Virus record (IMG/VR): IMGVR_UViG_3300037149_000105
Coordinates: 1-64,000 of that record
Source: a virus
DNA length: 64,000 bases
Direction: 5' to 3' (one strand)
Part shown: positions 1 to 64,000 of the stretch, piece after piece
How positions within the stretch are numbered: the stretch's first letter is position 1
Layout of the letters: each line of letters begins with the position of its first letter
Made by a program: the position numbers and the translations under genes
The notes under the pieces: generated by a model
Databases searched by the model: none
Seen by the model: only the letters and a program-made list of their open reading frames with translations
Told to the model about the DNA's origin: nothing

Positions 1-2963
<2,963 letters not shown>

Positions 2964-2976
2964 CTTTTAGCCTTGT

Positions 2977-5900
2977 TTAGTAGAAAAGAAGCTGTCTAAA
3001 ATTCTCCAAGTTGGTTTCCCGATTGATCCAGAGGTAATTAAGTCCATCGTTTGTCTGAAAGATTTCCATTCGGTTTCCAAGGAGAGCTGTGGGGGCAGCA
3101 TAGGGATACATGCCCGCTCCATGAATATGGTTTGTCTTTAAGTCCATATAATACATTCTCTGGGTTGCTTCTTTGGTGAAGTAAAGTCTATCCTGACCGT
3201 CATAAGCATACATTGAGCCAGTAGACAGGGTTTCCGTCTGTGGAGAGGTTGGTATCATGTAAAATGTATCAGTCGTAATATCTAGTTTATCAAACCCAAC
3301 TGCTGCCCCGGCACGTGCCGCAATCCACCATTTTCCGGAGTTACTAGTATCCGATAAACCAAAAATACCTTCTATGCAAAAACCAGTTCCACGAACAGGC
3401 TGCTGGAGTAGTGCATATGAGGTGGCAAGAGTCACTGGGGCGGTTGTAATAGCTGTCATTGCAATAGTGCAATTGGTATTAGAGCCTACTGAGAACTCCT
3501 GAGATTGACCAGTGGCTCCAATCAACTTACATTTACGACCAGCAAACGCATTAACAACCCACATATAATCAAGGGCAGCATAGGTGAGGGTATTGGCTGC
3601 GGGGAGGGAGAGGAGGTATGTCCCAGTTCCACCATTCGCACCATTTGGCATCGTAGAGGTTAGCTGTTGGGTTATGACCGTGCCGACTGGGATGGCGCTT
3701 GTGGTGATGGCTTCAGCACCGACTGTGCCGGGGTAAGTAGACAGTGAATAAGTGGAAGACACAGCGTTAAGTGTCCCGGTGAGTAGACCTGTGATAGTCG
3801 TCCCTACCGGCACTGCTCCAGCCGTTACGATTGCTCCAATGGTGATGGCTCCCACGGCTGGGATTGTAGTTAGAGTCATTATGTTAGTTGCGAATGACGC
3901 CTGACCACCAAATGAGCCGGTTCCATTTGAAGCTGTGATAGCTCCGGCAACAATTGTTCCTGGTGAGGTTGATAAAGAGTATGTGGATGAAACAGCATTC
4001 AGGTTACCAGTGAGTAATCCAGTAATGTACGTCCCCGCTGGGATACTTGCAGAAGCACCAGTAATATATTGACCAACAGCTATTGACCCAAGAGTAGGAG
4101 CAACTGTTAAAGTCATCACATTGGTGGCGAATGATGCGGAGCCACCTGTTGCAAAGGTAAGATTTGAAGTTGTTACTGCCTGAGCAGCGATTGTTCCTGG
4201 TGAGGTTGATAATGTATATGTAGATGCGAGAACGTTTAAAGTTCCAGATGCAAGAGCAATAATAACGGCTCCATTTGCTGCTCCAGCGGACTGGATTGTT
4301 TGACCAATAGCAATTGAACCAGAGGTTGGAACAGTTGTAATGGTAGCTACGTTAGTAGCAAATGACATCTGCCCACCCGTAGAGCCAGTAGATGTAACCA
4401 ACATTCCTGGGTTGATCTGACCCTGTGGGTAACAGGTCACTGTTTCAGCCGCTATCGTGCCAACTCCAAAGTTAGAGATTACCGATTCAGCCGATTCTGT
4501 AGTCATTGCTGCGCTACAGAGATACACAGCACCAATAGTATTAGCTGTCCCAGAAGTTAAGGACACTATGGTTGTTCCAGCAGTAATACCAGTTCCTGAA
4601 ATAAGCTGACCAGGAGCGTATACACCAGTTGTGGGGACCGTAGTGATGGTCATGGAGGAGCCAGACAGAGAGCACTGACCACCTGCGGAAGCGATTGTTC
4701 CTTGGGGAGTCAATGTATATACGGCTCCAAGGGTATTTGCGGTTCCAGAAGTCAGTGCCGAGATGTAGGTATTGGGAAGAATGCCCACACCAGAGATAAG
4801 ATTTCCAACCTGGATAACCCCATTTACCGGAGGAACCGTAAGGGTCATTTGATTGTTGGCGAAGCTAGCGGTGAAGGTGACGGGGTTGATCGTCAGCGTA
4901 TTACTTCCAGCCGAGATCGAAGCATTTAGATTGCTTGCTTTTGTTGTGTCTGTTAATAGAGAGGTTGACTGAGTGCCAGTGGCAAGACCACAATCCATCA
5001 ACCCTGGTGTAGCTCTAGGGGTGAGGATGTAGCGAGTGGTGCCGGTGATGGGAGCGGTACCCGCCGCTACAAAAATTAATGCGTTGGCTGTGTTTGCCAA
5101 AACCTGAAGCACCTGTCCGGTGGCCAAACCAGTCGCAGCGGTCACGGCTGAAACAGTCATGTAGCACTGGTACCCGGCCCACTGATTTACTGTCCAATTT
5201 TTTGTGTAATCGGTGAGAACTGTGGTGTTTTGAACTCCAGCCACCGTATCGACGGCGGGGGTTCCGGCCATCGTATAGGTGAACTGAGTGGTTGAGGGGA
5301 CACTGTTGATTACGGCGGTGGTGTTGTAATTGGAATCTGTCATCCCCTTTACCGTGACCGACATACCTACCTTTAGGCAGTGTGGGAATGAAGTGGTGAT
5401 GGTGGCGTTGGTGGTAGCGTGAACCGCTGAAGCAATGCCAATTGGGCGCATAGTGCTATAAGTCACCACTGCGTTACAAGCTATACCTGAGTCCTGCCAT
5501 CTTCCTTCTGTCAGAAGGTCATCACTGTAGTTGTACATGAAGGTGGTGGCCTGCCCACCAATCATCAGGTAGGTCTTGTTACCATCTGGGAGGATGGAAT
5601 AAGTAGATGTGGTATCTGTGGTGGTTGCCAAGGGTTTAACTAGGGTTAAAGTGGTGGCAGTATTTGATGCAATCTGCATATACTGGCCCTTACCTGTCCC
5701 GAAGAGAATTTTAACCATAAAATTGGCCCATCTGTTTACTGGCCAAGTTTTAGTTGAATCGGTTAGGGTAGAGGTGCCTCCGGTGGTGAGGGTTCCGCAA
5801 TCATACCCTTCTATCACATAATCGGTGGTAGTGTCGGGTGGGGTGATGACGGTGGCAAAAGTTAGAACTGTGTTGGTGTTGGAGGCAATTTTTGATAACT

Positions 5901-6963
5901 GCCCTTCACCGGTTCCACCCGTGAAGTTAATGTAGTACCCAGCGAACTGATTCACTGCCCAATTTTGAGTAGTGTCAGTTAGGGTGGTGGCGGTTCCAGC
6001 GACTGTAGCGGTTCCTCTGGTCCACACAACAGCCGCATACCCAGCATGGTCACAGTTTCCATCAGTTCCAACTGCTGATACGTTTAGAGTATTAGCAGTT
6101 TTGATGTACCAAAGGTCCGAAGCAATGTCGTAGTATTGAAGAGTATAGAATGGAGTGGCCGCTGCACTAGAATATAAGGAAATGACCCCTGACTCAACCA
6201 TATACTGAGAGGTTTTATCAGGAGTGATCAACCATGGTGAATCAACTGTGACAACCGAAGACTCAATCACATAAATAGACTGGGAGCCAGCGGTTGCGAC
6301 AATGGCTGGTGAGGTGATGTTAGGATTACACCAAGTGCTTTGAGCGGATATGGTGGAGTCACCAAGGGTTAGGACCGTAGCCGAATTGTATAGAATTCTA
6401 CGAACTTGACCCACACCCGTTCCATACGAAATACGAAGCTGGTAGCCAGCCCATTGGTCGGGAGTCCAGGCTTTCGTAGCATCAGTAATGGTGAAGGAAC
6501 CTAAAACGTTATTCACAGCCGTAGGGACGCCAGTTTCAACGATCACGGGCTCATTAACGTATGAAATGATTCTACGTTGCCCCATACCGGTCCCACCAAT
6601 AATTTTTACATCATAACCTCTAAAAGAGCCAGAAGAATAAGCTGGAATAGTCAGAGTGTTGGAGGTAGCCCCCAAGACAAACCCTTCTATGCCCTGACAC
6701 TGTTCAAATTCTATATCCGCCCATGTGGCTGGAGCAATGGGTGGGGTTTGAAGTTGTTCAAACGTATCCGTATAGGTGTCATAACGCCAAAAGTTAGCAG
6801 CAGTAATCAAGTAGTAGATATACCTACCTTGTATTTTGTTGTACTGGCTATTATTAGCTGAGCAGGTGCAAGATGGGACTGCTGATGCGATTGGAGAGAA
6901 GCGAAGCCATTCCCAGACAGGGAGGTCAACCTGCTTGCGTAAAGTGTTAATAAGTGATGTCAT
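2977..6963 (-). CDS. Large virion structural/fibre-tip protein: split beta-propeller-like termini with internal repeats
   Basis: 1328 aa, Thr/Gly/Ser-rich; repeats TLTD.T..W.VNQ(W/F)AG...GTG.GQ...I.SNT and GGQASFATN.MTLT...STYSLST.PGT; kelch-like terminal segments (FWRYDTYTDTF, YDGQDRLYF). Confidence 0.7.
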   Translation of the reverse strand: MTSLINTLRKQVDLPVWEWLRFSPIASAVPSCTCSANNSQYNKIQGRYIYYLITAANFWRYDTYTDTFEQLQTPPIAPATWADIEFEQCQGIEGFVLGATSNTLTIPAYSSGSFRGYDVKIIGGTGMGQRRIISYVNEPVIVETGVPTAVNNVLGSFTITDATKAWTPDQWAGYQLRISYGTGVGQVRRILYNSATVLTLGDSTISAQSTWCNPNITSPAIVATAGSQSIYVIESSVVTVDSPWLITPDKTSQYMVESGVISLYSSAAATPFYTLQYYDIASDLWYIKTANTLNVSAVGTDGNCDHAGYAAVVWTRGTATVAGTATTLTDTTQNWAVNQFAGYYINFTGGTGEGQLSKIASNTNTVLTFATVITPPDTTTDYVIEGYDCGTLTTGGTSTLTDSTKTWPVNRWANFMVKILFGTGKGQYMQIASNTATTLTLVKPLATTTDTTSTYSILPDGNKTYLMIGGQATTFMYNYSDDLLTEGRWQDSGIACNAVVTYSTMRPIGIASAVHATTNATITTSFPHCLKVGMSVTVKGMTDSNYNTTAVINSVPSTTQFTYTMAGTPAVDTVAGVQNTTVLTDYTKNWTVNQWAGYQCYMTVSAVTAATGLATGQVLQVLANTANALIFVAAGTAPITGTTRYILTPRATPGLMDCGLATGTQSTSLLTDTTKASNLNASISAGSNTLTINPVTFTASFANNQMTLTVPPVNGVIQVGNLISGVGILPNTYISALTSGTANTLGAVYTLTPQGTIASAGGQCSLSGSSMTITTVPTTGVYAPGQLISGTGITAGTTIVSLTSGTANTIGAVYLCSAAMTTESAESVISNFGVGTIAAETVTCYPQGQINPGMLVTSTGSTGGQMSFATNVATITTVPTSGSIAIGQTIQSAGAANGAVIIALASGTLNVLASTYTLSTSPGTIAAQAVTTSNLTFATGGSASFATNVMTLTVAPTLGSIAVGQYITGASASIPAGTYITGLLTGNLNAVSSTYSLSTSPGTIVAGAITASNGTGSFGGQASFATNIMTLTTIPAVGAITIGAIVTAGAVPVGTTITGLLTGTLNAVSSTYSLSTYPGTVGAEAITTSAIPVGTVITQQLTSTMPNGANGGTGTYLLSLPAANTLTYAALDYMWVVNAFAGRKCKLIGATGQSQEFSVGSNTNCTIAMTAITTAPVTLATSYALLQQPVRGTGFCIEGIFGLSDTSNSGKWWIAARAGAAVGFDKLDITTDTFYMIPTSPQTETLSTGSMYAYDGQDRLYFTKEATQRMYYMDLKTNHIHGAGMYPYAAPTALLGNRMEIFQTNDGLNYLWINRETNLENFRQLLFY

Positions 6964-6965
6964 AT

Positions 6966-7493
6966 TTATATATCCTTTCTGTATTTAAGTTCTTTACTTC
7001 TTTTTATAGTATCTTTCATTTTTTGCTTAGTTTCCTCTGAGTGTTTTTTACCTTGCCAAAAAGTGTTTCCTTTTTTTCTTTCTGACATTTTTAATTTAAA
7101 CTCATCTGAATGTTTGTATCCTAAACTATTTTTATGCCCACAACTATGTTTATTCCCTTTATTAAGTTCTCTCATTTTTTGCTTAGTTTCCTCAGATATA
7201 TGAGCACCTAAACTTGAGCCAGCTATTGAGTTCATATTATAACAATTTATTTGATTATCAAAATATTTATTGATATAATGTTGTTCCATACCAAGTAAAC
7301 AGGAAATTGGACATTCGCAAATGATCTCAAATACCATTTCTTTGTATTTATTCCAAGCATTTTGGAGATATTTATTTTTATGTATATTTTTATTTAACTG
7401 ATTTTTATGGTTAGTCCAACGACTTTTAAAGTTTATAGCAGAGCCTATGTAGGTTTTGCCGTTAATGGTGATACTGTAGATTCCGCTAGCCAT
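6966..7493 (-). CDS. Free-standing GIY-YIG homing endonuclease with NUMOD3-like repeats
   Basis: GIYSITINGKTYIGSA...RW..H motif and three HS(E/D)E.K.KM-type repeats; very AT-rich. Likely start is ATG 7493, right after the upstream stop, rather than 7568. Confidence 0.9.
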   Translation of the reverse strand: MASGIYSITINGKTYIGSAINFKSRWTNHKNQLNKNIHKNKYLQNAWNKYKEMVFEIICECPISCLLGMEQHYINKYFDNQINCYNMNSIAGSSLGAHISEETKQKMRELNKGNKHSCGHKNSLGYKHSDEFKLKMSERKKGNTFWQGKKHSEETKQKMKDTIKRSKELKYRKDI

Positions 7494-7495
7494 GA

Positions 7496-8086
7496 TCAAT
7501 TTCCAAACTGTAACTGGGAACGAATTGCAATTGCATAGGATTGTCTTGCTATATCTATAAAAGTCCACTCAGGATTGCCCCCACCTAGGGTTGCAATGTT
7601 GCCAACTGGAACTGGGTTTGAAATGGTGCTGAGGGTGGTAACAGCAGTGACACCGGTAACTGTGCTAACAGTGCCTAGGGTGAGACTTCCAGTGATTGCA
7701 TCAATTGTGACTCTCTGCCTCTGTGCCACATCCTGTGTGGCCATTGGTTCTAGCAAATCACAAATTCTTTGAAGTAGGAGATGGGTGTAAGCATCGTTCA
7801 TTGCAGCGTTATCATTTGGAGCAGTCGTAGGTAGGTCGATGTAAATCTGCAATGGGTCAGTGTTCAACATCGAAGTTGTGTTAAAGTCTAGAGTCAGAAC
7901 ATTACCCACCAGGATTCCACCATTAGGGGTTGGATCTGCAAAATTGTATATGATGATATTTGGGTTCTCATTGGTTATGAGCAGAATTTGCTCTAGTGCA
8001 AACGGAGGGAGACCATTGAAGGTAATGGTCTGTGCCGCAGCGTTGAATTCGTATTGCCCAATGTCATGACCGATAAGTGTTTTCAT
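7496..8086 (-). CDS. Virion structural protein, probable fibre adaptor/tip
   Basis: 196 aa; YEFNAAAQTITF...ILLITN..NIIIYNFADP; directly follows the fibre ending in AVAMAVALG. Confidence 0.6.
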   Translation of the reverse strand: MKTLIGHDIGQYEFNAAAQTITFNGLPPFALEQILLITNENPNIIIYNFADPTPNGGILVGNVLTLDFNTTSMLNTDPLQIYIDLPTTAPNDNAAMNDAYTHLLLQRICDLLEPMATQDVAQRQRVTIDAITGSLTLGTVSTVTGVTAVTTLSTISNPVPVGNIATLGGGNPEWTFIDIARQSYAIAIRSQLQFGN

Positions 8087-8089
8087 ATT

Positions 8090-10333
<2,244 letters not shown>

Positions 10334-10344
10334 CCCAACGGTTA

Positions 10345-10365
10345 CCTCATCAAAGAATTAGGAAG
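10345..10365 (-). promoter_or_regulatory. Putative late promoter/leader motif CTTYY-N10/11-NNGAGG
   Basis: CTTCC TAATTCTTTG ATGAGG; same pattern at 21064-21084(-), 25591-25611(-), 42498-42519(-) and 56765-56786(+), each before a structural gene. Confidence 0.55.
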
Positions 10366-10396
10366 TTTTATCTTGCTCGAAAGTTAGGATGAGCCA

Positions 10397-10738
10397 TTAT
10401 TTATGGCCCTTCGGCCAGAGGACTCCGTAAAGAGGGCGAATCGGTTCACTAATCGGCCCCGCCGCGATGTATTTTGCGTCAAAAGAAAGATTCCCGATGG
10501 TACCCCCATTCAAAATAGGTTTGTAAAGGGATGAGGTCATCGTATCCACCTCAGTTGAAGCAAATAGGGCTTTGGGATAGACCTGGGAAGCGGCGGGGAG
10601 GAAACCTGGATTAAAAAGAATAAATCTATTCGAATAGACAGGTATTTGAGTCATCACAGCATTCACATAGGAGAAGGATTTGGTGTAAACCCCTCCCAAT
10701 CCAACGCTGTAAGCCTGTTGACTCGAAATAACTGCCAT
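10397..10738 (-). CDS. Small cassette protein C2 (113 aa, ends GVLWPKGHK)
   Basis: ATG overlaps the upstream TAA (TAATG); shares MA(V/I)I....YSVG start and RP..GV.WP end with 12521-12709. Confidence 0.7.
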   Translation of the reverse strand: MAVISSQQAYSVGLGGVYTKSFSYVNAVMTQIPVYSNRFILFNPGFLPAASQVYPKALFASTEVDTMTSSLYKPILNGGTIGNLSFDAKYIAAGPISEPIRPLYGVLWPKGHK

Positions 10739-11634
10739 TAATCCCACCTAACTAAGAGAGACATTTGCGAGGCCCCTCCATTTGTCACCAGATTGGTGGC
10801 ACATCCGACTGGCATGGAAATCCAACTATGGATTGTCCCATAAATGGGGATCGTGACGACTGAAAAAGGACTGATATCCCCCGGATAATTCACCATGAAC
10901 CCTTGAATTGGGTAGTGGACGATCTGGCCAACTGGGTAGATCAACCCAACATAAGAGTTGTTCCCTCCATTAGTCCATGTGGTAGACGTATTGGAAGTAT
11001 TGGCGAAAATGGTAGGAATTCCGCTGGAGTTGGAATAGTTGGCCACTGGTTGGGTTCCGGTGAAATAAAGGACTTGTTGACCATTACTGATATAAGTGCT
11101 GGATCCCACATAACTCTTCACCCATGTGAATACCAAGCCGGTGGTGCTGTCCGTTCCAGAGACGGTTTGAATCCGCTCAATTGATAAAAAATCATCATAA
11201 GCAGGTGAGCCATAATTATAGCTAAGTGCCATGGTCAATCGGGATGAAGACCCACTGATGCCCGAAATATAACCTGCTCCAATTTCTTGAGTCTGAATCT
11301 GAGAAGTTTGTATCCCTCCAATCACACCCGCTCCATTCGTGCTGGTGCCTACCTGAACCCATAAGGATGGGTAACCGGCGTTGGAGGCGGTGCCAAAGTC
11401 TACTCGGATGAAGCAGGGATAGGAGCCCTGGTTGGGATCATTAAACGCATACATCGCATAGCCAGCTTTGGTGTTAGCTAACCCTGGGTAGACTGCGGTA
11501 GAAAAAACAATCTGTCCCGTATCAGCCGTCTGCACCAGTCCAGTCGCAAGAATGGCAGTATGCACCTGAAGAGCCCACGCTTCGAAGAGAACGTTGGAGG
11601 CAATCGCCACAGTATTCCATGTTGTCAAAGTCAT
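10738..11634 (-). CDS. Fibre-tip/structural paralog B2 (298 aa, ends RWD)
   Basis: Family motifs AILA.GLVQTADTGQI, YPC(F/Y)I..(D/E)(F/Y)G, GT.TNGAGVI, SG.(S/T)SRLT, ERIQ...G.D.TTGLVF and terminal RWD. Confidence 0.75.
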   Translation of the reverse strand: MTLTTWNTVAIASNVLFEAWALQVHTAILATGLVQTADTGQIVFSTAVYPGLANTKAGYAMYAFNDPNQGSYPCFIRVDFGTASNAGYPSLWVQVGTSTNGAGVIGGIQTSQIQTQEIGAGYISGISGSSSRLTMALSYNYGSPAYDDFLSIERIQTVSGTDSTTGLVFTWVKSYVGSSTYISNGQQVLYFTGTQPVANYSNSSGIPTIFANTSNTSTTWTNGGNNSYVGLIYPVGQIVHYPIQGFMVNYPGDISPFSVVTIPIYGTIHSWISMPVGCATNLVTNGGASQMSLLVRWD

Positions 11635-11635
11635 T

Positions 11636-12511
11636 TTAATCCCACCTTGTCAGAATTGAGGCTGTGGCCTGGAGATTATAGAGCGTTCCGATATTTGCAC
11701 TCCCAATCGCCAGGAAGTTATGATTGGTGCCATAAATACTTACGGTGAACTGGTTTCCAACCGTTAGGTCAGCATTGAAATAGGTGAGGCCCCCCTGTAC
11801 GGCTGGGTGAACCCCGAATCCTATAGGAAGTATGGGGCCGGTGCCGGTATTCGCTCCCACCACCCAGGTCGTTGCGGTAGGTTGATTGATCATCATCGTC
11901 CCGACTGACGTAGACGCATAGGGCTGTGGATTGGTGAAGTAAATAACCTGATCGAAATTGCCGGTGATTCCGAGATTACGACTAGCCTGTATAAACACCA
12001 ATCCAGTGGTCGTATCTGCTCCGGCTGAATTCTGAATTCGTTCCACAGTGAACCAGTTGGCAACGGTGGTGCCCCCATTCGTACACCATCCGAGTGTCAA
12101 ACGACTAGTGGAGCCACTCACACCAGAAATAAAGGTGCCTGCCGTAGCTGCGCTGCACTGAATCTGATAACGAGAAGTGCTAATGGGAGTAATCACACCC
12201 GCACCATTAGTGCCGGTGCCTACGGTGATCCATAACGAACAAGAAGTGGTGGCCACGCCTCCGGAACCGTATTCCACCTTGATATAGCAGGGGTAGGAGC
12301 CTTGATAGGTGTCATTGAAGGTAAAGATCTGGTAACCGACAGCCGTGTTAATCACACCAGAACGCACTGCGGTCGCAAAATTGATCTGACCCGTATCGGC
12401 TGTCTGGACTAGGCCGACAGCCAGAATAGCAGTGCTGATAGCTTGCATTTCGGTGCGCCATAGTGCATCAGTGGTGACGTTTACAGTGCTGGTCCATGTA
12501 GAGAGTGTCAT
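11636..12511 (-). CDS. Fibre-tip/structural paralog A2 (291 aa, ends RWD)
   Basis: Same family; [16 protein letters not shown] shared with 13611-14489. Confidence 0.75.
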   Translation of the reverse strand: MTLSTWTSTVNVTTDALWRTEMQAISTAILAVGLVQTADTGQINFATAVRSGVINTAVGYQIFTFNDTYQGSYPCYIKVEYGSGGVATTSCSLWITVGTGTNGAGVITPISTSRYQIQCSAATAGTFISGVSGSTSRLTLGWCTNGGTTVANWFTVERIQNSAGADTTTGLVFIQASRNLGITGNFDQVIYFTNPQPYASTSVGTMMINQPTATTWVVGANTGTGPILPIGFGVHPAVQGGLTYFNADLTVGNQFTVSIYGTNHNFLAIGSANIGTLYNLQATASILTRWD

Positions 12512-12520
12512 TCTAACTCC

Positions 12521-12709
12521 TTAAGGGGCTTTTCGGGGCCATACGACCCCTGTAGTGGGTCGGGCGGGGTGGCTACAAGCTGAAGATTCATATAATATTT
12601 TAGTGAGACCGGGAGGAATAATAGGGGGAAAGGCACTGATTGAGATGATTTTGTCAAATGGGCTCACAATCCCCACACTATAGACAGAGGTATTAGTGAT
12701 TATGGCCAT
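12521..12709 (-). CDS. Small cassette protein C1 (62 aa, ends GVVWPRKAP)
   Basis: ATG overlaps the upstream TGA (TGATG); paralog of 10397-10738. Confidence 0.65.
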   Translation of the reverse strand: MAIITNTSVYSVGIVSPFDKIISISAFPPIIPPGLTKILYESSACSHPARPTTGVVWPRKAP

Positions 12710-13611
12710 CAGTCCCACCTCACTAGAAGATTGACCACTGAGGCGGTCTGATAGAGCCAGGATTGAGCAAACACGGCCCATTGATGGCTGGTCCCATATA
12801 TAGAGACGGGAAGGAGGTAGTTGGGGGCTGGAAAATCGGCCAGAAAGCCCACCATGAGTCCTTGTATAGGGGGGTGAAGAGTATAACCAACCGGGTAGAC
12901 GGGAGAGGTGAAACAGAAATTACCATTGGCCCAAGCTGTGGTGTTAAAAGGGAGAATAATGGGGGGTATGCCTCCTGATGTGCTATTATTATAGAAAGCC
13001 GCTGGCTGTATTCCAGAAAAATAAAGAACCTGCTGCCCGTGATAGGGGAAGGAGTTCTGACTAGCGTTGAATTTTATCCAGGTGAACACTAGTCCTGTAG
13101 TAGTGTCGGCTCCTGCGGTGCTCTGAATACGTTCCACGGAGAGAGCGGAGATGCCAGTTGATCCGGTTTGGTTATACCTAGACACCAAAGTCAATCTGGA
13201 GGACGTTCCGCTAGCCGCCCCCACAGCATTGGCCTCACTGTACAACTGGATATTGACATTAATTGTTGGAGATGTGATAGATCCGATTACCCCGGCTCCG
13301 TTTGTGGATGTTCCGACCGTCATCCATATGGCAATACCAAGGGAACTAAATCCCGTGTCGTCTACCCCATAATCAATTCGAATAAAACAAGGGTAAGAGG
13401 CTTGATAAGTATCATTAAATGAGTAAATAGCATACCCTGATTTAGCATTACGAGATTCAGAGGGAGTTACGGTAGCGAAATTGATCTGACCCGTATCTGT
13501 GGTCTGAATCAATCCTACGGCAAGAATTGCGTTGTGTACCTGAAGACAAGTGGCTATCCACCCAGTTGGGTTGGTAGGAACTCCTGCTGTGGTGTAGAGT
13601 GATAGGGTCAT
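12709..13611 (-). CDS. Fibre-tip/structural paralog B1 (300 aa, ends RWD)
   Basis: Same family; TAATG coupling; GLVFTW.K, GQQVLYF.G.QP and YPVG shared with B2. Confidence 0.75.
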   Translation of the reverse strand: MTLSLYTTAGVPTNPTGWIATCLQVHNAILAVGLIQTTDTGQINFATVTPSESRNAKSGYAIYSFNDTYQASYPCFIRIDYGVDDTGFSSLGIAIWMTVGTSTNGAGVIGSITSPTINVNIQLYSEANAVGAASGTSSRLTLVSRYNQTGSTGISALSVERIQSTAGADTTTGLVFTWIKFNASQNSFPYHGQQVLYFSGIQPAAFYNNSTSGGIPPIILPFNTTAWANGNFCFTSPVYPVGYTLHPPIQGLMVGFLADFPAPNYLLPVSIYGTSHQWAVFAQSWLYQTASVVNLLVRWD

Positions 13612-14485
13612 TAATCCCACCTCGCCAAAATACCAGCCGAAGCATTGAAATTGGTCAAACTAGAGGGGGCTGCTCCGAGTGCAAGATAGTTGTGTGGTGT
13701 CCCATAAACAGAAATAGAAGGGATGGACTGGGCCGAAATGTCTCCTTGGAAATAAAGTAGCCCACCTTGAATACACGGATGGGCACCAAACCCAAGGGGG
13801 AGTATAGGGCCGGTGCCGGTATTCGCTCCCACCACCCAGGTGGTCCCCGCTGGTTGATTGGGCATCAATGAGCCGAGGGCTGTGGTGGGAGGGGGCTGGT
13901 AACCTGAGTAGTAGACGACTTGAGACCCGCTGATTGGGGAGGCACCTGCACCATGCTGTGCATAGGCCAATACAATGCCTTGGCTCGTATCCGCACCGGC
14001 TGTGCTCTGGAGCCTCTCCACACTGAACCATATGGATAGGTAATTAGGATTGCCATTGAACAGCATAATGGAAGCAGTAAGCCTACTGGTTGAACCACTG
14101 ACTCCTCCTGGTGTCAATACATTAGTCTGAGCGGAGGGTAGAGCAATTCTAGAGGTCTGGCTATTTCCAGTTATTACCCCCGCTCCGTTTGTAGCAAACC
14201 CAACTGTTACCCACAGTCCTAGCTGGGTATAATTTGCAGTCCCCGCCCCATATTCAATTTTAATATAAACTGGGTAGGTGGCCTGTAACGCATCCGAAAA
14301 AGCGTAAATGATATAACCAGAGGCGTTATTGGCCACTGATCGGGTCAGAGAAGGAAAACTGATCTGCCCCACATCAGCAGTCTGCACCAGACCTACGGCA
14401 AGAATTGCGTTATGAATTGCGAGGCAATCTGTCTGAAACGCAGCATCCGTTGAATAACTATTTGTGGTGTTGAATTGTGAGAGTG

Positions 14486-14489
<4 letters not shown>
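13611..14489 (-). CDS. Fibre-tip/structural paralog A1 (292 aa, ends RWD)
   Basis: Same family; ATGA overlap with the 2188-aa fibre gene. Confidence 0.75.
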
Positions 14490-21052
<6,563 letters not shown>

Positions 21053-21104
21053 GCCAAAAACTACCTCATTGGAGAAACAGGAAGCTGGGTTCCCTCACCC
21101 TCGT

Positions 21105-21452
21105 TTAATCTAAACCTCTAGGGTAAATCTGACCAAAAGCTGGAATATTCCCATTTTGAGCCTGATAGACAGCCGGAAAGGTGGTCACACCAATCGTCCC
21201 ACATCTGGATTCAACCTCCCCCACCGGAACAGCCCCATTCAGATAGCTATGAAAAATGGGGGCCTGAGCAGAGGTAAAGGCGGTCACTAATACAAATCTA
21301 GGGACTAATATTCGAGGGTTCAGAAAAACGGGTGAAAAAGCCGCGAACATTTTGGGAGGGGATATCAAATTGTTGGTAGAGGACGGACCGTTCGTCCAAA
21401 AGGTTTGGTAACCGATTGGGGGAAGAAGATTTTTTGCAGGGGAAGTACCCAT
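21105..21452 (-). CDS. Small protein (115 aa, ends GQIYPRGLD), similar in C-terminus to C1/C2
   Basis: G..(W/Y)P(R/K) C-terminal motif and same position after a tip gene. Confidence 0.6.
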   Translation of the reverse strand: MGTSPAKNLLPPIGYQTFWTNGPSSTNNLISPPKMFAAFSPVFLNPRILVPRFVLVTAFTSAQAPIFHSYLNGAVPVGEVESRCGTIGVTTFPAVYQAQNGNIPAFGQIYPRGLD

Positions 21453-21464
21453 CAGAACCTCATG

Positions 21465-23375
21465 TTAGGTAGGTAACTGGTACCCGGCGAAGAGCAAACC
21501 GTTCTGAATCTTCACATACCAGCCCCCAATGAAAACCGTTGTACCAGGGAAGAGACCTTGGGGGCTGGTCAAATACATCCCTCTCGTGCAACTTGTAAAT
21601 GCGGTCGGAGTAATCCCGTTATATTGAATGATCTCCCCATCAATAAACAGAAAACCAGTAGTGGGGAAGCCAATCGCATCTGATACGTTTATCGTCGTAT
21701 CAGTGGGGAGCCCTTGAATTGTGATGGCTGTGGTGTAATCGGTGCTTGGGGAAAAAATGACTTGCTCGTCAGAAAGGGAGCCGACAAACTTATACCAGTC
21801 TAGATTTGCGTAGGCGGGGCCAGTAAGTCTAGCTGCTGTAACATTAGAAGAATTGGCAATGTTCGGGTATTGAATAGTGGGGTTGGCAGACATTCGATGC
21901 ACTGAATAAATTAACCCAGAATCCCCTCCGTTAAATAGTCCTTCCCCGTCCATGGACATATTGATTGAAGCAATACCGTTAGTTGCGTAACTTGTATTTC
22001 CAAAATCTTGAATCTGCCCAGGAACTTGATGGTGGGACCAAATGGATGCGGAGTTGTACTGGCCATTATCAATAGGTGCCATACCCCAATAGGCAGTGGA
22101 ATTGCTCCAGGCATTGGCAACTCCCCACCAGTGCGAGGTATAGCCGTAGGCCCCAGTCTGATTCGTAGGCTCATCTGTCCCAACAAATAAATCAATGGGG
22201 GTGCAAGGAATGCTTGAAATATCCGAAATGGGTATTTGTGCAAGAGCAGAGGGATTATCCCCATAACAAGCGTGGACAGGAGTGACGTATGAGCTATTTG
22301 TTTTAATTGCTAATGCAATTCCGCGACTACAAACTTGCAGATAGAATACAAACCCATTAATAAGGTCAATTGTAACTCCATTTACTGGGGCTAATTGAGA
22401 ACCCTGAACCATTGGGGCATTGCAGTAGCTCCCCCTCAGATGTGATGTAATATTTGTGGAGGTTATTGCCACATTGGTGGCTGGAGTTATCTGTGCGGCC
22501 TGGATGTACCCACCCCCTGCGGTGCCTTGAAGAGAAGTAAGCCAAACCCAATTCCAAAGGGCGAAATCAGAATCAGCACTATTTTTTATAGCCTCATATA
22601 GCCCTCTGGCGTTCTGTTCAGCCGTATTTCCAGCAGTTCCGACAAAGGAGACCGTGTTGGCAATATGGACTGAAAGAGTGACTGCCCCTGCCGCTGGCGT
22701 ATCGAACATATACATCTGGGGAAGGGGGGTGAAAAGCTCTGACACCGAAAGCATGTTGATGGAGGAGGAGTTAACAGTGATTCGAAGGACATCTCTGGCC
22801 ACACTATTCCCGATAAACTCAGTCGTCGGAGGGATCATATCTAGGAAGGTAGAGTTTGTCAGCCAATTACCATTCTGGTCTTCAAGAGTCCATTCAGTAA
22901 TGTAGGTATTCGCACCATTTGAGGCACTGACGTTCATTCTCCAATAAGTCTGAGCCGTTGCTCCATAAACAATGTATCTTCTACGCTCCATATTAGTCCA
23001 GACGTTCTGATTTGTCCAGGTCTGTAACGTTTGCCAAGTGGACCCGCTGTTAATACTGTATTCAAGATCGAAGCTGAATGGAGCAGAGCCGCCCCCATCG
23101 TTGTTTACCTGCACGTACATCACAGTTGGGAGAAATGCCGTGGGGGCCACACAACCAATATTGCCGGTGCCACCCCCACCCGCTTGCGTGGTGCTATTCA
23201 TATCAAAAGCGTTGGCTGCGTTTGCCAACGTCCCAAAGGTGGAGTTAGGAATGACAGATTGGCGCACAACCTGCCAGCTACACGCTTGGAGATTGGACTT
23301 CAACATGGACTGCACACCGGCCACTGTGGAGCCAATAGGCATCAGATATGAGAAAAATCCAAGAAACGTTGACAT
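21465..23375 (-). CDS. Virion structural protein with discoidin/F5-8-like carbohydrate-binding insert
   Basis: 636 aa; NAANAFD...SAPFSFDLEYSINSGSTWQTL...TYWRMNVSASNG pattern; C-terminal DTTINVSDAIGFPTTG..FIDGEIIQYNG...CTRG phage structural motif. Confidence 0.65.
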   Translation of the reverse strand: MSTFLGFFSYLMPIGSTVAGVQSMLKSNLQACSWQVVRQSVIPNSTFGTLANAANAFDMNSTTQAGGGGTGNIGCVAPTAFLPTVMYVQVNNDGGGSAPFSFDLEYSINSGSTWQTLQTWTNQNVWTNMERRRYIVYGATAQTYWRMNVSASNGANTYITEWTLEDQNGNWLTNSTFLDMIPPTTEFIGNSVARDVLRITVNSSSINMLSVSELFTPLPQMYMFDTPAAGAVTLSVHIANTVSFVGTAGNTAEQNARGLYEAIKNSADSDFALWNWVWLTSLQGTAGGGYIQAAQITPATNVAITSTNITSHLRGSYCNAPMVQGSQLAPVNGVTIDLINGFVFYLQVCSRGIALAIKTNSSYVTPVHACYGDNPSALAQIPISDISSIPCTPIDLFVGTDEPTNQTGAYGYTSHWWGVANAWSNSTAYWGMAPIDNGQYNSASIWSHHQVPGQIQDFGNTSYATNGIASINMSMDGEGLFNGGDSGLIYSVHRMSANPTIQYPNIANSSNVTAARLTGPAYANLDWYKFVGSLSDEQVIFSPSTDYTTAITIQGLPTDTTINVSDAIGFPTTGFLFIDGEIIQYNGITPTAFTSCTRGMYLTSPQGLFPGTTVFIGGWYVKIQNGLLFAGYQLPT

Positions 23376-23384
23376 TCTTACTCC

Positions 23385-24380
23385 TCACTGCAACTTTAGG
23401 GTTTGCATTGTAATTGTTATAACTGCTGGGACCGTCCCGGTATTCTGAATGGAGATATACATATTTTGGTTTACCGGAGAGTCCTGGTTAGCCAGAGTAG
23501 GCATCGGGGAATTGATCCAACTCAAAACCCCAGGTATCATGACCATTTCCAGGTAAAGACCGTTATTTCCCGTGGCTTTTATAGAAGCGGGTCGGGAAAA
23601 ATCCATCGTGGCTAATTGTTGTGTCCCGTATATTCGGAATCGACAAGCTACGTTTGAATAGACATTCCTGATCTGGAACTGGTAAGCCTGCATTGGGACG
23701 GTGTAGACGGCTCCCTGTCCTACCCCTAGAGATCCGGTGGTGTAGACGATGGTGAAGGGTTGCATCAACGCAAACCCCACCCCTACCTGGACCCCCACCT
23801 CAATTTTAATGAGACCTGAAGTAGCTGAATCTGCAACAAAAAGGGGTTTAGATACTTCGCTTTGTAATGCGGGGCGATTCAACATCATCTGACCCGGAGT
23901 GGTATCAGATAAAAAGTAAACATTACCTGGGACCAACCCACTCATACCTGAAATATGACCTTGAGTTGTTAGAATGAACTGGTTTGCCGAGGGAACTGAT
24001 GTAACCATCCCCTCAACTTCGGAAGAGGCGAAAGCAGTAGCGGATGCTAGAGCCCATATGGATCCATTAAAAAATAGCCACTGTCCTGCGAGAAAGCCAT
24101 GGGCCGTTTGATTAACAACGAAAGATCCACTCCCAGTGATATTGGTCCAATTTATATCAAGAATACCACCCTGCAACTGCCATGTCTGTTGGTCACTGGC
24201 CGTATAGCAAGTCATTCCCTCGCGTCTACGATTAGGGGGAATCGCATTACGAGCAGTCTCACCCGCTACTTCATGCCCACCACCCAAACCGAACTGGGAA
24301 TCGTGAGTCGGGTACATATCCGTAAGGCTACTTGGGCTCATATACCCAGTGACTTGAACACCACCAGGAAAATCAGACAT
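23385..24380 (-). CDS. Structural adaptor: cement-like domain plus the same C-terminal domain as the 2188-aa fibre
   Basis: QTAHGF...GLVPGNVYFLSDTTPG...VSKPLFVADSATSG; C-terminal R.R.YGT...AT.D.SRP.SI..TG..G.YLE. Confidence 0.7.
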   Translation of the reverse strand: MSDFPGGVQVTGYMSPSSLTDMYPTHDSQFGLGGGHEVAGETARNAIPPNRRREGMTCYTASDQQTWQLQGGILDINWTNITGSGSFVVNQTAHGFLAGQWLFFNGSIWALASATAFASSEVEGMVTSVPSANQFILTTQGHISGMSGLVPGNVYFLSDTTPGQMMLNRPALQSEVSKPLFVADSATSGLIKIEVGVQVGVGFALMQPFTIVYTTGSLGVGQGAVYTVPMQAYQFQIRNVYSNVACRFRIYGTQQLATMDFSRPASIKATGNNGLYLEMVMIPGVLSWINSPMPTLANQDSPVNQNMYISIQNTGTVPAVITITMQTLKLQ

Positions 24381-24546
24381 CTAACTCTCCTTTTTTAACT
24401 AATAGTGCAAACTCATAATAATCGTTTGCAGTAAAATGCTTAAATCCATAAATATGGTGGAATTTTTTGTGTACATACCCCAATTTTTTATAAAATTCCT
24501 TATTACGACCCACAATTGTCACTGAGGCTGTTTTACTTATAAGCAT
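24373..24546 (-). pseudogene. 57-aa mini-ORF, probable internally deleted HNH homing endonuclease
   Basis: Below the track cutoff; GAGGAGG RBS; MLISKTASVTIVGRNKEFYKKLGY joined to VHKKFHHIYGFKHFTANDYYEF; AT-rich island. Confidence 0.6.
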
Positions 24547-24555
24547 CAAGCCTCC

Positions 24556-25578
24556 TCATGATATCACCACGTTAAGTGCCCCACCAATTTGGTAATAAGT
24601 CCCAAAAACATTATAATTTATAGAGATGCCATATGAGTTTATTACTGTAATTATGTAGGGGATGCTGAATGGTACGTTCAAATTAGTGCTTTGATCTTTG
24701 AAAGCAATTGGGGTTCCCATAGAAACCGGGAAACAAAGGTACTTAAACTCTCCTGGTGAAGCAATAAAGTCGTAGATTCCGGGGAAAGCAGATTGTAGTC
24801 CGCTAACCCGAAGTCCCGTGATATCAGAAGCAGCTAGTAAGGAAGAAGAACTTTCTCCATAATATACCCTGTCATACCAAGAAATGGTGAAATTAGCGGA
24901 AAATGTATCACTTTCTGAATCAATTCCGGTTATTCTAAAGTTTTCTGAGCTTACAGAGGTCTTAGTGACCCCTGCATATGTTGCGGAGAACGGAGAAGTC
25001 AGTGAGAGTCCGGTCCCCAACGTGACAGAGGCGGTAGTGTCTGAAATTGCAACCGTATTGGCCACCGCATTGCTCAGATTTGTAACGGACCATGCGAACA
25101 CTGGGTTAGCAGAGCTTGTGGCCCCAACTTCCAGAGAAGTGCTCTGAGATTCGATAGAAAATCCTGAGAAAGCTGGAGTTTGATAAGGATTCCCCCCTCC
25201 CCCACCCCCTCCTCCGCCAATTTTGACATACCCAGAAGTGGGGCTGTCCGCGACGAAAAGGGGCATAACACTTGTCCCCGAAACGGGGCTCATCCCACCG
25301 GGGGTACCGTTGGAGAGGTAGTAGAGGGCTCCGGGGGATAAGCCGGTTAGGCCAACTGAAGAGTCCACATAACCTTCGAGCGTCAAGACAAACACATCAA
25401 CCGTGGCAACCGCACTAACCATACCGATAATCACTGAGGAACTGGCGTTATTTGCCTGCCCCAAAGCGTAGGCGGTGCCGTTAAACCAAAGCCAGTCCCC
25501 CACAGCGAAGCCATGAGCAGTTTGGGTAATTTGCTTTACGCTTGCCTGAAGGGCACTTAATTGATTTGGATTATTCAC
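24556..25578 (-). CDS. Structural protein with N-terminal cement-like domain, poly-Gly linker and beta-rich C-terminus
   Basis: QITQTAHGFAVGDWLWFNG...GLSPGALYYLS; likely GTG start at 25578 after AGGGAG. Confidence 0.7.
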   Translation of the reverse strand: MNNPNQLSALQASVKQITQTAHGFAVGDWLWFNGTAYALGQANNASSSVIIGMVSAVATVDVFVLTLEGYVDSSVGLTGLSPGALYYLSNGTPGGMSPVSGTSVMPLFVADSPTSGYVKIGGGGGGGGGNPYQTPAFSGFSIESQSTSLEVGATSSANPVFAWSVTNLSNAVANTVAISDTTASVTLGTGLSLTSPFSATYAGVTKTSVSSENFRITGIDSESDTFSANFTISWYDRVYYGESSSSLLAASDITGLRVSGLQSAFPGIYDFIASPGEFKYLCFPVSMGTPIAFKDQSTNLNVPFSIPYIITVINSYGISINYNVFGTYYQIGGALNVVIS

Positions 25579-25625
25579 CTGACTCGGCTCCCTCAACAAA
25601 GGGTTGAGAAGTGAGAAAACCTTTG

Positions 25626-28600
25626 TTATGAAGCGTGAGCAGTTCCGGCAGTTGGCAGAAGGAAATTTAGCACGATGGTTCCGACCCCATCAAACGTCAA
25701 ATCACGAGCCACATCATTCCCATTTGTGTCAATGACAGAAATATTGACATAATGACCTGTGGGATTGGGGAAAGTCCAAGTGAGTGCCGGAGTTGTTTGG
25801 ATATATTCGAAGTATTTAACCAAACGCCCCCCATTTCCGCCCGTATCCATGGGGATGTTTGGCTGGTAGATGAATTTATCCACATCAGTTGCACGACCTA
25901 CCGCAATAATCCATCGGCAATTAGTGTTAACGTAATTGAAGTCATGAGTCAGTAAACCACCAGGGCCAACATAAAGAATTTGACCAGGAAGGAGGTTCCC
26001 AGAGGAGGCCAACGGAGTTGTATTGGAACCTGCCACCCCGGAAGGAGAAGCACTGGCCTGTATGGGCATGACCGTAGAGGTGGTGATCTGATACTCCTGG
26101 CCATACATCAGGGCTGTCGAAACCGTCTGATTGGCCGCAGCGTTGTTCAGGACCACCCCATCATAGTAAGGGGTATCAGGCTGGTCTATCTCCGGAGTAA
26201 TCGGAAGGGCCTTTCCATCGGCATTTGTGTAGACTGCGGTCAACGAAACCAATGGAGTGGCGGCGGGTTGCTGCTTAACCCCACTCCCTAGAATACCCCA
26301 TGTATATTTTCCATACACCGGTTCCATATCTGTCCCAGATAGTTTGAGGTTAGAAGTGATTTTTGATATTAACTGGTCTACTGAGACCGCCGCAGTGGAC
26401 TCAGAGGTGTCTGAGGTGGTGGGGATGGTGCTGATGCCACCAGATTGAATGATTTGACCATCGGCGGAGACGGTAAATCCATAAGAGGAAGTGTCCAATG
26501 TGAAGGCTAGGCACTGGAAGTTGAAATTAGGTAAAAGTGTAGCGGGGCTTTGGCCATTTGTGGAGGCGTAAATCTGCACTGTGTCATTTTTATTGAAAAT
26601 TATCGTCTCATTCAATTGAATCGTAACCTGATCAATCACGTTATGTGATGCCTGCGTGAAGACAGGGACTCCGTTAATCCAGATTTGAACCTCGCGTACG
26701 GCTGGGACGGTCAATGCTCCAAAAATGTAGGTTCCGGTCAACAGATAACTCCCAGCGGTTTGAATAGTGAATAGTCCGGAAGAAGTGACGTTCCCAACGA
26801 TGTCTAAAGGGGTGGTATCGAAGCGAAGTAATGATGTGGTCGATGGACTGATGGAGGCCCCAACACTACTGGAAACCTGGAAACCCTGAATCACTGAATT
26901 CGCAACGATGGCCTTCAAATTAGATATCTCTTGTGAGGCGACAGCGATAGATTTGTTTCCATTATTCAACGCAGTGGCCCAGGCGCTGTTTAGGTCCAGC
27001 ATAGTAAGTTGAGTGGTGACAGGGAGGGACTGAATGTCTGGGCGGCTAAGGAAAGTCTGGGCATCAAACGTTAAATTAGGGGAAATTCCATTCCAACCTG
27101 CTGATTGGTCGTCTGGAGGAACCCAAAGTCCCTGAGCATTGGCACTTGTATCAATTGCTGTGGGGAGATTGATCACATCAACCCCAGGAACCCATCCGGA
27201 GGAACGTGTGATTGCATCCGTATAGAGATAAGTGTAGAGAGCAATGTCCCCTAGTGGATTGACAGCCGAATCTATGGTCTGCCAATAATTCATCACGTAG
27301 GGCAGTGCCGCTGGGCTCTCTGAATTTGAATTGCTGGAAGCTACCAATGTGTTGAAACTTGCCGCCCACTCACGCCAGTATTGACTGTACCGATCCACTT
27401 CAGTTGCAATGGCAAACTGGTCGTATATGAAACGATAGCTTGGATTTTGGGACTGAAATTGTGAATTATTCTGAATAGCGGTCTGACCAACTGCGATTGC
27501 GGCATTAACTTGCTTAGTCCAAGCGGGGTCAATCATAATAGTTGAGGGATAAGCAGCTAGCCCATCAGAATTTAACGTAATCGCTAGGCTACGAGTGCCA
27601 ATAGTGGTTTCCGAAAAGTCTAATGCCCCATCCGTATAGCCAAAAAATGAAGAAATGGCTGAAGAATCCCATGTGGTATTGCGCGTGTACCCTAGAAGAG
27701 AGGCTTCCACATAGGATAGCTGCCAAAGAAGAACGCTGAGTTCTGGATCTTGCATACTATTAAGGACAGCAAGAATAGGGAGGTCGGAAGGCCCACTAAG
27801 GATATTATTTGGATCCAGACCGTTCCATGGGGTGGGGGTGTTCTGCAAATAAGCAATGGAGGGGGCAATATACTGCTGGTAAGTAGCCTCATATTCTGGA
27901 ATCCAAGAACCAGCCCGACCCTGACGGCACAGGTAGAGATAGATGATCCATGCGGCAGAAATGTTAGAGTCTCGGTTAGCATTTACTTGTCCGAGGTTGA
28001 TAGCAGAAACTATATCAGTCTTAAAGATGGCTGAATCCACAGTCGGGGCAATCGGCAGGTTAGCCGCAGAGGCTATGTTTGCAATATACACCGCTGACGG
28101 CAGGTTATAGTTGTTTATAATGGATGCTGGGGCTGGCAGGGAGCCTTGGAAGTCAGTTGTGGGGTTGAATGAGGATGGGTAGAGGGGGGTTGTGGTAGTT
28201 GGGGGGTTTAAGAATAGAGATTGGAATTCAGGGTCAGCCTGTTGATCCGAAGAGACAACAAAGCCAGCGAATGGACCACTACCAGGAGCATCCGGAGTGC
28301 CTAGGGCTGGGTTGACGGGTAGGGTAACCGAGGGGGCCACTGATCCTGCGGTTACGGGGGTTGGGGAAACGAATGAGGCCGAAGCGATTGGTGAAGTCGC
28401 ATTCGTAATCGTATTTCCGTATGGGGATATGGCAATCCCCGGAGAGTAAAATGGTTTGGGAGACTGAATCGAGCATTGTGGAAATGTGAAATGTAAATTC
28501 ATTGAAGGGAGCCCAAGTTTCAGCCCCTTAAGATTGAATCCCTGGAAATTAAATAGATTTCCGAGCAAAAATGCGAGAGATGGGAGTTTCGGAAGATGAA

Positions 28601-29039
28601 AATTGCAAATCTGGCTCAAAAGCAAAGCAATGGCGTTAAGAATCGACTGAATCATCGCAACCATGTTACGAATCATGGTTTCGATCAGAGCGATGATATT
28701 AATGATGGCTTGAACGGTCTTGATTACATTATCGATAAACGTAACCATCTGTTTGATGAACACAATGACTTGGGCAATGCAGGCCGGAGGGGCGGAGGTT
28801 GGTGGTAGAGCCGCCAACATGGCGTTGATAATATGATTCAATTCAGATTTAATCCATTGCATCAATTCCTGCTCCATCTTCTTTACTTCATAGATGAGTT
28901 GACCGATTTCCTGTTCAACCATTCTCCCATCAGTCATGGCCGTATGATACTGGCTTTCAATCCAGGGTAGGCATGGAACATTTGCAGGCTGGCTTACACC
29001 AGCCGGAGCGTTAATGGGGAGAAAAGTAGAGGCAGGCAT
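25626..29039 (-). CDS. Large baseplate/tail-associated structural protein with a C1q/BclA-like domain
   Basis: 1137 aa; LRFDT...SGLFTIQTAGSYLLTG...NDTVQIYA pattern; follows the spike gene. Confidence 0.55.
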   Translation of the reverse strand: MPASTFLPINAPAGVSQPANVPCLPWIESQYHTAMTDGRMVEQEIGQLIYEVKKMEQELMQWIKSELNHIINAMLAALPPTSAPPACIAQVIVFIKQMVTFIDNVIKTVQAIINIIALIETMIRNMVAMIQSILNAIALLLSQICNFHLPKLPSLAFLLGNLFNFQGFNLKGLKLGLPSMNLHFTFPQCSIQSPKPFYSPGIAISPYGNTITNATSPIASASFVSPTPVTAGSVAPSVTLPVNPALGTPDAPGSGPFAGFVVSSDQQADPEFQSLFLNPPTTTTPLYPSSFNPTTDFQGSLPAPASIINNYNLPSAVYIANIASAANLPIAPTVDSAIFKTDIVSAINLGQVNANRDSNISAAWIIYLYLCRQGRAGSWIPEYEATYQQYIAPSIAYLQNTPTPWNGLDPNNILSGPSDLPILAVLNSMQDPELSVLLWQLSYVEASLLGYTRNTTWDSSAISSFFGYTDGALDFSETTIGTRSLAITLNSDGLAAYPSTIMIDPAWTKQVNAAIAVGQTAIQNNSQFQSQNPSYRFIYDQFAIATEVDRYSQYWREWAASFNTLVASSNSNSESPAALPYVMNYWQTIDSAVNPLGDIALYTYLYTDAITRSSGWVPGVDVINLPTAIDTSANAQGLWVPPDDQSAGWNGISPNLTFDAQTFLSRPDIQSLPVTTQLTMLDLNSAWATALNNGNKSIAVASQEISNLKAIVANSVIQGFQVSSSVGASISPSTTSLLRFDTTPLDIVGNVTSSGLFTIQTAGSYLLTGTYIFGALTVPAVREVQIWINGVPVFTQASHNVIDQVTIQLNETIIFNKNDTVQIYASTNGQSPATLLPNFNFQCLAFTLDTSSYGFTVSADGQIIQSGGISTIPTTSDTSESTAAVSVDQLISKITSNLKLSGTDMEPVYGKYTWGILGSGVKQQPAATPLVSLTAVYTNADGKALPITPEIDQPDTPYYDGVVLNNAAANQTVSTALMYGQEYQITTSTVMPIQASASPSGVAGSNTTPLASSGNLLPGQILYVGPGGLLTHDFNYVNTNCRWIIAVGRATDVDKFIYQPNIPMDTGGNGGRLVKYFEYIQTTPALTWTFPNPTGHYVNISVIDTNGNDVARDLTFDGVGTIVLNFLLPTAGTAHAS

Positions 29040-29042
29040 GGG

Positions 29043-31607
29043 TTAATTACCACCAGTCGGGGAGAGGAAAGAAGGGGAGGAGGGGTTTGTCGATGGGAGA
29101 GAGTCATCTGTCTGATTGATCACATCCGCACCACCCTCATATTGCTGAATTCCACCTGTTCCGGACTCTCGATAGTTGATAGAATTGCCAACATCCAGAA
29201 TAGCGGTTGCTCTTCGAATGTCAGCCGTGTGGGTCAGAGCGAGTCGATGATTAGTTTCAGAAATTATGTCCCCCGTAACATTGAGGTGGAGATTTCCTTT
29301 AATTACAATGTCCACATCTCCGTTAATTTCCAATCGGATCGCCTTGGTGTAATTTGAAGCAGAGCTTGTCTGATTTGAACCAATCGTGGCCTCAATCGCC
29401 CCATCCAACTGTGCGATAAGCGAACGACCCATGCTATCCGCCCCAATGGCAGCAAGAATAGCCCCAGCTAAATCGAATGTGGCAGAGAGGCCCACATTAT
29501 CATTCTTTCCGGCTCGAACGAATAGATCCCGAACCGCATGGATATCGGCAGAACTTCCCAGATAGTCCACAAACCCCCCCGTTGCATCCCCGGCCCATGA
29601 ATCATAGGGAGAGATGCCAATCGGTGGGGCATTTCCAAGCAGGGGTTGACCAACTTTGGTCAAATCGTGAAACTGGTAGATCGTATCTAGGGCTGCGCCT
29701 CTGGTTGCGGTTGAAGCAAGCTGGTACACGGGGCGATTGGGACTACGGGAGTCTAGGCGATTTGAATCTGTGATGGAGTAAGGGGTTTTACCTTGACCAT
29801 CTTGATAACCGTTAAAGAAGTGACGGCGTTTTGAGCCCTTGTTCCTACCACCAAGACGGAGAACCATACCACCATCCAATGCGGCTCTGAGACTCACATT
29901 CTCTGCTCCAGTCTTCGCACTAAGATTTCCTGCGTCTCCAGGATTCAGCTTCACTCCAGTGGTTGTACCCGTAAGGGGATTTTTAAACTGAGCGCCCCAA
30001 TATTGAAGAGAGCGATCTGTGACCATATCCTTCAGCCCCCGAATTTGTGTCTGAGATACACGGCGGAAGTTGGGAACGGAAGCGTCATCAGCACCAAGAC
30101 GGAGAACCGCACCCCCGGTGGTTTGAATGTCCAAACTTTCTTCTTCATCCCGGTTTTTACCAACCACCAGCTTGACCGAACCAGTGAAATTACCTTCAAG
30201 AGAGCGACCCGCACCATGAGGATGCTCATATTTGCCTGAATCCCAGACGATATTCTCTTTAGGGAGGGTTGAGCCAATCTCAAACAGGGCCATCCCCTCT
30301 TTGGTGACTTCAAAACGAGTCGTATTGTATTCATAGGGAAACCGGAGGGACCAAGCGGAGGCGGCTAGACGGGCCTCAGACTGGTCAGTCATCTTGGTGA
30401 TCGCAGAGTAGCCGGACATCGTATCCGCAGCAAAGCGGCCCGCTGTGGTGAGCGGAAACACCATCGGCTTGAGCACCTTCCCATAGGTGGTAGCATCAAA
30501 CATATTGGATCCGACGACCGTTCCTTCGGCTTTTTCAATAATCCATCCTCTGCGACGAGGGGTGGGGCCGTCATTCAAGGCTGGGCCGACTCCAGGGTTC
30601 TCAATGGGGTTGTTGGGGTGATCCCATGGTTGTGCGAAGGGCCATGCCTGATCTTCCACATACATGCTTTCTGGAGTAGAGGTGTACTCCGACTCATCAA
30701 GCACGGTGGTGCGGCTCCACCAATCCGGATTGGGTTGTACGGTGCCGAGAATCTTATCCCACATGTCTGTTTCATAGATTTCATGGGGAACCGGATAGTC
30801 CAACCCAAACTCTTGAATTTTCTCCACATGTTCAACAAATGGAATCATATCCTGGACAAGGAGGTCATTCTGCCCGTAATAACGAGCCGCCCAGTCAGTT
30901 ACGGTAGGATTCAGATACAAAATCCATTCCTTGGACCCATCTGGAAGGATGTGTGGGGTGATATCAGGTAGCACACCGGATGGAGATGTCTTGGAAACCG
31001 CTTGAGGACGATGCACAAACCCAGTGTATTCGAGGGAGGCATCCGTTCTGGTGATTTGCCGTCCGGTGCTGGATATACGAGTGCGGCGGAACGGATCCAA
31101 TTGGTCACGGCTCAGGTCCATTGCGGCTTGATCCCAGCCGTTGGCGAACTTTGCTGTGTAGCCGTCTGTCTTGGCAATCGTGTGTTGACCCGGATAGGCT
31201 TTGCGATAGACTCCACGGGATCTATCCGTCCATTCTCCTAGGGGTTCGGTAGCAGTGAGTAAGGCACGTTGTGCGACCGCATCCTGAGAAGCCGTAGTTG
31301 AAGAGAGGAAGTAAGATATAATAACATGTTGAGAGAACCCCTTACTCCACTCCACCGTTGCAGCGAGACAAGCAGTACCTTCTTCAGGCATATCAACGTC
31401 AGTGCCTTCGACTGAAGAGGAGTTTGCAGGAAATGCCGAGACATCTTGGTAGATTTGATTGTGCCGGAGGTCGCGTATTGCTACAACTTTGCGTTCATAG
31501 TCAACCCGCACTATAATTGCAGGGAATATTTGGTATTGTTCATCAGAGCGGGTGGCCTCAGCTAATGTAGGCTTGGCTGGTGCTTTACGAAAAGACTCTA
31601 AAACCAT
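29043..31607 (-). CDS. Baseplate central spike-like protein (gp5/gpV/VgrG-type)
   Basis: N-terminal OB-fold-like IVRVDYERKVV...DMPEEGTACL and C-terminal beta-helix-like LEINGDVDIVIKGNLHLNVTGDI; synteny. Confidence 0.6.
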   Translation of the reverse strand: MVLESFRKAPAKPTLAEATRSDEQYQIFPAIIVRVDYERKVVAIRDLRHNQIYQDVSAFPANSSSVEGTDVDMPEEGTACLAATVEWSKGFSQHVIISYFLSSTTASQDAVAQRALLTATEPLGEWTDRSRGVYRKAYPGQHTIAKTDGYTAKFANGWDQAAMDLSRDQLDPFRRTRISSTGRQITRTDASLEYTGFVHRPQAVSKTSPSGVLPDITPHILPDGSKEWILYLNPTVTDWAARYYGQNDLLVQDMIPFVEHVEKIQEFGLDYPVPHEIYETDMWDKILGTVQPNPDWWSRTTVLDESEYTSTPESMYVEDQAWPFAQPWDHPNNPIENPGVGPALNDGPTPRRRGWIIEKAEGTVVGSNMFDATTYGKVLKPMVFPLTTAGRFAADTMSGYSAITKMTDQSEARLAASAWSLRFPYEYNTTRFEVTKEGMALFEIGSTLPKENIVWDSGKYEHPHGAGRSLEGNFTGSVKLVVGKNRDEEESLDIQTTGGAVLRLGADDASVPNFRRVSQTQIRGLKDMVTDRSLQYWGAQFKNPLTGTTTGVKLNPGDAGNLSAKTGAENVSLRAALDGGMVLRLGGRNKGSKRRHFFNGYQDGQGKTPYSITDSNRLDSRSPNRPVYQLASTATRGAALDTIYQFHDLTKVGQPLLGNAPPIGISPYDSWAGDATGGFVDYLGSSADIHAVRDLFVRAGKNDNVGLSATFDLAGAILAAIGADSMGRSLIAQLDGAIEATIGSNQTSSASNYTKAIRLEINGDVDIVIKGNLHLNVTGDIISETNHRLALTHTADIRRATAILDVGNSINYRESGTGGIQQYEGGADVINQTDDSLPSTNPSSPSFLSPTGGN

Positions 31608-31610
31608 TTA

Positions 31611-34568
31611 CTACCCCCCACCACTTAGAATATTTCCAATATTTGTTAAGGTTTGCCCCAAAGTGTCCCCAGTATATGTTGCGTTTGTACCAGTTGTGTA
31701 TGCTGGATTTTGTGTAGCCCCAGTTGGTCTGAGACCAAGAATTGCTCCGTACGGGGAACTAACAAAGGTTGCACTCATACTAAGTAATACTCCACTGAGA
31801 GGACCATTTGGTGGGGCATACCCTCCAATATCAGTATTTTGAGTAAGGGTGGAAACCGCGTAAGGACCAACATTGTTGCTATTGGTTGGGCCTATGAACC
31901 CTTGAAGGAAAACTTGTAGTGCATCCACGTTATTCGACCATGTTTGCAAACCAGAGGAATCAGAAGATTGGGGAACTGATGAGGCGGCTCCCAAAGTCCC
32001 TGAGGCTGCCCCGGAGGCTGAATGATTTGGATTTGACCAATTCGGAATGGCAAAACTGGTCTCCGTCACCCCCATATCACTGGCTGAGTAGGCAAGTTCA
32101 AAATAAGGAACATTAGTTTTATCAAACTTCTGAATCGGGAAATCCTGAGTAATCAGTGTGTCTCCATTTGGTAAATTAGCCTTAACTTTGGGAGTGGAAT
32201 TATTGGCTAAAAGCTCTGTTGCTGCATTTGATGAATTAAGATGAGTGGTCAGACCAGCAGTCAAAAATGCTGACACTGTAAAATTAGCGGGTGAAGATGA
32301 AGAGGCGGAAGAATCAGTGGCTGATGATGGCCATGCATCTGTAGTGAAAGTGATTAGTGCATCAGTTAAGGTGGCGTAACGACCCCAAGGAAATGGGGAA
32401 ATCACTTCGTAACCTTTCTCATTTGTGTAAGGCTGTACCATGGTAGTGCGGTCAATATAATTCCCATCTGCCACTTTTGCTTTAGAAAAAACTGTTCCAG
32501 TTGCCACATCCAACCCACCATTATACCATGTGCCCGTTCCATCAGGAGGGGTTTCGTTCCCAAAGGGAACTTTAGTGCCATCAAGACCATATGCCCCATC
32601 TCCCCCATCATTCTGGATTCTCCATGTAGAAATATTAGCACCAACAGGCATATCATTACGAGTTTCGTATATACTTCCCATTATTTGAGCCAAATATTCT
32701 CTCACTGCTACCTGATCTGGGCTGCGAGTTTCAGTAGCAACCAGAGGAACTGAGGAGATAACTCCAGCCTTAGCAAGGACATTCCCACTTTGAGAATCAT
32801 ATTGAGTCGCAGAGGAAGAAGTAAAAGCGTGAACTAGATTTGGTTGGGCGGCATATATTTGAACTGATTGAGAAACATCTTGTCCATTAATGTTCTGTGT
32901 TATGTTTTGTGGTTGAAGGAAGAGAGGACGTTTTCTCACAAAATTACAGGTGAGACTAGTCGTCGCCTGTCCTCCCACATTATAGCTGTGTGCGATGCCC
33001 GTGATATAAGCATACATATCTTTGTGAGGCATATAAACAGTAAACCCAAGTCTAAGCTCAGGACGAAGTGGAATAGATGCAGAGTACGTTGTAAAACCTA
33101 TATTGGCCCTAGCCAACTCAGCAGCACAAAATCCATAAGCAGCCCGTAAGTCGTTATAGAGAAATCCACAGGGTTTGGCTTGTTCTTGGCGAACCCCAAA
33201 CTTCCTAACTAGATTGACATCAGTAAATCTGACAATTTTGTTAAGTTCTGTAGGGGGAATTATTTGAAATCCACCAGGGGCACAGAAATTGGTGGCAATC
33301 AGCATAGAGGTTTTTCGAATGGCTGATTCCTCTTCCTGGTAGTTTTCGGACAAGATTTCCGACATATTGATGATATATGGGTTAGTTTGTGGAGTAAGGT
33401 TCACCTCTGATAGCCCTGAAGAGGAAAGAGCGGGTGAGTTTGAATTACTTACAATAGTGCAGTCCAGGTTGTATAGGGGTGGTTTGATAATGATTAAACC
33501 ATCAACATCCTGATAACTTTCAAATCCCATGATATCAACCAAGTGTCTTATTCTCTCCAATCTGGTGACCAATTGATTGCCAAATAATTTAACCCCAGAA
33601 AGAACCATGTCAAAAGCATATTCTCGAAGAAGACTTGATATCCCGGCATTTTCTTTACACATATCTGTTTGGGTGAATAATGGTGGGGGTTTTTCCCCAG
33701 CTTTAGCCGCAACAGGAGAATTGTGTTTGGCCACCTTTGTGCTTTCAGCAATTGGGGAAGAAATTGCCTTATTATTTGATGACCATCCAAATAACCGCAC
33801 ATCTCTACATAAATCTTGAAGTCTGGTGGTCCATTTGGTGCAATATTCTTGATTAATTGCTTCCTTATCCCTATCAGATGCCAAGAAGTTTTGCTGGTAC
33901 GCCTCATGAGTAAACTCACTGAAGTCCAATGCCTTATGAAAGGTGTCGTATACGGCAGCATAAATGTTAAAATCGGATTGATTGGTCCTCATGATAGTAA
34001 ATGTGGAATCGGAGTTACCTATGAGAGCTTTATTCAATTCAATTTGAGTCATCTCTAGGAGACGACAGATTCCTGCAATTCCTATGGTGATCTCTAAACT
34101 GGTGGGAGTCTCATTAAGAGCCACAGAAGTAATAAGACCGTTAAATATACGCCGGAAAATGGTATTGCCAGCAGCAGAGAAGAAGTAACCCTTGGCATAA
34201 ATACGAATGGCACTCATAATATCAATTATAATGCTACCCCCAGGAGCCATAAATAACTGCTTAGAACCATTAGGCACAGAAAGATTGATAGTCCCAGAGG
34301 GGATCATAGAGTTAATATTGTAGGAGGTGGTGATTGCGGTAATATAATCGTTAAAATTAACTGCTACAAGACTTGTATATCCTTGACTTAGATAGGGGTT
34401 ATTAAGAAAAGGCAAGGAATCAATATACACCACCATATCAGGGGCCGTTTTAATAATTTCACGTTCCTGTGCGGTCTGTATGATATTGCGAATCTTCGCG
34501 GAAGGCTGCGGGGGGGTAGGGGGAACAGGATTTATTGAAATAGGTTGAGGATTAGAGGGGGTTAACAT
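31611..34568 (-). CDS. Baseplate hub-like protein
   Basis: 985 aa; IRIYAKGY...IFNG.ITSV, FESYQDVDG.IIIKPPLYN, LRPELRLGF..Y...YITGIAHS; position downstream of the tape measure gene. Confidence 0.6.
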   Translation of the reverse strand: MLTPSNPQPISINPVPPTPPQPSAKIRNIIQTAQEREIIKTAPDMVVYIDSLPFLNNPYLSQGYTSLVAVNFNDYITAITTSYNINSMIPSGTINLSVPNGSKQLFMAPGGSIIIDIMSAIRIYAKGYFFSAAGNTIFRRIFNGLITSVALNETPTSLEITIGIAGICRLLEMTQIELNKALIGNSDSTFTIMRTNQSDFNIYAAVYDTFHKALDFSEFTHEAYQQNFLASDRDKEAINQEYCTKWTTRLQDLCRDVRLFGWSSNNKAISSPIAESTKVAKHNSPVAAKAGEKPPPLFTQTDMCKENAGISSLLREYAFDMVLSGVKLFGNQLVTRLERIRHLVDIMGFESYQDVDGLIIIKPPLYNLDCTIVSNSNSPALSSSGLSEVNLTPQTNPYIINMSEILSENYQEEESAIRKTSMLIATNFCAPGGFQIIPPTELNKIVRFTDVNLVRKFGVRQEQAKPCGFLYNDLRAAYGFCAAELARANIGFTTYSASIPLRPELRLGFTVYMPHKDMYAYITGIAHSYNVGGQATTSLTCNFVRKRPLFLQPQNITQNINGQDVSQSVQIYAAQPNLVHAFTSSSATQYDSQSGNVLAKAGVISSVPLVATETRSPDQVAVREYLAQIMGSIYETRNDMPVGANISTWRIQNDGGDGAYGLDGTKVPFGNETPPDGTGTWYNGGLDVATGTVFSKAKVADGNYIDRTTMVQPYTNEKGYEVISPFPWGRYATLTDALITFTTDAWPSSATDSSASSSSPANFTVSAFLTAGLTTHLNSSNAATELLANNSTPKVKANLPNGDTLITQDFPIQKFDKTNVPYFELAYSASDMGVTETSFAIPNWSNPNHSASGAASGTLGAASSVPQSSDSSGLQTWSNNVDALQVFLQGFIGPTNSNNVGPYAVSTLTQNTDIGGYAPPNGPLSGVLLSMSATFVSSPYGAILGLRPTGATQNPAYTTGTNATYTGDTLGQTLTNIGNILSGGG

Positions 34569-35513
34569 TTAGGCTGACTCCACAATCTTCAGAACACTGG
34601 GGGCAATGGGAGTGTAATCTGAGGGGGTGAGGGTGGTTGAAGTGGAACCAATTGGGGTTTGAGTTTGGGTTACCGAGGACTGAGGAGAAGTGGGGGTGGC
34701 AAGAAGCACTTCTTTGGAGTGACCCCTGTAGATATTGCTTCGAATTGAGGAGAGCCAAGGAGAGCCTGAAACAAATCGCTCCTTCCACGCAATGAAGCCA
34801 ATATCAAATGTATTATAAAATGGATTTTCAGCGGACTGAACAAGAGTCATATTAGTAAACATTCCACTCCACATGAAATTTCCCACTGAGATTACAACAT
34901 CGCCATGACTTTTAATCCGCTTTCGCATATAGTCAGGGGCATTCCATGCGGGGTTAACCTCCTCCCCCTCAAACCAATAACCATTATTCAGGACTATATT
35001 CTCCAATTCCATCACATTACGATAACTAAGACTATACTCTTCCCATTGATCTGTGAGCCCATTCTGGAAATAGCCCCCTGCCGTCATTCCTGACATATGA
35101 AGTTCCACTACATCTTCACCCCAAATACCAAATTGCCACCCACCCCGAGTCATACTTTGACTATCGGCAGTTTGGTGAGTAACACTTAAGGTATGTGGAT
35201 TAATCAAAAAACGAAAGGTGAAATCCGGCTCGTAGTAGTCAGTTTTGGAGGAGTTACGTGATGGAATGCTCACAGTCATGTAATCAGTGAAGGTAGATTT
35301 TGCGAATGAGATGGCTTCATAAGCTGTGGGGACTTGTGAAGAATCATCTTCCCCGGAAACAGTAAGTTGGGGAGCAGGAGCCACTGAAGAAGCCAGCATG
35401 GGAACAGGTACAAGTCTGGTTTCTCCACGCACGGGCAGCATCCCAACTTTGGTGACAGAAGTTAAGTCAAAGGAGGGGGTGTTCCAAATAGGATTTAGGG
35501 AGTCGTCTGACAT
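34569..35513 (-). CDS. Tail tube initiator/baseplate tube-fold protein
   Basis: FLINPHTLSV...TRGGWQFGIWGED...SGMT, WSGMFTNMTLVQSAENPF. Confidence 0.55.
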   Translation of the reverse strand: MSDDSLNPIWNTPSFDLTSVTKVGMLPVRGETRLVPVPMLASSVAPAPQLTVSGEDDSSQVPTAYEAISFAKSTFTDYMTVSIPSRNSSKTDYYEPDFTFRFLINPHTLSVTHQTADSQSMTRGGWQFGIWGEDVVELHMSGMTAGGYFQNGLTDQWEEYSLSYRNVMELENIVLNNGYWFEGEEVNPAWNAPDYMRKRIKSHGDVVISVGNFMWSGMFTNMTLVQSAENPFYNTFDIGFIAWKERFVSGSPWLSSIRSNIYRGHSKEVLLATPTSPQSSVTQTQTPIGSTSTTLTPSDYTPIAPSVLKIVESA

Positions 35514-35526
35514 TTACTTTTCCTGG

Positions 35527-36579
35527 TTATAACCCATTTGCTTGGAATGGGTTAGCTGCGTAGTTGGCAGCCTGAGCCGCATTTGAAGCCGCCTGAGCCG
35601 CAGCCGTGCTTTGTGTATAAAATACGTAGTTGATAGTGCGTTGAACCTGGAAAATGAAATCAAACTTCCACTGATAGGGTGAATTGGCATCCATCGTCCA
35701 AGTAAAGGACTTGAAATACCCTTGGTACACATTCCCTTTGAAATTCATAATAACCTGCCCCTTTACCATAACATCATTATTCCTAGCATTTCTCTGGAAG
35801 GTATTGGCTCCAAACTGAGCAGACCATATGGTCGGAGATAATTGGGTTCGGTTGTTAAAAGGAGAATCTAAGTCAGAGGAGACAAATCGGGTTATTCCAT
35901 TATTTTTAAACAAACTTAACAACTCAATGAATGCGTCTTGTGCGGCAACCCTAAATCGATGTTGAGGGTACATTCCACGTAGTTTTGCTAGAGCTACCGG
36001 AGATGCATCTGGCCCAGTGTAGGGCTGGCCATAAGCACCTAGGGAAGACTGGCCGTAAGCTGATTGGTCAATAGTTTGCTCCAAGAAATCTGTGTCATTC
36101 TCCAAAGACATAATTTCTGTGATGCCATATCGATTCATGAAGAGACCGGTAGAGCCTGAACCAGTGATGAGGTCGGGTTCCATGCCCCAAAAGGTCAGAT
36201 GTAGGCCAGATCTGGTATTGGCTTTATTGATAATGTGTTTCATCTGATGCGAGACCTGAGTAAGACTGCAATTGAGTCTTACGGTTAAGGGCTGACCAAC
36301 CTGAGCGCCTGGAAGCATGACTGTGGGCTGTTTCTCATCAAGACAAACTTGAAAAGTAACAGGAGACTTTAGACGTTTCAGAGTGGGGTTTCCGGTAAAA
36401 CCAATCTTCCACCAAGGAGCATTTTGCAAATTGGTATAATCAACTAAACTAGTCAAAGCCTGACCCACTGCCGTGGTGGCCTGAGCAGAAGTAACAGAAG
36501 ATTGCACGGGCTGCGTCTGCGATAGTGTGGGTAGGGTAACGAGACCTAGATCAGCGTTGGGATTAATGGGGCTGCTCAT
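35527..36579 (-). CDS. Second tube-fold initiator protein, paralog of 34569-35513
   Basis: NTRSGLHLTFWG...GSGST, YQGYFKSFTWTMDANSPYQWKFDFIF; likely start 36579 (ATGA overlap with the tape measure stop). Confidence 0.55.
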   Translation of the reverse strand: MSSPINPNADLGLVTLPTLSQTQPVQSSVTSAQATTAVGQALTSLVDYTNLQNAPWWKIGFTGNPTLKRLKSPVTFQVCLDEKQPTVMLPGAQVGQPLTVRLNCSLTQVSHQMKHIINKANTRSGLHLTFWGMEPDLITGSGSTGLFMNRYGITEIMSLENDTDFLEQTIDQSAYGQSSLGAYGQPYTGPDASPVALAKLRGMYPQHRFRVAAQDAFIELLSLFKNNGITRFVSSDLDSPFNNRTQLSPTIWSAQFGANTFQRNARNNDVMVKGQVIMNFKGNVYQGYFKSFTWTMDANSPYQWKFDFIFQVQRTINYVFYTQSTAAAQAASNAAQAANYAANPFQANGL

Positions 36580-39500
36580 TGATTTGTCCAAGGGCTATAG
36601 GGTCGAGCGTGAGCGGGAGCGGGTGCAGTTTCTCCTGCATGTCCAGGAAGTGGGTTACCTTGATTTGTGTTTGCAGCTATTTCAACGCTGTTATTGGTTG
36701 TAGTAATATGATAGGTGTTGCCAGGAAGCACTTTGTTCAATTCACTTTGCACCATTGAGAGATTTCCATGTTTAGCAAGAGTCGGATCTGTGGCTGCTTC
36801 AGTCAGCCAATCCTGATGTTTATCTCTAGCGGACGCCAAAACTGCGTCCATTTTAGTCCCACCTTCAGCATAGGAAGCAAGCTCATAAGCAGTTTTATGC
36901 GGCCCATGTGTGTAGTTTGACTGCCCCTCTATTTCATCTAAATAGGCACTCGCAAGTTGCCTTTGGTAGGCAATTGATTCTGCGGGGGAGTGTCCAACTC
37001 CTAAAAATAAATTTTTATCAAATGAGTGCCCACCCACCTGATACTGATTACCCAGCTTTTCAGCAACATTAGGCATCATTTGATACGCCCCATAAGCTTG
37101 TGATGCTGGTCTATCCTTTGTAACAACATTCTTTTTATTATAGGCTTGATCATCCGTTAATCCTCTTGTCTCACCCTGGCGTATAGTGTCCAACATATCT
37201 TTTCGAAATGGTGGGGCATCAGTGTCATTTGAATCATAGGACGTAGTAGTTTCCCCAGAAAATATTTTTTGATCTTTTTTAATAGAGTCAGCTTGAGTAG
37301 CCTTGGCATATCCCATTTTTAGTCTTAAATCTTCAAGAGTCGTATTAGATGGTACTATTGCCAAGGCATGAATGTCCTGTGCAAGAGTATTGTGAATTTC
37401 CCCCTGAAGAGCATTACCTTCTTGCGTACCAGTGAATCTGCTTTTGGCCACTGTTTGTGCCTCTTCAACTGTGTCAGCTACCTCTGTTAAATTTTTCTTC
37501 TCTTCTGGAGTTCTAGCATTGGATGCTGCATCCCTAATTTTATCTATGGGGCCTTGTTCTGCGGATGGCCCGAAAGCTGCATATTTGTCCGCTCTATCCT
37601 TTTGTTCCTGTAGGGTTTGTTTATCAGTTTTGAACAAAGTAAGATTAAAGAAGTTAACACATTCTTCAAGCAAGGTAACTATGTGTTCTACTAATGCCTT
37701 TAAAGCCTTTTTAATGTAATCCAATGGTCCGGTTATATAACTTTGATTCTCTTCTGCGGTTTTTTTAGCAGCTTTCACATCGGCATCAGAAATAACATCC
37801 GATAATCTCTGAGAAAATAAGTTATTAATTGTATCTTGAACTGGTTTCATTTCTGTAATATCTTTACCAGTATCCAAATTTTTATTAATATCTTTCCATC
37901 CCTTTGAATTTATATTTGAAAACTGTGCTCTAGCTGCCTTTCCTTCTTCAGTATCAGGATTCATTCGTGCAGCCTCTGTAATGCCTGCCAAAATTTGATG
38001 ACCCGCTTGCCCCAAATGTGTAGTAAGATCTTCTGGATGAAGATTGAGATTCTTTCCAACTTCTAAGAATTCCCCAGTCTTTGACAAGGATTGAACTCTG
38101 TTTCTAGCTGAATCAGAAGCTTGAATAAAATCTGAAAGCTTAGCATTTCCATGCATAGCTACTTTTAGTAGGGAAAGTTGTTTAGCTATTTTGCTTTCAG
38201 GAGTTTCACCGGTCAGAGCCTCTTGAGTGGCCAAACCAATTGGTGAGTGATCCTTTATTGCAAGTTTACCTTGATTTCGTTGCTTAAGAAACATTTCCAT
38301 TGCTGCGGTTTCTTCAGGATGACCAGGAGTTACCTTATTTCTTAATGCCTCATCCGTAGCCTTCTCCATTTCTTCTGCCGTGGTGTTTTTTATTGTACCA
38401 TCAGCAAGTAACTTAGCCCCTGTTGCTCTATACTTAGCCTGCTTACTCTCTGCAAACCCTAGACGCCCCTTATCACCCATCTGGATATAAGCAAAAATAC
38501 TCTGTTCGTACGTCTTTTTATCCCCTTCAAGACCCTTGACCATTTTTGAGATATCATCTGTAGTATAAGTAGCATTTTTACCTAAAAGCAGCATTAGTCC
38601 GCAGGTAAAGTTTAGAGATTTATTTAATTTATCAAACTCACTCGTAACATCATCAAGTAGTTTTAAATAAGATACAACGCTAATCCCAGTAGACTGAACA
38701 GCTTTCCCAATATGGACAAACATATCTTCCACTTCACCCATGGAAAGGCTAAATTCATGCAGTAATTTCATAGTTAGTTGGGTAGATTCAGTGGTGTCTA
38801 ACCCAATATTTTTTCCAAACATCGCGCCATTTCGAACTACACCACTATATATATTTGAGGCTCTAGAGGCACCAATGGCGTCATCCGGAGTCATCCCGTC
38901 ATTGACCTTGCCATACTTAGTTTGCACAGCTTGCCCGGACTCAACTACAGTTTTCATCATATCTGACATTTTTTCAAAATCAAGGTCATAGTATCGAGCT
39001 GCCCCCTTCCCCTGGCCACCCATGCCGTAACCTCCTGGTTCTAAAGCCCTACTCCATTCGTTATAATTTGCTCCCATTTTGCCCCCACCCTGAACAATTC
39101 CACCTTTGCCAAGTTTTGAGTATATATCCTTATTTCTATCAAATCCTTGCTGAAAAAGTTGTAAAATACCATAAAGGGCGGCGGCTGGACCAGCAATGGC
39201 TCCCATGGCTCCACCTAACATTGAACCACCCCCTTCTGACATCAGCCCCATTCCCATTTTTCCGAGCATTCCTCCACCACCGGAAGCGGTGGATTTTAGA
39301 GCCCTACCCATAAGGGCACGATCCAACATCCCTGCTACACCAGTTTTTCCTGAAAGTTGGCGAACCACAGCGGATCTGTCCCCCTCACTCATCCCCTTGG
39401 CACTATATACACCCTGAAGTTTGGCAAATCCTGCTGCTCGTTTATCTGCATTAAAGCTAAGTAAGTCAGCATGTCCTTTTTTTACAGCAGTATTCTCCCC

Positions 39501-40208
39501 CGAACGTTTCTTATCAAATAAATCCTGTTTCATTCGTTCCTTGCCAGAACTTATAGTTTCAGCTTTAAGCCGCTTGACCTGAGCCTGCATATTAGCAAGA
39601 TTTCCAAACAACCCCTTGAACCCAAAGTTGTCCAAAACCTTGAAGGCTCTGATTGCCCCACCAATAGAGTCATCGAAAGCCTTACCTACCCCCTTTGCTT
39701 CAGCCACCTGTTTGCTAAATGAAATATCCTCTATAACCCCTTTGGCCTCCTCTACACTTTCAGTTACTCCTTCAATTGCCTTAGTAAAATCATCAGCATT
39801 TTTAATATTTGCTTTCATTGCCTTACCAATAGCCTCTTGAACTTTTTCAATTTTCTTCAATTCTACTTCATCTTTTTCATGAAATTTCTTTGCTTTTTCA
39901 TATTCTTTGTTCAATTTTCCTAAATAACTCACAACTTTTTCTCGTTCTTTTGCATCTGAAACATCTATTCGATGTAATTTAGTTGTGAGAGTCAAAATTT
40001 CTTTGTAATTATTAATTCCCTCCTCTGTTGAAAAAATTATATCATGCAAACTATCGCTCCACCGTTTGAGGGACTTATTACCCTCTTCAATAGGTTTCCC
40101 CATCCCCGCTAATGCTGTTGTCAGGGAACCAACAGTAGTGGTGAGTGAACCCATCAAGGTCTGCATACCTTGAAGAGTTTTAAGGGTTTCTTTTTGACTT
40201 GATGCCAT
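36576..40208 (-). CDS. Tape measure protein with C-terminal lytic-transglycosylase-like domain
   Basis: 1210 aa, helical K/A/E/G-rich; IRQGETRG...AYGAYQMMP...LASYAEG motifs; synteny. Confidence 0.7.
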   Translation of the reverse strand: MASSQKETLKTLQGMQTLMGSLTTTVGSLTTALAGMGKPIEEGNKSLKRWSDSLHDIIFSTEEGINNYKEILTLTTKLHRIDVSDAKEREKVVSYLGKLNKEYEKAKKFHEKDEVELKKIEKVQEAIGKAMKANIKNADDFTKAIEGVTESVEEAKGVIEDISFSKQVAEAKGVGKAFDDSIGGAIRAFKVLDNFGFKGLFGNLANMQAQVKRLKAETISSGKERMKQDLFDKKRSGENTAVKKGHADLLSFNADKRAAGFAKLQGVYSAKGMSEGDRSAVVRQLSGKTGVAGMLDRALMGRALKSTASGGGGMLGKMGMGLMSEGGGSMLGGAMGAIAGPAAALYGILQLFQQGFDRNKDIYSKLGKGGIVQGGGKMGANYNEWSRALEPGGYGMGGQGKGAARYYDLDFEKMSDMMKTVVESGQAVQTKYGKVNDGMTPDDAIGASRASNIYSGVVRNGAMFGKNIGLDTTESTQLTMKLLHEFSLSMGEVEDMFVHIGKAVQSTGISVVSYLKLLDDVTSEFDKLNKSLNFTCGLMLLLGKNATYTTDDISKMVKGLEGDKKTYEQSIFAYIQMGDKGRLGFAESKQAKYRATGAKLLADGTIKNTTAEEMEKATDEALRNKVTPGHPEETAAMEMFLKQRNQGKLAIKDHSPIGLATQEALTGETPESKIAKQLSLLKVAMHGNAKLSDFIQASDSARNRVQSLSKTGEFLEVGKNLNLHPEDLTTHLGQAGHQILAGITEAARMNPDTEEGKAARAQFSNINSKGWKDINKNLDTGKDITEMKPVQDTINNLFSQRLSDVISDADVKAAKKTAEENQSYITGPLDYIKKALKALVEHIVTLLEECVNFFNLTLFKTDKQTLQEQKDRADKYAAFGPSAEQGPIDKIRDAASNARTPEEKKNLTEVADTVEEAQTVAKSRFTGTQEGNALQGEIHNTLAQDIHALAIVPSNTTLEDLRLKMGYAKATQADSIKKDQKIFSGETTTSYDSNDTDAPPFRKDMLDTIRQGETRGLTDDQAYNKKNVVTKDRPASQAYGAYQMMPNVAEKLGNQYQVGGHSFDKNLFLGVGHSPAESIAYQRQLASAYLDEIEGQSNYTHGPHKTAYELASYAEGGTKMDAVLASARDKHQDWLTEAATDPTLAKHGNLSMVQSELNKVLPGNTYHITTTNNSVEIAANTNQGNPLPGHAGETAPAPAHARPYSPWTNQ

Positions 40209-40819
40209 TAAATGTCCTCATTAGGATTTACAATTTCCTTGATTGCATCCTTGTAAACGGTCTGCTGGGCTTCCTCAATTTCTTTCAGTGCCTGACCAAT
40301 AAATCTTTTTTCTACCTCGGTCATAACCTGATTGTCAGGGAGGGACTCAAACAGGCGATCTTCAATCTTCTGGCAGTGGACCATAAGGATTTTCCACAAA
40401 ACATTGACTACCTCTTGCCCCCATCCCATGATAAGGTTGCGAATCACCACCCTAAGAGTTGACTCCTTATGAGTTGTGGGATCCAGGATAAACTCATCTT
40501 TTCTATCCTTTAAATCTATCCCATTGACCCAACTGATCGCACGAGAGAGAATTTCTGCCTTGATTCTTGAGACCCAGGCATGACCCTTATACTCCTCAAC
40601 TGCTAAGAGGGTTTCAATTTCTTCCTCTGTAGGAATGTTAGCGAGTCTGAGCTGTATTTGTTTGCCACCAGCCCCAAAGCTGATGAGTTCTGAAGTTTCC
40701 TCAATTCCAAATCCTTTCAAATCCGCAATGATTGTCTCAAGAGAGGGTTGAGGAAGAGACTGAATTTCAACCGGGGCCTTTTTAGCCTCACTGGTATGGT
40801 TAGTATATTTCCGAGTCAT
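40208..40819 (-). CDS. Probable tail assembly chaperone/baseplate assembly protein
   Basis: 203 aa immediately upstream of the tape measure gene with TAATG coupling; ILSRAISWVNGIDL. Confidence 0.45.
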   Translation of the reverse strand: MTRKYTNHTSEAKKAPVEIQSLPQPSLETIIADLKGFGIEETSELISFGAGGKQIQLRLANIPTEEEIETLLAVEEYKGHAWVSRIKAEILSRAISWVNGIDLKDRKDEFILDPTTHKESTLRVVIRNLIMGWGQEVVNVLWKILMVHCQKIEDRLFESLPDNQVMTEVEKRFIGQALKEIEEAQQTVYKDAIKEIVNPNEDI

Positions 40820-40849
40820 TGAAGCTCCTGGTCTACATCAGAGGGACAG

Positions 40850-41956
40850 CTACCCTTCTCTTTCAAAATACTTTGTGATTCTTTCTGAACTTGAGGGCAT
40901 TTCATCTGATTGATTTGCTAGTTCAGTGATAGATTGTTGCACCAATCCTTGAGACCTAGCTCGAATTTCCCGTTCTCTCCGTTTCACTTCTGCATCCGTC
41001 ACCACCACCAGAGTGTTGCTATCTTCTAAAGTGGCAAGTTCAATTCTACGTTTCTGTACGCGAATTTGAAGCTCTCGCTCCTTCTCTTGGGCTTCACTCA
41101 CTTGTTTATTATAAAATTGTTGCATAAGCTGCTCATGTTTATCCCCGTGTATCATTCCATCCATCTCTCTGAGCAGACCCTGCACGGTGTTATCTTCATG
41201 AGAATGCCCAAACCCATCATCAAAATGGGGGGCATCGGACTGAAGCTTAACGTAATCTACAATTTCTGTCCATGGCTCAATCTGATCCATCTTAAGAGAA
41301 TTAAGCTCTCTGATAAGTTCTTTTACATATTTATCTGCGTTCTTTCCTACATGAGCACGAACAATTGCACTGAGATTTAGACTTTCTTCCAATCTCATAA
41401 TGGATCGATTTCGAATAGAAGTAAGTAAAGCCCACAGGTTAAGATGACTGGAAGGAGCAAATAACTTCATCTCTTTTCCATCAGGAAGGAGAATAGACTT
41501 CTGCTCAAACATATGGTCATATTTAGACTCCCATAGAAGTTGACTGGTTTGAGTAGAGCAAAAGGCTGAAATGTAAGGAAATAGGGAGATGTCAGCAACG
41601 TTGGCAGAATAGAGTCTATGAAGTATTGAGTTAATTTCATAAATATCTAGATTATTTATCTCATCTTCAGAAAAAGTGGTGCAGTGGGTTAATATTAATA
41701 CAATTCGTTCATCATTATCTTCTATCATTCTATCCAAAATTTTACGCTCGGATGAAGCTAGGGGTCTAATCCACCCCACTCTTTTACCACTTAATTTGAG
41801 AGGGCGGACCCTGGCTCCTATGGTGATAATTTCTTCCATTGCGGAAGAAACCTCTTTTTTAACCTCAAGGGCAATATTTGATTGTTGATATTTCAGTTCA
41901 CCAAGGTTGATTTGATTCATCATATCAACCCCAGAAGTTGAGGGACTCATTGCCAC
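40850..41956 (-). CDS. Hypothetical protein, possible tail assembly factor
   Basis: 368-aa ORF in the tail operon. Confidence 0.5.
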   Translation of the reverse strand: MAMSPSTSGVDMMNQINLGELKYQQSNIALEVKKEVSSAMEEIITIGARVRPLKLSGKRVGWIRPLASSERKILDRMIEDNDERIVLILTHCTTFSEDEINNLDIYEINSILHRLYSANVADISLFPYISAFCSTQTSQLLWESKYDHMFEQKSILLPDGKEMKLFAPSSHLNLWALLTSIRNRSIMRLEESLNLSAIVRAHVGKNADKYVKELIRELNSLKMDQIEPWTEIVDYVKLQSDAPHFDDGFGHSHEDNTVQGLLREMDGMIHGDKHEQLMQQFYNKQVSEAQEKERELQIRVQKRRIELATLEDSNTLVVVTDAEVKRREREIRARSQGLVQQSITELANQSDEMPSSSERITKYFEREG

Positions 41957-42495
41957 TCCTCCTTATCCACACGACTTTGTTTGGCTTTGAGCATAAAGTC
42001 TTCTTCCATCTTCAGGGCTCCTGCATAACCAGTTCCCGCTACAATTTTTTGAGCTAATGCTTTTTCTTCCTCAACTGCCTGCCTGCCAAATTTCTGAGTT
42101 AGGAGTTCTTCCACCTCATCCATTTTTTCGTCAGTCTCTGCCCCCTCCTCATCTAGCTCTTGACGGTAAGTGGCAGCGTCCGGGGCTTTCCACCAGGGAG
42201 ACACCTCGAACATCCGATGAGGGTCAAGACTACCTTTGTAAAACTTGTAGACCGTCTCCAGAGCACCCCGAGGAATTGAGGTCAGAACTTTCAACGCCTC
42301 CTCCGGAGTCACATCCTTCCCAGAAATATCATAGAGGGCGTGAGCGGTGATGGCGAGGCGGTCAGCCATTTTATGTTTTTCAACCCACTCGCTCACCGGA
42401 GGCATATCCTTCCAGGTGAGTCGGCGGAAATGAAACACATGGTTCAAAACCTTCATCTCTAGCTCATTCTTAACTTCAGGTAGGGTGGACATCAT
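41947..42495 (-). CDS. Probable tail assembly chaperone-like protein
   Basis: FHFRRLTWKD...AHALYDISGKDV resembles 40208-40819; likely start 42495 after GAGG. Confidence 0.45.
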   Translation of the reverse strand: MMSTLPEVKNELEMKVLNHVFHFRRLTWKDMPPVSEWVEKHKMADRLAITAHALYDISGKDVTPEEALKVLTSIPRGALETVYKFYKGSLDPHRMFEVSPWWKAPDAATYRQELDEEGAETDEKMDEVEELLTQKFGRQAVEEEKALAQKIVAGTGYAGALKMEEDFMLKAKQSRVDKEEWQ

Positions 42496-42752
42496 AGCCT
42501 CTAACAGGGGGTGGAAAAGCTGGGGACTTGGAATGACCTGAGAAGACCAAAAATGAATCAAACGGGAAAAGTTCCAGTTTTATGTGTTTTCGAGTAGTCT
42601 CAAATATGAAGAACCGCATGAACACTCAATTCCTTGTTTCACTGACCCTAAAATTCCCTATATAACTCCAGTAAAAAGAAGAAGAGAATGTATATATAAT
42701 ATTATTGTACTCTTTATCTCTAAAAGGATTTTGAAAAAGGAAGGAGGAAATT

Positions 42753-44135
42753 TTGTTCAGAAAATCTTCGAAGGGAGTGGACTTCCGGTATCAACCTAAG
42801 ATGAAGAAAATTTCCAGGACTGTCCTTTTGACCTCCCCAGGTAGTTTTCCGGCACTGCCGGAGCCTGCCGGGTACTTCCGCAAGGGGGAGAAGTGGTTCT
42901 GGTACCAATCTGCTTCGACCGGAATCAAATGCGAGGGTGATTGGATGCATGATCGCCGCAGTAATGCGCTTCGCAGCACTGGCTCTGGTGGCATCTTTCA
43001 GGAACTTCGCCAGGAGACAGACTATCAGGATGAGGGGGGCAGCATCGTCTTCCAAGCACCCTTTGATGAGTCGGACTACTCTGAACGGACTCTGCGGTTG
43101 AGAGAAGTGATCAGGCTGCCCCTGGGGGCTTCGAGAGCCCTCTACCATTATTTTGACACCTATCAGGATGTATGGAATTGCTTGGTTCATCTAGACCGTT
43201 CGGGAGTCCTCATCAAAGCTAATACCGGAGACCCCTCAGAGAGAAAGATTCGTCGGGATTACGTCAACCGCCGCAGTCAATCCACTCACCCACTTCGTCT
43301 GAAAAAGCAATCCAGGGTGGGGTCCATTCCCATCAGTTCTGAAATTCGAACGGAACTTAAGCAGATGGTGGGTTTAGATTGGCGGTGCGTCATATCCATG
43401 CGGCTTCTTCGATGGGGGAAGAGGGTAATCTTAGCCTACACCCATAAAGAAACTAGGATTCATGAGGTCAACTTGGAACACCGCAGTATTAATTCCTGCC
43501 GTGACCCACGCTTATGTGATATGGGTATATGTTTCAGCCCCAATGGGATGACTGTGCAGATTCAGAATCCCACTGAAGACCGGCAGGGGAGCTTTGTTCC
43601 CAAAGCCAAACTCACCAAGCAATATATCAATCAACTTGTAGCTCAAATGGTTGGAAAGATAAGGGTTGTAGCAATAGACCCAATCTGCCCTAGCGGTTTG
43701 AACGACATTAAGACTTACCTAACACGTAAGCTCAGGGCTCTACAGGCGGAAGGTGCCATGGAGTTCCGATCACCCAAGCTGGTCTCGTTGGGTGCGAAGT
43801 ACAAAGACCATCCTCAGCATCATCCGCTGCACTTACATGTGTGGCAGAGGAATCTGATGAAGGAATGGTTTGACTACTCGTTAATCTTGGGACTAACTGG
43901 AAGGCCCGTTCTGGTTCGGGAGGTAAATGGAACTCTGATTGGAGGAGACAGCCAACAGGTTATAAATCCGCTTACCCGAGCGAATCACGCCATCCAAACG
44001 GCTTTGGCTAAGATGGACTTGTGGCACGGTGCCACATTCCTACGTAGCAGAAGCTGGCAAAGAGTGCGATCAGCGTTCAACCGTCAACTATGTAAACTCC
44101 AGTCAAAAGAAGAAAATAATCATGAGGATAAGTAG
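42753..44135 (+). CDS. Degenerate TnpB/Cas12f-like protein with extra N-terminal domain, probably nuclease-dead
   Basis: Collinear TnpB-like segments: YFDTYQDVWNCLV, PLRLKKQS, CDMGI...PNG...IQNP (RuvC-I), QYINQLVAQMV...VVAID (RuvC-II), LHVWQRNLMKEWFDY...GRPVLV; no CxxC zinc finger and no RD.NAA.NI; AGGAGG before TTG. Confidence 0.6.
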   Translation: MFRKSSKGVDFRYQPKMKKISRTVLLTSPGSFPALPEPAGYFRKGEKWFWYQSASTGIKCEGDWMHDRRSNALRSTGSGGIFQELRQETDYQDEGGSIVFQAPFDESDYSERTLRLREVIRLPLGASRALYHYFDTYQDVWNCLVHLDRSGVLIKANTGDPSERKIRRDYVNRRSQSTHPLRLKKQSRVGSIPISSEIRTELKQMVGLDWRCVISMRLLRWGKRVILAYTHKETRIHEVNLEHRSINSCRDPRLCDMGICFSPNGMTVQIQNPTEDRQGSFVPKAKLTKQYINQLVAQMVGKIRVVAIDPICPSGLNDIKTYLTRKLRALQAEGAMEFRSPKLVSLGAKYKDHPQHHPLHLHVWQRNLMKEWFDYSLILGLTGRPVLVREVNGTLIGGDSQQVINPLTRANHAIQTALAKMDLWHGATFLRSRSWQRVRSAFNRQLCKLQSKEENNHEDK

Positions 44136-44337
44136 CCCCGTTCCTCTCGCAGAGTGTTACCGTATCCCCTTCCGGGGGTAACACCGCATCCCAACTCGGA
44201 CTTGCAGCCCAGTCTAGCTATGAAAAGGCCGCTCATTACCACGTAACACCCGCAACACTTACCGTAACGTTCGAAGAAATGCTGAAACCCCTCCTTTAAA
44301 GGAGGGTAGAATGAGTATTATCTAGGTATGCCACAAG
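44136..44337 (+). ncRNA. Putative omega-RNA-like scaffold plus guide
   Basis: Hairpin GTGTTAC/GTAACAC (44154-44184); 44284-44313 matches the tnpB right end at 24 of 30 positions; CTCATT (44232-44237) complements AATGAG (44310-44315). Confidence 0.6.
44313..44320 (+). promoter_or_regulatory. Putative phage promoter motif (G/C)AGTA(T/A)TA
   Basis: Also upstream of genes at 45174 (variant), 56712-56719(-), 59177, 61423 and 63992. Confidence 0.55.
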
Positions 44338-45131
44338 ACCTGAACTTAGAATGCAACGAGAAAATCCGAATCAACACGGATATGCTGAAGGACTACAACT
44401 TCTTCCACTTTCGGGATCTCGTCGCACTCCCCAAGATGAACGACCTGATATTTCGGAGTCGGTTGTTCAACACCTCTTGGCTCTCCCGCAAAGAGGCCCT
44501 ACAGAGGCTACAAAAGTTTTTTCTTGAGGGAAATCAATTCAGCCAAACTTTGAGTAAGAAAGAACTATCTCTGGAACGAGATTATCATATCTTGTTTGAT
44601 CCGAAGGAACAACTGGATTTGATACTAGCCGAAGAGGCAGACTTCCTTCCACAAAACCAGACGCACAAAGCACATGAGGATTATGCCCTACTGGCCGAAC
44701 TATCCCGACTTCAGGTCAGGGATGCACTCCCAGAGGATGGGGAGGCTATGTTCAAGGCAATCAACCTTACCCTTAGTAGGAAACTTGTAAAAGTTTCTCC
44801 AACTTGGCTCCCCTGTTATCTACAAATGGATGATGGAACCCTGGTTGGCCCCCAATTTTTTGCCCCTACGGCGGATGCGGCTGAGTCATTTGCTAAGATT
44901 GTTGATGATGCCTTATCCCAAGAATCTCCTTTGACTGAAAAAAAGACAGTTGGGCTGTATGCCCTTGGATTCCTCCCACCCGACCCCACTCTTCTGACTC
45001 AAAAAGTCATTGATGAAGAGTTTCAGATGGTTGAGAAAATTATTATCACAAAACGAGCCCGAGAAGTTCGGAGTGAAGAGCTTAACGAGCCTAGTTGGAA
45101 TCCTGAAAACATTACAACCGACGAACTGTGA
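44328..45131 (+). CDS. Hypothetical protein
   Basis: 267-aa ORF, no recognised motif. Confidence 0.7.
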   Translation: MPQDLNLECNEKIRINTDMLKDYNFFHFRDLVALPKMNDLIFRSRLFNTSWLSRKEALQRLQKFFLEGNQFSQTLSKKELSLERDYHILFDPKEQLDLILAEEADFLPQNQTHKAHEDYALLAELSRLQVRDALPEDGEAMFKAINLTLSRKLVKVSPTWLPCYLQMDDGTLVGPQFFAPTADAAESFAKIVDDALSQESPLTEKKTVGLYALGFLPPDPTLLTQKVIDEEFQMVEKIIITKRAREVRSEELNEPSWNPENITTDEL

Positions 45132-45199
45132 CGTAGGGAATGTTTTTGCATTTCTTCATCACTGGCGGAAATCCAGTATTTGTAATTTAGGAGTAAGGC

Positions 45200-47815
45200 G
45201 TGATTGACAAAGTTTTGACCTATGAGGAACTCTATGACGACTACATCACAAGCAAAGGATTTGATGTAAGTAGTGCATCTGACTCAATTAAGAGTGAAGC
45301 GAATGCTTATGCCAAGTGTTATGATTGGTATATTGAGAAGATGAAGGTTTTACCAGAAAATGCAACTTTGGCATCTCATATTTGGGTAGATAAATATGCG
45401 CTTCACACACAATCTGGGGTTTGTTGCGAGCAAACTCCTGTTGAAATGTGGGATAGGATTTCTATCGTTTTAGCAAATGAAGAAATGAAAAGTTCCTCCA
45501 ATACCAAGGAATTCTCCTATTGGAAGGACAAGTTTTATGGTATCCTGGATGGTTGGAAATACTCACCACAGGGCTCAGGGCTGTTCGCCTTGGGAAACCC
45601 CTATGTGAAGGCCAGCAGCTCTAATTGCTTCACCCTACCCCCACCAGAGGACAACCTGGAATCCATTTTTGATACGGCCAAGAACATGGCTCGTATTTTT
45701 GCTTTTCGTGGCGGGGAGGGTCACGATATCAGTAATCTTCGCCCCCGTGGAGCCGCAACAAACAATGCAGCCCGGTCTTCCACCGGAGCGGCTAGCTTCA
45801 TGGACTTCTTCTCTTATACGACTGGGATGATTGGGCAGTCCGGTCGGAGAGGAGCTAATCTCCTGACTTTGCGAATCAACCATCCGGATATTGAGCTTTT
45901 CATTGAAGAAAAATCTGATATGAAGAAGCAACCCTTTTTTGATGAGTTGGCTTCGGTTGGGATCAACATCAACGATTACAAGTGGGCTGCGGTCGCGGAT
46001 CGTCTCAAGTCCACTTCTCACTCCAATGTCTCGGTTCGGATCAACGACCAGTTTATGAAGGCGGTCAAGGAAGATGGGGAGTATGAGCTTTGGTTTGAGT
46101 TCAGGGATAACGCCTACTCTCGAATTTCAAGAATGATTAAGGCCCGAGTCCTGTGGGACAAGTTGATGTACCATGCGTGGAGTTCGGCTGAACCGGGAAT
46201 TCTCAACTGGGACCACATCATCCGAGAGTCCCCAGCAGACCAATACACTAATCTTCCAGAGATTGAGTTCACCGATCCTGCAACCGGTGAGACCAAATGG
46301 GTCACCTATTCATTTGAAACCGTTGGACTTAATCCCTGCGCGGAGGAAGTATTAAGCGCTTATGACTCCTGCAACCTGGGTCTCTTTCTCCTCCCCACTT
46401 TTGTGAAGAATCCATACACTCCAGAGGCAAGCTTTGACTTCCAGGCTTATGCTGAAGTCGTTGCCATGGGGGTGAGAGCACAGGACAATATCAAATCATG
46501 GGATCTCCCGATTCTCCCACTTGAAGGTAATCGTATCGCTGGGGTGTTGGGTCGTCGCATCTCCGTAGGTAACACTGGATTGGCTGATGCGCTGGCCATG
46601 CTGGGTCTTCGTTATGATACGGATGAAGCAATACAAATGGCCGAGTCCATCTATGATTTCTTGGCCAATACTGCTTATCAAACTTCTGCTCTGTTGGCCG
46701 AGGAGAAGGGCAGCTTCCAGATTTTTGACTGGGAGCGTCATAAGAAATGCCCCTTCATTCAACGTCTGAGTAAAGAAACTCAGAAGATGATCCGGACCAA
46801 AGGTCTGCGAAATATTGGGTTACTCACTCAGTCCCCTGCGGGTTCCTTGAGCATTCTTATGCGAAACTGCACCTCTGGAATTGAGCCGCTTTTCTTGGCA
46901 GCAATGAATCGTAGCGTGAAAGTTCCCGGATCTGGAGATACGGTTCAATACATCGTCTATCACCAGGGAATCCAAGATGCGTTGAACATCAACCCCAATT
47001 TCGATATGTCTGTCTATGTGGAGGCCAACTCTATCGATTACCACAAGCGAATCAAGATGCAAGCAGCTATTCAGCAACACATTGACCATAGCATTAGTTC
47101 CACCGTTAATCTCCCAAATGATGCCACCGTTGAAGATGTGAGCCAGCTTTACATGGAAGCATATGATAACGGACTGAAAGGAATAACTGTTTATCGAGAT
47201 GGATGCCGTTCGGGAGTGCTAAATAGCATCAAGAAGGAAGTTGTAGACCCGATTGTTCGAAGAGAACGGCCTAAAACCACTGATATCAAGATTCACAAGG
47301 TCAAATACAAGGATAAACCCTGGTCCGTGCTGGTGGGGCTGGTTAATGGCACCCCCATTGAAGTATTTGCTGGAGTAGAAGAGGACACTCCCCTTCCCAA
47401 CAAATACTATAAGGCAGAACTTGTTAAAAAGTCACGAGGCCATTACTCTCTCACTGTATGGCTTAGCGAGGATGAAGAAAGTGATATTGTAAAAATTAGT
47501 AATATTGGCGCTCGTTTCCCTTCCCCGGAGGGTTTAGCACTTACTCGGTTTATCTCATTATCTCTTAGGAATGGCGTGATGGTTTCAGATATTTGTGAAC
47601 AGCTTCAAAAATCTTCAAACTCCCTTTTTGATTACCCCAGTGTGTTAAATCGAGTACTAAAAAACTACGTTCCTGATGAAGAGGCTATAGCTAAAGAACT
47701 AGCTAAAGGAGAAGTGTGTCCGCTTTGTGGGGCGGAGCTAGTGTTTAAACGAGAGAGTGGGTGTTTAGTTAAACTCTGTAGTTCTTGCAATTTTATGGAT
47801 TCTAAGTGTGGGTAG
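45200..47815 (+). CDS. nrdJ: Adenosylcobalamin-dependent (class II) ribonucleotide reductase
   Basis: SNCF, LRPRGA, GQSGRRGA, AEPGI, NPCAE, GLRN, TSGIEP, QQHIDHSISSTVNLP, KGITVYRDG; C-terminal domain with Zn ribbon. Confidence 0.92.
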   Translation: MIDKVLTYEELYDDYITSKGFDVSSASDSIKSEANAYAKCYDWYIEKMKVLPENATLASHIWVDKYALHTQSGVCCEQTPVEMWDRISIVLANEEMKSSSNTKEFSYWKDKFYGILDGWKYSPQGSGLFALGNPYVKASSSNCFTLPPPEDNLESIFDTAKNMARIFAFRGGEGHDISNLRPRGAATNNAARSSTGAASFMDFFSYTTGMIGQSGRRGANLLTLRINHPDIELFIEEKSDMKKQPFFDELASVGININDYKWAAVADRLKSTSHSNVSVRINDQFMKAVKEDGEYELWFEFRDNAYSRISRMIKARVLWDKLMYHAWSSAEPGILNWDHIIRESPADQYTNLPEIEFTDPATGETKWVTYSFETVGLNPCAEEVLSAYDSCNLGLFLLPTFVKNPYTPEASFDFQAYAEVVAMGVRAQDNIKSWDLPILPLEGNRIAGVLGRRISVGNTGLADALAMLGLRYDTDEAIQMAESIYDFLANTAYQTSALLAEEKGSFQIFDWERHKKCPFIQRLSKETQKMIRTKGLRNIGLLTQSPAGSLSILMRNCTSGIEPLFLAAMNRSVKVPGSGDTVQYIVYHQGIQDALNINPNFDMSVYVEANSIDYHKRIKMQAAIQQHIDHSISSTVNLPNDATVEDVSQLYMEAYDNGLKGITVYRDGCRSGVLNSIKKEVVDPIVRRERPKTTDIKIHKVKYKDKPWSVLVGLVNGTPIEVFAGVEEDTPLPNKYYKAELVKKSRGHYSLTVWLSEDEESDIVKISNIGARFPSPEGLALTRFISLSLRNGVMVSDICEQLQKSSNSLFDYPSVLNRVLKNYVPDEEAIAKELAKGEVCPLCGAELVFKRESGCLVKLCSSCNFMDSKCG

Positions 47816-47816
47816 G

Positions 47817-48533
47817 ATGAAAAGTGGGATTAGAGACCTAACAGGGTTAATAGTGGGAAAACTGACGGTGGTATCCCCATCTTCACGAAGGAGTAAAAAT
47901 GGTAGCTGCTACTGGGTATGTCAATGTTCCTGTGGTAATCAAGTAGAGATTCAGAGCCAGCGGCTTACTTACTCTGGGAGAAAGACATCTTCTTGTGGGT
48001 GCTCACGAGTAGCCCCCTTAGAAGGAAAAACATTCGGAAGGCTCACAGTCTTGGAACGAGCATCTAAAGTAGGAGGGAGGGACACCTTTTGGAAATGTAT
48101 GTGCTCCTGTGGTAACGAGGTCGTTGTCTCAACCTCTCATTTAAAAGCTAGCACTGCTTCGTGTGGTTGCTTACAGAGGGATTGTGTAAGAGATTATTTT
48201 AGACACTACAGAAAATCTTCTGGCAGAGATGAGAATACCCTTCTCACTTCAATTGATGAGCAGCTAAGGGGGGTGATAAAATCTTCTGGAGTTAAACGTA
48301 AAGTCTTACTACGAGATGGGTTTAAATGTCAAATTTGTGGGGACCATTATAATTTAAGAGTCCATCACATTATCCCCTTAAGTAAAGATAACACAAAGGC
48401 CATTCTTATGTCTAATTTGATAACTTTGTGCCATTACTGTCACAAAATATCTGCACATGATGGGCACAACCATAAACTAAATCCTTTTGTTCAGAAATTC
48501 TTTATATCAATTACCACGAAGGAGAAGTTATGA
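47817..48533 (+). CDS. Free-standing HNH homing endonuclease
   Basis: Two G...G.LTV...W.C.CSCGN...SCGC repeats plus RDGFKCQICG...VHHI...NLITLC..CH. Confidence 0.88.
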   Translation: MKSGIRDLTGLIVGKLTVVSPSSRRSKNGSCYWVCQCSCGNQVEIQSQRLTYSGRKTSSCGCSRVAPLEGKTFGRLTVLERASKVGGRDTFWKCMCSCGNEVVVSTSHLKASTASCGCLQRDCVRDYFRHYRKSSGRDENTLLTSIDEQLRGVIKSSGVKRKVLLRDGFKCQICGDHYNLRVHHIIPLSKDNTKAILMSNLITLCHYCHKISAHDGHNHKLNPFVQKFFISITTKEKL

Positions 48534-48964
48534 ATGAAGCATTGCGTGTTTTTCGATCCGCCCCTACGGCTAAGTTGCCCTCCAAGGCAAATTTTACAGA
48601 TACAGGTTACGATTTGTTTGTGAACCAGGAATGTCTTGTAACCGAGGCCCCCCATGCCTACCCAACAGGTATCAAGCTCCTCATTCCTCCTGGATATTGG
48701 GTCAAGTTTCTTGAAAAAAGTGGTAAAGCCCTGAAGGGATTGAAGATTCACGGAGGGGTAATTGATAATGAGTATACGGGAGAACTCAAGGTCATTGCCT
48801 CCGCTTACCCCCCACTTCATCTTCAGGCCGGTGATGCTATTTGCCAGTTTAGTCTTGAGCAGCTTACGCTTATGCCCTTGACTGAGATATCCGAAGAAGA
48901 ATTTTTAGAGGGGCAGGAGAAGAGCCAACGCAAGGATGCTGGCTTTGGTTCCACGGGTCGCTGA
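48530..48964 (+). CDS. dut: Trimeric dUTPase
   Basis: GYDL, KSG, GVIDNEYTGE and R..AGFGSTG motifs. Confidence 0.92.
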   Translation: MNEALRVFRSAPTAKLPSKANFTDTGYDLFVNQECLVTEAPHAYPTGIKLLIPPGYWVKFLEKSGKALKGLKIHGGVIDNEYTGELKVIASAYPPLHLQAGDAICQFSLEQLTLMPLTEISEEEFLEGQEKSQRKDAGFGSTGR

Positions 48965-48973
48965 AAGTTTTTG

Positions 48974-49003
48974 TATACAGATTCTCCTGCCAACCGGTAT
49001 CAT
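48974..49003 (+). promoter_or_regulatory. Putative sigma70-like early promoter TATACA-N18-TATCAT
   Basis: Same spacing at 49729-49758 (TATACA-N18-TATACT) and 51936-51965 (TATGTA-N18-TATAAT). Confidence 0.6.
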
Positions 49004-49019
49004 AGGGTAGGAGGCTCTG

Positions 49020-49367
49020 ATGAGCAACGAGCAGACTCACCATGAAGGCGGATTTTGGGGTGGCATCACACTCGTCAGCATTCTATGGACTGTGCTGACG
49101 TTTGCTGTTTTCTTCATCTGCTTTAGCCTCATCTACTTTCTGGTGGTCTTCACGGTCTATGCAATTTGGTACTACTGCGAAGAGTTTGCAGGATGCCCTA
49201 AACAGTTATTACAATCTTATAACCCAGAGACCGGAAAACTCCATGAAATTATGGTTGATCGCAACCCGGCTGATATTATTTCAGTTTTCAACTTCTTTGC
49301 TGGAGTAATTTATTCAGTCATTGGGCTTTTTCTGCTTTGGCTTTTTCTCAAAGCCCTGACTATGTAA
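49020..49367 (+). CDS. Small membrane protein
   Basis: Long hydrophobic segments at both ends; GGAGG RBS. Confidence 0.7.
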   Translation: MSNEQTHHEGGFWGGITLVSILWTVLTFAVFFICFSLIYFLVVFTVYAIWYYCEEFAGCPKQLLQSYNPETGKLHEIMVDRNPADIISVFNFFAGVIYSVIGLFLLWLFLKALTM

Positions 49368-49398
49368 TACCTACCCACAGCCCTAAAGGAGGGGTCAT

Positions 49399-49719
49399 AT
49401 GAGTCAAGAAACATTTTTCATCGGTTCCGCTCCCTATGAGGAGGACTGCGCCCAAACCACAGACCCAAACTTCACTCAGCAAAATATGCTTGAGTGTCGG
49501 GTCTACATGGAGCAACTTCTTCGTGTGTTTGGGGTTTGTTCCGCCAAAGCCTTCCTGGCCATCAAGGCACAGAGCCATGACTTCGGAACTTACCGAGAAG
49601 TGGTAGTCAACTTCAACCCGGATGACCCGGATGCTGAGAAATACGCCATAGAGGTTGAGGGTGGCATCCCCAAGTGGGACGAGACCGCCCTGGAACAACT
49701 CAAGGGCGAAAAAAATTAA
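49399..49719 (+). CDS. Phage hypothetical protein
   Basis: 106 aa; IGSAPYEEDCAQ...HDFGTYREVVV; AGGAGG RBS. Confidence 0.75.
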   Translation: MSQETFFIGSAPYEEDCAQTTDPNFTQQNMLECRVYMEQLLRVFGVCSAKAFLAIKAQSHDFGTYREVVVNFNPDDPDAEKYAIEVEGGIPKWDETALEQLKGEKN

Positions 49720-49776
49720 AACTTCTCCTATACAAAACCCTAGTCAGTGCGATATACTGATTGTGGAGGAGAAAAC

Positions 49777-51927
49777 ATGAAACTGCAAGAAACCCAGAGT
49801 GCGGTGATGACTGGTGGGCTGGAAAATGCCCCTCATAAGTTCACCATTCAGGCAACGGCCAAGGCGTTTCAGATCCTGTCGAGTGGGCTCTACACCCACA
49901 AGATCAAGGCAGTGATCCGTGAACTGTCTTGCAATGCCTATGATGCCCACGTGGCGGTCGGATGTGTGGACAAGCCGTTCGACATTCATCTCCCTAACCA
50001 GTTTGAGCCCTTCTTCCGGGTCACCGACTATGGTCCTGGTTTGTCCGAAAAAGATATTTATGATATCTACGTCAGCTTTTTCACTTCCACAAAAATAGAA
50101 TCCAACGATTACATCGGTGCGCTGGGCTTGGGCTCGAAGTCCCCATTCTCCTACACCCAGACCTTCACCGTCACCAGCCGTTTTGACGGGATGAAGAAAA
50201 TCTACACCGCCTTCCTGACCGATGAGGGAATGCCCAGCATCGTCAAGATGTCGGAAGAGGCTTATGACGGTCCAACCGGTCTGGATGTCCAGGTGGCAGT
50301 CAAGTCCAACGACTTCTATACCTTCCAGACGGATGCGGCCATTACCTTCGTCTATTTCCCCGTCACCCCCAATTTCACCGGAGCCAAGGTCCGGATCGAG
50401 AAGCCAGTCTACTCAACCAAGGGGACCGGTTGGGCTATTCGTAAGGATGCCTACGGGGATGGTGGGGCCAGGGCCATCCAGGGAGTGGTCGCCTATCCGG
50501 TTCCCCACACGAACGATGCTCAGGCCGATGAGCTGCTTCGCTTGGGTGTGGATATGTTCTTCCAGATTGGTGAACTTGAAGTTTCGGCTTCCCGCGAGTC
50601 CCTGTCGATGAACAAAGCCACCTCCAAGAATCTGGCCGACCGGATCAAGATGGTCGCCACCGAAATTGGTGCGGAAGTCAGCAAGACCATCGCCAACGCT
50701 CCCACTCTGTGGGAAGCGGTCACGCTTTACAACGAACTGATGAAGAACAACTCCATCCGCTACGCCCTCAAAAACGTGGACATCATGTGGAATGGCCAGA
50801 AGGTTCCGGACTACATCGAAGTCAAGCCCCAGGACCACCCCACCCTGTCCCTGTATGCCTGTGAGAAGCGGGGTTATCGGCACGGTGTGAAGGAGACGAG
50901 CAACCAATTTGTCAAACCCCAGACTCATATTCTGATCCGGAACGACCTCACCAGGGGTTCCAAGGGTGTGCTGACCCGCTGGATCAAGCAGTTTGGCCAG
51001 GGTGGTCAAGGCACGGTCTGGTACCTGATCGGCCCTGGCTTCGGTCAGAAATTTGAAGCCGTGCAGGAAGACATCAATGAGTTCATTTCCAGTGTGTTGG
51101 GTGGACCGACTGAAATCAAACTCCTGAGCACGATGAAGGCCGAACTGCCTAAGATTGTTCGGACCGCCTCTGGCAAGCTCAAGAACTCTTTTCAGGTGTT
51201 CCAGATGACTGCTACGGCCTGGAAGGGCGCATGGGCTGAAGTGGACGAAGATGAAGACTTCAGTGGTGATCAATACTTCTACATCCGCACTTTCAAGAAC
51301 CAGCCCGGTCTCAAGGATGGCATGTCCTGCCCTGAAGACCACATTTCAGAGCCCCGCAGCCTGTATGGTCTCTGCAAGCTGATGGTTCAGTTGGGTCACA
51401 TGACTGCCGATGACCAAATCTTCAGCGGTAGCCCTCGCTTCATGGCCGAACTGAACCGGATGGACCCTGAGGAGCGGGAAAAATGGGTGGACCTGACCGA
51501 GGTGGCCATGAAGGCTTTGGCTTTCACTCCCACTGAACTGGAAGAACTGAAGCAAGCCACCACCGTCTCGTTCTACGATACCGGCCTGAAGACTCCTCGC
51601 CATAACCTGGAGGACACTCTTCAGTCGGTCGGCATCAACGATGACAATCGGACCATTCCGGCCATCGCTGACATCGAGAAAGCCTACAAGACTCACTTCA
51701 TCGCTGAAAAGATTGTTTCCTCCCATAAGGTTCGTCTCGAACTGGCCAGGGTGTTTGGCAAGAGCCCAATCAGTCAGAGCGGCAAGGCCATCGAGATGCC
51801 CAACCTCTCCAAAGCTACAGAGAAGTTTGGTCTTCTGGCCAGCGCCTTCACTCACTATGCTGAGTGGAGTCAGTTGAAGGAAGCGGTCAGTCTGATTGAA
51901 GCCCTGTTCCTTACCGAAAAAATCTGA
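49777..51927 (+). CDS. rIIA: rIIA-like protein with N-terminal GHKL ATPase fold
   Basis: ILSSGLY...AVIRELSCNAYDAH, DYGPGLS, GALGLGSKSPFSY, SASRESLS; adjacent to rIIB. Confidence 0.9.
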   Translation: MKLQETQSAVMTGGLENAPHKFTIQATAKAFQILSSGLYTHKIKAVIRELSCNAYDAHVAVGCVDKPFDIHLPNQFEPFFRVTDYGPGLSEKDIYDIYVSFFTSTKIESNDYIGALGLGSKSPFSYTQTFTVTSRFDGMKKIYTAFLTDEGMPSIVKMSEEAYDGPTGLDVQVAVKSNDFYTFQTDAAITFVYFPVTPNFTGAKVRIEKPVYSTKGTGWAIRKDAYGDGGARAIQGVVAYPVPHTNDAQADELLRLGVDMFFQIGELEVSASRESLSMNKATSKNLADRIKMVATEIGAEVSKTIANAPTLWEAVTLYNELMKNNSIRYALKNVDIMWNGQKVPDYIEVKPQDHPTLSLYACEKRGYRHGVKETSNQFVKPQTHILIRNDLTRGSKGVLTRWIKQFGQGGQGTVWYLIGPGFGQKFEAVQEDINEFISSVLGGPTEIKLLSTMKAELPKIVRTASGKLKNSFQVFQMTATAWKGAWAEVDEDEDFSGDQYFYIRTFKNQPGLKDGMSCPEDHISEPRSLYGLCKLMVQLGHMTADDQIFSGSPRFMAELNRMDPEEREKWVDLTEVAMKALAFTPTELEELKQATTVSFYDTGLKTPRHNLEDTLQSVGINDDNRTIPAIADIEKAYKTHFIAEKIVSSHKVRLELARVFGKSPISQSGKAIEMPNLSKATEKFGLLASAFTHYAEWSQLKEAVSLIEALFLTEKI

Positions 51928-51985
51928 AGTTTTCCTATGTAGTTCCACCCAATAGTGGGTATAATATTCTGAGGAGAGAACTCAC

Positions 51986-53098
51986 ATGACCGCAGCACTC
52001 GCAAGCCCCAAGACCGGTGCTTTCATCATTGCCGGTGATTCCCTGGTCGTCGTGATCGGTGGGGTCAACTACACTATCAGCAAGACCAGTTGCCTTTACC
52101 AGCAAGTTAAGAACTGCGTGGTCCGTGGCAACTGGGAACTGGCGGCTTCCTACCTCGAACAGGCCGTCAATCTCAAGGGCGAGATTTGGTGGAACACTGA
52201 GGAGTTCATGGTCTACTACGGCCTGGAGCCCTTGCATCACAGTCTCGCTGACCGGCTCCCCCGGATGTTCGCTGAGGGGTTTGATACGACCCCCATGCTT
52301 AACTTCCTGAAGAATCTCTTTGCCAACCCGGCTGTTCATGCGATCAACGAACTCTATGAGTTCCTGGAGAAGAATGGGCTGCCCATCACCGAAGATGGCT
52401 GTTTCCTGGCCTACAAGAAGGTGCGGGAGGACTATCTGGACTGCTACAGCCAGAGCATCAGCAACAAGGTCGGTGAGAAGCCCAGCATGGATAGGGACAC
52501 CTGTGATCCTATCCGGACCAATCACTGCTCCACCGGCTACCATTTCTGCGGCCTGTCCTATCTGACTTGCTTCAATGGGGAGCGGGTGATGGTCGTGAAG
52601 ATCAACCCCAAGGATGTGACCTCCATCCCCAACGACTACAACTTCGCCAAGGGTCGCTGCTGCACCTACGAGGTGATTGACGAGTACGGCGGGACCGATG
52701 TCCAGCGGTACGAAGCTTTCTCCACCTCCGTGGCTCCGGGTGAGTTTGAGGAAGAGGAGTTCCAGGAAGGCGAGGATGAATTCTACTGCTCCGAATGTGG
52801 GGCTGAACACTCCGAGTGCTGCACCTGTGAACAGGATCAGGATGAAGCCGCTGGCCAGGAAGAGGTGGAGGAGCCCAACCTGTTCTCCGCTCCCAAAGAG
52901 ACGGACCTCTCTCCCATTCATAACCCCATCACCAAGGCTCGTGTGCTTCGGGGTCTGACCCAGGAACAGGTCGCTTCGGCCCTGGACATGCCCCTCCGGA
53001 TTTATGCGGAACGGGTTGAGGTTGAGGGTCGCCCTTTCAAGCCCTCTACTGTGGGTCGCATCCTCCAGGTCATCGAAACCCTGGCCGGGGAAGAGTAA
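51986..53098 (+). CDS. rIIB: rIIB-like protein with C-terminal Cys cluster and XRE-type HTH
   Basis: PITEDGCFLAYKKV, CSTGYHFC, VKINPKDVTSIPNDY...RCCTYEV; then ARVLRGLTQEQVASAL. Confidence 0.9.
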   Translation: MTAALASPKTGAFIIAGDSLVVVIGGVNYTISKTSCLYQQVKNCVVRGNWELAASYLEQAVNLKGEIWWNTEEFMVYYGLEPLHHSLADRLPRMFAEGFDTTPMLNFLKNLFANPAVHAINELYEFLEKNGLPITEDGCFLAYKKVREDYLDCYSQSISNKVGEKPSMDRDTCDPIRTNHCSTGYHFCGLSYLTCFNGERVMVVKINPKDVTSIPNDYNFAKGRCCTYEVIDEYGGTDVQRYEAFSTSVAPGEFEEEEFQEGEDEFYCSECGAEHSECCTCEQDQDEAAGQEEVEEPNLFSAPKETDLSPIHNPITKARVLRGLTQEQVASALDMPLRIYAERVEVEGRPFKPSTVGRILQVIETLAGEE

Positions 53099-53125
53099 GC
53101 GTCCCTCCTCCTAAGAAAGAGATGC

Positions 53126-53162
53126 GGGGGCCGGTAAATATCTGGTCCCCATTTTTCTTTTT
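53126..53162 (+). terminator. Intrinsic terminator after rIIB
   Basis: GGGGGCCGG/CTGGTCCCC stem followed by ATTTTTCTTTTT. Confidence 0.8.
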
Positions 53163-53243
53163 GTCTCCCCCATGGGTGAGTGGATTGAAACTGTTATGGT
53201 TAGACAAGTCTCAGAAGCATCACCCTTCTGAGTGGATTGAAAC
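53163..53243 (+). CRISPR. Mini-array of two type I-C-like repeats around a 16-nt spacer
   Basis: GTCTCCCCCATGGGTGAGTGGATTGAAAC (53163-53191), TGTTATGGTTAGACAA, GTCTCAGAAGCATCACCCTTCTGAGTGGATTGAAAC (53208-53243). Confidence 0.75.
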
Positions 53244-53259
53244 TAAGAAAGAGGCTGCT

Positions 53260-53451
53260 TTGCTCATACCACTTCCTCACCACAGTTTAAATCGTGAAAC
53301 TTCCGAACGTCTCCTTAAGCTCAGGGCATTGCTGCTCAAGATCCTTCAGGAGGCCCCCGATTCAGTTAGAGAAGAGGTATCCGAAAAGGCCCTCGCCATT
53401 TATTCCGCAATTCAGCAAGAAATTTTCAAGGAGCAATCAAATGGAACGTAA
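53260..53451 (+). CDS. Small helical protein (63 aa) directly after repeat 2
   Basis: GAGG RBS then TTG at 53260, in frame with track ORF 53122-53451; overlaps the ligase start. Confidence 0.55.
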   Translation: MLIPLPHHSLNRETSERLLKLRALLLKILQEAPDSVREEVSEKALAIYSAIQQEIFKEQSNGT

Positions 53452-54517
53452 ACTGGCTAGTATCCAACGCATCCTCGCTCTGGACCCCATCGAAGGGGCC
53501 GATAGGATTGAGGTGGCCACCATTCAGGGATGGAAGGTGGTAGTGCAGAAAGGACTCCACAAAGTAAGCGATCTCGTGGCATATTTCGAGATAGATTCAT
53601 GGGTGCCGACTGAAGTTGCCCCTTTTCTCACCAAGGTTGGACAGGAACCTCGTGAATACGAAGGGGTTCGGGGTGAACGACTCCGCACGGTAAAACTGAA
53701 GGGGCAGGTATCTCAAGGGATTATTCTTCCCCTCAGCGATTTTGCAAATCTTCCTCTCCCTCCCTACGATTTTCTCATGGGAAAATGGAATCAGGAGGGA
53801 CTGGACATCACCGAGCAACTGGGCGTCATCAAATATGAACCCCCAATCCCTGCTTGCCTCGCCGGTCAGGTCAAAGGTATGTTCCCCAGCTTCATCCGCA
53901 AGACCGATCAGGAACGAATCCAGACCCTTCCCGAGTTCTTCGAGGAATATAAGGATATGGGCTTCGAAGTCACGATCAAACTTGATGGTTCGAGCATGAC
54001 CGTCTACCACCGGAATGGAGATACCGGAGTTTGCAGCCATAATCTAGATCTCAAAGAGGACCAGAACAACTCCTTCTGGAAGATTGTCAACCGTCTGAAC
54101 CTTGTTGAACTCCTGAATCACCTGGGACTCAACGTAGCTATCCAAGGGGAATTGATTGGAGAGGGAATCCAAGGAAATCATGAGAAACTCAAGGGTCAGG
54201 AACTCTTTGTCTTCGATATTTGGGACATTGATGCCCACCGCTACATGACCCGCCAGGAGCGTCAGGATGTCCTCCAGGCTCTCGAAGCTCTCCTCCCCAA
54301 GGGGGAGCACATCTATTCCGTCCCTGTCGTCCACGAGGACATGAAGGTCTTCCAGACCTACCCAACAATGGAAACCATCCTCGTCTTTGCTGGAGCAGGC
54401 CCAAGTCTCAACGCTCAGATTAGAGAGGGGCTGGTTTTTAAATCCACCTCTCTGGTTAACGGCGAAACGGTAAGTTTTAAAGTTATAAATAATAAATATC
54501 TCCTGAAAGAAAAATAA
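53441..54517 (+). CDS. ATP-dependent RNA ligase, DRB0094/Rnl5-like family
   Basis: MERKLASIQ...IEGADRIE, YFEIDS, FPSFIRKTDQERIQ, KLDGSSMT (motif I), QGELIG, REGLVFK, SFKVIN; start ATG 53441 after AGGAG. Confidence 0.92.
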   Translation: MERKLASIQRILALDPIEGADRIEVATIQGWKVVVQKGLHKVSDLVAYFEIDSWVPTEVAPFLTKVGQEPREYEGVRGERLRTVKLKGQVSQGIILPLSDFANLPLPPYDFLMGKWNQEGLDITEQLGVIKYEPPIPACLAGQVKGMFPSFIRKTDQERIQTLPEFFEEYKDMGFEVTIKLDGSSMTVYHRNGDTGVCSHNLDLKEDQNNSFWKIVNRLNLVELLNHLGLNVAIQGELIGEGIQGNHEKLKGQELFVFDIWDIDAHRYMTRQERQDVLQALEALLPKGEHIYSVPVVHEDMKVFQTYPTMETILVFAGAGPSLNAQIREGLVFKSTSLVNGETVSFKVINNKYLLKEK

Positions 54518-54538
54518 ATATCAAACACTCCTACAAAG

Positions 54539-54567
54539 GTCTCTCCCACGGGAGAGTGGATTGAAAC
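54539..54567 (+). CRISPR. Solitary type I-C-like repeat
   Basis: GTCTCTCCCACGGGAGAGTGGATTGAAAC; stem CTCTCC/GGAGAG and the same 11-nt handle. Confidence 0.75.
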
Positions 54568-54584
54568 AAACCAAAGGTGCAGCC

Positions 54585-55142
54585 ATGACGAGTGGTAGTA
54601 AAAAATTTCACAAGAAGGCACTGGGGGATCAGGTGATCGCCGTCGATATGCACTTTATGCCAATGATGGCAGTTAGTCGTCGTCATGCTCTCAAGGCTCT
54701 GGCCACTGAGAGGGCTGAAGCTCTAGATCTGGAGACCTGGACTCGCAAGGCTCTCTATGAGATCACCGACATCCACGATTTTGCCTGTATTCTCTATCCA
54801 GGTGTGCAAGCGATCAAGGATACGAAGCTGAAACTCGGAAAGGGTTACAGGGGCATCCTTGAACGGGATGAGCACATCTGCCAGTACTGTGGTAAGAAGG
54901 CCAATACTGTTGACCATGTGATGCCCAAGTCAAGAGGTGGGGGCTCTGCTCCTAACAACCTTGTAGCTGCCTGCCTCGCTTGCAATCAAAAGAAGGCTGA
55001 TCGAACTCCAACAGAGGCCGGAATGCCTTTAATTCACGCGATTCATGCAACCCGGTGGAAACTGATGGAGCAGTTCCATGAACTGACCGTTAGCTGGTCA
55101 TATCGCAGAAAGAAGATGGACGAAGATGTCAAGATTGCCTAA
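54585..55142 (+). CDS. McrA-like HNH endonuclease with N-terminal V...D..F.PM..VS..RA-type domain
   Basis: RDEHICQYCG...TVDHVMPKSRGG....NLVAAC..CNQKK..RTP.EAGM; likely ATG 54585. Confidence 0.88.
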   Translation: MTSGSKKFHKKALGDQVIAVDMHFMPMMAVSRRHALKALATERAEALDLETWTRKALYEITDIHDFACILYPGVQAIKDTKLKLGKGYRGILERDEHICQYCGKKANTVDHVMPKSRGGGSAPNNLVAACLACNQKKADRTPTEAGMPLIHAIHATRWKLMEQFHELTVSWSYRRKKMDEDVKIA

Positions 55143-55635
55143 CTTTACTGCCTCCCTGCTTCATCATATAGCCTATGGGCTAGATATTGGCGGGGAGGTT
55201 CATGATTTTGAACCACAAAATGCCAAAGATCTCCGCTATCGGAACAGCCCCGATGGCGGATTTAACGGTGGGAGCCCCAATCCACAGCAGTATACGCAGG
55301 GGCCAGAGGCCCAAACCCTCCCCCCTGATGCTCCGTTGTATCATGGCACTACCTTGAATGATTGGAATGAGGGTGGGGCCACCAAACTTAGAGTTTCCAC
55401 CAATATTGAAGAGGCAAAAGCTGATGCAAAAACCGCTGCTGAAGGTGAAAATGCCCCAATTGTGGTTATGATCAAGTTTGGAGACCTGGGTGAGTATGAA
55501 TTGGAGCCTGATTCAACCCATTCGGAGGTTCATGAAGGGGTCTCCTGGCAGGAGTGCCTGAAGGATACAGGGGTATTTTGTATCGTCGGAGACATTGACT
55601 CCTTGAAACCCAATTTTAAACTGGTCAACGGTTGA
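55126..55635 (+). CDS. Hypothetical protein with possible ADP-ribosyltransferase-like fold
   Basis: LYHGT...VSTNIEEA...A...PIVVMI; the stop codon is supplied by the tnpB right end. Confidence 0.5.
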   Translation: MSRLPNFTASLLHHIAYGLDIGGEVHDFEPQNAKDLRYRNSPDGGFNGGSPNPQQYTQGPEAQTLPPDAPLYHGTTLNDWNEGGATKLRVSTNIEEAKADAKTAAEGENAPIVVMIKFGDLGEYELEPDSTHSEVHEGVSWQECLKDTGVFCIVGDIDSLKPNFKLVNG

Positions 55636-56755
55636 CATCCTCCCCTCCCTAAACGGAGGGGATTCCTAGCCGTAGAGTCTGATGTCCCAGACCGAGACGG
55701 AGTATATTTTGAGCAGCGTTTACATCTCTATTATGAGACGCTCCGCATTCAGAGCATACCCAATCTCTTACCGACAGCCCACTTAGTCCTTTCGGGCCGG
55801 TGAGGGCGGCACAGCCGCCACACCGCTGGGTTGTCCAAGCTTCATTAACGATTCGGACTACCTTGCCAAGCTTAATAGCTTTATAAGACAAGAAGTTCAG
55901 AACCATACTGATACCCGCATCCAAGGTAGATTTGCAAGCTTTCAAATGTAAATCCCCAACTATGATTAAATCATAGGAATTAATCAGATTTGTGGTCAAT
56001 TTGTGCAAATAATCTTTGCGTTGATTTTTGATTCGGGCGTGAATAGATTTTGTTTGATTCTTATGTTTAGCTCTCTGAGCGGTTGCAAGCCTAGCTTGCG
56101 ATTTGTAATAAAACTTTTCATTAGAATAACTGATCGAATCAGAGCTAGTCGCTATGGATTTCAAACCTAAATCAACTCCTACTTGAGTTTTAAACTCTAC
56201 CAGTTGGGAGACTTTCCCAATCTCAACTTGCAAGTTTATGAACCAATTCCCCTTGGAATCCTGATTAAAACTACCAGTCCTGATATCAGCTTCGCTGAGA
56301 TTAATGGCGTTATAATGAGAATCGAAGAATTTAAACTTATGTTTACAATAGATGAACAAGTTATTTTTAAATCTCAAGGCGGAAGCTTTGAATGGTATCC
56401 ACCCGAGAACGCATTTATAGCTCCGCCAGCGAAGCTTTTGTTTCTTGAATTGTTTGCGCCTAGTAATATATTCTTTACATATGGATTGGACGGTTGTAGA
56501 GTTCAAACCCAATTCGCCCGCACAGCCAGCCGTCTGGTTGTCAAGTTCATACTCGCTGGCCCATTTCGAATACTTCTTGAGTTGGTTATAACTCTGTTCA
56601 TTACAATAGTTCCATACCAGATTGACCGCAGAACTCATCCGAATCAAGATTTTTCTTGAAACGGAGTCCTTGAGTCTGTAATGGAGAGTAATAATCATGT
56701 GTGTATCTATTTAATACTCAGAAAGTTTGATTTTGCTCATGGCACAAAGTATCCG
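55632..56755 (-). mobile_element. Non-autonomous IS200/IS605-family element (tnpB only)
   Basis: Right end GAATCCCCTCCGTTTAGGGAGGGGAGGATGTCAA is clear; left limit inferred from TTAC at 56756-56759(-) and is less certain; no tnpA. Confidence 0.65.
55649..56698 (-). CDS. tnpB: RNA-guided endonuclease TnpB
   Basis: VNLVWNYC, VGVDLGLK, RKDYLHKLTT, CGGC/CSEC zinc finger, HNRDVNAAQNIL. Confidence 0.95.
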   Translation of the reverse strand: MIITLHYRLKDSVSRKILIRMSSAVNLVWNYCNEQSYNQLKKYSKWASEYELDNQTAGCAGELGLNSTTVQSICKEYITRRKQFKKQKLRWRSYKCVLGWIPFKASALRFKNNLFIYCKHKFKFFDSHYNAINLSEADIRTGSFNQDSKGNWFINLQVEIGKVSQLVEFKTQVGVDLGLKSIATSSDSISYSNEKFYYKSQARLATAQRAKHKNQTKSIHARIKNQRKDYLHKLTTNLINSYDLIIVGDLHLKACKSTLDAGISMVLNFLSYKAIKLGKVVRIVNEAWTTQRCGGCAALTGPKGLSGLSVRDWVCSECGASHNRDVNAAQNILRLGLGHQTLRLGIPSV

Positions 56756-56793
56756 GTAATACATCTTCTGAATCCCTTATGTGAGGGTTTCAG

Positions 56794-59172
<2,379 letters not shown>

Positions 59173-59199
59173 GTCCGAGTAATAGATAGGGGAGGCCGT

Positions 59200-59838
59200 A
59201 TGGTCCGATCTATCATCAGCTACAACAAAGATTTTTATGATGTTCTTGCAGAGCTAAAACGAAAGGGAGAAGAGTTTACTCCTTTGACTCTGCAAGAACT
59301 TCAGTATGACCAGCTTATTCTTGCTGCATCTGGGAATGCAGGGGCATGCCGCTGCTCATTATCTGAGGTTATAAATGAAAAGAGGGAACGACGAGCCCTC
59401 TTGCTTGCCCTACCAAAAGAAAAGTTTGAAACGTTCAAGTTAGATGATGTGCTGGCTGGAGATTTACAGGAAGACCGGCTCGTGATTGACAACAAATTGC
59501 CCTCGTGGAACGATTTATCCCCCATAGGTAAGTTGTATTTCAAACTGGCCTGTTTGGAAAACCACCCCCATGATGCCATGAGCCGACTAACCGAAGTGGT
59601 GGGCCTTTTGCACGAGGTGGAGGGTTCTATCCCTCAGCAAATCGCGTTCAGCTTGAGGTTGGAGTTTCAATCAGCCCTCCTTTCCAAACCCTCCGAGGAT
59701 TGGGTTGGGGATGCCTGCACGAAAGCCAGTAACATGTTGTATGGGTACGTGACCGGCCCAGAGGTAGACATAATCGACAGGCTAGAGCTTTTGGATTATG
59801 TTTGCACTGCTGGCTGCTTCTACCCATTGAGTGAATAG
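59200..59838 (+). CDS. Hypothetical protein
   Basis: 212-aa ORF with GGAGG RBS. Confidence 0.7.
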   Translation: MVRSIISYNKDFYDVLAELKRKGEEFTPLTLQELQYDQLILAASGNAGACRCSLSEVINEKRERRALLLALPKEKFETFKLDDVLAGDLQEDRLVIDNKLPSWNDLSPIGKLYFKLACLENHPHDAMSRLTEVVGLLHEVEGSIPQQIAFSLRLEFQSALLSKPSEDWVGDACTKASNMLYGYVTGPEVDIIDRLELLDYVCTAGCFYPLSE

Positions 59839-59845
59839 GAGAGGT

Positions 59846-61423
59846 ATGGAGTTTGAGGAACTAGAGGGGTTCTTCCCCTTTGATGAGATGCGTCCGAGCC
59901 AGAGGCAAGCGTTACAAAAGTTTGTTGATACGACAAACAAGGGGCGGAAGTTTACCATCCTTGAGCTTCCCACAGGGATTGGAAAATCGGGCGTGGCGGT
60001 TGACTTGGGCCGTTGGGCTCAGAATGGTGGAGCCTACCTACTTACAATTCAGAAAATATTGCAAAAACAGTACCTGTCTGAGTTCTCTGACCTTGTGGAG
60101 ATCAAAGGTGGCAGCAATTACCGCTGTGGGAATTACCCGGTCAGTTGCGATGAAGGTGCAAAGATTGCTAAGGCTCTGGGTGAAGGCCCATGCAAATGCG
60201 TCTGCCCATATAAGGAAGCGAAAGAAATCTTTCTCAACACTCCCTTTGGCCTCACCAATTTTTCCTATTTCCTCACTGTTATGACCTATCAGAAGGGCCT
60301 GTTCCCAAATCGAAAGCTACTCATTATTGACGAGGCACATAACACCGAGTCCGCCCTGATCAATCACTCCAATATTGAAGTGACGTTCAACCGACTTAAG
60401 GAGCTTGGGATTGATTTCCCGAAGCCTCCGCTAGGTCCAAAAGAGCTTGGAAGGGCCAAAAAATGGTTAGCTGATGCGGTGTTCCCAGCTTGTTCGGTGG
60501 CCAGGACTGGAATCAACGAAGCATTGATTAAGGCCCGAGCTCAGGTGAATAATGAGAGGGAAGTGATGGATATTCTCAAACAAGAAGGGTCTTTGGACCA
60601 ATTTGAAAGAAAACTGGAAATGTTTGCTCAGTCCCCTTCGAATATGTGGTTCATCGGACAAACTGAGAAATTGGAAATTAAGCCGCTTCAGGGAGACCTG
60701 TTCTCTGAAGACCTTTTATTCAGCAAAGCCGATCATGTCATCTTCCTATCCGCAACCATCTTGGACCCCCGAACTTTTGTTCGCAATCTGGGAATACAGC
60801 CTAGACAGTGCGGCTATCTGGGTCTCCCATCTGAGTTTCCAAAAGAGAACCGCCGCATCATTTTCACCCCGGCTGGCTCCATGTCATACAAAAATTATGA
60901 TACGACTCTCCCTAAATTGCTCAAAAAGATTGATCGCATCCTGACAAAACATGTTGCAGACAAGGGAATCATTCATTGTCAATCATTTAAAACAATGAAG
61001 CATATTATGGACTACTTTAGAAGCTCCCCTCATGCGTGGAGGCTCTTGAGTCACGACTCTAGTTCTCATTCCAAGAATGGGGCCATCGCTGCTCATATGA
61101 CTCGTGATGAGCCAACTGTTCTGCTTAGCCCTTCAATGACTGAAGGCTTGGACCTCCGTGATGACTTGAGTCGATTTCAAATCGTAGCAAAGGTTCCGTA
61201 TGCCAGTCTGGCTGACCCATATGTAAAAACGAGAATGGAACTGGACCCCGATTGGTATCAACTTCAGACCGCTCTGACTTTGGTTCAGGCTCTCGGACGT
61301 TCGGTTCGTTCGAAGGACGATCATGCTATTTCCTACATAATTGATGGGGATTTTGCTCGTTTTATGTCTCAAGCGCAGTCAATACTTCCCGACTGGTGGC
61401 TTGACTCAATCGAGATCAAGTAG
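59846..61423 (+). CDS. DinG/XPD-family SF2 helicase
   Basis: MRPSQ Q-motif, ELPTGIGKS, Cys cluster, IIDEAHN, LSATI, EGLD, KVPY, QALGRSVRS. Confidence 0.9.
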   Translation: MEFEELEGFFPFDEMRPSQRQALQKFVDTTNKGRKFTILELPTGIGKSGVAVDLGRWAQNGGAYLLTIQKILQKQYLSEFSDLVEIKGGSNYRCGNYPVSCDEGAKIAKALGEGPCKCVCPYKEAKEIFLNTPFGLTNFSYFLTVMTYQKGLFPNRKLLIIDEAHNTESALINHSNIEVTFNRLKELGIDFPKPPLGPKELGRAKKWLADAVFPACSVARTGINEALIKARAQVNNEREVMDILKQEGSLDQFERKLEMFAQSPSNMWFIGQTEKLEIKPLQGDLFSEDLLFSKADHVIFLSATILDPRTFVRNLGIQPRQCGYLGLPSEFPKENRRIIFTPAGSMSYKNYDTTLPKLLKKIDRILTKHVADKGIIHCQSFKTMKHIMDYFRSSPHAWRLLSHDSSSHSKNGAIAAHMTRDEPTVLLSPSMTEGLDLRDDLSRFQIVAKVPYASLADPYVKTRMELDPDWYQLQTALTLVQALGRSVRSKDDHAISYIIDGDFARFMSQAQSILPDWWLDSIEIK

Positions 61424-61455
61424 AGTATTAGAGAGATGGAGGCACTAGGTAATAT

Positions 61456-62958
61456 ATGAGTTTTTGGCGTATTTTTCACAATCTGATCCGGCATGATGAC
61501 ACTCCGGACGAGGTTCAAAGGGCTACGTATGCCTGTGAATGGCTATCAGAGAACGGTATACGACTAAGGAAAATCTGTTCGCCGCAGCAGACTGAGATTA
61601 TTTCTTGCATCGGTCAGTTTTGGTTTAAGCAGAAGACCGCCCCGTCTTATAAGATCCTTCGAGAAACCTTAGAGCGAAACTCTATAGTTATGGGAGTGGT
61701 CGATGTAATTGCCGAATATGAATCTGAAGAGGGTCTTCAGCTTCACGGACTGAGCGATTTGGGTCAACTTCTCACCGACTTCCAGGAGGAATGGAAGCGG
61801 GAACGACTCGCTGGGGTAATTAAAACCGTCAGAGCTATAAACAATAGTTCGTGGACGGACCCAACTTCTAAGAAGGTGCATTCTGGAGCCTCAGATGCCC
61901 TAAAATATCTTTTACAACAGATTGAGACTGGGGTCATCATGACCAACAACCAGTCTCTCAGTGGGGCTCTGAACGACATGGCTGGGGAGATCATGAGTAT
62001 TTACGAAAAAAATAAGGCGGATCGCATGGCAGGAAGCATCAGAATTATGACCGGCATCGCCGCAATCGATATTTGTGTGCCCATCAAACGTGGTGATTGC
62101 GTGGGGGTGCTGGGGTACGCAGGACAGCGCAAGTCTACCCTTTGCCGCACCTTCGCTTACAATGCAGCCGTGCAAGGGTTTAACGTTCTACACGTGACGC
62201 TTGAGCAGACTTATGATGAGGAACGGATCATTTATGCGTTGATCCATTCGGCTGACAAGAGGTTTGCCAGCTATGGTATCCAGCCCACAAAAAAGAGGTT
62301 TGATGACGGGTTGCTTACCACAGAAGAAGAAAAGTTCTTAAAGGAAGTGGTGCTGCCAGATTTGGAGCAAAACCTCCTGGGGCGGCTCATCATCCGTCAG
62401 CCCACCGATGGAAGTTCCTGGAGCAACATCAAGATGATGGCCGAAATGACCAATCAGACCACTCCTCTGGACATGCTTTTCGTGGATTACTTGACTATCA
62501 CAGCCACGGCTTCAACTTATGATTCCAAAGCGGAAATGGAGATGAACATCAAGGATGCAAAACAGACAGCCCTGCAATTTGATAATGGGCGCAGCATCGT
62601 CTTCCTCACTCCAATTCAAGGAAACCGTAAAGGGTACGACGAAGCCAAGGATACGGGGGGTGTGTGGGACATTACTGGTATCAACCAATACTCTGAGTTT
62701 GACAAATCTTTCGACACCATCTTTACCACATTTCTCGGTGATGCCCTCCCAGGCGATGTGGGAAATCAGATGGCCGTATCGACCGTCAAGACCCGCAGAT
62801 GCCCCCCTATGCCCCTTACCAACCTCGCAGTCGATGTCGATGTGGGTCGGGTGGGGGATATGGAGGGTTCGAGTGGTGAGGGTTCGACCTATGATGAGTT
62901 GGCAACAATCAAAGAACAGCACCTCCGCACAGAGGAAAATGCGGTTCCATTTGATTAA
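61456..62958 (+). CDS. DnaB-like replicative helicase
   Basis: IMTGI..ID, GYAGQRKST, VTLEQ, FVDYL, PIQGNRKG, VKTR. Confidence 0.8.
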   Translation: MSFWRIFHNLIRHDDTPDEVQRATYACEWLSENGIRLRKICSPQQTEIISCIGQFWFKQKTAPSYKILRETLERNSIVMGVVDVIAEYESEEGLQLHGLSDLGQLLTDFQEEWKRERLAGVIKTVRAINNSSWTDPTSKKVHSGASDALKYLLQQIETGVIMTNNQSLSGALNDMAGEIMSIYEKNKADRMAGSIRIMTGIAAIDICVPIKRGDCVGVLGYAGQRKSTLCRTFAYNAAVQGFNVLHVTLEQTYDEERIIYALIHSADKRFASYGIQPTKKRFDDGLLTTEEEKFLKEVVLPDLEQNLLGRLIIRQPTDGSSWSNIKMMAEMTNQTTPLDMLFVDYLTITATASTYDSKAEMEMNIKDAKQTALQFDNGRSIVFLTPIQGNRKGYDEAKDTGGVWDITGINQYSEFDKSFDTIFTTFLGDALPGDVGNQMAVSTVKTRRCPPMPLTNLAVDVDVGRVGDMEGSSGEGSTYDELATIKEQHLRTEENAVPFD

Positions 62959-62966
62959 GGGGTAAA

Positions 62967-63239
62967 ATGTCAAGAAAGGTCCGAGAACAGGATGTTCTAT
63001 ATGTCATGCAACTCTTGGAAGAGGGCCTAACCTTCGATGAGTCTCCTAAGCTATCAATCAGAGTAAACAATCAGTTCAGACAATGCATACGCTGTGAGGC
63101 GCAGACGCAAGGAAAGGAATGGACACTGGATATTTATGGCAAGCACTTCTTCTACCTGATGATTCCCCCATCCGCCCCTTGTGTGCAAGACAATGTTCGA
63201 TCCTTGCTGTTACATATGCAAGCTCACCTGTTGAGGTAA
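62967..63239 (+). CDS. Hypothetical protein
   Basis: 90-aa ORF in operon. Confidence 0.6.
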   Translation: MSRKVREQDVLYVMQLLEEGLTFDESPKLSIRVNNQFRQCIRCEAQTQGKEWTLDIYGKHFFYLMIPPSAPCVQDNVRSLLLHMQAHLLR

Positions 63240-63241
63240 CG

Positions 63242-63997
63242 ATGACACTCCTACAAGTTCAGACCCTAGACGATCTTATGAAGCTGATGGCCAAGCAAAA
63301 GACCGTCAGCACTAAGGCTGTACGTGACCTCAACCATGAAGTGGAGAGCGTGGCGTTTATCTATAAGCCTGATCATACGTTGTCAGAGATGAGCAATCTG
63401 GATCTCTCCCGCAAGATCACTACTCTCTTGGCAAAGTATACGGAGCAGCCCACCCTGTCTGAATTCTACCAGCACCCTTCTTGGGACAGCGGATTCGTCT
63501 ATGGGGGGAGCTTTGGGGTCAGTGCGGTGGTTGGAACGGTCTTCATGAAAAGTTGGTCTGAAATATTTCCAGAGTTTTCAAAAATCATGCGGTCGGTCAT
63601 GATGCGGGTGCTGGAAGAGCAAAGCAAGGAAGCTTTCAGCGATGAGCCAGCAAATGAAATGTCAATGATAGACCGAATCCTGCCAGCGATGAAATTCACC
63701 ATCAGGGATCAGAATGGTATTGAGATTCTTGGCAAGCAGCGGGACAAGATGATGTATGACCGAGTAGCCAGTCTGCTCCAGCTTATGGCCCAATCGTTCC
63801 TCACTTATGGGGTGCTGGAACTGCCTGAGTCTACAAAACTGGAGCCTGGGCAGCAAATTGCAGCCCGTCTGACTCCTATGGGAAACCGAGCTTACCTCCA
63901 CCTTCGAGACGTTGAAATATATATTTCCGAGGTGGCGGAACTCTACCCACGGCTAACAAAAATCAAACTTGAATCGGAATCTAAAACTCCCCAGTAA
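63242..63997 (+). CDS. Hypothetical protein
   Basis: Likely start ATG 63242 after GAGG, in frame with track ORF 63119-63997. Confidence 0.65.
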   Translation: MTLLQVQTLDDLMKLMAKQKTVSTKAVRDLNHEVESVAFIYKPDHTLSEMSNLDLSRKITTLLAKYTEQPTLSEFYQHPSWDSGFVYGGSFGVSAVVGTVFMKSWSEIFPEFSKIMRSVMMRVLEEQSKEAFSDEPANEMSMIDRILPAMKFTIRDQNGIEILGKQRDKMMYDRVASLLQLMAQSFLTYGVLELPESTKLEPGQQIAARLTPMGNRAYLHLRDVEIYISEVAELYPRLTKIKLESESKTPQ

Positions 63998-64000
63998 TAC

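What the first reader, a model, noticed from the sequence alone, without database searches (positions are those of the whole stretch)
42753..44135. Probably nuclease-dead TnpB derivative with a new ~90-aa N-terminal domain
Seen: from about residue 95 the protein follows TnpB motif order (VWN helix, P.LKK, DMGI..G..QNP, YINQLV..VVAID, W...F.Y...G.PV.V). The RuvC-II Glu position is Asp, and the zinc finger and RuvC-III RD.NAA motif are gone, yet the 460-codon frame and RBS are intact. It lies at the strand switch between the virion and replication blocks. Known: dead TnpB (TldR) and dead Cas12f proteins act as RNA-guided transcription regulators. Inference: an independent phage domestication in which the added N- and C-terminal segments could be effector domains.
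Basis: partly seen in the sequence, partly recalled or inferred. Interest (0 to 1): 0.85.

Follow-up and report, generated by a model that had tools for sequence, protein, structure and literature searches.

The report
Dead TnpB with its own RNA
A large uncultivated phage keeps, as a fixed core gene, a very diverged and apparently nuclease-dead relative of the RNA-guided TnpB/Cas12 enzymes, followed by a conserved pseudoknotted RNA, so it is probably a new branch of RNA-guided regulators.

Summary
The 460-codon ORF (42753-44135, +) is real, has a strong RBS and is under purifying selection (dN/dS 0.14-0.18 core, about 0.29 N-terminal extension). Pfam, PHROGs and PDB sequence searches find nothing. 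The AlphaFold model matches TnpB/Cas12f/Fanzor in four structure libraries (ISDra2 TnpB Z 11.1 over 249 residues). A profile-profile alignment to TnpB is collinear (E 1.5e-4).

RuvC-I Asp is kept (D256). The canonical RuvC-II Glu slot is Ile308, and Asp309 is the next residue. RuvC-III is degenerate, not gone: RD became RA (A410, invariant). The zinc finger is replaced, but distant relatives keep it.

The gene is syntenic at the virion/replication strand switch in relatives down to 41% identity.

New here: the 190-nt gap downstream holds a covarying RNA on the same strand, with two hairpins, a pseudoknot and a 3' hairpin. The 3' hairpin is 24/30 identical to the omegaRNA end of an intact tnpB in the same window. 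The RNA stays with the gene in a different genomic context.

Best reading: a TldR-like RNA-guided DNA binder. No guide or target was identified. The scan had already noted this stretch on this genome.

The parts
42741..42747 (+). Shine-Dalgarno AAGGAGG, 5 nt before the TTG start
   Evidence: Read directly. The TTG start and N-terminus are shared with the 77-78% identical homologues.
42753..44135 (+). Gene for the 460-aa nuclease-dead TnpB-like protein
   Evidence: ORF; 13 close and 33 representative homologues; TnpB fold; dN/dS 0.16-0.17 overall.
42753..43067 (+). N-terminal extension (residues 1 to about 105), motifs LPEPAGYFRKGE and GI.PE.R.ETDY.D; fold unknown
   Evidence: Conserved in P0002-P0007 and P0017/18/20, absent from P0010-P0013; pLDDT 30-55; dN/dS 0.25-0.29.
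43080..44087 (+). WED-REC-RuvC core (residues about 110-445)
   Evidence: pLDDT mostly above 85; VIA-align Z 11.1, 249 residues, model 112-423 against ISDra2 TnpB 1-378; hhalign collinear over 282 columns, E 1.5e-4.
43518..43520 (+). Asp256, retained RuvC-I Asp (CDMGI)
   Evidence: Aligns with the invariant D176 of IDLG in TnpB. Invariant in the near family but not in the zinc-finger-bearing relatives.
43674..43679 (+). Ile308-Asp309: hydrophobic residue in the canonical RuvC-II Glu slot, followed by a conserved Asp
   Evidence: hhalign: I308 aligns with G248 and D309 with D249 of the resident TnpB family motif VVGD.
43875..43952 (+). Segment replacing the zinc finger (ILGLTGRP... beta hairpin)
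   Evidence: Aligned with CPxCG...CxxCG of relatives P0024-P0040 and with CSxC...CsxCG of TnpB.
43977..43985 (+). Arg409-Ala410-Asn411: degenerate RuvC-III motif (RD to RA)
   Evidence: R409 aligns with R324 and A410 with the catalytic D325 of RDvNAA. A410 is invariant in 21 sequences.
44154..44184 (+). RNA hairpin A: 7-8 bp outer stem, 4-5 nt 5' internal loop, CCCC/GGGG inner stem
   Evidence: Same architecture with five different outer-stem sequences. 6 of 7 outer pairs show double changes and 100% of cells are paired.
44198..44215 (+). RNA hairpin B (GGACU, 8-nt loop, AGUCU) with invariant CCAGUC
   Evidence: G.U pairs place the RNA on the + strand.
44227..44232 (+). 3' strand of the pseudoknot with the hairpin B loop (GGCCGC with GCAGCC)
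   Evidence: Same offset (9-11 nt) in all loci. Cognate sum 39 against swapped mean 23.8 and maximum 35 (0/265); Fisher p 2e-6. Further covariation in L013 against L001.
44233..44288 (+). Variable middle region of the RNA (length differs between lineages)
   Evidence: 73-75% identity to L005/L004, against 89-92% for the A/B/pseudoknot module; length differences seen.
44289..44306 (+). RNA hairpin C (CCCUCC, UUUAAA, GGAGGG)
   Evidence: A G/C hairpin sits at this place in every syntenic locus. It is only 39% identical to L005 yet still pairs. 44284-44313 is 24/30 identical to the end of the intact tnpB element, 0/200 shuffles.
44313..44327 (+). Phage promoter-type motif GAGTATTA..TAGG directly before the next gene; possible scaffold/guide junction
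   Evidence: [GC]AGTAWTA lies 15-35 nt before many gene starts genome-wide. This 17-nt version is unique in the window and conserved in relatives.
44328..45131 (+). Syntenic 267-aa neighbour of unknown function, no SD (not shown to be part of the system)
   Evidence: Present after the gene in all syntenic loci; pLDDT 88, no fold match.
55636..55665 (-). 3' terminal hairpin of the omegaRNA region of the intact tnpB (comparison element)
   Evidence: 24/30 match to 44284-44313. The tnpB at 55649-56698 has Pfam OrfB_IS605 and Cas12f1-like_TNB. Weak HgcC/sot hits.

Best explanation
The ORF encodes an exapted, nuclease-dead member of the TnpB/Cas12f superfamily that has become a fixed core gene of a clade of large uncultivated phages. 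It is the first gene of the rightward (replication) block. It keeps the WED-REC-RuvC architecture that in TnpB holds an omegaRNA and an RNA-DNA heteroduplex. It has lost the zinc finger, the RuvC-II Glu and the RuvC-III Asp, so it should bind but not cut. Directly 3' of its stop codon, on the same strand, lies a conserved structured RNA of about 165 nt: hairpin A, hairpin B with an H-type pseudoknot, a variable region and a 3' hairpin that resembles a real omegaRNA end. Shown: fold, residue losses, selection, synteny, RNA covariation, and linkage of the RNA to the gene. Inferred: the RNA is cut out of the gene's own transcript and bound by the protein as a scaffold; sequence at or after its 3' end guides the complex to complementary DNA next to a TAM; binding alters transcription, as in TldRs. 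The target is unknown. The scaffold ends at a phage promoter, so the neighbouring promoter is a candidate target.
For: Fold: Foldseek PDB top nine hits are all Cas12f/TnpB/Fanzor2. Foldseek-independent VIA-align puts ISDra2 TnpB first, Z 11.1, 249 residues, full length, above RuvC-only hits at Z 8.9 or less. BFVD and the ESM Atlas give TnpB-like transposases. Sequence: hhalign of the superfamily against a TnpB profile gives E 1.5e-4, 282 collinear columns, with A410 at the RuvC-III Asp and I308 at the Glu slot. The zinc finger survives in distant relatives. Function retained: dN/dS 0.14-0.18. Not mobile: same position between the virion block and the 270-aa gene plus RNR in loci of 41-78% identity, including a 212-kb contig. 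RNA: the covariance model finds non-seed L017 at E 1.8e-7; 97% of cells paired, 8/16 pairs with double changes, 0/500 shuffles, slid controls 35-47%. Pseudoknot: 0/265 swaps reach the cognate sum, Fisher p 2e-6. The A/B/pseudoknot module is 92% identical to L005 where third codon positions are 64% identical. The RNA follows the gene into an integrase/AAA/HU context that lacks the neighbour gene. The 3' hairpin is 24/30 identical to the resident omegaRNA end. Precedent: TldRs have RuvC mutations, ZnF loss, an adjacent gRNA with a 9-16 nt guide, and promoter targets (10.1101/2023.11.30.569447).
Against: No guide and no target were identified. 16-mers from 44306-44343 have no second site in the 147 kb available beyond other promoter copies, and there is only one scaffold copy. 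No RNA expression data could be obtained. The RNA matches no Rfam family, and its A/B module does not resemble the resident omegaRNA. Profile similarity to TnpB is only moderate (probability 51%) and absent against a single TnpB. Single-sequence folds are not more stable than shuffles. The covariation alignment was fitted by the model and rests on about 6-7 lineages. Unlike described TldRs, the RuvC-III helix is kept. D256, D309 and E333 are invariant in the near family, so some metal-dependent activity is not excluded.
Confidence: 0.55

Rival explanations
1. The protein binds the structured RNA but does not use it as a guide for DNA. The complex would act at the RNA level, for example autoregulating the stability or 3' processing of its own mRNA, controlling read-through into the downstream replication genes, or serving as an RNA chaperone or decoy.
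For: The RNA is tightly linked to the gene but no guide or target is visible. The scaffold sits between the ORF and the next promoter with no terminator in the window, so read-through control is conceivable.
Against: The REC and WED parts that in TnpB hold the heteroduplex and TAM duplex are kept and modelled confidently. All characterised dead relatives (TldR, dCas12f, Cas12k, Cas12m) still target DNA.
Confidence: 0.2
2. The conserved RNA is a cis-regulatory or processing element unrelated to the protein, such as a 3'UTR stabiliser, a processing site or a leader for the next gene. The protein would be a guide-free DNA- or RNA-binding factor that merely descends from TnpB.
For: Hairpin C and the tail abut a genuine phage promoter motif. 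No Rfam or omegaRNA family match. The RNA model gives no confident hit at the loci of zinc-finger-bearing relatives.
Against: In L013/L014 the downstream gene and promoter differ, yet the A/B/pseudoknot module stays directly after or overlapping the ORF end. The same-strand position immediately 3' of the gene is the TnpB/TldR arrangement. The 3' hairpin resembles a real omegaRNA end.
Confidence: 0.15
3. The protein is still a nuclease, on DNA or on its own RNA, using a non-canonical site built from D256, D309 and E333. It would act like a homing or defence-type RNA-guided enzyme.
For: D256, D309 and E333 are invariant in the near family. The resident intact TnpB family also lacks Glu at the canonical slot and uses another invariant Glu (E286), so relocated sites exist in this superfamily.
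Against: The RuvC-III Asp is Ala in every family member. E333 is Val and D256 is variable in the zinc-finger-bearing relatives. No acid is conserved where the resident family has its alternative Glu. The zinc finger is lost.
Confidence: 0.07

Closest known systems
TldR, TnpB-like nuclease-dead repressors (Wiegand et al., 10.1101/2023.11.30.569447; Xiao et al., 10.64898/2026.09.22.753285)
   Same: TnpB-derived; RuvC catalytic residues lost; zinc finger lost; no transposon features; fixed association with non-transposon genes; structured non-coding RNA on the same strand next to the gene; some TldRs are phage-borne.
   Different: No detectable sequence similarity to TnpB Pfam models, whereas TldRs were found as TnpB homologues. 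The C-terminus is not truncated: the RuvC-III helix is kept and a conserved WHGATFL...RVRSAF tail is added. There is an extra N-terminal extension of about 105 aa. It is a syntenic core gene of large, apparently non-temperate uncultivated phages, not of temperate enterobacterial phages. Guide, TAM and target are unknown.
IS200/IS605 TnpB with omegaRNA (ISDra2 TnpB, PDB 8h1j/8exa; a resident intact copy at window 55649-56698, minus strand)
   Same: WED-REC-RuvC fold (Z 11.1); collinear motifs; RNA with a pseudoknot encoded at the 3' side of the gene; the 3' hairpin is 24/30 identical to the resident element's end.
   Different: Catalytic Glu and Asp and the zinc finger are missing. The RNA lies wholly downstream of the stop codon in most loci, not inside the ORF. 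There are no IS ends and no mobility: single copy, fixed synteny. The A/B module is unrelated in sequence to the resident omegaRNA.
Naturally inactivated or non-cutting Cas12 relatives (dCas12f with sigma-E, PMC13472631; Cas12k; Cas12m, PMC10442227)
   Same: Compact TnpB-derived proteins that bind DNA through RNA without cutting. dCas12f (9n9c), Cas12k (8bd5) and Cas12m2 (8hhl) all appear among the full-length structural matches.
   Different: No CRISPR array, and no sigma factor or transposition partner nearby. The syntenic 267-aa neighbour has no known fold.

Membership tests
TnpB/Cas12f superfamily (structural and evolutionary) | Bilobed WED-REC-RuvC architecture | tested here: met
   VIA-align Z 11.1, rmsd 8.7, 249 residues aligned, full length, to ISDra2 TnpB. 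Foldseek PDB top nine are all TnpB/Cas12f/Fanzor2. BFVD and Atlas agree.
TnpB/Cas12f superfamily (structural and evolutionary) | Match to the sequence models OrfB_IS605 (PF01385) and Cas12f1-like_TNB (PF07282) | tested here: not met
   No Pfam hit at E up to 1. A profile-profile alignment to a TnpB family is collinear but moderate: E 1.5e-4, probability 51%.
TnpB (active RNA-guided nuclease) | RuvC Asp-Glu-Asp catalytic triad | tested here: not met
   D256 is kept; Ile308 sits at the Glu slot; Ala410 sits at the RuvC-III Asp and is invariant in 21 sequences.
TnpB (active RNA-guided nuclease) | CxxC...CxxC zinc finger (TNB domain) | tested here: not met
   Replaced by LGLTGRP... in the window's protein; present in distant relatives P0024-P0040.
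TnpB (active RNA-guided nuclease) | Residence in an IS200/IS605 or IS607 element (ends, TnpA, multiple or mobile copies) | tested here: not met
   Single copy in the 147-kb record. Same syntenic slot in diverged phages. None in about 185,000 cellular genomes.
TldR (TnpB-like nuclease-dead repressor) | TnpB descent with an inactivated RuvC site | tested here: met
TldR (TnpB-like nuclease-dead repressor) | Loss of the C-terminal ZnF/RuvC segment | tested here: inconclusive
   The zinc finger is lost, but the RuvC-III helix is retained in mutated form and the C-terminus is extended, not truncated.
TldR (TnpB-like nuclease-dead repressor) | Adjacent guide RNA: conserved scaffold plus a 9-16 nt guide | tested here: inconclusive
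   A scaffold-like covarying RNA with a pseudoknot is present and linked to the gene. No guide segment could be delimited and there are no expression data.
TldR (TnpB-like nuclease-dead repressor) | TAM-flanked complementary target in a promoter, with repression by RNAP exclusion | not testable with these tools
   No second match in the available half of the genome. The host is unknown. ChIP-seq or reporter assays are needed.
TldR (TnpB-like nuclease-dead repressor) | Phylogenetic placement within the described fliC-, oppF- or csrA-associated clades | not tested
   No TldR sequences were on hand. The lack of any Pfam TnpB match makes membership of those clades unlikely.

The most novel reading that the evidence does not exclude
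The guide of this complex is the sequence at the scaffold's 3' junction, which is the phage's own middle-promoter consensus (GAGTAWTA..TAG, found before many replication-block genes). The early-expressed dead TnpB plus RNA would then recognise the phage's promoter class by RNA-DNA pairing with a short guide, as oppF-type TldRs do with about 9 nt. It would act as an RNA-programmed switch, a repressor or a sigma-like recruiter, for the early-to-middle transition of a jumbo-type phage. That would be a core transcription-programme factor and not an accessory regulator.
Probability: 0.08. Interest if true: 0.95.

Novelty: new variant of a known kind. Interest (0 to 1): 0.72.

Why it matters
Dead TnpB derivatives (TldRs) and dead Cas12f proteins have only recently been recognised as natural RNA-guided transcription factors. 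The known phage examples are accessory genes of temperate phages. This family shows three further things. First, the same exaptation exists in a lineage so diverged that sequence models miss it. Second, it has been fixed as a syntenic core gene at the boundary of the virion and replication blocks of large phages, which suggests a role in the phage's own gene-expression programme. Third, it kept an RNA partner with a well-supported pseudoknot, which makes RNA dependence directly testable. The branch that still has a zinc finger but already lacks the catalytic Asp gives a view of the order of steps in domestication. The protein-RNA pair is also a compact candidate scaffold for programmable DNA binding.

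Tried and rejected
- Pfam, PHROGs and PDB sequence/profile searches of the ORF gave nothing. tblastn against 50,697 phage records gave nothing.
- hhalign of the near family against the single resident TnpB was not significant. It needed the wider alignment and a TnpB profile.
- Single-sequence RNA folds had z of -0.5 to -1.3, not significant.
- MAFFT alignments of the RNA put the stems out of register, so Infernal-based alignment and explicit helix scripts were used.
- The DNA pattern scan of viral contigs for hairpin B gave two chance hits in coding sequence, L020 and L021.
- k-mer and 16-mer searches for a second target of the RNA's 3' region found only chance matches and other promoter copies.
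- There is no second scaffold copy in the 147 kb.
- The long-range pairing CUCAUU/AAUGAG proposed in an earlier scan note exists in the window lineage. I could not find an equivalent by inspection in L011 or L018, so it is not counted as conserved.
- The RNA model gave no confident hit at the loci of zinc-finger-bearing relatives.
- L023's neighbouring recombinase is an ordinary resolvase with a C-terminal HTH, not an IS607 TnpA.
- Genome-collection scans found no cellular relatives.
- The 267-aa neighbour has no fold match: best Z 3.1, Foldseek E 0.2 or worse, Atlas uninformative.
- Complex prediction was not used, because no protein-protein binding is claimed.
Full report
THE OBSERVATION. 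The ORF at 42753-44135 (+) is as described: 460 codons, a TTG start and AAGGAGG five bases upstream. Pfam, PHROGs, a PDB sequence-profile search and tblastn against deposited phages all return nothing. It is nevertheless a real gene. Thirteen homologues of 41-100% identity exist among 5.8 billion proteins, and a profile search of 1.8 billion representatives finds 33. Against homologues 57-78% identical, dN/dS is 0.14-0.18 for the core (residues 110-445) and 0.25-0.29 for residues 2-100.

WHAT THE PROTEIN IS. An AlphaFold model built on the 13-sequence alignment is confident for residues about 110-420, with most 10-residue blocks at pLDDT 85-95. It is poor for residues 1-88.
- Foldseek against the PDB lists Cas12f1, Fanzor2, AsCas12f, a natural dCas12f, ISDra2 TnpB and ISFba1 TnpB as its first nine matches (E 2e-4 to 1e-2).
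- VIA-align, which does not depend on Foldseek, places ISDra2 TnpB first: Z 11.1, 249 residues, model 112-423 on chain 1-378. That is clearly above the RuvC-only matches at Z 8.9 or less. Cas12k, Fanzor2, ISFba1 TnpB, Cas12m2 and dCas12f are also aligned over the full length.
- BFVD returns TnpB-like transposases of phages and giant viruses, and the ESM Atlas returns clusters carrying OrfB_IS605 and the TNB domain.
- At the sequence level, hhalign of a 21-member superfamily alignment against a profile of 18 ordinary TnpBs gives E 1.5e-4 (probability 51%) over 282 collinear columns.

CATALYTIC RESIDUES. The hhalign alignment maps the landmarks as follows. D256 (CDMGI) falls on the RuvC-I Asp. 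Ile308 falls on the canonical RuvC-II Glu slot, and D309 falls on the Asp that follows it. The segment LGLTGRP falls on the first CxxC of the zinc finger. R409-A410 fall on the R-D of RDxNAA. A410 is invariant in all 21 sequences.

WIDER FAMILY. More distant relatives (P0024-P0040, about 20% identity) keep a CPxCG...CxxCG zinc finger. They already have Ala at the RuvC-III position and a variable residue at RuvC-I. Inactivation therefore seems to precede zinc-finger loss. The one context I hold for them, L023, sits beside an ordinary resolvase and is uninformative. No relative occurs in about 185,000 species' genomes.

CONTEXT. The window is part of a 147-kb viral record judged about 51% complete, and one relative sits on a 212-kb contig. 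To the left, on the minus strand, are tail-fibre, baseplate and virion genes. To the right are a 267-aa gene, ribonucleotide reductase, an HNH endonuclease, RNA ligase and helicases. In relatives down to 41% identity the gene holds exactly this slot: after a gap of about 300 nt from the virion block, and about 200 nt before the 267-270-aa gene and the RNR. It is single-copy and has no transposon features. One member (P0011, L013/L014) lies elsewhere, next to an integrase, an AAA ATPase and an HU gene.

THE RNA. The gap downstream of the stop codon (44136-44327) contains blocks conserved between loci whose proteins are only 41-46% identical. The helices are as follows.
- Hairpin A (44154-44184) has an outer stem, a 4-5-nt 5' internal loop and a CCCC/GGGG inner stem. 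The outer stem has five different sequences across lineages.
- Hairpin B (44198-44215) has an invariant CCAGUC.
- A pseudoknot forms between the hairpin B loop and a strand 9-11 nt further on (44227-44232).
- After a variable stretch comes a G/C hairpin C (44289-44306).

A covariance model built from three close sequences found the element at the expected place in L011, L018 and L015. Rebuilt from those hits, it found L017, which was not in its seed, at E 1.8e-7. On the resulting alignment:
- 97% of cells pair, against 35-47% when partners are slid.
- 8 of 16 pairs carry double changes.
- No shuffle of 500 reaches the observed values.

The caveats are that the alignment is model-fitted and there are only about seven lineages.

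For the pseudoknot, each loop pairs better with its own downstream strand than with those of other lineages. The cognate sum is 39, the swapped mean is 23.8 and the swapped maximum is 35 (0/265). Position-restricted shuffles combine to p = 2e-6. G.U pairs put the RNA on the gene's strand. The A/B/pseudoknot module is 92% identical between the window and L005, where third codon positions of the gene are 64% identical. Hairpin C is only 39% identical yet still pairs.

In the non-syntenic L013 the same A/B/pseudoknot module is present, with a further compensatory change in the pseudoknot relative to L001. It overlaps the end of the ORF call and is followed by a terminator hairpin, although the downstream gene and promoter are different. 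So the RNA belongs with the protein gene and not with the neighbour.

LINK TO A REAL omegaRNA. Following a lead from an earlier scan note, I confirmed an intact tnpB at 55649-56698 (minus strand; OrfB_IS605 4e-13, Cas12f1-like_TNB 7.5e-18). I also confirmed that 44284-44313 (hairpin C and its tail) is 24/30 identical to that element's terminal hairpin at 55665-55636 (0 of 200 shuffles reach 24, maximum 22). The intact element's end gets weak HgcC and sot-RNA hits in Rfam. The dead gene's RNA matches no Rfam family.

THE CONSERVED 3' BLOCK. The block AGTATTATCTAGGTATG (44314-44330) is unique in the window in this 17-nt form. Its core, [GC]AGTAWTA, lies 15-35 nt before many gene starts across the 147 kb, usually followed by an SD. 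It is a phage promoter consensus. The 267-aa gene starts 15 nt after it and has no SD. The structured RNA therefore fills the space between the ORF and the next promoter. By analogy with the intact element, the scaffold-guide junction would fall on that promoter.

WHAT COULD NOT BE SHOWN. No guide or target was found. 16-mers from 44306-44343 have no second site beyond other promoter copies. Only one scaffold copy exists in the record. The N-terminal extension is conserved and constrained, but it has no confident fold and nothing marks it as an effector domain. The syntenic 267-aa neighbour folds well (pLDDT 88) but matches no known structure.

COMPARISON AND NOVELTY. It works most like a TldR: a TnpB-derived, RuvC-dead, zinc-finger-less protein with an adjacent RNA (definition). 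Against strict membership: guide, TAM and target are untested; the C-terminus is extended and not truncated; and no sequence model of TnpB recognises it. It is not an active TnpB, because the triad, the zinc finger and mobility were all tested and not met. No paper describing such a clade in large phages was found. I rate it a new variant of a known kind: a deeply diverged, phage-core, dead TnpB with its own pseudoknotted RNA.

VERDICT. TnpB descent: about 0.9. Nuclease-dead: about 0.85. A real structured RNA linked to the gene: about 0.9. The RNA acts as scaffold or guide for DNA binding and transcription control: about 0.55. Interest: 0.72.

Noticed in passing
window 55649-56698 (-), element about 55632-56755: An intact solo tnpB (Pfam OrfB_IS605 and Cas12f1-like_TNB) sits in the replication block, with a GAGTATTA promoter motif 21 nt before its start. 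Its family has Gly where canonical TnpBs have the RuvC-II Glu, and another invariant Glu (E286) just before the zinc finger, which suggests a relocated catalytic residue. Its stop codon lies in the loop of the terminal omegaRNA hairpin.
   Followed up: partly
window 44328-45131 (+): The 267-aa gene that follows the dead TnpB in all syntenic loci folds confidently (pLDDT 88, pTM 0.83) but has no structural or family match. It has no SD and starts 15 nt after the promoter motif, so its mRNA may be leaderless or nearly so.
   Followed up: partly
whole 147-kb record, e.g. 59177, 61423, 63992, 64938, 73084, 75795, 92471, 101024, 105087(-), 142940(-): There is a phage promoter-like consensus, (t)TCT-GAGTAWTA, 15-35 nt upstream of many gene starts: 39 matches against about 18 expected. 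The dead-TnpB gene itself lacks it on the + strand, so it may belong to a different (earlier) expression class.
   Followed up: partly
window 44157-44164 and 44259-44266; 44178-44185 and 44243-44250: Both arms of hairpin A recur in the variable middle region of the RNA (TTACCGTA and GTAACACC), in swapped order. This would allow alternative pairings or a partial duplication. Conservation across lineages was not examined.
   Followed up: no
L013 6001-7236 and L014: The ORF call of homologue P0011 (411 aa) runs through the RNA module. Its long low-complexity C-terminal tail is probably non-coding RNA read as protein. The tails of several zinc-finger-bearing relatives look similar.
   Followed up: partly
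window 47808-48533 (+): An HNH endonuclease ORF overlaps the end of the ribonucleotide reductase gene. Relatives have dUTPase directly after the RNR instead, so this looks like a free-standing homing endonuclease insertion.
   Followed up: no
window 56794-59172 (+) and 8090-10333 (-): Two collagen-repeat proteins: a 792-aa protein with collagen triple-helix repeats lies inside the replication-side block, and a 747-aa protein matches collagen-like tail fibres.
   Followed up: no
L010 593-816: In the divergent P0017-type subgroup the gene is also followed by a highly structured gap of about 220 nt, with a GAGTAATATAC block and a hairpin before it. The downstream gene differs (a 614-aa protein beginning with a CxxC motif).
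   Followed up: partly

Follow-up and report, generated by a model that had tools for sequence, protein, structure and literature searches.

A viral record contains four short intergenic units (c1 to c4) that resemble isolated type I-C CRISPR repeats, three of which end just ahead of ribosome-binding sites. In the reading that we prefer, held with about even confidence, these units are type I-C repeat mimics of the Racr kind, solitary repeat units (SRUs) of a large lytic-type phage that act as decoys for the host protein Cas5c. Judged from their sequence, they are a stem-diversified, leader-embedded variant of SRUs/Racr. SRUs act as RNA anti-CRISPRs, and one of them, RacrIC1, has been validated (PMC10651486); in the account given in that paper, SRUs were first catalogued by Faure et al. 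in 2019. The initial annotation of this DNA had offered two roles for the units, as Cascade decoys or as leaders through which host Cas5c/Cascade processes or gates phage mRNAs. The decoy half is supported as the leading reading; it is not new, being an established mechanism (PMC10651486).

Phage CRISPR-repeat mimics are a recently recognized means of disarming CRISPR immunity, and published searches look for lone repeats that are nearly identical to known ones. The putative mimics described here keep only the bases that Cas5c is reported to read, with the rest varied, and would evade such searches, so the class may exceed the present catalogue.

Location and sequence of the repeat units

The window analyzed (64,000 nt) is the first part of a 147,410-bp viral record (genome 51% complete). 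The units are as follows.

53163-53191, + strand: c1, 29-nt I-C-like solitary repeat; GT, 3+3-bp stem with one bulge, TGGATTGAAAC
53208-53243, + strand: c2, 36-nt I-C-like solitary repeat; 8-bp stem, 7-nt loop
54539-54567, + strand: c3, 29-nt I-C-like solitary repeat; 6-bp stem, 4-nt loop
94893-94924 of the record, outside the window: c4, 32-nt I-C-like solitary repeat

The first three had been reported previously as elements with common ends, GTCTC...GAGTGGATTGAAAC; their coordinates proved exact, and all lie on the + strand. The 14-mer GAGTGGATTGAAAC occurs exactly three times in the window, and at up to two mismatches five sites are seen versus 0.55 expected by chance, a number that no shuffle reached. 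A motif scan of the full record, proposed as a check in the initial annotation, returned c4 as an exact fourth copy, and no further convincing copies were found in the 147-kb record when looser handles were combined with a required hairpin. All four copies are intergenic and co-directional with their flanking genes, at spacings of 16 nt (c1-c2), 1.3 kb, and 40 kb. The 11-nt tail UGGAUUGAAAC directly follows the hairpin and is identical in c1 to c4 and in an orthologue of c3 from a related phage (L205). GT, the CTC/GAG base of the stem, and the tail do not vary among the units; the upper stem and the loop do. Rfam yielded no match at gathering thresholds in the window and none to the units at E values up to 1. 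In other viral records the conserved 13-mer, exact or with one mismatch, has 4 sites in G001 and G002 and 7 in G003; the hairpin is not present at all of these sites, and some of them fall within long ORFs.

Type I-C identity of the units

Natural arrays whose repeats have GTCTC...GAGTGGATTGAAAC ends adjoin complete or near-complete I-C operons, which substantiates the earlier description of the units as type I-C look-alikes. Such arrays adjoin cas3-cas5d-csd1-cas7-cas4-cas1-cas2 in one locus (L204) and csd1-cas7-cas4-cas1 in another (L046), and in three genomes they lie 5 to 10 kb from cas5d; loci of Coriobacteriales and Anaerolineales are among those with GTCTC...GAG repeats. Their repeats are 31 to 33 or 37 nt long, and c1 and c3 (29 nt) as well as the L205 orthologue (27 nt) are shorter than every sampled array repeat (31 to 37 nt). 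None of the units is close to an array repeat, the best edit distances being 4 to 9 (one genome per GTDB species, with only repeats matching the end pattern compared).

The canonical I-C repeat has a 2-nt 5′ overhang, a 7-bp stem, and a 5-nt loop and is about 32 nt long (PMC8524198). The 2-nt overhang is present in all of the units, and the length is canonical only in c4; the array layout of 33- to 36-nt spacers and adjacent cas genes is absent from c1 to c4. The stem base, U22-G23-G24, and the 3′ tail are reported to be recognized by Cas5c, in contrast to the loop and the 5′ overhang (PMC8524198), and the 11-nt handle and stem-base cut proposed for the units agree with this published geometry. 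The predicted Cas5c cuts fall at 53180/53181 (c1), 53232/53233 (c2), 54556/54557 (c3), and before record position 94914 (c4).

The statement that no cas genes are present in the window can be extended, as no Cas5d, Cas7, or Csd1 profile matches occur in the whole 147-kb record, which is 51% complete (the Csd1 control search had no match anywhere). The same three proteins are also without a match in four other unit-bearing viral records, two of which are at least 92% complete; therefore, any Cas partner must be the host's. No CRISPR-type array stood out in the record either; among the first 10 of 217 matches listed, the array-like repeats are 45-nt tandem repeats within coding regions. A reading of the units as IS200/IS605 ends was rejected, since the nearby TnpB element does not include them and they correspond to genuine CRISPR repeats. 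Searches for the host by two routes returned no candidate: none of the 1072 spacers taken from arrays whose repeats share these ends matches the phage beyond chance-level stretches of 14 to 17 nt, and relatives of the TnpB outside the phage's kin are at most 65% identical and are located on phage-like contigs.

Folding of the units

When folded alone, each of the four units forms a 2-nt 5′ overhang, a hairpin, and the 11-nt tail. The stem has 6 bp, interrupted by a bulge, in c1, 8 bp in c2 and c4, and 6 bp in c3. The fold of c1 is weak (-5.9 kcal/mol, z 0.18), and the canonical 32-nt c4 can also adopt a 7-bp stem with a 5-nt loop. Helices that extend past CTC/GAG gave a combined P of 2e-4 when only the variable inner segments were shuffled. 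In the c3 orthologue (L005/L205; the 87% relative), which is 27 nt long, one T-A pair is gone from both arms, whereas GTCTC and GAGTGGATTGAAAC are unchanged; the flanks have diverged. The folds, the inner-segment shuffles, and this compensatory one-pair deletion bear out the initial observation that the stems differ and still pair, and they support the view that the units are under selection as RNA hairpins and do not represent a decaying array. The latter was rejected, since the copies are separated by genes and their stems covary.

Genes and signals around the units

The features surrounding the units are as follows.

49747-51927: rIIA-like gene, precedes the rIIB-like gene (PHROGs RIIA, 5e-121)
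51986-53098, + strand: rIIB-like gene, upstream context of c1 (PHROGs RIIB, 1e-55)
53126-53162, + strand: intrinsic-terminator-like hairpin and T tract (terminator scan), kept in relatives (alignment)
53192-53207, + strand: 16-nt c1-c2 segment, with extended -10-like TGtTATGGT (53192-53200) and TAGACA (53201-53206)
53260-53451, + strand: 63-aa ORF (orf63), TTG start, AGAGG ribosome-binding site 5 nt upstream, overlaps the ligase ATG at 53441
53441-54517, + strand: RNA ligase (PF21189, PF09414; phrog_968, 3e-87)
54585-55142, + strand: HNH endonuclease, led by c3 (PF01844, PF14279; 90% identical in L205)
Downstream of c4: DUF2828/DUF7788 ORF, led by c4, GTG start

The terminator-like element stops one base short of c1, and c3 begins 21 nt past the ligase stop. 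Although orf63 has no family match in Pfam or PHROGs, it is a real gene because it is 89% identical in the relative L005. The term "RNA ligase/HNH operon" used in the initial annotation is inexact: the genes led by c2 are orf63 and the ligase, the HNH gene has c3 as its own leader, and in one relative an opposite-strand gene sits between the ligase and the c3-HNH unit. The neighborhood resembles a counter-defense region (rIIA/rIIB, the RNA ligase, and a Ro-like RNA-binding protein), and none of the neighboring genes matches known anti-CRISPR families.

A promoter scan found no canonical sigma-70 promoter directly upstream of the units, only the extended -10-like box before c2; a promoter role for TGtTATGGT would put the transcription start at about the first base of c2. 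Three other candidate signals were rejected. The handle TTGAAA, taken as a -35 box, has no -10-like hexamer at the proper spacing; a T4-type late promoter before c3 was discarded, with TATAAATA occurring once per strand versus 2.6 expected; and anti-SD pairing across c3 amounts to 4 bp in one fold and is not kept in the relative.

Gain and retention in related phages

Alignment with related phages shows that c1 and c2 were gained at the expense of a conserved promoter. This promoter is conserved in both sister and outgroup; c2 occupies the place of its spacer and TATAAT box, and TAGACA in the c1-c2 segment matches its -35 box. Similarly, c4 replaced another RNA-like module, and at the site of c4 the 59% relative has a plain hairpin that lacks the handle. 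The ribosome-binding sites downstream of the inserted units are ancestral. The initial annotation had called for a comparison of the layout in related phages; c3 is kept in the 87% relative, and c1 is absent from the 87% and 78% relatives.

The c1-c2 arrangement, a short segment flanked by two repeats, could also be a mini-array, with a 52-nt crRNA-like product (Cracr/CreR/CreA-like) that would make host Cascade repress a host promoter (of cas or toxin genes, for instance) without cutting it; we consider this very unlikely. Viral Cracr mini-arrays, including type I-C examples and others with shortened spacers, are described in a recent preprint (bioRxiv 10.1101/2024.10.29.618823), and the 16-mer is promoter-like (TGtTATGGT, TAGACA), as a promoter-directed guide would be. 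However, 16 nt is half the I-C spacer length and less than the roughly 22 nt of the Cracr spacers described in that preprint, and TAGACA is more simply a remnant -35 box of the ancestral promoter. The 16-mer has no TTC-PAM match above chance in the phage or the host loci analyzed, and no match of at least 9 PAM-proximal positions to a host cas or toxin promoter was found among those loci. A mini-array is, moreover, silent on c3 and c4.

The sequences past c2 and c4 are homologous to those of sibling phages that have no units, as would be expected if the handle and the downstream leader formed a single crRNA directed, via host Cascade, against insert-lacking siblings. This is extremely improbable. 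The type I-C PAM is given as TTC (PMC8406640); at the c2 site the siblings have TAA in its place, the seed is mismatched at two positions, and an indel follows after 13 nt; at the c4 site the triplet in register is TCC, and guide positions 1 to 4 show mismatches. There is also no downstream repeat to set the 3′ end of such a guide. As neither of the two sites open to this test has an in-register TTC, and each shows a mismatched seed or an indel, a guide against siblings was rejected.

The plain hairpin in the 59% relative fits a different descent, in which a CRISPR repeat was co-opted by a non-Cas factor, as an mRNA-stabilizing or translation-tuning hairpin or as a site for an RNase or RNA-binding protein of phage or host. 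The location of the units in leaders, just past terminator-like T tracts, and the occurrence of RNA repair and RNA binding among the downstream genes agree with such a role. We nevertheless regard it as unlikely: every copy, and the orthologue as well, retains the 11 tail bases and the stem base exactly as they are in genuine I-C repeats, which is hard to account for without a reader of the Cas5c type, and an I-C-like unit recurs in unrelated phages.

Placement ahead of gene starts

As reported in the initial annotation, c2 ends 16 nt before the TTG of the 63-aa ORF and c3 ends 17 nt before the HNH ATG. The distance from c4 to the DUF2828/DUF7788 GTG is 15 nt, and c1 ends 16 nt before c2. The ends of c2 to c4 are 15 to 17 nt before the start codon and 4 to 8 nt before the ribosome-binding site, and the probability that all three gaps fall by chance within one given 3-nt window is ~4e-5. 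The alignments and gap statistics confirm that placement is constrained, with the ribosome-binding site where a spacer would sit. Closeness to a start is partly expected, because phage intergenic regions are short.

The same bias is seen in a survey of 90 lone I-C-like units from other viral contigs, in which an ORF start follows at 0 to 25 nt in 17 cases, compared with 4 for the antisense control (Fisher P = 0.004); ribosome-binding-site-like sequence often lies between unit and start. A -10-like box is found just upstream of 17 of the 90 units versus 2 of 90 in the control window. About four in five surveyed units have no adjacent start, and the genes led by units share no common function across phages (TPR, SET, CZB, or no match). 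The survey points to leader embedding in about one of every five viral I-C units.

This placement bears on the other role raised in the initial annotation, in which leader processing or gating is the main function: cuts by host Cas5c would make the 5′ ends of the orf63-ligase, HNH, and DUF2828 mRNAs, or Cascade, assembled on the handle, would cover the ribosome-binding site, and expression of the led genes would depend on active host type I-C proteins. We consider this possible but doubtful. The narrow range of gaps and the survey bias argue for it, as do insertions that end 4 to 8 nt before ancestral ribosome-binding sites. In addition, c2 took the place of a conserved promoter, and its predicted cut lies about 10 to 13 nt upstream of the relatives' inferred transcript start; c4 is flanked upstream by a small structured RNA-like element and downstream by the DUF2828 mRNA, which a cut would part. 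Against gating stand the partly expected closeness to starts, the majority of surveyed units that are not beside one, the absence of a gene directly downstream of c1, and the lack of a common function among downstream genes across phages; we also know of no precedent for useful phage genes that depend on a host immune enzyme. A pure decoy, in turn, does not explain the three independent sites 15 to 17 nt before starts or the replaced promoter and RNA module, and the displacement by c2 of the TATAAT box that relatives have there counts against it, as do the missing sigma-70 promoter, the edit distances of 4 to 9, the shortness of c1 and c3, the weak stem of c1, and the lack of spacer matches and of anti-CRISPR neighbors.

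Proposed mode of action

Under the preferred reading of the units as Cas5c decoys, we infer that they are transcribed, are bound and cleaved by Cas5c, and inhibit immunity. They would form part of the phage's transcripts, in coding-strand orientation and a short way ahead of the ribosome-binding sites, and would fold into a hairpin with an 11-nt tail, a fold recognized by the host Cas5c endoribonuclease. By the Racr mechanism, these RNAs would divert Cas5c, and with Cas5c also Cas7 and Cas8c, from genuine crRNAs. Cuts at the stem base (before 53181, 53233, 54557, and record position 94914) would free the mRNA downstream, which would begin with an 11-nt handle 4 to 8 nt ahead of the ribosome-binding site; such release may be a side effect or a second function. 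Variation in stem and length (29, 36, 29, and 32 nt) may suit the units to different host I-C variants or may block recombination between copies.

Constrained placement ahead of ribosome-binding sites was gained repeatedly, and the same bias appears in unrelated viral contigs, which raises the question of whether the mimics also tie phage gene expression to host CRISPR proteins. It is conceivable, albeit with a minor probability, that some phages use host Cas5c as an mRNA-processing enzyme, with cutting or Cascade loading setting the 5′ end, stability, or translation of selected genes according to the I-C status of the host. If true, this would amount to a new way of sensing the host and to a natural equivalent of engineered repeat-hairpin insulators.

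Comparison with known systems

Like Racr and RacrIC1, the units are virus-encoded, intergenic, lone CRISPR repeats without cas genes that match a subtype, here I-C (PMC10651486). RacrIC1 is cotranscribed with a gene as a bicistronic RNA (PMC10651486), and the units are likewise predicted to sit within longer protein-coding transcripts. The -10-like box just upstream of many surveyed viral units is also a feature that the paper describes. In contrast to Racr, half a genome here contains four copies, which differ in stem and length (29 to 36 nt), and no recognizable acr gene is nearby. SRUfinder asks for at least 90% identity and coverage to a known repeat (PMC10651486), a similarity from which the units, at edit distances of 4 to 9, fall short; c3 and c4 are solitary in its sense, whereas c1 and c2, 16 nt apart, would be set aside. 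Placement in leaders or untranslated regions, seen here in the three units 15 to 17 nt before starts, is a topic absent from that paper (PMC10651486), and among the entries listed in its supplement there is no unit with these ends and no related contig.

The units share with genuine I-C repeats the GT overhang, the hairpin, the identical 11-nt tail, and the 3′ stem-base cut site of Cas5c (PMC8524198), but they have no spacers, array, or adjacent cas genes, and three of the four are of noncanonical length. The c1-segment-c2 stretch has the repeat-short spacer-repeat form of the Cracr and CreR/CreA mini-arrays described in the preprint (bioRxiv 10.1101/2024.10.29.618823). Unlike the mini-arrays described there, its spacer is only 16 nt long and has no known target, and c3 and c4 each stand alone.

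Engineered Csy4 (Cas6f) hairpins serve as 5′-UTR insulators in synthetic biology. In both cases, a repeat hairpin lies just upstream of a ribosome-binding site, so that an endoribonuclease defines, or here would define, the 5′ end of the mRNA. The Csy4 insulators are man-made and supplied with their own enzyme, whereas the phage units are natural and would need the Cas5c of the host.

Repeat-like units and their gene neighborhood

The initial annotation had reported three type I-C-like repeat units, c1 to c3, and their coordinates proved exact; the 14-mer common to them occurs at a frequency far over chance expectation. A motif scan of the whole record (147,410 bp, 51% complete according to CheckV; the full phage genome is probably close to 290 kb) yielded one more unit, c4, and no further convincing copies in the 147 kb; the window corresponds to the initial 64 kb of this IMG/VR virus record.

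Repeat units and neighboring features
49747-51927, rIIA-like gene, upstream of the repeat units
51986-53098, rIIB-like gene, directly 5' of the terminator and c1
53126-53162, clean intrinsic-terminator-like hairpin with T tract, after the rIIB-like gene
53163-53191 (+), c1, after the terminator-like hairpin, followed by a 16-nt segment
53208-53243 (+), c2
after c2, 63-aa ORF overlapping the RNA ligase gene
53441-54517, RNA ligase
54539-54567 (+), c3, between the RNA ligase and HNH endonuclease genes
54585-55142, HNH endonuclease gene, followed by a 169-aa ORF
55649-56698 (-), intact TnpB with OrfB_IS605 and a Cas12f1-like TNB domain, near the HNH gene
94893-94924 of the record, c4, 32 nt, ending 15 nt 5' of the GTG start codon for a 478-aa DUF2828/DUF7788 protein

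The four units occupy intergenic positions on the coding strand of the neighboring genes. Folded in isolation, each forms a hairpin flanked by a 2-nt overhang and an 11-nt tail; the fold of c1, which is bulged, is the weakest, and the combined P value of the helices is 2e-4 when only the variable inner segments are shuffled. The protein downstream of c4 is an RNA-binding protein according to PHROGs and is Ro/TROVE-like; for many large proteins of the record, a PHROGs match is absent.

Several other features of the region were recorded. Tandem coding repeats of 45 nt occur in large ORFs at 1-2963, 8090-10333, and 56794-59172 of the window, the last ORF having collagen triple-helix repeats (Pfam, 3e-50), and a 460-aa ORF at 42753-44135 (+) has no Pfam match. 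In an 87% relative (L005), a gene bearing the homing-endonuclease-like NUMOD3 motif (5051-5881, - strand) has been inserted on the opposite strand, with the ligase on one side and the c3-HNH unit on the other; mobile endonuclease genes have a hot spot in this region.

Likeness to type I-C repeats

The type I-C repeat comprises a 7-bp stem with a 5-nt loop, preceded by a 2-nt overhang and followed by an 11-nt tail; Cas5c (Cas5d) cuts at the 3' stem base and recognizes mainly the stem base, U22-G23-G24, and the tail, leaving the loop and 5' overhang unread (PMC8524198). Compared with this substrate, the phage units are invariant exactly at the positions read by Cas5c and variable elsewhere. Comparison with genuine arrays bore out the proposed resemblance: in a scan with one genome per species, GTCTC-N(8-22)-GAGTGGATTGAAAC arrays were found in many phyla, with repeats of 31 to 33 nt and 37 nt. 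A Cas5d gene lies 5 to 10 kb from such an array in three genomes; the array adjoins cas3-cas5d-csd1-cas7-cas4-cas1-cas2 in a Coriobacteriales MAG, and a 37-nt-repeat array adjoins csd1-cas7-cas4-cas1 in a Myxococcota MAG. The length of c4 is canonical and that of c2 is near the 37-nt class, whereas all array repeats sampled are longer than c1, c3, and the 27-nt orthologue present in one relative. On sequence grounds, c1 to c4 are type I-C repeat look-alikes.

As the initial annotation had noted for the window, cas genes appear to be lacking: profile searches for Cas5d, Cas7 (Csd2), and Csd1 (the last run without a positive control genome) found no match in the record, which represents 51% of the genome, or in four further unit-bearing viral records (G001, G002, G003, and G005; two at least 92% complete).

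We favor, at about an even chance, the reading, drawn from sequence, that the units, carried inside phage transcripts, would serve as decoys for host Cas5c/Cascade of the RNA anti-CRISPR (Racr) kind; Cas5c cutting may additionally set the 5' ends of downstream mRNAs. Co-option of the units by a non-Cas factor is improbable.

Placement and history of the sites

Placement of the units is constrained. The gaps to the start codon are 16 nt for c2, 17 nt for c3, and 15 nt for c4, and c1 and c2 are separated by 16 nt; if placement within the intergenic regions in question (161, 67, and 159 nt) were uniform, all three start-codon gaps would fall inside one given 3-nt window with P of ~4e-5.

Site histories were read from two diverged lineages per site, with promoters called by reading the sequence. 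At the c1-c2 site, L005/L166 (ligase 87% identical) and L167 (78%) have the terminator and the ribosome-binding site in common with this phage; between them lies a conserved TAGACA-N18-TATAAT promoter without repeat. Because L167 is equidistant from the two other lineages and shares the promoter, the promoter is ancestral, and c1 and c2 were gained in this lineage; c2 occupies the former promoter spacer and -10 box, and the 16-nt segment between c1 and c2 retains TAGACA. At the c3 site, an 87 to 90% relative retains the unit 15 nt 5' of the HNH start, with GTCTC and GAGTGGATTGAAAC identical, diverged flanks, one T-A pair lost from both arms, and a different loop. c4 is shared only with one 100% identical contig; its site holds a second AGAC-N5-CAGCAA...GTCT RNA-like module in 90 to 91% relatives and a plain hairpin in a 59% relative. 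At the two sites with a visible ancestral state, the insertion ends 4 to 8 nt 5' of the pre-existing ribosome-binding site.

The constrained placement and the replaced promoter at the c1-c2 site favor predicted Cas5c processing or gating of phage mRNAs as the main purpose of the units, a reading that we consider possible but rather unlikely. A guide function against sibling phages, which alignments at the c2 and c4 sites failed to bear out, is scarcely credible.

The AGAC-N5-CAGCAA...GTCT structured element also lies 9 nt 5' of c4 in this record (94836-94884; L004, 1426-1474), ahead of the Ro-like DUF2828 gene. It is preceded by a conserved TATTAT box, lacks an Rfam match, and occurs as two tandem elements in the 90 to 91% relatives; the Ro-like protein may have this element as a small RNA partner.

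Lone units in other viral contigs

When IMG/VR was searched with patterns for the GTCTC/GAG and GTCGC/GCG classes, 90 distinct lone units were left once arrays and duplicates had been removed. A TAnnnT box ends 5 to 10 nt upstream of 17 units, versus 2 in a control window. Counting from the first start of ORFs of at least 60 aa, 17/90 units lie 0 to 25 nt 5' of an ORF start, versus 4 in the antisense control (Fisher P = 0.004), three of the 17 belonging to this phage's own lineage or G003. The gap is 13 to 15 nt in nine of these start-adjacent units, and many of the 17 have a ribosome-binding-site-like sequence in the gap.

Short units of 27 to 30 nt (27 of the 90, about a third) fall below the 31 to 37 nt of sampled array repeats, and metagenome 3300045988 alone is the source of many 27-nt units. 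Dispersed I-C-like lone repeats are present in other very large viral records as well: with at most one mismatch, the 13-mer AGTGGATTGAAAC occurs at four sites in G001 (279 kb), four in G002, seven in G003 (485 kb), and two in G005; in G001 and G003, some sites lack the hairpin and some are inside long ORFs. Between the 279-kb and 485-kb records, only the former has a phage-protein match, a very weak one. In G003, a TPR-repeat ORF and a SET-domain ORF each have a unit abutting the start codon, at gaps of 0 and 4 nt. The 36-kb viral contig L020 (IMGVR_UViG_3300045988_057279; - strand, ~9765-9846) has two I-C-like units that differ in their stems and are separated by 69 nt, a mini-array of two repeats and one normal-length spacer.

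Comparison with known systems

Two known classes of viral repeat-derived RNA are relevant. Viral crRNA-like regulators (Cracr), type I-C mini-arrays included, are one of them (bioRxiv 10.1101/2024.10.29.618823); that c1-c2 would form a Cracr-like short guide is very unlikely. Viral solitary repeat units have been shown to act as RNA anti-CRISPRs in a study in which their UTR or leader placement is undiscussed and whose search accepted only units at least 90% identical to a known repeat and without a partial repeat inside 100 bp (PMC10651486); c1 to c4 would probably fail these filters. The type I-C inhibitor RacrIC1 is located 11 nt 3' of acrIC5 and is co-transcribed with it (PMC10651486).

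Follow-up and report, generated by a model that had tools for sequence, protein, structure and literature searches.

Two units that resemble the repeats of type I-C CRISPR arrays lie 16 nt apart behind the rIIB-like gene of an uncultured phage, and the question raised by this locus is what an RNA made from them would do: occupy the Cas proteins of the host, guide them to a target, or serve no present function. An earlier note on this DNA had proposed that cutting of both repeats would release a 52-nt crRNA mimic, a candidate RNA anti-CRISPR or regulatory guide. The locus was analysed in a window of 64 kb, which is the first 64 kb of a phage record of 147,410 bp rated 51% complete by CheckV. 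From the size of the record and its completeness of 51%, the source virus is a jumbo phage, and its sequence recurs in many peat and permafrost metagenomes. The features of the locus, including four repeat units (R1 to R4), are listed here in window coordinates, except for R4.

49747-51927: rIIA gene, upstream of rIIB (PHROGs RIIA, E = 5e-121)
51986-53098, plus strand: rIIB-like gene (PHROGs RIIB, E = 1e-55; Pfam Phage_T4_rIIB on the same gene in relatives)
53126-53160, plus strand: intrinsic terminator of rIIB, found by terminator scan (hairpin 53126-53150 and an interrupted T run)
53163-53191, plus strand: R1, the first mimic of a type I-C repeat, 29 nt long, whose hairpin is weak and bulged (33.8 bits over its full length under the covariance model)
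53181-53232, plus strand: predicted 52-nt product of cuts by a Cas5c-type enzyme at the 3' stem base of both repeats
53192-53207, plus strand: 16-nt inter-repeat segment TGTTATGGTTAGACAA between R1 and R2
53208-53243, plus strand: R2, the second mimic of a type I-C repeat, 36 nt long, in which an 8-bp stem carries a 7-nt loop (27.8 bits)
53260-53451, plus strand: 63-aa ORF that begins with TTG 16 nt downstream of R2 and has a ribosome-binding site (RBS) at 53247-53254, overlapping the start of the RNA ligase gene
53441-54517, plus strand: RNA ligase (Pfam RNA_ligase and PHA02142 OB domain)
54539-54567, plus strand: R3, a solitary mimic of the I-C repeat, 17 nt ahead of the start of the HNH endonuclease gene (40.3 bits)
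54585: start of the HNH endonuclease gene, 17 nt after R3
94893-94924 of the genome record, plus strand: R4 (33.5 bits, full length)

In T4-type phages, rIIA and rIIB form an early operon. The rIIB terminator (predicted fold of -17.8 kcal/mol, z -3.4) adjoins R1 on the upstream side and is kept in all relatives; a weakened terminator in this phage was considered and set aside, the difference (-17.8 here vs -20.3 kcal/mol in relatives) being slight and not decisive. On the 3' side of R1-R2, the gene order is the 63-aa ORF, the RNA ligase, R3, the HNH endonuclease and a TnpB element. The 63-aa ORF, which gave no family match in the family searches, is restricted to the phage clade and is present also in relatives without R1-R2. 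A 109-aa reading frame (53122-53451) that spans the terminator and the whole of R1-R2 with the 16 nt was rejected as an artefact: in relatives a stop codon interrupts it, and what is left there is an ORF of 63-66 aa, corresponding to the last 63-66 codons of this reading. The public gene calls include the 109-aa protein (P0001), on 22 contigs. The end of the TnpB element (window 55631-55668) is 92-95% identical over 37-38 nt to two sites in one Acidobacteriaceae genome (G116); this match is a shared IS-end or omega-RNA motif and is too short for naming a host.

The resemblance of the units to type I-C repeats was assessed with a covariance model that had as its only input 19 distinct repeats, taken from genuine I-C arrays of different taxa; the stems of these repeats covary strongly (96% of cells paired; none of 500 shuffles reaches the observed score). 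In the window, the model recovers R1 (E = 6e-7), R2 (E = 3e-5) and R3, all at full length, and the next-best match scores 11.5 bits; in the rest of the genome R4 is the sole match, nothing else exceeding 12 bits in 147 kb. The resemblance of R1 and R2 to I-C repeats is beyond chance. The 12-mer GTGGATTGAAAC occurs in four copies in the 147,410-bp record, all on the plus strand, with about 0.02 expected. Both R1 and R2 have GTCTC at the 5' end and GAGTGGATTGAAAC at the 3' end, and they carry the features that define the repeat class, namely the TGGATTGAAAC 3' end that forms the 11-nt handle and a stem-loop ending at the cleavage site. GTCTC and the last 14 nt are common to the units and to arrays from many phyla. 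Rfam families gave no match at the gathering score in the window, and none at E up to 1 in 53100-54650.

Cas5d/Cas5c cuts the I-C repeat at the base of the stem and leaves an 11-nt 5' handle, and its recognition of the repeat requires the hairpin base together with the single-stranded handle. In the predicted folds, the hairpin of each unit sits in the canonical register and leaves an 11-nt single-stranded tail; we take the last 11 nt of each unit to be the type I-C crRNA 5' handle and the end of the hairpin to be the cleavage point of Cas5c. R2 folds into 8 bp (-9.5 kcal/mol), with an in-register stem at p = 0.0015 against shuffles. R1, the weakest of the four units, forms 6 bp with a bulge (-5.9 kcal/mol), an energy no better than that of shuffles. 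All four fold in the same register, and their inner stems differ in sequence and length yet pair, whereas the 14-nt 3' end, including the handle, is invariant across R1-R4. The part of the units that is held constant is exactly the part that Cas5c is known to read. As the earlier note had calculated, with correct coordinates and arithmetic, cuts at both stem bases would release an RNA of 52 nt, made up of the 11-nt handle, the 16-nt segment and 25 nt of hairpin. The units lie on the coding strand of the neighbouring genes, and a start codon follows the end of R2, R3 and R4 after 16, 17 and 15 nt, respectively, an RBS lying in the interval.

An 11-nt direct repeat, CTAAGAAAGAG, is found at window positions 53112-53122 and 53243-53253. 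The copy after the rIIB stop codon is ancestral, being found in relatives; the other starts at the last base of R2, in the RBS region of the 63-aa ORF, and may be the mark of a recombination that placed R2 or a mere RBS-like sequence.

Sister phages with kept flanks show three states of the spacer between rIIB and the RNA ligase gene. In the first (L022, L031, L032 and L223-L229) there is no repeat, and the terminator is followed by a sigma-70 promoter, TAGACA-N18-TATAAT. In the second (L221-L222 and L230-L235) one repeat is located between the rIIB stop codon and the terminator, and the promoter is intact; the RNA, which rides on the rIIB mRNA, would have the layout of a repeat, about 10 nt and then the terminator hairpin. 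The third state, R1-16 nt-R2, is that of this phage and of L214-L220, where it stands after the terminator in place of the promoter. The R1-R2 sequence is identical in these seven further assemblies, which come from other samples, and also in a variant strain. The single unit of the second state, for example at L230:1312-1385 (also in L221, L222 and L231-L235), is an I-C mimic that ends in GAAAT.

Other sites vary in a similar way. At the R3 site there is no unit in L221-L223 and L230-L235; one is present here and in L022/L031, where the R3 ortholog has a different stem and flanks and keeps its ends and its pairing. A unit of 42 nt is present in the relative G001 and cleanly absent from this genome (at about 84468), in flanks that are 99% identical, and G001 has a further unit at a rearranged site. 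Because the three spacer states, the R3 site and the G001 sites differ among sisters, the units are to be seen as accessories with a rapid turnover rather than as fixed expression signals of genes. The 42-nt unit (L194:1469-1512) lies 33 nt before an ATG, directly after an AGAC...CAGCAA...GTCTAG element; such elements also precede R4 and another G001 unit (L017:1417-1444).

At the filled R3 site of one sister (L022:4990-5051; the same in L031), the 35 nt after the repeat match the unit-free sites L221:1709-1773 and L223:2747-2811 at 33-34 of 35 positions. In L221 and L223 the I-C PAM, TTC, stands immediately before this stretch, and the carrier L022 has the AAC of the repeat there. The unit of L022/L031 thus has the layout of a one-repeat guide against siblings, into which R3 of this phage does not fit; TTC was found at only 1 of about 5 insertion sites examined (chance about 0.08). 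A corresponding reading of R1/R2 as a homing guide was rejected, as the empty sites have no TTC and show seed mismatches.

Units of this kind are also found in other phages. In the huge phages G004 (279 kb) and G005 (485 kb) there are 3-7 mimics of the I-C repeat each, at dispersed sites (loci L187-L203), and some of them end 0-4 nt before an ATG; in G005, two are 105 nt apart, and a GTGGCTTGAAAC variant is also present. Neither G004 nor G005 gave a Cas5d or Cas7 match. A separate 36-kb viral contig carries a two-spacer I-C mini-array (L011:1498-1610, minus strand) with a promoter, two non-identical repeats, a 35-nt spacer, a second spacer related to the first and a terminator, and the array resembles a Cracr array.

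As far as sampled, the units stand in a cas-free context: no Cas5d or Cas7 family match was found in the 147-kb record, which is 51% complete, in the relative G001, or in two further huge phages with repeat units and a completeness of 92-95%. Some huge phages encode CRISPR-Cas, and the 51% estimate would leave an unsampled genome half for cas genes or a real array with which the units work, a very improbable reading given these searches and units that are dispersed with differing stems, unlike an array.

The explanation that we favour, and to which we give about an even chance of being right, is that R1-R2 specify a decoy RNA of the Racr type for the Cas5c and Cas7 proteins of the host. R1 and R2 would be adjacent RNA mimics of the host type I-C repeat, part of a set of four, and the units would be transcribed together with the early rIIA-rIIB and RNA-ligase region. 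The host Cas5c would recognise them, and they would draw Cas5c and Cas7 into dead-end particles, so that fewer Cascade complexes target the phage, as in the Racr mechanism. If both repeats were cut, the result would be the 52-nt RNA, a stunted crRNA with room for only a few Cas7 subunits, and the 16 nt would be a linker, possibly left from the replaced promoter, and not an address. The sequences show the mimicry, the pattern of selection on it, the accessory behaviour of the units and, as far as sampled, the cas-free context, whereas transcription, cutting, Cas binding and inhibition are inferred.

Several observations argue for such a decoy. The units match at full length a model derived from genuine arrays only, and their differing inner stems all pair around an invariant handle, in the same way as real arrays covary. 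RacrIC1, which has been validated experimentally, sits 11 nt after acrIC5 on one RNA (PMC10651486); the one-repeat sister state, with its order of repeat, tail and terminator after rIIB, is a comparable arrangement. The gain and loss of units among sisters, the lack of Cas5d/Cas7 matches in this record and in the two huge phages of 92-95% completeness, and the identity of R1-R2 in the seven further assemblies and the variant strain also speak for it. An RNA-library contig across the locus points weakly in the same direction. On the other side stand the R1 hairpin, which is no better than shuffled sequence, and the terminator ahead of R1 with no predicted promoter. A pure decoy has no need of a start codon close behind it, as is found 15-17 nt after three of the four units, and with a record that is 51% complete, the phage could have cas genes elsewhere. 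The model also presumes a host with a I-C system whose repeat R1-R2 would imitate. In addition, R1 and R2 lie within 100 bp of each other and form a mini-array rather than a solitary unit in terms of the SRUFinder rule, by which a repeat is solitary when there is no other full or partial repeat within 100 bp (PMC10651486). With 16 nt between them, R1 and R2 fall outside this definition, whereas R3 and R4 come within it, and the unit of L230 is a proper solitary unit.

The route by which the locus would be transcribed bears directly on the decoy. No sigma-70 promoter was predicted in 53150-53260. Given the lack of a predicted promoter ahead of R1 and the terminator that immediately precedes it, the RNA must come from read-through or start inside the 16 nt; production of the 52-nt RNA would need read-through of the rIIB terminator or a promoter upstream of R1. 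A start inside the 16 nt would be the alternative to read-through: the segment contains TGTTATGGT, which resembles an extended -10 element and ends 7 nt short of R2; in other phages, units that clearly consist of a promoter and a repeat (L010, L015 and L016) have the -10 at 6 nt. With such a start, the main transcript would not include R1, and the 52-nt RNA would make up a minor share. One RNA-library contig spans 53100-53280 uncut, which fits read-through and also DNA carry-over; the metatranscriptome contigs give patchy cover with no read ends, and gaps in this cover mean nothing. The 16 nt also contain TAGACA, the -35 hexamer of the promoter found at this place in relatives, which hints that part of the segment is a remnant of the replaced promoter. 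The 16 nt may thus be only a linker or a promoter remnant.

An origin with no present function, as leftovers of recombination between the phage and a host array (spacer with protospacer) or as hitch-hiking fragments, has to be weighed against the decoy. It would agree with units that come and go between close relatives, with the poor R1 hairpin and with a spacer that is truncated in comparison with arrays; moreover, the L022/L031 unit lies exactly at a TTC-flanked site, as expected from capture mediated by a matching spacer. We nevertheless consider neutral scars unlikely, as the 14-nt 3' end is invariant and the differing stems still pair, in the four units and in orthologs with diverged flanks, all units are on the coding strand of their neighbours, and R1-R2 is unchanged across many samples.

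The position of R2, R3 and R4 shortly before start codons, with an RBS between, raises the possibility of a role in cis, in which the repeats would be processing or stability elements of phage mRNAs, either cut by the host Cas5c or bound by an unnamed phage protein, and would set the 5' ends of the ORF63/RNA-ligase, HNH and DUF2828 messages. The R1-R2 insert took the place of the operon promoter, so the downstream genes would be read from a longer transcript, and the units that end 0-4 nt before an ATG in other huge phages point the same way. However, sister phages have the same genes and the same RBS without any unit, the unit of the one-repeat lineage is in the rIIB 3' UTR before the terminator and not in a leader, and any insert lands near a start codon, phage intergenic regions being short. 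A cis-acting leader is therefore rather improbable in our judgement.

A regulatory guide of the Cracr or CreR-CreA type, which was the other half of the earlier proposal, would load the 52-nt RNA onto the host Cascade, where a short PAM-proximal match would let the complex sit on a host promoter without Cas3 cutting; the targets would be the promoters of the cas operon or of a CRISPR-guarding toxin. The arrangement of repeat, short spacer and repeat is that of viral crRNA-like regulators. According to Liu et al. (bioRxiv 10.1101/2024.10.29.618823), viral regulators have shorter spacers than bacterial ones (median 19 vs 25 nt in I-F) and I-C examples exist, and viral mini-arrays aimed at cas promoters have been described (PMC10120712). 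Normal spacers are indeed about twice as long as the 16 nt, as had been noted: 949 spacers of this repeat class span 25-52 nt with a mode of 34-35, and the segment is shorter than any of them. No other mini-array of this repeat class with a short spacer was found in IMG/VR, and the clear viral I-C mini-array at L011 differs in having its own promoter, 35-nt spacers and a terminator. The closest sister lineages do without the two-repeat unit and have the sigma-70 promoter instead.

The 16-mer was also searched for directly. The earlier observation that it has no second copy in the window was confirmed, the only other match having 3 mismatches, which is at chance level. There was no target, with or without a TTC PAM, in the genome record of the phage itself, and none in 1.29 Mb of fetched loci that include relatives and I-C arrays; in the fetched loci of relatives there was no match at up to 2 mismatches. 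In these loci, too, no array spacer matches the phage. The search of candidate hosts that had been suggested gave nothing, with the 16-mer behind a 5' TTC or without it, in 405 Acidobacteriota genomes, 4 Acidobacteria genomes being searched at up to 3 mismatches and 401 Acidobacteriota genomes at up to 1; this host group is a guess from the habitat and from one Acidobacteriaceae I-C array (L176), and these negatives are not evidence of absence. A comparison of 20 kb of the window with 301 Acidobacteriaceae genomes returned only the 37-nt match at the TnpB end, which is not host evidence. The candidate RNA anti-CRISPR thus stands in so far as the units are real I-C mimics with a conserved handle and stem base, varying inner stems and no Cas5d/Cas7 in the record, and the use of the 16 nt as a guide that silences a host promoter is not supported: with no target found in the sequences searched, a segment shorter than the spacers of its class and its absence from the closest sisters, we regard such a guide as improbable.

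A bolder variant is that the 52-nt RNA is a working minimal crRNA, cut by Cas5c, with which a shortened I-C Cascade would bind a TTC-flanked site in a peat host or a competing phage without Cas3 cutting. The I-C units of the clade would then be small cassettes that insert repeatedly into early-gene spacers, an idea suggested by the three different states at one spacer. In that case the 52-nt RNA would be shorter than any other type I guide found in nature; we think this variant distinctly improbable.

It remains to place R1-R2, read as a putative decoy, among known systems. Genuine I-C arrays, such as those of Methylomonas, Anaerolineales, Marinacidobacterales and Myxococcota MAGs, are like R1-R2 in the 5' pentamer, the position of the stem and the 14-nt 3' end, and R3 differs from the 33-nt array repeat of Methylomonas and Chloroflexi essentially in the loop only. 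R1-R2, in contrast, has two copies only, which are non-identical with differing stems, an interval of 16 nt instead of 32-37 nt, no leader, no cas genes nearby and no Cas5d/Cas7 in the record, and is not an array of this type.

Cracr RNAs are described by Liu et al. (bioRxiv 10.1101/2024.10.29.618823) as viral crRNA-like regulators copied from the host CreR/CreA, with a spacer that matches at least 9 PAM-proximal nt of the host CreR/CreA target, a cas or creT promoter. R1-R2 has their layout, in which a degenerate repeat and a short spacer are followed by a second repeat or a terminator on a phage or plasmid, and it shares with viral regulatory mini-arrays (Shmakov et al., PMC10120712) the degenerate repeat, short spacer and repeat; the repeats are non-identical, as in L011. 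Its spacer, at 16 nt, is shorter than those of the I-F regulators (median 19) and of L011 (about 30-35), and the match to a cas or creT promoter by which a Cracr is defined was not found in the phage record, the fetched loci and the 405 Acidobacteriota genomes searched. According to PMC10651486 and PMC10120712, the mini-CRISPR arrays that viruses carry against their competitors (Medvedeva et al. 2019) are also of the form repeat-spacer-repeat in a virus that relies on host Cas. Their spacers are full-length and match related viruses, whereas the spacer of R1-R2 is of half length and has no PAM-adjacent match in the fetched loci of relatives.

The closest likeness is to the Racrs (Camara-Wilpert et al. 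2023, PMC10651486), whose known theme of solitary repeats and RNA anti-CRISPRs R1-R2 fits. Common to both are a phage-borne copy of an I-C repeat on an element without cas genes (here a virus record 51% complete and without Cas5d/Cas7 matches) and an intergenic position. Racrs are transcribed, typically from a promoter close upstream or as part of an operon, in hosts with the matching CRISPR-Cas subtype, and their RNA binds Cas proteins and inhibits interference; for R1-R2, co-transcription with neighbours is a prediction. The L230 unit of the one-repeat state has the classical Racr layout of a repeat, a short tail and a terminator. R1-R2 departs from it in its two units 16 nt apart, in the four units per genome with deliberately different stems, in having no promoter predicted right upstream and no known acr gene adjoining, and in an activity that is putative. 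Were it active, RNA anti-CRISPRs would extend to uncultured jumbo phages of peat and permafrost, in which several I-C mimics per genome come and go among close relatives. With its states of no repeat, one before the terminator and two replacing the promoter, the locus forms a natural series that offers a ready comparison of what a repeat mimic requires, and bears on whether a 16-nt 'spacer' improves a decoy by trapping Cas5c and a few Cas7. R1-R2 is a further example of a known trick rather than a new principle, as Racr and Cracr RNAs already cover both readings; what is unusual in it is the very short distance between the repeats and the natural variation at a single locus.
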